From positions 1 to 5,550 of IMG/VR virus record IMGVR_UViG_3300011982_000239: a stretch of 5,550 nucleotides of DNA. The stretch is one strand, 5' to 3'. Origin of the DNA: a virus. The position numbers were made by a program, and so were the translations under genes. Of this stretch, positions 1-5,550 are shown piece by piece (position 1 is the first letter of the stretch; each line of letters opens with the position of its first letter). The notes below the pieces were generated by a model, which worked only from the letters and a program-made list of their open reading frames with translations, had not been told where the DNA came from and made no database searches.

Positions 1-81
1 GATTATGAACTTTCTGCAGAAAAGTTAAATTTATTGTATTGTGCGATTATTGATTTTACTGAATCAATAAAAATCGCATAA
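1..81 (+). CDS. 3' fragment (26 codons plus TAA) of the small HTH protein gene that begins at 5422, if the molecule is circular
   Basis: Frame 1 is open from base 1 to TAA at 79-81 (DYELSAEKLNLLYCAIIDFTESIKIA). It is in phase with the ORF running off the 3' end, whose 129 nt are exactly 43 codons. Confidence 0.55.
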   Translation, partial: DYELSAEKLNLLYCAIIDFTESIKIA

Positions 82-105
82 CATACATTATTTACATAAA
101 TATAT

Positions 106-114
106 TGGTACTAT
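106..114 (+). promoter_or_regulatory. Candidate extended -10 promoter element (TGgTACTAT) upstream of the 59-aa gene
   Basis: TG-n-TACTAT lies about 22 nt upstream of ATG 136. It is part of a roughly 17-nt motif (TATTGGTACTATTTTAT) repeated at 5382-5399. No good -35 hexamer sits at proper spacing. Confidence 0.3.
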
Positions 115-135
115 TTTATTAGAAAGGTGGTTTTT

Positions 136-315
136 ATGTCTAACACTTGTACACTAAAAGTGGAGCGTGAGATTGTTGAAAAGAATGGTAAAACTTATAA
201 GAATTTATTTCTCATCGTTCCTAAGTTCAATGGAGAAGTTAAAAAGATTTCTCTATATGATCTTAATGGCTATGCTCGTGAGTTTATTAATGATTATTTA
301 GATTCTGTTAAGTAG
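136..315 (+). CDS. 59-aa small soluble Lys/Glu-rich protein; candidate ssDNA-binding (gene V-like) protein by size and position only
   Basis: ATG 136 is preceded by AAAGGTGG (123-130). The track start at 127 is a GTG inside that RBS. The gene lies between the replication module and the structural genes. No recognisable motif. Confidence 0.6.
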   Translation: MSNTCTLKVEREIVEKNGKTYKNLFLIVPKFNGEVKKISLYDLNGYAREFINDYLDSVK

Positions 316-335
316 TTTTAGAAGGGTAGAGATCT

Positions 336-1427
336 ATGAAAAAGGTATTTATGTTTATTTTGACATTTCTAATATCTTTACAGGTAGTTTCTCTACCCGT
401 TTTTGCTTCTGGTACTGTTACTGCTATTCCATACGATAGTATGGATGCTTATGCTTATTTCTCTTCTAAAGGTTTAATTAATTTTTCTTCTTCTGGTGTT
501 CCGTCAAATATAGTACATACTGTTCCTGATAAAGAGTCCACTATTAATTGTTATGGTTCTCGTCAGTCGGAAAAATATTCTGCTGAAGAAAAGAAAAATT
601 ATAATTTTTATTGTAAAGCGTATGATGGCTATTCTGGTTATTATACTGAAAATAATTTTCTTTCTATGTCTTATCCTACTGTTTCTGGTAGATGGCGTTA
701 TACAGGTACGTATGATCCTAGTTCTTTTGTTTCTTTTGGTGGTTATCAGGGTTATATTTATCTTGAATTTCTTTCTACTGTACAAGTTTATGGTGATATT
801 TATATAGCTGGTGAGCATACACCCGTTCATTCTCATGTTGAGAATTTATTAATTCAATATGTAGCTAACTTTAGGGGTGTATCTTATTTTCATTACGTTT
901 TTAGATTTAAGTCTACTGATCCTTATTTCTCTATAGACTTTTCTCGCTTTGTTGATAAAGATGTGACTGTTGTTCCTATTCTTTTAAAACCTGAATCTTT
1001 TTTAACTGATATTGAGCGTGCGCGTTTCGGTCTTCCTACTTCTACTCAACAAGCTATATATGATTTGAAAGCTATTACTGTTCAGAAATTTGATGAATTA
1101 ATTTCTAATTTAGGTGGTGTTCCTAGTAGTGATCCTGATTTAAATCAGCTTCTTTCTACTATATCTGTTAATAATAAGAATTATGATTCTACTAATAAGA
1201 ATTTTAATGATTTAGAAAATTCTTTTTCTAATGACATGAATAATAGTTTAACTTCTATTGATTCTAATCCTAAATTAATTACTAATTCTAAGTTTATTAA
1301 TTCAATGAAGTTTGTTTCTGATTTATACACTAAATTGGTTATTGATACTCCTTTTGAACAGATTTTAATGTTTACTGCTACTTTAGGTATTGCTTTAGTT
1401 TTAATTGGAAAGTTGAGAAATAGGTGA
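336..1427 (+). CDS. pIII-like minor coat / adsorption protein (secreted, C-terminal membrane anchor)
   Basis: RBS GAAGGG is at 321-326. The N-terminal signal peptide MKKVFMFILTFLISLQVVSLPVFA/SG has a VFA cleavage-type site. The N-terminal region is Tyr/Gly-rich, followed by an Asn/Ser-rich low-complexity linker. The terminal TM helix plus basic tail is ILMFTATLGIALVLIGKLRNR. It is the largest ORF and is followed by a pVI-like gene, as in Ff phages. Confidence 0.7.
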   Translation: MKKVFMFILTFLISLQVVSLPVFASGTVTAIPYDSMDAYAYFSSKGLINFSSSGVPSNIVHTVPDKESTINCYGSRQSEKYSAEEKKNYNFYCKAYDGYSGYYTENNFLSMSYPTVSGRWRYTGTYDPSSFVSFGGYQGYIYLEFLSTVQVYGDIYIAGEHTPVHSHVENLLIQYVANFRGVSYFHYVFRFKSTDPYFSIDFSRFVDKDVTVVPILLKPESFLTDIERARFGLPTSTQQAIYDLKAITVQKFDELISNLGGVPSSDPDLNQLLSTISVNNKNYDSTNKNFNDLENSFSNDMNNSLTSIDSNPKLITNSKFINSMKFVSDLYTKLVIDTPFEQILMFTATLGIALVLIGKLRNR

Positions 1428-1642
1428 TGTTAGAATTTATTAAAACTCTTTTAGGTACTTTTGGTTCTTTGTTTACTTTTTTTTGGAATTTTATTTCTTC
1501 TTTATTTAATCTTTTTTCTAAATTACCTTCTTTTATTCTTTTTCTTACTAATAGTATTGCTTTACTTCCTATGATTCTGATTCCTTTTATTACTGCTGCT
1601 ATTAGTATTTACGTTGTTTTGTTTATTGTTGGGAGAAATTAA
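1427..1642 (+). CDS. 71-aa polytopic hydrophobic protein, pVI-like minor virion/membrane protein by position
   Basis: ATG 1427 shares its A with the upstream TGA stop (1425-1427), suggesting translational coupling. The track start at 1424 is a GTG. There are two to three hydrophobic segments, and the protein ends in ...IVGRN. Confidence 0.6.
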   Translation: MLEFIKTLLGTFGSLFTFFWNFISSLFNLFSKLPSFILFLTNSIALLPMILIPFITAAISIYVVLFIVGRN

Positions 1643-1870
1643 ATGGGTGAAGCTCTTACTTTGTTGTTTCAAATTTATTCTAAATTCATTGAATTTATTT
1701 TTGATAAAGCTGAAATTTTGAATGGTGTTACTTTAGGTTGGATTGCTTTAAGCGTTCTTATCTTTAGTGTTTTGATTAAGTCTCTTATGGCTGTTCCTTC
1801 TCGGGCCCAAGGTCATTCTTTTGGTGATAGTCCGACTGTTAAGTATTTAAAAAAGAAAAATGGTGATTGA
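1643..1870 (+). CDS. 75-aa single-pass membrane protein, function unknown
   Basis: GGGAG (1631-1635) lies 7 nt upstream of ATG 1643, which directly abuts the preceding TAA. One central TM segment (VTLGWIALSVLIFSVLIKSLMAV) and a basic C-terminus. Confidence 0.6.
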   Translation: MGEALTLLFQIYSKFIEFIFDKAEILNGVTLGWIALSVLIFSVLIKSLMAVPSRAQGHSFGDSPTVKYLKKKNGD

Positions 1871-2222
1871 TATGGATAATGGTTGCACTGTTTCTTTCGA
1901 TGGTGATCAGGGTGGTACTTATTTTGTTCCTTGTAATGTTGTTAAATTTTTAAGTGATAAAGATTTATCTTCTTCATGTTCTGAAACTATTTATTTATTT
2001 CGTGATTTATCTTTAGAACATTTTAAGATTTCTTGTTCTTCTTATTCTTTACCTTCGTATGTAGATTCTAATCATACTGTTCATTCTATTTCTAATGTGT
2101 CTAATATTCGTTTTAATGCTATGTCTAATGTTTATCGTAATTTAGATTATGTTTACTTATTTGTAGCTTTTATCGTCTCTGTATATTGTCTTTTTAAAAT
2201 GTTAAGGGGGTTTGTAAGATGA
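1860..2222 (+). CDS. About 116-120-aa protein with a C-terminal TM anchor, function unknown (possible minor virion protein)
   Basis: The ORF is open 1860-2222. An alternative and perhaps better start is ATG 1872, with GGTGA 6 nt upstream and just after the upstream TGA. The C-terminal hydrophobic anchor is YVYLFVAFIVSVYCLFKMLRGFVR. No signal peptide. Confidence 0.55.
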   Translation: MVIDMDNGCTVSFDGDQGGTYFVPCNVVKFLSDKDLSSSCSETIYLFRDLSLEHFKISCSSYSLPSYVDSNHTVHSISNVSNIRFNAMSNVYRNLDYVYLFVAFIVSVYCLFKMLRGFVR

Positions 2223-2365
2223 TAGATCAGATCATGGTTTTTCTTGGTAAGAATGATTATCCATTTTTGAGTCAGTTTCTTAGTGTTGTTGTTCTTACTG
2301 TAATTGTTTTAGTAGCTCTTAATATTCTTCAGTCTACTCTTTTTTGGGTAGGTGGTAAGAGATGA
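2219..2365 (+). CDS. 48-aa small hydrophobic protein (not in the ORF track); pVII/pIX-like virion cap protein candidate by position
   Basis: ATG 2219 overlaps the upstream TGA (ATGA) and GGGGG (2206-2210) lies 8 nt upstream. Translation is MIDQIMVFLGKNDYPFLSQFLSVVVLTVIVLVALNILQSTLFWVGGKR, with one TM segment. The stop TGA at 2363-2365 overlaps the next ATG. Confidence 0.5.
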   Translation: MIDQIMVFLGKNDYPFLSQFLSVVVLTVIVLVALNILQSTLFWVGGKR

Positions 2366-2514
2366 TGATACAGGTTGTTACTTTCGTTTTTAAGCTTATG
2401 ACTGATTGGGTTAATTTAGTTTCTTCGTCTTGGTTGTTAAGTATATTTGTGTTGTTCAGTATTATTGCACTTGTTGTAAATTTAGTTGTTAATAGTACTG
2501 CAAATAAACAGTAG
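2362..2514 (+). CDS. 50-aa small hydrophobic protein (not in the ORF track); pVII/pIX-like candidate by position
   Basis: ATG 2362 overlaps the upstream stop (ATGA) and AGGTGG (2350-2355) lies 6 nt upstream. Translation is MMIQVVTFVFKLMTDWVNLVSSSWLLSIFVLFSIIALVVNLVVNSTANKQ. It ends at TAG 2512-2514, immediately before the coat-gene RBS. Confidence 0.5.
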   Translation: MMIQVVTFVFKLMTDWVNLVSSSWLLSIFVLFSIIALVVNLVVNSTANKQ

Positions 2515-2527
2515 AAAGGGGGAAATC

Positions 2528-2695
2528 ATGGAAGCTTTATTAGCTAGTATTGCACTTGTAGCTGCTGAGATTTTTAAGTATGTTGGTACAATTGCTACTA
2601 CAATTACTTCTACACCATTATTACTACTTACAGTTGGTTTCTTGGTTGTTGGTGGTGCTGTTGGTATTTTTGGTCGTTTATTATCTAGAAATTAG
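2528..2695 (+). CDS. Major coat protein paralog 1 (pVIII-like, 55 aa)
   Basis: The strong RBS AAAGGGGGA is followed by ATG 2528. The track extension to 2486 lacks an RBS and overlaps the previous small ORF. The protein is small, with a hydrophobic/amphipathic N-terminal segment, a TSTP hinge, a Gly-rich TM helix LLLLTVGFLVVGGAVGIFG and a basic tail RLLSRN. Confidence 0.75.
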   Translation: MEALLASIALVAAEIFKYVGTIATTITSTPLLLLTVGFLVVGGAVGIFGRLLSRN

Positions 2696-2711
2696 TTAGG
2701 AGGTTGTTTTT

Positions 2712-2903
2712 ATGGAAGGTGGTGTAGTTAATCCTATGGTTGAACTTCTTAAATCTATTGGTTATGTAGCTACTGCAATTTTTACTTATGTTGGTACTAT
2801 TGCTAGTACTATTACAAGTACTCCGTTATTGTTACTTACCGTAGGTTTCTTAGTTGTTGGTGGTGCTATCGGTATTTTTGGTCGTTTGCTCTCAAGAAAC
2901 TAA
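2712..2903 (+). CDS. Major coat protein paralog 2 (pVIII-like, 63 aa)
   Basis: RBS AGGAGG lies about 8 nt upstream of ATG 2712. The protein is a full-length homolog of the preceding ORF. The C-terminal 38 residues differ at only 2 positions, and there is an 8-aa longer N-terminus. A strong terminator follows. Confidence 0.75.
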   Translation: MEGGVVNPMVELLKSIGYVATAIFTYVGTIASTITSTPLLLLTVGFLVVGGAIGIFGRLLSRN

Positions 2904-2913
2904 GTAGAAAGGT

Positions 2914-2944
2914 GGGAGCTTATAATATAAGCTCCCTTTGTTTA
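2914..2944 (+). terminator. Rho-independent terminator after the coat genes
   Basis: A perfect palindrome GGGAGCTTATAATATAAGCTCCC (2914-2936) gives a stem of about 9 bp (2914-2922 / 2928-2936). It is followed by TTTGTTTA. The placement after the major coat gene mirrors the Ff gene VIII terminator. Confidence 0.8.
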
Positions 2945-3078
2945 TGGATGTTAGTTTAATTATTAATTTTGTTATTAACGCAATTAAGATGATTTATACA
3001 TCTAATTTTGTTTTAATTTTTTTCGGTTTTGTTCTTGTTGATTGTTTGTTTTCTTTTTTTACTAGAAGGTTAATGTGA
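2944..3078 (+). CDS. Possible 44-aa hydrophobic peptide (not in the ORF track)
   Basis: Translation from ATG 2944 to TGA 3076-3078 is MDVSLIINFVINAIKMIYTSNFVLIFFGFVLVDCLFSFFTRRLM. The stop overlaps ATG 3078 of the ATPase gene (TGATG). There is no Shine-Dalgarno, and T-rich DNA yields hydrophobic peptides in any frame, so support is weak. Confidence 0.3.
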   Translation: MDVSLIINFVINAIKMIYTSNFVLIFFGFVLVDCLFSFFTRRLM

Positions 3079-3866
3079 TGTTTAAATTTATTCTTATTTT
3101 GTTTTTATTCATGTTTTTGTTTTTAAAACTTACTAATAAGTATGTTAATCCTTATAAGCTTATTATGATTTTTGGTAAAAAGGGTAGTGGTAAAACCACT
3201 ACTTTAACAAAGATAGCATTAAAAGAATTAAAAAGAAAGCATAAAGTTTATTCGACTGTTGAAATTCCTAGCACTTATCTTTTCAATACTGATGATATTG
3301 GATCTTTGACTTTTGAACCTGGTTCTACTGTTTTAATTGATGAAGTTGGTATGATTTGGGACAATCGCGATTTTAAAAATTTTAAGCCACAAGTTAGAGA
3401 TTTTTTTAAATATCAGAGACAATATAAGCTTAAAATCTATTTGTTTAGTCAGACTTTTGACATTGATTTGAAGCTTAGAAACTTAACTGATGAGATGTAT
3501 TTACTTTCTAATTGTTTTCGTGTTTTTTCTGTAGCTCGTCGTATTTCTAAGAAGATAACTATTAAAGAATGTGCTGATGGTACTAGTACTCTTTCCGATA
3601 CTTATGAATTTTATCCTTTATTGTTTGGTGGTTTAAAGTTTACTTTTATTCCTCGGTATACGTCTTTCTATAAATCTTATGATCCTAAGAAATTAGCTTA
3701 TATTAATGGTACTTATTTGGAATTAAATGATGTTCAGAAACGTTATTTAAGTAGTCGTAAATGGTTTTTTGATAAATTTAAAATCGGTTTTATTAAGTTT
3801 ATTGATTTTCTTAAGTCTGCAGTGCGCCCACGCAGTCGCACTGCAACGAAAAAAGTAGAAGGGTAG
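3078..3866 (+). CDS. Zot/pI-like P-loop NTPase, filamentous-phage assembly (morphogenesis) ATPase with an N-terminal TM anchor
   Basis: GAAGG (3065-3069) lies 8 nt upstream of ATG 3078; the track start at 3075 is a GTG. The N-terminal hydrophobic helix is FKFILILFLFMFLFLKL. Walker A GKKGSGKT is at nt 3174-3197 and Walker B VLIDE at nt 3330-3344. Size and position fit an inovirus pI. Confidence 0.75.
   Translation: MFKFILILFLFMFLFLKLTNKYVNPYKLIMIFGKKGSGKTTTLTKIALKELKRKHKVYSTVEIPSTYLFNTDDIGSLTFEPGSTVLIDEVGMIWDNRDFKNFKPQVRDFFKYQRQYKLKIYLFSQTFDIDLKLRNLTDEMYLLSNCFRVFSVARRISKKITIKECADGTSTLSDTYEFYPLLFGGLKFTFIPRYTSFYKSYDPKKLAYINGTYLELNDVQKRYLSSRKWFFDKFKIGFIKFIDFLKSAVRPRSRTATKKVEG
3818..3845. repeat. 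GC-rich inverted repeat (9-bp stem, 10-nt loop) inside the 3' end of the ATPase gene
   Basis: TGCAGTGCG (3818-3826) pairs with CGCACTGCA (3837-3845) around the loop CCCACGCAGT. It is a conspicuous GC island in AT-rich sequence. Confidence 0.7.
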
Positions 3867-3873
3867 TATTATT

Positions 3874-4023
3874 ATGTTTTTATTAAAATCGTTCTTAAAG
3901 CTTTTGTATTTGCCTTCTAAAGTTATTTATCATTTGATGATGATTGTTTTGATTCCTTTTCCAAAGTTTAGAAAAATTTTTAGTATGTGTTTTTATGTTT
4001 ATCGTAGGTGGTTATATTTATGA
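3874..4023 (+). CDS. Possible 49-aa basic hydrophobic peptide (not in the ORF track)
   Basis: ATG 3874 has GAAGGG about 10 nt upstream. Translation is MFLLKSFLKLLYLPSKVIYHLMMIVLIPFPKFRKIFSMCFYVYRRWLYL. The stop TGA at 4021-4023 overlaps ATG 4020 of the next gene (ATGA). The T-rich composition caveat applies. Confidence 0.4.
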   Translation: MFLLKSFLKLLYLPSKVIYHLMMIVLIPFPKFRKIFSMCFYVYRRWLYL

Positions 4024-4358
4024 AATTTAAAACATGTGGTTATTTAGATAAGTTTGATACTGTTGGTGGTCTTATTAAGTATTTGAAACGTAATCATTTA
4101 TTAGAAGATTCTATTGTTTATGTGATTGGTTTTGATGAAGAACGTTTGTATTCTATGTTTGATTATGATGATTTAAAGTTTTTATTATCTAGTTTCGGTA
4201 ATAGTTCTTATTATAATTGTGATCATTGTTGTGTTTCTTCTGATGTTGGTTACACAGTTGATTTTTACCAGATAATGTTAACTGATTCTTTACCTAAAGT
4301 TGGTGATTTATTTTTACAAGCTTATCCACATAAGTATGAAAATACAGATAAAAAATAG
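4020..4358 (+). CDS. 112-aa acidic soluble protein of unknown function, with a CDHCC cysteine cluster
   Basis: AGGTGG (4005-4010) lies 9 nt upstream of ATG 4020; the track start at 4008 is a GTG inside the RBS. There is no TM segment and no motif I recognise. Confidence 0.65.
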   Translation: MKFKTCGYLDKFDTVGGLIKYLKRNHLLEDSIVYVIGFDEERLYSMFDYDDLKFLLSSFGNSSYYNCDHCCVSSDVGYTVDFYQIMLTDSLPKVGDLFLQAYPHKYENTDKK

Positions 4359-4403
4359 TTATAATTTCGAAAAAAATTATAACGTTAGCTCTGCTAATTT
4401 TTT
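4358..4403 (+). terminator. AT-rich hairpin plus mini-hairpin and T-run; possible terminator and/or ssDNA structural element (packaging signal or minus-strand origin)
   Basis: GTTATAATTT (4358-4367) pairs with AAATTATAAC (4374-4383) around a 6-nt loop. Next, TTAGC (4385-4389) pairs with GCTAA (4393-4397) and is followed by TTTTTT (4398-4403). The element starts at the stop codon of the 112-aa gene. Confidence 0.4.
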
Positions 4404-4455
4404 ATATGTATTTGGCAAGCGTAAGCGCGCAAGTGTCGATTATTTTTGTAGCAAA

Positions 4456-4495
4456 AATAGTGAGGCTTCTATTACTTGATATAAGCCTCACTATT
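4456..4495 (+). other. Putative plus-strand replication origin: 13-bp stem hairpin with a candidate Rep nick site in the loop
   Basis: AATAGTGAGGCTT (4456-4468) pairs perfectly with AAGCCTCACTATT (4483-4495). The 14-nt loop is CTATTACTTGATAT. The loop 9-mer ACTTGATAT (4474-4482) equals the nick region of the phiX174 origin as I recall it. The hairpin lies about 40 nt upstream of rep. Confidence 0.55.
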
Positions 4496-4536
4496 CAAAG
4501 TAATGATTTTATCAAAGATAATTTTTAGGGGGGTCT

Positions 4537-5376
4537 ATGTTATGTGAAAGACAAGATGTCGTACGTTATTATGATTCTCGTTTAACGTTGTTTTCTGACG
4601 GAAAATTGGTCATCCGTGATTATGATTCTGCTATACAGAAGATACCTAATGGTTTTGAAGAATTACCAGGAGAATTACCAGGAGAATTAGTTACTCATTC
4701 ATCAAAAAAAGAACGTGATAAGTTTGGATCATGTCGCTTTGATAATTTGTTTAGAAGTAGAAAATTAGTTATTGATTTAGCATACGAAAATAAGGATATC
4801 TGGAAATCGTTTTTAACTCTTACATTTGCTGAAAATGTAAAGGATATTGATTTTGCGAATAAGTGTTTTAATTCTTGGTTAACTTCGGTTAGACAGTCAT
4901 TTTTTGATTTTGCATATTTATGCGTTCCTGAATTTCAGAAGAGGGGAGCTGTTCACTATCATTTATTATCTAATTTAGAGGTAGGAGGGGAGTTACTTCC
5001 AATCCAAAACGAAAAAAAGCATATGTATGATGTTAAGTATTGGAAATATGGTTTTACTTCTGCTTTTGATTTACGCTTAGCTGATGATAAATTTAATGTT
5101 TCTCTTTATGTTTGTAAGTACTTGTACAAGGATATTGATAATCGGCTTTTTGGTCGTAAGAAGATAATGCATAGTCGCAATTTGAATTTACCTAAAGTTT
5201 CTACGATTTTACAAAATAATTCTTATGTTCAATCTATTTTAGCGCATATTATTGATGATAAAGAAATTATAGAGTTTAAATTTGATTCAAAGAAAAAATT
5301 TCAAGTTGGTTTTAAGGAGCAAACAGTTTTTCTCTCTAATGATGAAATGAAGAAAATTGATTTCTTATTTACTTAA
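4537..5376 (+). CDS. rep: Rolling-circle replication initiator (HUH endonuclease superfamily Rep)
   Basis: RBS AGGGGGG is at 4527-4533. Motif I FLTLTF is at nt 4810-4827. Motif II (HUH) VHYHLL has HYH at nt 4954-4962. Motif III YVCKYLYK, with two tyrosines spaced YxxxY, is at nt 5107-5130. Confidence 0.85.
   Translation: MLCERQDVVRYYDSRLTLFSDGKLVIRDYDSAIQKIPNGFEELPGELPGELVTHSSKKERDKFGSCRFDNLFRSRKLVIDLAYENKDIWKSFLTLTFAENVKDIDFANKCFNSWLTSVRQSFFDFAYLCVPEFQKRGAVHYHLLSNLEVGGELLPIQNEKKHMYDVKYWKYGFTSAFDLRLADDKFNVSLYVCKYLYKDIDNRLFGRKKIMHSRNLNLPKVSTILQNNSYVQSILAHIIDDKEIIEFKFDSKKKFQVGFKEQTVFLSNDEMKKIDFLFT
4660..4689 (+). repeat. Perfect 12-nt tandem repeat, 2.5 copies, inside rep (encodes ELPGELPGEL)
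   Basis: GAATTACCAGGA occurs at 4660-4671 and 4672-4683, followed by GAATTA at 4684-4689. Confidence 0.9.
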
Positions 5377-5384
5377 TTTTTTAT

Positions 5385-5393
5385 TGGTAGTAT
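5385..5393 (+). promoter_or_regulatory. Candidate extended -10 promoter element (TGgTAGTAT) upstream of the HTH gene
   Basis: TG-n-TAGTAT lies about 29 nt upstream of ATG 5422. It is embedded in TATTGGTAGTATATTTAT, a near copy of the motif at 103-119. Confidence 0.3.
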
Positions 5394-5421
5394 ATTTATG
5401 GTGTAAGGAGGTATCAATTTT

Positions 5422-5550
5422 ATGTTAACGAAGTCGGACTATCGTTCGTACTTCGCTAAGTGTAAGAAATACATTAAGTTTAATTCTTTTCTTAAAGATT
5501 TAGGTATTAATCAGTCTGCATTTTCTAAGTTTATGAAAGATGATTTATTT
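5422..5550 (+). CDS. 5' part (43 codons) of a small helix-turn-helix (Xre/Cro-like) regulator; runs off the window end
   Basis: AAGGAGG (5405-5411) lies 10 nt upstream of ATG 5422. Translation is MLTKSDYRSYFAKCKKYIKFNSFLKDLGINQSAFSKFMKDDLF. The segment FLKDLGINQSAFSKFMK has the helix-turn-helix pattern typical of small phage repressors. There is no stop before base 5550. Confidence 0.6.
   Translation, partial: MLTKSDYRSYFAKCKKYIKFNSFLKDLGINQSAFSKFMKDDLF

Follow-up and report, generated by a model that had tools for sequence, protein, structure and literature searches.

Related phages and integrative elements

The nearest GenBank phages to the genome described here are uncultured inoviruses sequenced from faecal viromes of animal guts (bajarodino, Dulem viruses and porcine 'Inovirus sp.'; PQ0061xx, PP511xxx, MT1352xx), which are circular, typically 5-8 kb long, have their genes on one strand and are recorded without a host. 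The cultured Propionibacterium phage B5 (Paulinoviridae; 5.8 kb) likewise has its genes on one strand, no secretin and a Gram-positive host; B5 and its host are of high G+C content. The Plectroviridae, among them Spiroplasma phage SVGII3 and Acholeplasma phage MV-L1, infect Mollicutes, the wall-less relatives of the Erysipelotrichia. A different precedent is offered by elements that exploit the host Xer system (IMEX; defined in PMC5357621, PMC6744903 and PMC12715192). Those of the TLC-phi/GGI type, and more loosely Vibrio VGJ-phi and CTX-phi, encode no recombinase of their own and carry a single double-stranded dif-like attP in which one arm is well conserved, the centre is the same as in dif and the other arm diverges. 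When they integrate at dif, a complete dif is restored; arrays and tandem copies are found there, and a small regulator gene abuts attP. We found no published report of dif/Xer-type integration by a Gram-positive filamentous phage.

The DNA analysed here (the window) comprises positions 1 to 5,550 of virus record IMGVR_UViG_3300011982_000239. With a probability of about 85%, we read it as a complete circular genome, 5,550 nt long, that belongs to an uncultured phage of the filamentous, inovirus type (Tubulavirales), which infects oral Solobacterium and has the life cycle proposed below; the terms filamentous and single-stranded DNA are suggested by its gene content. It shares all of the TLC-phi/GGI traits listed above, regeneration of dif and tandem copies being seen in its relatives. 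What is new is that a phage without an integrase carries a copy of the host chromosome-dimer-resolution site (dif).

All 72 GenBank phage matches were inoviruses. The gut inoviruses resemble the window, which comes from the human mouth, in the Zot ATPase (34-56% amino acid identity) and in a Rep of the same PF23343 type (27-35%), with nucleotide similarity confined to the Zot/coat region; a comparison with metagenomic inoviruses had been recommended in an earlier note on this DNA. In the comparison with B5 that it also proposed, a four-genome search, the ATPase left a trace (20% over 145 aa, E = 0.009) and no other protein matched. The SVGII3 Rep shares the PF23343 core with the window Rep (30% over 108 aa), and no MV-L1 protein matches the window at E<1. 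The window phage differs from the Plectroviridae in its Zot-family ATPase, in not using TGA as a sense codon and in its walled host.

Closure of the sequence at 5,550 nt

The frame opened by the ATG at 5422 runs for 43 codons, stop-free up to 5550, and frame 1 continues from base 1 for 26 further codons to a TAA at 79-81; joined, 5422-5550 and 1-81 form a 69-aa gene across the window ends. At the stop frequency expected from base composition (0.076 per codon), 69 open codons have P ~0.004. A look-up of the exact Rep protein returned seven human oral metagenome contigs, which come from at least three projects. Four of these (L003, L004, L005 and L006) match the window at 100% identity, and their unit measures exactly 5,550 nt. 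They bear terminal exact repeats of 127, 127, 30 and 18 nt (k-mer overlaps), respectively, and are circularly permuted, beginning at window positions 5419, 3301, 2014 and 1172. The junction from 5550 to 1 is uninterrupted in six contigs, and gene callers annotated the intact 69-aa gene on five of them. These independent assemblies bear out the proposal that the window is a whole circular genome cut inside a gene. Host sequence contiguous with the window ends, which would have spoken against it, is absent from all seven contigs, none of which exceeds 10 kb. The name of one partial contig gives a coverage of 363x.

Whether the source is a free circle or a tandem array, both the 5,550-nt unit and the gene formed by joining the ends stand. 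The latter reading, in which the apparent circle is an assembly product of tandem prophages and the window one unit of a chromosomal array, would leave the same k-mer overlap signature, and prophage dimers with an internal attP are present in two relatives (L046 and L016). We nevertheless consider it unlikely, since the four assemblies, made from different samples with different assemblers, cross attP with no branch leading into host DNA and start at unrelated positions, no contig of the exact genotype is longer than 10 kb or flanked by host sequence, and the partial contig has 363x coverage.

A dif-like attachment site

The stop codon of the 69-aa gene falls within an arm of the 28-bp dif-like attP (71-98), which consists of the arm AAATCGCATAA (71-81), a central CATACA (82-87) and the degenerate arm TTATTTACATA (88-98). 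The host dif, AAATCGCATAA-CATACA-TTATGCGAAGT, is identical to the 21 bases at 71-91, a match that none of 200 shuffles approached even with up to five mismatches allowed. In contrast to CTX-phi, there is no folded single-stranded attP, the region being unstructured as ssDNA (z = +1.3).

Prophage junctions could be read in three contigs (L010, L014 and L045), where attL combines the host arm with the degenerate phage arm and attR is a complete, regenerated dif. The predicted empty attB is present verbatim in six Solobacterium genomes, 43 bp after xer. The GC skew changes there from +0.13 to -0.14 in five genomes, and genes converge on the site both in a genome where it is empty and in the contigs that carry prophages. 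Since the site is empty in six genomes, follows an Xer-family gene by 43 bp and lies at a GC-skew sign change, we take it to be the chromosomal dif. This identity makes the phage most likely an integrative element that exploits Xer by a TLC/GGI-style attP; dependence on Xer is suggested by the site together with the lack of a phage recombinase. The Solobacterium-type site was absent from the two gut inoviruses examined and from 40 more distant IMG/VR relatives (28-54% G+C).

Circles were the only form seen of the exact window genotype, integration being observed for relatives and for a shared module, and none of 27 reference Erysipelotrichaceae loci contains a prophage of this kind. Both observations would suit a purely episomal phage, living by chronic infection only, for which the 21-nt match is a relic or coincidence. 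We regard this as improbable: chance is excluded by the shuffles, and the arm and centre of attP are perfectly conserved among relatives while the other arm varies freely. Moreover, a mosaic phage integrated at dif (L045), whose structural module differs and whose replication module is ~81% identical, carries the stretch from the 3' end of the HTH gene through attP (window 1-91) at 98.9% identity. Thus the earlier note was correct that no integrase is encoded, but a purely episomal life does not follow: on its question of episome or prophage, the window has a dif-like attP and the relatives sit integrated at the Solobacterium dif.

Host

Prophages 81-84% identical to the window lie between xer and hup in Solobacterium contigs of 66-173 kb, and the Xer protein beside them is 92-99% identical to those of six Solobacterium genomes. 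Judged from these contigs, the close relatives live in Solobacterium, a Gram-positive genus of the Erysipelotrichaceae, which are walled relatives of the Mollicutes. The window uses genetic code 11: TGA is the stop at six gene ends, mostly within ATGA/GTGA overlaps, and occurs in frame in none of 1,721 codons, compared with 139 TGA trinucleotides on the strand, so Mollicutes with code 4 are excluded as hosts. Together, these results agree with the expectation of a monoderm low-GC host rather than a proteobacterium or Spiroplasma, and with the earlier reading of TGA as a stop.

Another low-GC oral bacterium (a diderm such as Fusobacterium or Leptotrichia) or a Mollicute is a very improbable host. 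The window has 29% G+C compared with 35% in the Solobacterium flanks, and the assignment is indirect for the exact genotype. The integrated prophages, however, are likewise 29% G+C inside 35% flanks, attP equals the Solobacterium dif over 21 nt, and both the 81-84% relatives and the shared Rep/HTH/attP module occur in Solobacterium-type contigs; a code-4 host is also incompatible with TGA usage.

Virion and assembly genes

The gene set is that of an inovirus, as was claimed from the sequence: a Zot ATPase, an HUH Rep and some ten small membrane proteins with one helix each (ten ORFs have TM helices), all on one strand. The genes are co-directional on a T-rich strand (93.5% coding; T 43% of the + strand, on which all features below lie), both GC and AT skew keep a constant sign across the whole window, and strong Shine-Dalgarno sites precede nearly all genes. 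The genome encodes no secretin, integrase or recombinase, nor does it have genes for mobilisation or partition. Nearly all small ORFs are under purifying selection (dN/dS 0.05-0.3).

The Zot/pI-family morphogenesis ATPase (3075-3866; 262-263 aa) has an N-terminal TM helix, a Walker A motif GKKGSGKT (3174-3197) and a Walker B motif VLIDEVG (3330-3350). The profile check that the earlier note called for gave 21.9 bits against PF05707 (Pfam Zot; cut-off 20.3), and the profile is matched by 32 of 32 aligned homologues (best 2.5e-8); PHROG matches are phrog_25712 (3.9e-27) and the Zot-like phrog_197 (4.8e-6), and GenBank relatives carry a Zot annotation.

The remaining virion labels are candidates, assigned from architecture, position and selection pattern, with no family matches. 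The pIII-like adsorption protein candidate (336-1427; 363 aa) has an N-terminal signal-like helix (TM 1-31) and a C-terminal membrane anchor (TM 339-361), and matches no family in Pfam, PHROG or NCBIfam. It evolves fast (dN/dS 0.71-0.75), its N-terminal part being unalignable at the nucleotide level, and it is 29-30% identical to a 372-aa protein of a second Solobacterium inovirus. It is followed by a 71-aa membrane protein, pVI-like by position (1427-1642; TM 33-71; dN/dS 0.27-0.30; 32% identity to an ORF of Dulem virus 69), a 75-aa single-TM protein (1643-1870; dN/dS 0.15-0.18) and a fast-evolving 120-aa protein whose TM helix is C-terminal (1860-2222; dN/dS 0.43-0.96). Two single-TM proteins of 48 aa (2219-2365; 98% of residues conserved, dN/dS 0.08-0.12) and 50 aa (2362-2514; dN/dS 0.06-0.08) are candidate minor virion proteins.

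Major-coat candidate A (2528-2695; 55 aa; dN/dS 0.05-0.06) has a hydrophobic helix, a basic C-terminus and a strong Shine-Dalgarno site, and candidate B (2712-2903; 63 aa; dN/dS 0.07) is its tandem paralogue, with 46 of 55 residues identical. Dulem virus 69 has the same arrangement of two adjacent coat paralogues (49% identical to A and B, respectively) along with the pVI-like ORF. The terminator placed after the coat genes by the earlier note is there (2914-2936; 10-bp stem, loop of 3, tail TTTGTTT; -9.7 kcal/mol, z = -5.2), and a 46-aa hydrophobic protein (2938-3078; 91-93% of residues conserved, dN/dS 0.11-0.15) is translationally coupled to the ATPase gene.

Least probable of all is a small rolling-circle plasmid or non-viral integrative element with an incidental P-loop ATPase. 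The structural proteins match no curated family and the window's own Zot score barely passes the Pfam threshold, but all 32 homologues match Zot, and the ten TM proteins, the protein built like pIII, the coat-like pair and the terminator stand in typical inovirus order. In addition, the database entries of relatives are complete, circular and labelled as inoviruses, and mobilisation and partition genes are missing.

Replication, intergenic elements and small proteins

The predicted Rep gene proved to encode an HUH rolling-circle replication initiator (4537-5376; 279 aa; PF23343, 2.4e-15; phrog_3419, 4.6e-22; dN/dS 0.15) with motifs FLTLTF (4810-4827), HYHLL (4954-4968) and YVCKYLYK (5107-5130). 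The intergenic region upstream, folded as ssDNA, has z = -6.0. Stem-loop A (4358-4383; 10-bp stem, loop TCGAAA), inside a longer hairpin (4340-4413), shows compensatory double changes in 7 of 10 pairs among six distinct sequences, one of which comes from a phage whose Rep is unrelated (Rep_OBD). The near-invariant G+C-rich block GCAAGCGTAAGCGCGCAAG (4415-4433 in the alignment) is common to the Rep_OBD phage as well, which suggests a Rep-independent function for 4358-4433. Stem-loop B (4456-4495; 17-nt arms, conserved loop TTACTTGATA; -12.7 kcal/mol, z = -6.9) is kept in all phages with the same Rep type, whereas the Rep_OBD phage has a G6/C6 hairpin instead; by comparison among these phages it is a candidate Rep-specific plus-strand origin.

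The 69-aa product (dN/dS 0.12 against L014) was labelled an HTH protein, XRE-like in our annotation. AF2 predicts four helices (pLDDT 70.9) and the best Foldseek matches are all HTH domains, but at E>1, so that the label is plausible but unproven. A profile search detected no DUF3653/XafT-like protein in the window. The 59-aa cytoplasmic protein at 136-315 (62 aa from GTG 127; dN/dS 0.28 and 0), the first gene after attL in prophages, had been called a putative SSB; we drop this label, as homologues are confined to its own cluster and its predicted fold, a beta-hairpin and a helix, had no match among gVp and OB-fold structures. A 112-aa acidic cytoplasmic protein (4020-4358) is highly conserved (96% of residues, dN/dS 0.08-0.09) and has no family match in profile searches including Pfam, PHROG and NCBIfam.

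Proposed life cycle and the host recombinase

On entry, the T-rich plus strand would be converted to a double-stranded replicative form, on which Rep could nick the conserved loop of stem-loop B and drive rolling-circle replication; stem-loop A and the G+C-rich block may act as a minus-strand origin or packaging signal. The N-terminally anchored Zot ATPase would thread progeny strands through the membrane, where the two coat proteins would cover them, and a secretin, whose absence the earlier note also recorded, would be dispensable in a host that lacks an outer membrane. For lysogeny, the host Xer-family recombinase encoded 43 bp from dif would recombine double-stranded attP with dif in the TLC-phi/GGI manner, and the 69-aa helical protein may be a lysogeny regulator or possibly an Xer cofactor.

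The window phage departs from TLC-phi/GGI in that its host is a Gram-positive member of the Erysipelotrichaceae, not a proteobacterium, in the distance of just 43 bp between dif and the xer gene, and in the recombinase beside dif, which falls below the XerC and XerD cut-offs, is tied between both and reaches only 114 bits against the XerS model (cut-off 267). As in the single-recombinase modules XerS/difSL (PMC1914069, PMC5357621) and XerH/difH, the recombinase gene is linked to dif; unlike the 31-bp difSL, the Solobacterium site is a classical 11+6+11 dif. The 43-bp linkage is conserved in several Erysipelotrichaceae genera.

A closed circle of 5,550 nucleotides

The reading frame that opens at ATG 5422 is free of stop codons to base 5550 (43 codons), and in frame 1 another 26 codons follow, from base 1 to TAA 79-81; the joined product is a protein of 69 amino acids. 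The window consists of T 43%, A 28%, G 17% and C 11%; at this composition, stops would interrupt a random frame about every 13 codons, and 69 open codons have a probability of ~0.004. As an independent test of circularity, we looked up the exact Rep protein in public assemblies, which returned seven contigs, all from human oral metagenomes and none with host sequence attached. Full-length copies, each 100% identical to the window, are the contigs L003 and L004 (5,677 nt each; MEGAHIT k127), L005 (5,580 nt; Logan) and L006 (5,568 nt). Their terminal exact repeats of 127, 127, 30 and 18 nt, respectively, reduce each of them to a unit of exactly 5,550 nt, and their start points are circularly permuted, falling at 5419, 3301, 2014 and 1172 of the window. 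The junction from 5550 to 1 is unbroken in six contigs, and gene callers predict an uninterrupted 69-aa gene on five of them. Given these permuted, identical assemblies and the intact junction, the window represents a circle (or tandem unit) of 5,550 nt, taken once round and opened within the 69-aa gene, as the earlier note had proposed. Its size lies in the range of small circular filamentous phage genomes (about 4.5-12 kb).

An exact look-up of the Zot protein found no match because gene callers start this gene at an ATG one codon downstream. Exact 52- and 54-mers of the window were not found in IMG/VR; the relatives held there are 76-84% identical at the nucleotide level, and this genotype is not among them.

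Coding content and conserved enzymes

Fifteen ORFs, all on one strand, cover 93.5% of the window. The GC and AT skews keep one sign around the whole genome, as expected for a strand-asymmetric replicon, and the coding strand is T-rich. TGA terminates six ORFs, mostly in ATGA or GTGA overlaps, and is never found in frame in 1,721 codons, compared with 139 TGA trinucleotides on the strand; tryptophan is encoded by TGG in 12 of 12 cases. The phage therefore uses the standard bacterial code, with TGA as a stop, as had been read from the coupled gene junctions. Genetic codes 4 and 25 are ruled out, there being no in-frame TGA and a gain of just 0-17 codons on read-through. A sigma-70 scan gave sites no more numerous than in shuffled sequences, and accordingly we claim no promoter. 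Pfam, PHROGs, NCBIfam, Rfam and tRNA scans of the window found no secretin, recombinase, tRNA or Rfam family, and none of the ORFs scanned against Pfam, PHROGs and NCBIfam contains a recombinase or transposase domain; the absence of a secretin and an integrase, noted earlier from the sequence, is borne out by these profiles. From this gene content we infer a filamentous phage that would package ssDNA.

Rep (279 aa; 4537-5376) is an HUH rolling-circle initiator that matches PF23343 (2.4e-15) and phrog_3419 (4.6e-22) and contains the motifs FLTLTF, HYHLL and YVCKYLYK. Its poorly conserved N-terminal part contains a short in-frame tandem repeat, GGAGAATTACCA in at least two copies (ELPGELPGEL; 4666-4692).

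The assembly ATPase (263 aa; 3075-3866), which the earlier note had assigned to the pI/Zot family, belongs there by profile: it matches PF05707 at 21.9 bits (cut-off 20.3), phrog_25712 (3.9e-27) and the Zot-like phrog_197 (4.8e-6). PF05707 is likewise matched by all 32 aligned homologues (best 2.5e-8), and both the Walker A and the Walker B motif were found. Against PDB sequences, the Zot profile reached Neisseria Zot (2r2a) at E = 0.11 only, and otherwise generic P-loop proteins. Whereas classical pI/Zot proteins have a C-terminal membrane helix, the arrangement is reversed here: the sole predicted helix is N-terminal (residues 1-23; 3075-3143), with none after the ATPase domain, and the N-terminal hydrophobic stretch is kept throughout the 32-sequence alignment. 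The 3' end of this AT-rich gene also contains a G+C-rich hairpin (3818-3847) with a 9-bp stem (GCAGTGCG.../...CGCACTGC; z = -3.4).

Virion candidates and small proteins

Apart from the ATPase, ten ORFs encode predicted membrane helices. A protein of 363 aa combines a signal-like N-terminus with a C-terminal anchor, the architecture of pIII. Two paralogous genes lie in tandem (2528-2695 and 2712-2903) and encode products of 55 and 63 aa, identical at 46 of 55 aa, with a basic C-terminus and a hydrophobic core; these coat candidates have the strongest Shine-Dalgarno sites and are followed by a strong terminator at 2914-2936, and they match no coat family in Pfam or PHROGs. Selection, measured by dN/dS against two diverged relatives, is purifying on nearly all ORFs, including the smallest: 0.05-0.07 for the coat paralogues, 0.06-0.12 for the 48- and 50-aa ORFs, 0.08 for the 112-aa ORF, 0.10 for Zot and 0.11-0.15 for the 46-aa ORF. 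The pIII-like gene (0.71-0.75) and a 120-aa gene (0.43-0.96) evolve fast, as is usual for host-contact proteins. The tandem pair suggests that the virion may be built from two major coat proteins, which would be unusual among inoviruses. Purifying selection acts strongly on both paralogues, and Dulem virus 69, a distant relative, has counterparts of each.

The gene that separates Zot from the intergenic region (4020-4358) encodes an acidic, predicted cytoplasmic protein of 112 aa with a cysteine cluster, NCDHCC. With 96% of aa conserved, this gene ranks with the best-conserved ones, and its product matches no family.

The 59-aa protein (136-315) had been labelled a single-stranded DNA-binding protein on its position alone, and this identity found no support: phmmer against 1.84 billion representatives recovered only its own cluster. 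The predicted fold (pLDDT 78) consists of a helix and three beta strands, two of them long and one short, and a Foldseek search of PDB and BFVD with this model returned nothing below E = 0.1, neither an OB-fold nor a gene-V protein. A likeness seen by eye to a 48-aa protein of a second phage (see below) was unsupported by BLASTP. The 69-aa protein had been labelled a helix-turn-helix (HTH) protein. It has only eight homologues, and its model contains four helices (pLDDT 71). All of its best Foldseek matches are HTH domains, namely the N-terminal domain of MuB (TM 0.66-0.70), HipB, an XRE regulator and P22 c2, but every one has E>1; the only Pfam match is DUF7726 (E = 0.022). On the predicted structure, an HTH DNA-binding protein is plausible.

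Candidate origins in the intergenic region

The 178 nt of intergenic sequence upstream of rep form strong structure as ssDNA (z = -6.0). In stem-loop A (4358-4383), 10 pairs are kept among six distinct sequences, with compensatory double changes in seven of the 10. This stem-loop and a near-invariant block, GCAAGCGTAAGCGCGCAAG (4415-4433), are common even to a different phage with a Rep_OBD-type Rep. Stem-loop B (4456-4495; z = -6.9), with the conserved loop TTACTTGATA, is present in all phages with the Rep type of the window; where it sits, the Rep_OBD phage has a G6/C6 hairpin. Stem-loop B is a candidate Rep-specific plus-strand origin, and its loop (4472-4481) is the predicted site of the Rep nick. 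If it is taken as such, stem-loop A and the G+C-rich block would constitute a Rep-independent element, either a minus-strand origin or a packaging signal.

Relation to known phages

The GenBank phages that match Zot are without exception uncultured gut inoviruses (72 of 72, from rodent, lemur, pig and human faeces), with at most 56% aa identity. Rep matches the same set at 27-35% and, in addition, Spiroplasma phage SVGII3 and two Microviridae at ~30% over the core. With Dulem virus 69, the identities are 49% for Zot, 49% for each of the coat paralogues, 27% for Rep and 32% for a pVI-like ORF. The comparison with Propionibacterium phage B5 that the earlier note had suggested yielded a trace of the ATPase alone (20%, E = 0.009), and Acholeplasma phage MV-L1 has no protein in common with the window phage. 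The Plectroviridae are distinguished by wall-less Mollicute hosts and the gene content of MV-L1 and SpV1; the window phage falls outside this family, with Solobacterium flanks around its relatives and only its Rep core similar to SVGII3.

Thousands of such inovirus genomes were catalogued by Roux et al. 2019, who assigned monoderm or wall-less hosts to four of six candidate families (PMC6813254). The main text of that study does not mention Xer, and no match to the word 'dif' in it means the dif site (PMC6813254). The window phage is a new, uncultured member of this catalogued but uncharacterised lineage. Our literature search found no report on Solobacterium inoviruses or on Gram-positive phages exploiting Xer, which is weak evidence because journal coverage was incomplete. 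Gram-positive filamentous phages have hardly been studied: two are in culture, as compared with thousands predicted from metagenomes.

Prophages of relatives in oral Solobacterium

A search with the Zot protein returned 1,808 homologues, two of which are close (94% and 97% identical) and lie on contigs of 66-139 kb. These contigs contain a nearly full-length prophage that is 81-84% identical to the window. It is flanked on one side by the gene for a 306-aa Xer-family tyrosine recombinase, upstream of which is xseA-xseB-ispA-dxs-recN-dinB, and on the other by hup-nrnA-ackA-ylxM-ftsY-smc; G+C content is 35% in the flanks and 29% in the prophage. Identity of the flanking recombinase to its counterparts is 92-99% in six Solobacterium genomes and 58-70% in most other Erysipelotrichaceae loci recovered. 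Via the prophages of these relatives, the probable host is identified as an oral Solobacterium, which fits the oral origin of all exact copies. Solobacterium is a Gram-positive oral anaerobe, associated with halitosis and periodontitis. Its close relative Bulleidia belongs to the Gram-positive Bacillota (PMC12786226). The flanks thus lend direct support to the monoderm host proposed from the sequence alone, and overall both the observation from which this analysis set out and its main interpretation were correct. No related prophage was found beside xer in 27 reference Erysipelotrichaceae and Bacilli loci, in a search that included a positive control.

Integration of relatives at an xer-linked dif site

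Both prophage termini map between the 69-aa gene and the 59-aa gene. The left junction, attL, reads ...TTTATTTAAATCGCATAACATACATTAT|ATTCAATATTGG... and the right junction, attR, reads ...AAAAGTCGCATAACATACATTAT|GCGAAGTTACTTAT...; the sequence predicted for the empty site is AAATCGCATAA-CATACA-TTATGCGAAGT, an 11+6+11 arrangement with the inverted arms TCGCATAA/TTATGCGA. It is similar to the dif site of E. coli, GGTGCGCATAA-TGTATA-TTATGTTAAAT. Six Solobacterium reference genomes contain exactly the predicted site, 43 bp past the stop codon of xer, and near-identical sites adjoin xer in other Erysipelotrichaceae. At the very site, GC skew switches from +0.13 to -0.14 (five genomes), and genes converge on it in an empty-site genome as well as in the prophage contigs. 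By published criteria, a dif site is recognised from its palindromic arms and its location at the skew switch (PMC3025954).

The linked xer-dif module of Solobacterium and other Erysipelotrichaceae is reminiscent of XerS/difSL. In the Solobacterium loci L018-L023 (about 10918-10990), and also in L024, L025, L027 and L033, dif lies no more than ~100 bp downstream of an Xer-family gene. The XerC and XerD models give this dif-linked gene equal scores, both of them under the cut-off.

In the phage, positions 71-98 read AAATCGCATAA-CATACA-TTATTTACATA: the first 21 bases match dif without exception, the last seven differ, and the conserved arm of this attP ends with the stop codon of the 69-aa gene. 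Shuffles of the window never matched dif at five or fewer mismatches (0 of 200). Among relatives, the conserved arm and the central region are fixed, while the other arm is freely variable. Integration leaves a complete dif at attR, and the integrated form at dif is found both in the 81-84% relatives and in a mosaic phage with a shared attP module. Two loci, L046 and L016 (whole), are tandem prophage dimers, in the order attL, phage, internal attP, phage, and attR with a complete dif.

Two modes of Xer exploitation provide models for this attP. In CTX-phi, attP is formed from two inverted dif-like sites folded in ssDNA. The window, in contrast, has no second dif-like site within seven mismatches, and positions 55-130 as ssDNA fold no better than shuffles (z = +1.3); a single site and the lack of ssDNA folding argue that this attP is not of the folded CTX type. 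It corresponds instead to the pattern of TLC-phi and the GGI, with one good arm, a dif-identical central region and a divergent second arm (PMC5357621). DUF3653/XafT (PMC6744903) has no match at E<=1 in the products of the ten largest of the fifteen ORFs, the 69-aa protein among them, placing the window attP with the TLC/GGI type in its working and outside the XafT-bearing group. Integration is probably catalysed by the host Xer recombinase or recombinases, and the evidence points to a Gram-positive filamentous element exploiting Xer at an xer-linked dif. At attP, the 69-aa protein could act as an Xer cofactor or regulator. Among distant relatives, L001, L002 and 40 IMG/VR loci have no dif-type attP, so that, among the phages compared, this type of site is confined to the Solobacterium group.

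A contested site and mosaic prophages

Two of the prophage-bearing contigs, L010 (12661-16927) and L011, contain a second inovirus, which occupies the regenerated dif and points the opposite way (head-to-head). It encodes a Rep_OBD-type Rep, a 247-aa P-loop ATPase, a 65-aa coat-like protein and a 372-aa protein that is 29-30% identical to the pIII-like protein of the window. A 67-aa homologue of the HTH protein (48% identical) adjoins the other dif arm, and the distal arm is degenerate (AAATTTAAGAA). A further prophage, in L045 (5480-10270), is a mosaic integrated at the same dif: it joins the structural module of the second inovirus (80-85% nucleotide identity) to an intergenic, Rep, HTH and attP module of the window type, which is 81% identical overall and 98.9% identical over window positions 1-91. 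To judge from these sequences, replication-lysogeny and structural modules have evidently been swapped between lineages that share the dif site. Given this mosaic and the HTH homologue of the second inovirus at its dif arm, the HTH-attP unit behaves as an exchangeable lysogeny module, recalling the rstR/xafT-attP modules of Vibrio phages (PMC12715192).

A further-reaching reading, to which we give a probability of roughly 0.45, a little short of even odds, is that these would be the first recognised Gram-positive filamentous phages that lysogenise via host dimer resolution, at a linked xer-dif that possibly requires one recombinase. At least three mosaic inovirus lineages would compete for the site, with attP keeping one or the other dif arm, each beside a conserved HTH gene of ~68 aa whose product is possibly a new, non-DUF3653 Xer cofactor or regulator. 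Xer exploitation has so far been worked out in proteobacteria only, and the window phage would represent a variant of that mechanism. A Firmicutes case with an xer-linked dif and without a XafT homologue opens two questions to direct experiment: how Xer is activated without FtsK, and whether one recombinase suffices. For both, a substrate of 28 bp would be enough, together with one or two proteins in purified form. What is gained for this phage group is a concrete host, a complete genome, mapped attP, attB, attL and attR sites, and candidate origins. The dif-arm signature provides a route to detecting and delimiting such prophages, which standard tools overlook, and in oral Gram-positive anaerobes the phage might serve as a chassis for display or delivery.

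Tandem partial duplications of 1,833 and 2,362 bp (100% and 99.9% identical, respectively) are present inside the prophages of L015 (7961-11616) and L011 (6830-11536). These could be products of aberrant rolling-circle termination or assembly artefacts. One breakpoint of each falls ~80-125 nt inside rep, at window positions 4615 and 4661, next to a 41-nt direct repeat (window 4538-4578/4589-4629).

Follow-up and report, generated by a model that had tools for sequence, protein, structure and literature searches.

In textbook filamentous phages the capsid is made of one type of small helical subunit, and it is this simplicity that underlies phage display. The subunits that come closest to the proteins described here, pVIII of Ff and the Pf3 coat, are about 44-55 aa long and form essentially one long helix, whose N-terminal part is acidic or amphipathic and which has one hydrophobic span before a short, basic C-terminus. 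Two coat genes in one phage are familiar from the engineered 'type 88' and '8+8' phage-display systems, in which two copies of gene VIII give mosaic virions and the second gene is recoded against recombination. A coat gene has also been duplicated, with both copies retained in one helical particle, in the case of the MCP1/MCP2 heterodimers of the archaeal Lipothrixviridae and Tristromaviridae and the CP/CPm pair of plant closteroviruses. In the closteroviruses the minor coat paralog covers one end of the particle.

The 5,550-nt stretch of viral DNA analysed in this study (the window) carries two tandem genes whose products share the above-mentioned size, helicity and layout of pVIII and the Pf3 coat. 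Like the Pf3 coat, they have two basic C-terminal residues and lack a signal peptide, and like inovirus major coat genes, the two genes lie in the structural module of a genome with Zot/pI and Rep, have strong ribosome-binding sites and are followed by a terminator. Unlike in the case of pVIII and Pf3, however, there are two diverged tandem genes instead of one, no sequence or profile similarity to these coats is detectable, the predicted helix is broken at Pro30, and the probable host is Gram-positive, hence without the outer-membrane secretin step. With the type 88 vectors the locus shares the presence of two coat genes, a common part that would form the lattice, a differing N-terminus that would be exposed, and silent differences between the copies (15 in 38 codons). 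The variant of the vectors is separately controlled and contributes a minority of the subunits, whereas the pair found here is natural, old and widespread, with both copies under selection and placed in one operon with comparable translation signals. The MCP1/MCP2 and CP/CPm pairs differ in belonging to unrelated lineages with other folds and nucleic acids. Moreover, those paralogs have diverged over their full length, whereas here only the putative outer half has diverged and the inner half evolves in lockstep. Thus, across a large clade of inoviruses from the human, animal and rodent gut and from the oral cavity, a presumed major subunit is duplicated, one half being identical between the copies and the other different.

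The 5,550-nt genome and its tandem gene pair

The window is a complete circular inovirus genome. The ORF that crosses the window ends reads through in frame, which implies a closed circle of 5,550 nt. A prophage form of it also sits in a Solobacterium-like chromosome, and its closest GenBank records are classified as Inoviridae. As expected for an inovirus-type genome, it is a small circle with a pI/Zot-type ATPase, a rolling-circle initiator and many short membrane-protein genes, and all its genes lie on a single strand (all features below are on the + strand). The Zot/pI-type assembly ATPase (3075..3866) matched Pfam Zot PF05707 with 21.9 bits (cut-off 20.3) and phrog_25712 with 3.9e-27, and the rolling-circle replication initiator (Rep, 4537..5376) matched PF23343 REP_ORF2-G2P with 2.4e-15 and phrog_3419 with 4.6e-22. 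The gene at 336..1427, which occupies the same position in relatives, encodes a protein of 363 aa that has a signal peptide and, at the C-terminus, a membrane anchor. Pfam and PHROG searches with this protein gave no family match, and its position and layout suggest a resemblance to a pIII-type adsorption protein. The host is best explained as an Erysipelotrichaceae-type Firmicute. A plectrovirus with a Mycoplasma-type genetic code, a possibility raised by the low G+C content, was set aside, given that no ORF is interrupted under table 11 and that the prophage lies in a Solobacterium-like chromosome.

Copy 1 of the tandem pair (2528..2695; ATG start, TAG stop) encodes a putative coat paralog of 55 aa and copy 2 (2712..2903; ATG start, TAA stop) one of 63 aa. 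The gene coordinates, homology, tandem order, ribosome-binding sites, codon counts and stop codons given in the original prediction were all confirmed. A repeat finder identified the gene pair as the largest direct repeat of the window (2548-2706 versus 2756-2914; 159 nt, 79% identity, spacing 208). In copy 1, residues 1-29 make up an N-terminal amphipathic helix of acidic character, after which come Pro30, a membrane segment (30-49) and GRLLSRN as the basic tail. Copy 2 opens with an acidic tail of eight residues, MEGGVVNP, and its remaining 55 residues are a core that aligns collinearly with copy 1. AlphaFold predicted helices at residues 2-28 and 30-53 for copy 1 (pLDDT 94.6), and a coil at 1-7 with helices at 8-36 and 38-61 for copy 2 (pLDDT 90.8). 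The two models are superimposable save for the 7-residue tail.

In relatives, too, the downstream copy usually bears an added N-terminal tail. The 8-aa extension of copy 2 is indeed present in the ORF, as predicted, but translation starting at a conserved internal Met may bypass it. This possible second start (2736..2738) is Met9 of copy 2, which aligns with Met1 of copy 1. A Met was found at this position in 87/87 extended homologues and in all 57 downstream copies, and in only 10 of the 25 aligned signal-peptide fusion relatives. Given this alignment and invariance, copy 2 might also yield a product of 55 aa that is collinear with copy 1; GAAGGTGG lies 13 nt upstream of the internal ATG at 2736, a borderline spacing. 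Prepilin-like or signal-peptidase cleavage of the tail was considered as well, since a small residue (T, A, P or G) precedes the conserved Met, but was rejected as there is neither a hydrophobic leader nor a conserved Gly.

The expression signals of both genes rank highest in the genome, with the top ribosome-binding sites and a terminator hairpin after the pair. The Shine-Dalgarno site of copy 1, GAAAGGGGG (2514..2522), lies 5 nt before the ATG at 2528 and has an anti-SD duplex energy of -15.3 kcal/mol, and that of copy 2, AGGAGG (2698..2703), lies 8 nt before the ATG at 2712 (-12.4 kcal/mol). Among 16 starts in the window evaluated with a Firmicute anti-SD, copy 1 ranked first and copy 2 was tied for second. 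The spacer between the copies is 16 nt long and holds the ribosome-binding site of copy 2; a terminator scan of this spacer found none. Just 3' of copy 2 there is an intrinsic-terminator-like hairpin, GGGAGCTTATAATATAAGCTCCC plus TTTGTTT (2914..2943; 10-bp stem and T-tract). A terminator also follows gene VIII in Ff. Within 70 nt after the downstream copy, strong hairpins of -17 to -43 kcal/mol were found in nearly all relatives with a long enough contig, and by folding energy the inter-copy spacers of relatives are mostly weakly structured. A regular-expression terminator test after the downstream copy scored 14/57, which is an undercount because most of the hairpins are long or bulged, and the folding energies are the usable result.

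Putative coat identity and distribution among relatives

Size, topology, genomic context and expression signals suggest that the tandem ORFs are major coat genes. A major coat protein is about 40-60 aa long when mature and almost wholly alpha-helical, which agrees with the 55 and 63 aa of the two copies and with their modelled helices, and both copies have an acidic or amphipathic N-terminus, a hydrophobic centre and a basic C-terminus. The net charge of the N-terminal 29 residues was -1 or lower in 31/32 short homologues and 0 or lower in all 87 extended ones, and the tail G-R-L-L-S-R/K-N/G is nearly invariant in the family. Both copies lack a basic n-region and a hydrophobic leader and carry two arginines in the tail. 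The sequence and the AlphaFold models agree with the leaderless Pf3-like topology envisaged earlier.

Pfam and PHROG searches with both copies, coat families included, returned nothing at E<=1. A sequence search of the PDB gave a sole match by chance (E=5.6), and a Foldseek search of the AlphaFold model against the PDB returned nothing; a single helix is too simple for a fold search. However, inovirus coat families are mutually unalignable, 51 distinct major-coat families having been listed (Roux 2019, PMC6813254). This implies that the lack of a family match weakens the coat assignment without excluding it.

The pair is far beyond chance. Two tandem copies were present in 80/113 related sequences, representing 57 unique genomes and about 15 clades (clades were defined by average linkage; single-linkage clustering chained all genomes together). 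About 17 genomes are genuinely single-copy, and a few others are decayed or recombined. The upstream copy has decayed in L052, and L098 and L057 carry a recombinant single copy, which implies that the second gene is dispensable at least in the short term. The complete circular genomes of bajarodino viruses 63, 70 and 5 contain one copy of the extended form; thus, two subunits are not needed for assembly in this coat-like family. Copy number also shifts between close relatives, as bajarodino viruses 63 and 70 have one copy and 67 and 45 have two. In the latter two viruses and in the porcine Inovirus sp. MT135284 the family members stand in tandem immediately upstream of Zot. Routine loss or frameshifting of one copy, named in the original prediction as a sign of redundancy, was not what we observed, as 57 unique genomes have two copies, about 17 have one and only a few are decayed or recombined.

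A two-subunit sheath had been expected to be unusual. Our search of the accessible literature retrieved no report of a natural two-coat inovirus and no paper on bajarodino viruses, and coat duplications are unmentioned in Roux 2019 (PMC6813254), the Enterocloster inovirus paper and the 2026 Propionibacterium preprint. Among the viruses themselves, the tandem arrangement prevails across a large clade and is not peculiar to one genome. The family is large, with more than 413 clusters when grouped at 90% identity and 323 representatives at 50%, and of all small proteins in the virus group the tandem pair is the most conserved. Every GenBank record examined either calls the family genes 'hypothetical protein' or leaves them unannotated, so that the analysis puts a name to a protein family for which there is no Pfam or PHROG model. 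In addition, the family includes larger members, since 53/149 representative matches are 120-350 aa long, 47 of these 53 with a Sec-type N-terminus. Some of the proteins combine a signal peptide and an ectodomain and end in the coat domain, which shows that the coat domain serves to anchor varied N-terminal cargo. In L120 a signal-peptide fusion gene is found downstream of Zot, separate from the only coat gene of the ordinary kind.

Selection on the two copies and concerted evolution of their C-terminal halves

When the copies were aligned from the C-terminus, the last 38 codons differed by 15 synonymous changes, one of them a TCT/AGT serine switch at codon 28, and by two replacements (T24S and V45I), and the first 17 codons by nine replacements and three synonymous changes. 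The Nei-Gojobori estimates for the C-terminal 38 codons (pS 0.47, pN 0.061, dN/dS 0.085) count the serine switch and a TTA/CTC leucine difference partly as non-synonymous paths. For the N-terminal 17 codons pS was 0.50 and pN 0.41. In the genome's own clade both copies were intact at 15/15 loci, including prophages in a bacterial chromosome, the copy 1 protein was identical or nearly so in all 15 close relatives, and the orthologs clustered by copy type in 30/30 cases. The ortholog pN/pS was 0.04 in the N-terminal 29 codons and 0.08 in the C-terminal 26 codons of copy 1, and 0.18 and 0.04, respectively, in those of copy 2. Each N-terminus is conserved as its own ortholog in this clade, at pS of about 0.45. 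The intact relatives, the grouping by copy type and the low ortholog ratios bear out the purifying selection on both copies that had been claimed from the single genome. The duplication is likewise old, as had been supposed, or at least unhomogenised since the ancestor of this clade. No signal of concerted evolution was detected within the clade, identity being 0.766 within and 0.768 between genomes, with a permutation p of 0.19 for the genome under study.

The original prediction attributed the likeness of the C-terminal halves to one old duplication. This holds within the genome's own clade, but family-wide it is also due to lineage-specific substitutions common to both copies and to fresh 3' conversion. 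Residues 30-55, i.e. the membrane segment and the basic tail, were 98.7% identical between paralogs within a clade or genome versus 81% between orthologs of different clades, and about 40% of the matched codons still differ between the copies. Positions 34, 36, 40, 41, 44 and 54 are variable among genomes and the same in both copies in 96-100% of genomes, with the codon identical in only about 60% of the matched cases. At matched pS of 0.2-0.4, orthologs differed at 1.6-3.6 of the 26 residues and paralogs at 0-0.6, a comparison that is supportive and not decisive, being based on about 20 synonymous sites, noisy near saturation and limited to the 0.2-0.4 bins. The third-position identity family-wide was 0.62 within genomes versus 0.43 between genomes. 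Moreover, in L051 and L102 identical runs of 56 nt between the copies mark a recently converted 3' half. The identical-run permutation gave p<0.01 in 17/57 genomes; it ignores the stronger C-terminal constraint, and only the extreme 56-nt runs were taken as evidence of conversion.

By contrast, the identity between the copies over the first 20 residues was 0.20-0.75 in every one of the 57 unique genomes, even in L051 and L102. In this set the N-terminal halves have never been homogenised, whereas the 3' halves have been so repeatedly. N-termini of the TSLGEV type and of the DLGTV type recur in clades with differing cores. At the sequence level, these comparisons indicate that the near-identity of the C-terminal halves across the family reflects concerted evolution, with gene conversion in some lineages. 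The family thus provides a case of domain-specific concerted evolution within a 55-codon gene, for which about 15 clades serve as replicates. A single ancient duplication with a fixed gene order was rejected, as the upstream-upstream likeness between clades was 0.467 versus 0.457 and the order of the types is swapped in some clades.

Possible roles of the two subunits in the filament

We propose, with about an even chance of being right, that the genes encode two co-expressed coat subunits with a common lattice-forming core and two surfaces, and that the outcome is a mosaic sheath; for both copies, coat identity, membrane topology and co-assembly are what we infer here. The ORFs would be transcribed together and translated strongly, as paralogs of a major coat protein analogous to pVIII, and each product would be a leaderless single-span helix inserting N-out/C-in like the Pf3 coat. 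Residues 30-55, including GRLLSRN, would form the inner layer, packing subunit on subunit and facing the DNA, and residues 1-29, together with the acidic tail of copy 2, would form the outer surface that differs between the copies. Since the lattice-forming halves are proposed to be interchangeable, one growing filament would draw both proteins out of the membrane, and the sheath would thereby acquire two surface chemistries. Selection would hold the inner halves matched, with the help of gene conversion in some lineages, and the outer halves distinct. The longest identical run between the copies in this genome is 17 bases, and synonymous divergence that leaves so few identical bases in a row may limit recombinational deletion of the repeat. 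For structural virology, natural mosaic or heteropolymeric filaments are predicted. For biotechnology, the locus could be a natural blueprint for stable two-gene-VIII display in Gram-positive hosts, to which the proteins composed of a signal peptide, an ectodomain and the coat domain would add. A separate observation that counts against a mosaic sheath is that matched C-terminal halves could stem from common partners (Zot, DNA) and not from direct co-packing.

If the duplication did no more than boost the output of a protein that is required by the thousand, the products would be equivalent and their N-terminal differences a drift tolerated on a surface under loose constraint. The viable single-copy relatives, the varying copy number among the bajarodino viruses, the recombinant single-copy derivatives and the high variability of the N-terminal regions across the family would all agree with such a dosage effect. 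However, equivalent copies should sometimes show whole-gene conversion, and the first 20 residues never exceeded 75% identity in the 57 unique genomes. Together with the separate conservation of each N-terminus in the genome's own clade and the recurrence of the TSLGEV and DLGTV types across different cores, this makes redundancy distinctly unlikely. It is possible, though on the unlikely side, that the paralogs divide the labour, one forming the filament body and the other building a minor segment or one near the tip, priming assembly or acting as a membrane factor (superinfection exclusion, assembly chaperone) that docks via the common core. The reuse of the coat domain as an anchor in the larger family members, the separate fusion gene of L120 and the tail of the downstream copy suggest such a role. 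On the other hand, both ribosome-binding sites are top-ranked and the genes share one transcription unit and one terminator, from which a comparable, high abundance is predicted and not a minor protein, and the AlphaFold models differ in nothing but the short tail.

The other two explanations concern the identity of the proteins and the timing of their expression. The pair could be a duplicated small membrane protein (toxin, immunity or holin-like), the true coat being another small ORF, e.g., 2219-2365, 2362-2514 or 2938-3078. The lack of homology with any known coat family and the five further small hydrophobic ORFs in the genome speak for this. However, the remaining small ORFs are in start-stop overlap with adjacent genes, their ribosome-binding sites are mostly weaker (orf48 reaches -10.9 kcal/mol), and none of them has a top-ranked ribosome-binding site together with a single hydrophobic span and an acidic N-terminus. 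The pair, being also the best conserved small protein of the group, lies in the structural module immediately before the assembly ATPase and is followed by a terminator, which renders a non-coat identity very unlikely. A switchable surface, with one copy expressed at a time via phase variation or alternative termination, had been suggested as well. We found no support for it, as the 16-nt spacer is taken up by the ribosome-binding site of the second gene and no terminator, promoter-quality site, invertible repeat or slippery tract was detected between or around the copies; switching is thus extremely unlikely.

The mosaic sheath, in which both subunits would be built into one filament, also has a stricter form that we put forward only tentatively and consider fairly unlikely. 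The sheath would then be an obligate two-component helical lattice with the copies in defined alternating or paired positions, the identical inner halves packed together and the differing outer helices interlocked, and the coat-domain slot would also display folded ectodomains. Such an architecture, if true, would be one undescribed for any member of the Tubulavirales.

Two adjacent genes in the window and its clade

Copy 1 (2528-2695, + strand, 55 aa, TAG stop) and copy 2 (2712-2903, + strand, 63 aa, TAA stop), the putative major-coat paralogs of the window, are separated by a spacer of only 16 nt and form its largest direct repeat (159 nt, 79% identity). They are arranged as an operon with strong expression signals: pairing with the Firmicute anti-SD scores -15.3 kcal/mol for the ribosome-binding site of copy 1 and -12.4 kcal/mol for that of copy 2, ranking first and tied second among 16 starts, and a hairpin of 10 bp with a T-tract (2914-2943, + strand) lies directly 3' of copy 2. 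The codon counts of the original prediction were reproduced exactly, as the last 38 codons differ by 15 synonymous changes, including a TCT/AGT serine switch, and 2 replacements; the first 17 codons carry 9 replacements. According to the Nei-Gojobori method, the pairwise dN/dS of the C-terminal 38 codons was 0.085 (pS 0.47, pN 0.061), and the N-terminal 17 codons gave a pS of 0.50 and a pN of 0.41.

The motif GTAGAAAGG is located just 5' of copy 1 (2511-2522) and recurs, overlapping the terminator stem, after the copy-2 stop (2904-2916). The two repeat units also remain similar beyond the stop codons (2674-2703 versus 2882-2911, 70%). The original duplicated unit was likely a ribosome-binding site plus gene, with its boundaries marked by GTAGAAAGG and the flank similarity. 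For the 70 nt past the downstream copy, the folding energy lies between -17 and -43 kcal/mol in nearly all lineages (loci L001-L111), with about -17 kcal/mol in the window's clade and mostly -27 to -43 kcal/mol elsewhere. In most clades these hairpins exceed what a simple terminator needs and may double as packaging signals or origins.

The window's own clade was sampled as 15 loci comprising 12 distinct DNA variants, from genomes that share about 81-91% identity with the window. Both genes were intact in all 15 loci, chromosomal prophages included. The ortholog pN/pS ratios, taken at pS 0.33-0.47, were 0.04 (copy 1) and 0.18 (copy 2) in the N-terminal 29 codons and 0.08 and 0.04, respectively, in the C-terminal 26 codons, and each copy is thus under purifying selection. 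For all 30 sequences the nearest non-identical neighbour was of the same copy type, and the paralogs of one genome were as similar (0.766) as those of different genomes (0.768). This implies that the copies were distinct already in the ancestor of the clade and that no exchange of sequence between them has taken place since. Throughout the clade, the V45/I45 difference is fixed. The central claim of the original prediction, an old duplication of which selection keeps both copies, is supported by these data.

Copy number and exchange between the copies among relatives

The coat homologues found in a protein search fell into more than 413 clusters (90% identity), and 323 of 1.84 billion representatives matched in a profile search at E ≤ 0.001. 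We collected 112 loci, drawn from GenBank, IMG/VR, GTDB genomes and metagenomes, and nine more later, and located the copies with a family HMM over six-frame ORFs. Two tandem same-strand copies co-occurred in 80 of the 113 sequences; 32 had one copy, many of them at contig ends, and one had four, in what appear to be two prophage copies. Both copies were complete in 72 loci, representing 57 unique genomes from about 15 clades, so the pair has been retained for long. True single-copy loci, for which at least 400 nt of flank was required on each side, numbered 17 (14 unique), to which three complete circular GenBank genomes (bajarodino viruses 63, 70 and 5) can be added. The pair is present in bajarodino viruses 67 and 45 and in the porcine Inovirus MT135284, where its genes are called "hypothetical protein" or are without annotation. 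Thus, the predicted feature is real and was read accurately, and it is far more general than a single genome could reveal.

Copy losses happen but are the exception. In the single-copy loci L098 and L057 the gene begins as copy 1 does, with its upstream flank and N-terminus, and is joined to the downstream flank of copy 2, reflecting a deletion by recombination between the repeats or else a collapse of the repeat by the assembler; these loci belong to exactly the two lineages (those of L102 and L051) with identical runs of 56 nt between copies. The upstream copy of locus L052 (3425-3544) has decayed, with stop codons in its N-terminal part, and the protein match P0018, from a contig of 996 nt, is a copy 1 with a frameshift.

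Within the 57 genomes the inner halves of the two proteins are matched and the outer halves are not homogenised, with a median identity between copies of 0.91 in residues 21-55 and of 0.60 in residues 1-20. At positions that vary among genomes, namely 34 (L/M/F), 36 (V/T/M), 40 (F/L/V), 41 (I/L/V), 44 (A/C/V) and 54 (R/K), both copies agree in 96-100% of genomes, with the codon also identical in only about 60% of the residue-matched cases. Over residues 30-55 of the clade consensus, paralogs are 98.7% identical compared to 81% for between-clade orthologs, and third-position identity is 0.62 for within-genome paralogs versus 0.43 for between-genome orthologs. The C-terminal pS between paralogs spans 0.07 to 0.84, and identical runs exceeded a codon-position-preserving permutation (p<0.01) in 17 of the 57 genomes. 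The 56-nt runs, the third-position identity and the permutation excess indicate that, family-wide, the 3' half is homogenised now and then by gene conversion. In the window itself the permutation revealed no sign of conversion (longest identical run 17 nt, p=0.19). At a matched pS of 0.2-0.4, the number of differing residues, out of 26, is 1.6-3.6 for orthologs and 0-0.6 for paralogs; this comparison, a noisy test on about 20 silent sites with pS near saturation, suggests selection for matching beyond conversion.

In every genome the first 20 residues are at most 75% identical between the copies, and their pS is always 0.36-0.85, freshly converted genomes included. A homogenised outer half would evidently not be tolerated. 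Two types of N-terminus, …LLTSLGEV… and …LL.DLGTV…, are each shared by several clades with differing cores, and their order is swapped in two clades, which argues for a history of recombination and not for one fixed ancient arrangement.

The putative coat proteins and their N-termini

AlphaFold models built on family alignments predicted helices at residues 2-28 and 30-53 of copy 1 (pLDDT 94.6) and a flexible 7-residue tail followed by helices 8-36 and 38-61 in copy 2 (pLDDT 90.8); the predicted secondary structure is the same in both, the tail aside. The proteins have a three-part layout, consisting of an acidic amphipathic N-terminal part, Pro30 with a hydrophobic span, and the tail GRLLSRN. 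Neither sequence has a signal peptide, and Pfam, PHROG, PDB-sequence and Foldseek searches yielded no known relatives. From size, layout, genomic position, expression signals and conservation, which is top among the small proteins of the group, we infer that both are major coat proteins; they would insert leaderless, N-out/C-in. They are likened in function to pVIII and the Pf3 coat, with four of five assessed coat-class features present and sequence membership in the described coat families absent.

Tails resembling the coat tail G-I-F-G-R-L-L-S-R-N were also seen in the C-terminal anchor of the 363-aa pIII-like protein of the window (1386-1427, …GIALVLIGKLRNR) and in a 47-aa protein ahead of Zot in locus L120 (5088-5231, …GAIFGLIGRFLRGN…). 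The resemblance, which the family HMM did not detect, hints at a docking or DNA-facing motif common to virion proteins.

Among the best 120 homologues, 32 are 55 aa long and 87 are extended at the N-terminus by 5-14 residues that are net acidic. A Met occupies the short-form start position (2736 in the window) in all 87 extended homologues, in 57 of 57 downstream copies and in 34 of 34 sequences of alignment A2 (column of Met9). Of 25 aligned signal-peptide fusion relatives, only 10 have a Met at this position, which fits a start-codon role for the conserved Met in short proteins. Most clades have a strong ribosome-binding site 20-35 nt 5' of this Met. An ATG or TTG comes after the site at normal spacing and is in frame in 8 of about 10 cases, implying that the extension is translated in those clades. 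Other clades lack a canonical start after the strong site or carry, inside the extension and 7-14 nt 5' of the conserved ATG, a second SD-like motif (GGAGGAGGT, GAGGT). In the window AGGAGG lies 8 nt 5' of ATG 2712, and a 63-aa product from this codon is favoured; a 55-aa product from ATG 2736, by dual or internal initiation, is possible.

The coat domain also forms the last ~55 residues of 120-350 aa proteins, which make up 53 of 149 representative matches (P0140-P0228 among them). A Sec-type signal peptide starts 47 of these 53, and their ectodomains had no Pfam match. Locus L120 has a 192-aa fusion gene (6001-6579) 3' of Zot; its single ordinary coat gene, which encodes 61 aa and has a terminator of its own, lies 5' of Zot. 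The fusions look like natural display of a folded domain via a coat-type anchor. Such apparent reuse of the domain to anchor other N-terminal moieties makes particle display of diverged N-termini on a common core more plausible.

Interpretation of the pair and its genome setting

The best-supported explanation, to which we give roughly even chances, is that two coat subunits are co-expressed, have one lattice-forming core in common, present two differing outer surfaces and would assemble into one mosaic filament. A division of labour with one copy specialised or minor is unlikely, as the translation signals of both genes are top-ranked. Pure dosage or redundancy appears less probable still, because the N-termini stay distinct and each is separately conserved. 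That the proteins are not coat proteins at all is improbable, given that position, conservation and expression signals match a coat role, and switchable expression, for which a search found no supporting feature, is the least credible.

The evolutionary pattern of the pair is solid and unusual; the structural consequence, a mosaic filament, is a prediction so far. The closest functional analogue is the engineered type 88 display phage, in which the second gene VIII is recoded, avoiding recombination. The MCP1/MCP2 heterodimers of archaeal lipothrixviruses and the CP/CPm of closteroviruses are conceptual parallels. The literature searched, which included few subscription journals, contained no report of natural tandem coat paralogs in Tubulavirales.

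All sizeable ORFs of the window are on the + strand, which is T-rich (43% T), like the coding strands of ssDNA phages. They encode a pIII-type-adsorption-like protein of 363 aa with a signal peptide and C-terminal anchor (336-1427, +), a Zot/pI-type assembly ATPase (3075-3866, +; Pfam Zot above cut-off, phrog_25712 at 3.9e-27) and a rolling-circle initiator (4537-5376, +; PF23343 at 2.4e-15), and short hydrophobic ORFs lie between the first two. An ORF from 5422 exits the window end and resumes in frame at base 1 (5422-5550 + 1-81), giving a 69-aa protein with 94% identity to a related prophage's gene; the window thus holds a whole circular genome of 5,550 nt, circularly permuted. Two near-perfect inverted repeats (4340-4413 and 4456-4495; 17-nt arms, 94% complementary) in the non-coding stretch ahead of the Rep gene are candidates for a replication origin, packaging hairpin or terminator.

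The closest GenBank records are uncultured Inoviridae from faeces of rodent, lemur and pig. A close relative is a prophage inside a bacterial chromosome, and its copy-2 ortholog is named as a Solobacterium moorei protein at NCBI. The prophage is bordered by a 21-bp direct repeat, AAATCGCATAACATACATTAT (5391-5411 and 10920-10940 of locus L113), equal to window 71-91. The flank site (window 71-98) contains CGCATAA-CATACA-TTAT…, resembling a dif site, and a Xer-type tyrosine recombinase gene, absent from the circular phage genome, adjoins the prophage in the Solobacterium-like chromosome. The dif-like repeat and the Xer-type gene outside the phage genome suggest CTX-phage-like integration via host recombinases. 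According to MAG titles, hosts include Oscillospiraceae, Pseudoflavonifractor, Dysosmobacter, Butyrivibrio, Lachnospiraceae and Selenomonadaceae. In a Dysosmobacter MAG contig (L018) the coat pair is present twice, 6.4 kb apart (1045-1424 and 7460-7839), with identical protein sequences, consistent with two tandem prophage copies.

Follow-up and report, generated by a model that had tools for sequence, protein, structure and literature searches.

The stretch of DNA analysed here (the window) is 5,550 nucleotides long. It represents a complete circle of 5550 nt, because an open reading frame (ORF) that begins at 5422 exits the end of the sequence and resumes in frame in positions 1–81. The plus strand is T-rich and holds every sizeable ORF. 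The following features surround the locus:

2528–2903, plus strand: two small hydrophobic coat-like proteins, encoded in tandem
3075–3866, plus strand: Zot-type assembly ATPase (Pfam Zot, 21.9 bits, cut-off 20.3)
4008–4358, plus strand: last ORF upstream of the hairpin described below
4359–4536: largest non-coding region, directly upstream of rep, containing the hairpin
4537–5376, plus strand: rep, encoding a 279-aa HUH rolling-circle initiator (PF23343, REP_ORF2-G2P, 57.1 bits, cut-off 27.8)

The best reading of the window is a 5.55-kb circular, dif-integrating, inovirus-like phage. A DNA search of the GenBank phage collection returned no annotated close relative. Among annotated viruses, those closest to the window are uncultured ‘Inovirus’ genomes from the gut (bajarodino, Dulem and ‘Inovirus sp.’), which share about 70% DNA identity with the window in the Zot gene only, and whose Reps are 27–35% identical to the window Rep. 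Two chromosomal contigs each contain a prophage whose genes are arranged as in the window and whose Rep is 81–82% identical to the window Rep. At the boundaries of prophage L247, dif-like repeats that match window positions ~65–100 lie 5583 bp apart. No tRNA or tmRNA was found by scanning the window, and an Rfam scan of the whole window gave no match at E ≤ 1.

The Rep protein carries the motifs FLTLTF, VHYHLL and YVCKYLYK. Across 19 aligned relatives (38–87% identity) FxTLTF, HYH and Y..KY are unchanged, and residues H140, H142, Y191, K194 and Y195 are invariant. The corresponding motifs of phiX174 protein A are FDTLTL, HFHAVHF and YVAKYVNK, and protein A matches PF23343 above the gathering score, besides its own PF05840. 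The description of this Rep in the initial annotation as phiX-A-like, with a two-tyrosine motif, is thus borne out by the shared PF23343 and by the YxxKY present in both proteins. The Pfam scan of the 279-aa Rep found no match to Rep_1 (PF01446) at E ≤ 0.1 and no helicase domain, and RepSA and Helitron_like_N scored below their cut-offs. A profile built from the 19 Reps had no match among PDB sequences.

Upstream of rep, the non-coding region includes an inverted repeat consisting of the following parts:

4456–4468, plus strand: 5′ arm AATAGTGAGGCTT, the exact reverse complement of the 3′ arm and free to vary if pairing is kept
4469–4482, plus strand: 14-nt loop CTATTACTTGATAT, which bears the nick-site motif TACTTGATA
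4483–4495, plus strand: 3′ arm AAGCCTCACTATT, which includes a second conserved box, CTCACTAT

The coordinates and the complementarity of this perfect 13-bp stem (4456–4468/4483–4495) with its 14-nt loop had been given correctly in the initial annotation. When loops of 3–20 nt are considered, 13 bp is the longest perfect stem in the window; dinucleotide shuffling of the window, repeated 200 times, gave stems of at most 12 bp and never one of 13 bp (0/200). The single-stranded element has a predicted folding energy of -12.7 kcal/mol (z = -4.81), which was matched in 0 of 200 shuffles. The hairpin had also been called the strongest element of the intergenic region, which is true of perfect hairpins only, because the same region holds a repeat of equal length (4340–4356/4397–4413), imperfect (94%) and widely spaced. 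The predicted fold has an extra inner mini-stem, TAT(T)/(G)ATA, that spans a C/T mismatch. The open loop may therefore be only 4–8 nt, about TACTTG, which would place the proposed G4478/A4479 bond at the 3′ edge of the open loop.

Two explanations for such a hairpin can be weighed from its location. As a stable, GC-containing hairpin that follows the last upstream ORF (4008–4358), it could be an intrinsic terminator closing the upstream structural/assembly operon. However, the stem has no T-run 3′ of it on the plus strand, where the tail reads CAAAGTAATG, and the terminator scan made no call at 4300–4600, although the same scan calls a site at 2914–2936, after the coat genes. A terminator would also have no need of an invariant loop sequence. 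We rejected this explanation on the missing T-run and the missing scan call, and regard it as extremely improbable. The second explanation is a recombination (attachment) site for integration, as close relatives do occur as prophages in bacterial chromosomes. In both prophages, however, the hairpin is internal, ~1.2 kb from the right end, and a different, dif-like sequence, that of window positions ~65–100, makes up the junctions. The prophage junctions refute an attachment site, and we give it next to no credence.

The loop contains a single copy of the 9-mer ACTTGATAT in the window (4474–4482, plus strand; 0.09 expected, with at least one match in 17 of 200 shuffles). This 9-mer is identical to phiX174 positions 4301–4309, whereas the dinucleotide just before it is TT here and CA in phiX174. 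The initial annotation had given the phiX174 origin sequence and had equated the loop 9-mer with the core of the gene A origin. Both statements agree with NC_001422, in which the sequence reads CCCCCAACTTGATATTAATAACACTATAGACCAC (...CCCCCAACTTGATATTAATAACACTATAGACCACC...) and the rep_origin is annotated at 4306, the A that follows CAACTTG. The annotated phiX174 origin is accordingly CAACTTG/ATATTAATAACACTATAGACCAC, cut between G and A, with A4306 after the nick. The nick-site core is also identical in G4 and alpha3, and CTTGATA, the nick consensus of the pC194 family, is found at window positions 4475–4481. By analogy with these origins, cleavage by Rep would fall between G4478 and A4479 on the plus (viral/coding) strand. 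G4478/A4479, the hexamer TTGATA (4476–4481) and AGTAAT (4499–4504, 17 nt later) all lie at the positions given in the initial annotation. Origin and initiator are both of the phiX type, because the motif set and PF23343 are common to Rep and protein A, and Rep is presumed to be the enzyme that cuts the loop.

The conservation of the motif was followed in ~240 loci with related Reps (220 of them non-redundant) from IMG/VR, GTDB species-representative genomes and JGI metagenomes, together with the two prophage-bearing contigs. Within 150 nt upstream of rep, ACTTGAT was found 66 times on the plus strand vs 2 on the minus strand. Its density near rep is 1.43 per kb vs 0.14 and 0.09 per kb elsewhere, an enrichment of about 10-fold. 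Sorted by Rep identity to the window, ACTTGAT occurs near rep in 7/8 loci at 70–100%, 3/6 at 50–70%, 62/84 at 40–50%, 46/108 at 30–40% and 0/14 below 30%. It is unchanged in 26 distinct hairpins and in 33 covariance-model hits. A covariance model made from the 26 distinct hairpins gave ~120 hits in ~1.7 Mb, almost all of them on the plus strand and immediately upstream of rep; in the window it gave one plus-strand hit, at 4458–4495 (42.6 bits). The window itself carries ACTTGAT-N6-CNCA at 4474–4490, on the coding strand and within ~100 nt upstream of its PF23343 rep.

The motif was absent upstream of rep in Spiroplasma phage SVGII3 and in bajarodino virus 41, and bajarodino virus 42 has the variant GTGAACCT-CTACTTGACTAA-AGGTTCAC upstream of its rep. 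A tblastn search with one divergent Zot detected Zot in 7 of 32 long loci, a query too insensitive to separate linkage to Rep from linkage to the virion genes. The GC island at 4414–4438 was considered as another Rep-linked nick site. It is conserved in 6 of the 8 loci of the closest clade and in 0 of the 212 loci elsewhere, and was rejected because it is confined to that clade.

The initial annotation had proposed to look in relatives for a conserved loop within a co-varying stem, and this pattern was found in close relatives, in distant relatives and in covariation statistics. In close relatives (Rep 74–84% identical) the hairpin lies 41–42 nt before the rep ATG, and TTACTTGATA is invariant. 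Two versions of the stem are found among them, GTGAGGCTT/AAGCCTCAC and GTGAGTTATAT/ATATAACTCAC, which are three compensatory pair swaps apart (GCTT/AAGC to TTAT/ATAA). In a recombinant (L163) the stem pairs even so, with a 2-nt bulge. Distant relatives (Rep 33–54% identical) have unrelated stems that enclose the same TACTTGAT loop, 20–60 nt upstream of rep in the loci with an assignable start codon. Examples, written as 5′ arm, loop and 3′ arm, are:

L082 (Erysipelotrichaceae MAG): ttatgtggcttat-TACTTGAT-ataagccacataa
L172: gtgttctat-TACTTGAT-atagaacac
L205: gtggtatat-TACTTGAT-atataccac
L116 (Solobacterium MAG): gtgtgttcgtta-CTTGA-ttacgaacacac

The motif, typically as TACTTGAT, thus lies in a hairpin loop in the clade of the window and in many Bacilli-type relatives. 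A perfect flanking stem of at least 8 bp was found for 17 of 63 rep-proximal motifs vs 7 of 340 background motifs (Fisher 4e-10). When the 33 strongest model hits were aligned, the covariation score was 0.313 vs 0.150 ± 0.018 in shuffles, none of which (0/500) reached it, and both sides had changed in 8 of the 12 stem pairs. The fitting of this alignment to the model favours structure; with the pairing partners slid, the score of the same 33 elements was at most 0.127, which argues that the signal is real. The stem register of the window’s clade is 2 nt off that of the majority of relatives, visible as 54.8% paired cells at a slide of -2. Over all weak model hits, 48–50% of the pair cells are paired, and many of these hits keep only the linear motif or another register. 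Most of the seven stem-flanked motifs counted as background also adjoin a rep gene.

A second conserved box, C4487-N-C4489-A4490 (within the 3′ arm), keeps a constant spacing to the nick motif. The family alignments show no variation at C4489 or A4490, and the family consensus is ACTTGATA.a...C(T/A)CA(T/C)(A/T)A.T, also aligned as tatTACTTGATA.a...C(T/A)CA(T/C)(A/T)A.T. The register of the 3′ arm is fixed relative to the nick motif, and the 5′ arm, which simply complements it, varies in its distance. In Patescibacteria-type relatives ACTTGAT-TATAAC-CACA is retained but the 5′ arm is missing, and some Bacilli-type relatives (e.g. L087) likewise have the linear motif without a 5′ arm. One example of the linear element is:

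~35 nt before rep: TCTTAACTTGATTATAACCACACATCTAAAGAA, with no 5′ arm

What is conserved as a functional unit is therefore bipartite and linear, as relatives can lack the 5′ arm, and its presentation in a hairpin is particular to certain lineages. The stem is probably helpful rather than essential, since the hairpin is not universal and the weak hits are only ~50% paired; phiX174, too, manages with no hairpin at its origin.

The box on the 3′ arm is presumed to be the Rep-binding (‘key’) half of the origin. The phiX174 origin is described as three domains, namely recognition, spacer and key, and we take its right-hand part to be the sequence bound by protein A (the ‘key’). The 30-nt origin common to phiX174, G4 and alpha3 is CAACTTGATATTAATAACACTATAGACCAC. 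The window is identical to it, ungapped, at 17 of 28 positions, consisting of the 9-mer and CACTAT at the same spacing; in the second block of the 30-bp origin, AACACTATAGACCAC, CACTAT matches and the remaining AGACCAC bases do not. CACTAT is specific to the clade of the window and most relatives have CATAAC in its place, while CA is invariant across the Rep family. Part of the 17/28 identity with the phiX174 origin could therefore be coincidental.

The extent of this conservation bears on a primarily transcriptional role for the locus, in which the loop TTGATA would be the -35 element of a rep promoter and the inverted repeat its operator. TTGATA agrees with TTGACA at 5 of 6 positions, AGTAAT lies 17 nt downstream, and a precedent for linking origin and promoter exists in pUB110, where Rep bound to the double-strand origin (dso) spreads over the rep promoter (PMC5703833). 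However, the TTGATA-17-AGTAAT promoter suggested in the initial annotation did not hold up. The promoter scan left the pair uncalled, owing to the G at the second position of the -10 hexamer, and in close relatives AGTAAT is replaced by AGTCTC, AGTATT or ACTTTT. Conservation exceeds a hexamer, as it includes TACTTGATA and the CNCA box, and has the strand bias of 66 vs 2 given above. In L082 only ~33 nt separate the loop from the assigned rep ATG, which is too little room for a -35 element plus a leader. Moreover, a better conserved promoter-like site is found just downstream:

4494–4522, plus strand: promoter-like TTCAAA-17-GATAAT (consensus scan, 9/12 matches)

The first hexamer of this site shares 2 nt with the end of the 3′ arm, and its second hexamer is kept as nnTAAT (GATAAT, TATAAT, TTTAAT, TCTAAT) in eight close relatives. 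A mainly transcriptional function of the hairpin is thus, in our view, very unlikely. The site at 4494–4522 is tentatively a possible rep promoter, uncertain because transcription would start inside the G-run of the Shine-Dalgarno sequence. Since this site extends into the 3′ arm, binding of Rep to the origin could plausibly affect the transcription of rep.

Two further functions known for hairpins of single-stranded DNA can be weighed against the bipartite element. One is that the hairpin is mainly a morphogenetic (packaging) signal, as in Ff phages, and that its likeness to a nick site is incidental. The hairpin is stable and lies on the packaged strand, and in filamentous phages of the Ff type the packaging hairpin adjoins the origins. 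A packaging hairpin should, however, conserve its shape, whereas the invariant part here is the loop sequence together with a box on one arm. The loop motif and the box survive in relatives that have no hairpin, the motif follows rep in position and strand, and it equals experimentally defined nick sites. In addition, a separate branched structure that covaries, at 4340–4413, is available for packaging or for priming of the complementary strand. We therefore think it quite unlikely that packaging is the main role, while the same hairpin might double as a packaging signal.

The other is a complementary-strand (minus-strand, sso-type) origin recognised by the host RNA polymerase or primase. The single-strand origins of rolling-circle replication (RCR) plasmids and of Ff phages are hairpins in the intergenic region of the plus origin (PMC5703833), and the element in the window is strand-specific. 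On the other hand, its conserved sequence is a known nick motif and no sso motif, and relatives without the hairpin keep that motif. The domain at 4340–4413 has a branched single-stranded fold with compensatory changes of its own; this domain and the GC island fold more extensively as ssDNA (z = -7.16 for the whole region) and covary. The domain at 4340–4413 is the better candidate for an sso or a packaging signal, and we find it very doubtful that the hairpin is the minus-strand origin, other than perhaps as an extra role.

The locus can be compared with several well-studied replication origins. The 30-bp gene A origin of phiX174, G4 and alpha3 (Bullavirinae) has the same nick core ACTTGATAT, cut between G and A in phiX174, and a CACTAT block at the same spacing; in both cases the element is on the packaged/coding strand. 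Protein A of phiX174 has the same motif set as the window Rep (hTLT, HUH, Y..KY) and the same PF23343 match. The phiX174 origin, however, lies inside gene A and has no hairpin, whereas the window has its origin between genes, 42 nt ahead of rep, and presents it in the loop of a 13-bp stem. The window Rep has 279 aa and no match to Phage_GPA (PF05840), while phiX174 protein A has 513 aa; and the virus is filamentous, with its Zot-type assembly ATPase, while phiX174 is icosahedral.

The dso of pC194 and pUB110, which encode Reps of the Rep_1 family (PF01446), resembles the window in having the nick consensus CTTGATA just upstream of rep, a palindrome associated with the origin, and a Gram-positive host range. 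In NC_002013 the pC194 dso reads TCTTGATAATAAGGGTAACTATTGCC, with an ACTATT box that follows the nick motif one nucleotide further away than in the window. The palindrome of pC194 is downstream of the nick, whereas that of the window encloses it. CTTGATA is described as the conserved nick site of Rep_1 plasmids (PMC10378824), and a 36-bp stretch of pC194 that includes it suffices as a termination signal for RCR (PMC7072734). The window Rep has two tyrosines and is not a Rep_1 protein, while RepA of pC194 is described as using a Tyr and Glu pair (PMC5703833).

Ff phages (f1/M13) are filamentous as well, and one large intergenic region combines the plus origin with other ssDNA hairpins in the neighbourhood of the replication gene. 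Their Rep family and nick sequence differ from the phiX-type origin and initiator of the window. In CRESS-DNA viruses the loop holds a nonanucleotide of the TAATATTAC/NANTATTAC type; the loop of the window is CTATTACTTGATAT, and its Rep has no match to an SF3 helicase domain. CRESS-DNA viruses (geminiviruses and circoviruses) and plasmids of the pT181/pMV158 type share with the window a nick motif in the loop of a rep-adjacent hairpin, with a variable stem and an invariant loop, a stem-loop architecture that has been summarised (PMC5714925). However, their nick motifs are different, and their Reps are single-Tyr proteins with an SF3 helicase, Rep_trans or Rep_2.

The statistically unusual, covarying structure, the invariance of the loop motif and the box, their strand- and position-specific link to rep, the motifs of the Rep and the identity to defined origins support the proposal of the initial annotation that the hairpin is the nick site of Rep. 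We consider it likely, with good confidence, that the hairpin is the viral-strand (plus-strand, ‘double-strand’) RCR origin, of phiX174/pC194 type, of an inovirus-like phage. The location of the motif and of all ORFs on the plus strand fits what is expected of the packaged, nicked strand of an inovirus. By analogy, the origin of the window would work like those of phiX174 and pC194, from which it differs in being intergenic and embedded in a hairpin (phiX174) and in its Rep family (pC194).

From these comparisons we infer the following order of events, in which the binding of Rep, the extrusion and role of the stem, the exact bond that is cleaved and the parts played by the two tyrosines are all modelled on known systems. 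On the supercoiled, double-stranded replicative form, Rep would bind the box on the 3′ arm (CTCACTAT). The inverted repeat of 13–17 bp would then extrude, making TACTTGAT single-stranded in the loop, and one of the tyrosines of YVCKYLYK would cut the plus strand between G4478 and A4479 and become joined to the 5′ phosphate of A4479. Host enzymes would then extend the leading strand from the 3′-OH of G4478 as primer. Once a round is complete, the displaced single strand would carry a regenerated origin that refolds as the same hairpin, offering Rep a duplex to bind and, in the loop, the nick motif. The second tyrosine would cut there and the first would join the ends, giving a circular plus strand for packaging or for conversion to duplex.

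A literature search found no description of this origin, and none seems to have been reported for this phage group. A broader evolutionary scenario is offered tentatively and is, on balance, rather unlikely. In it, CTTGATA and the CA box at fixed spacing would be an ancient module co-inherited with PF23343-type Reps in icosahedral Microviridae, in filamentous phages of Bacillota and in Patescibacteria elements; a single lineage would then have gained, upstream, an inverted duplicate of the Rep-binding half, turning a linear phiX-type origin into one presented by a hairpin. If true, these phages would offer a natural snapshot of the emergence of a stem-loop origin, in which Rep acts on a self-folded single strand.

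The finding leaves the understanding of rolling-circle replication unchanged and is not surprising in principle, as the nick sequence was already known from phiX174 and pC194. It provides a testable origin and nick site for a widespread group of uncultured small filamentous phages and prophages, which occur in Bacilli-type bacteria of the gut, Erysipelotrichaceae among them, and have relatives in Patescibacteria. It also yields a simple search rule by which origins may be located in hundreds of related metagenomic genomes: look for ACTTGAT-N6-CNCA ahead of a PF23343 rep, on its coding strand. For annotation and for the construction of ssDNA-producing vectors for Gram-positive hosts, it is useful that the nick site of phiX174 and pC194 is common to a further large family of Reps, in which it is sometimes linear and sometimes presented by a hairpin.

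The last ORF of the window is open at the window end and resumes in the same frame at base 1, with its stop codon at 79-81 (5422-5550 joined to 1-81); the 5550-nt window is thus a full circular genome. This end-spanning ORF is 69 aa long and had no Pfam match above threshold (DUF7726 at E = 0.022); the chromosomal prophages L247 and L248 include a 66-69-aa ORF in the equivalent position 3' of rep.

L247, a close relative whose Rep is 82% identical to that of the window, is inserted in a bacterial contig of 189 kb, with a XerC/D-type tyrosine recombinase gene on one side and hup on the other. Repeats were found around the prophage and in the phage:
L247 4580-4616 and 10163-10199: imperfect direct repeats of 37 nt that flank the prophage, 5583 bp apart
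Window ~65-100: phage version of the dif-like repeat, AATCGCATAACATACATTATTTACATAA
The right copy in L247, TCGCATAA-CATACA-TTATGCGA, resembles a dif site whose arms are palindromic. The flanking dif-like repeats together with the phage version in the window thus suggest that integration is Xer/dif-mediated, as it is in CTXphi-like filamentous phages; the phage has no integrase gene of its own.

Both genomes also encode pairs of small hydrophobic proteins, followed in the window by the sole convincing intrinsic terminator of the genome:
Window 2528-2695 and 2712-2903: tandem paralogous genes for small hydrophobic proteins
L247 7024-7183 and 7234-7393: tandem paralogous genes for small hydrophobic proteins
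Window 2914-2936: intrinsic terminator 3' of the coat-like genes, GGGAGCTTATA-A-TATAAGCTCCC then TTTGTTTAT
The C-terminal halves of the paralogs are near-identical (...TSTPLLLLTVGFLVVGGA(V/I)GIFGRLLSRN), and the two tandem proteins are presumably duplicated major coat proteins.

The probable origin hairpin shares its intergenic region with another structured domain (4340-4413) and a GC island:
4340-4356/4397-4413: outer stem, enclosing both inner hairpins
4358-4383: inner hairpin of 10 bp, loop CGAAAA
About 4386-4396: small inner hairpin
4414-4438: GC island, GGCAAGCGTAAGCGCGCAAGTGTCG
Comparison of eight close relatives revealed compensatory changes in all three stems of the domain, and the single-stranded DNA fold of window 4330-4540 has a z of -7.16. 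The domain may act as a complementary-strand origin, a packaging signal or both. The GC island is almost unchanging within the closest clade, with AGCGCGCAAG in six of the eight loci; the TAGCGC that most loci have recalls TAGCG(T/A), the CS-6 element found in single-strand origins of plasmids. Missing from all 212 more distant relatives, the island was ruled out as the Rep-linked element.

L245 (bajarodino virus 42), a deposited gut inovirus whose Rep is merely 29% identical, has the following hairpin:
L245 ~950-990: hairpin upstream of rep, GTGAACCT-CTACTTGACTAA-AGGTTCAC
Its loop includes TACTTGAC in place of TACTTGAT, which may be a naturally occurring form of the nick motif.

Among relatives from Patescibacteria (CPR) MAGs and from environmental viral contigs (L014, L015, L017, L130, L137, L159, L231 and others), the linear element TCTTAACTTGATTATA(A/T)CCACACATCTAAAGAA, which has no hairpin, is strongly conserved at about 35 nt before rep. 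These relatives also have a separate hairpin ~80-90 nt upstream of rep, or further away in some loci; its stem is formed by an A-run and a T-run, its loop, ..(G/T)TTGCCCGA.., is conserved, and it could be a bidirectional terminator or another replication element. Some Bacilli/'Mollicutes' MAG contigs (L087 7807-7844, also L183-L185) encode a rep with a linear ACTTGATAGTAGTCTCATAACT motif, after which opposite-strand genes are found in place of phage structural genes; non-inovirus elements or decayed prophages may thus carry this Rep/origin module as well.
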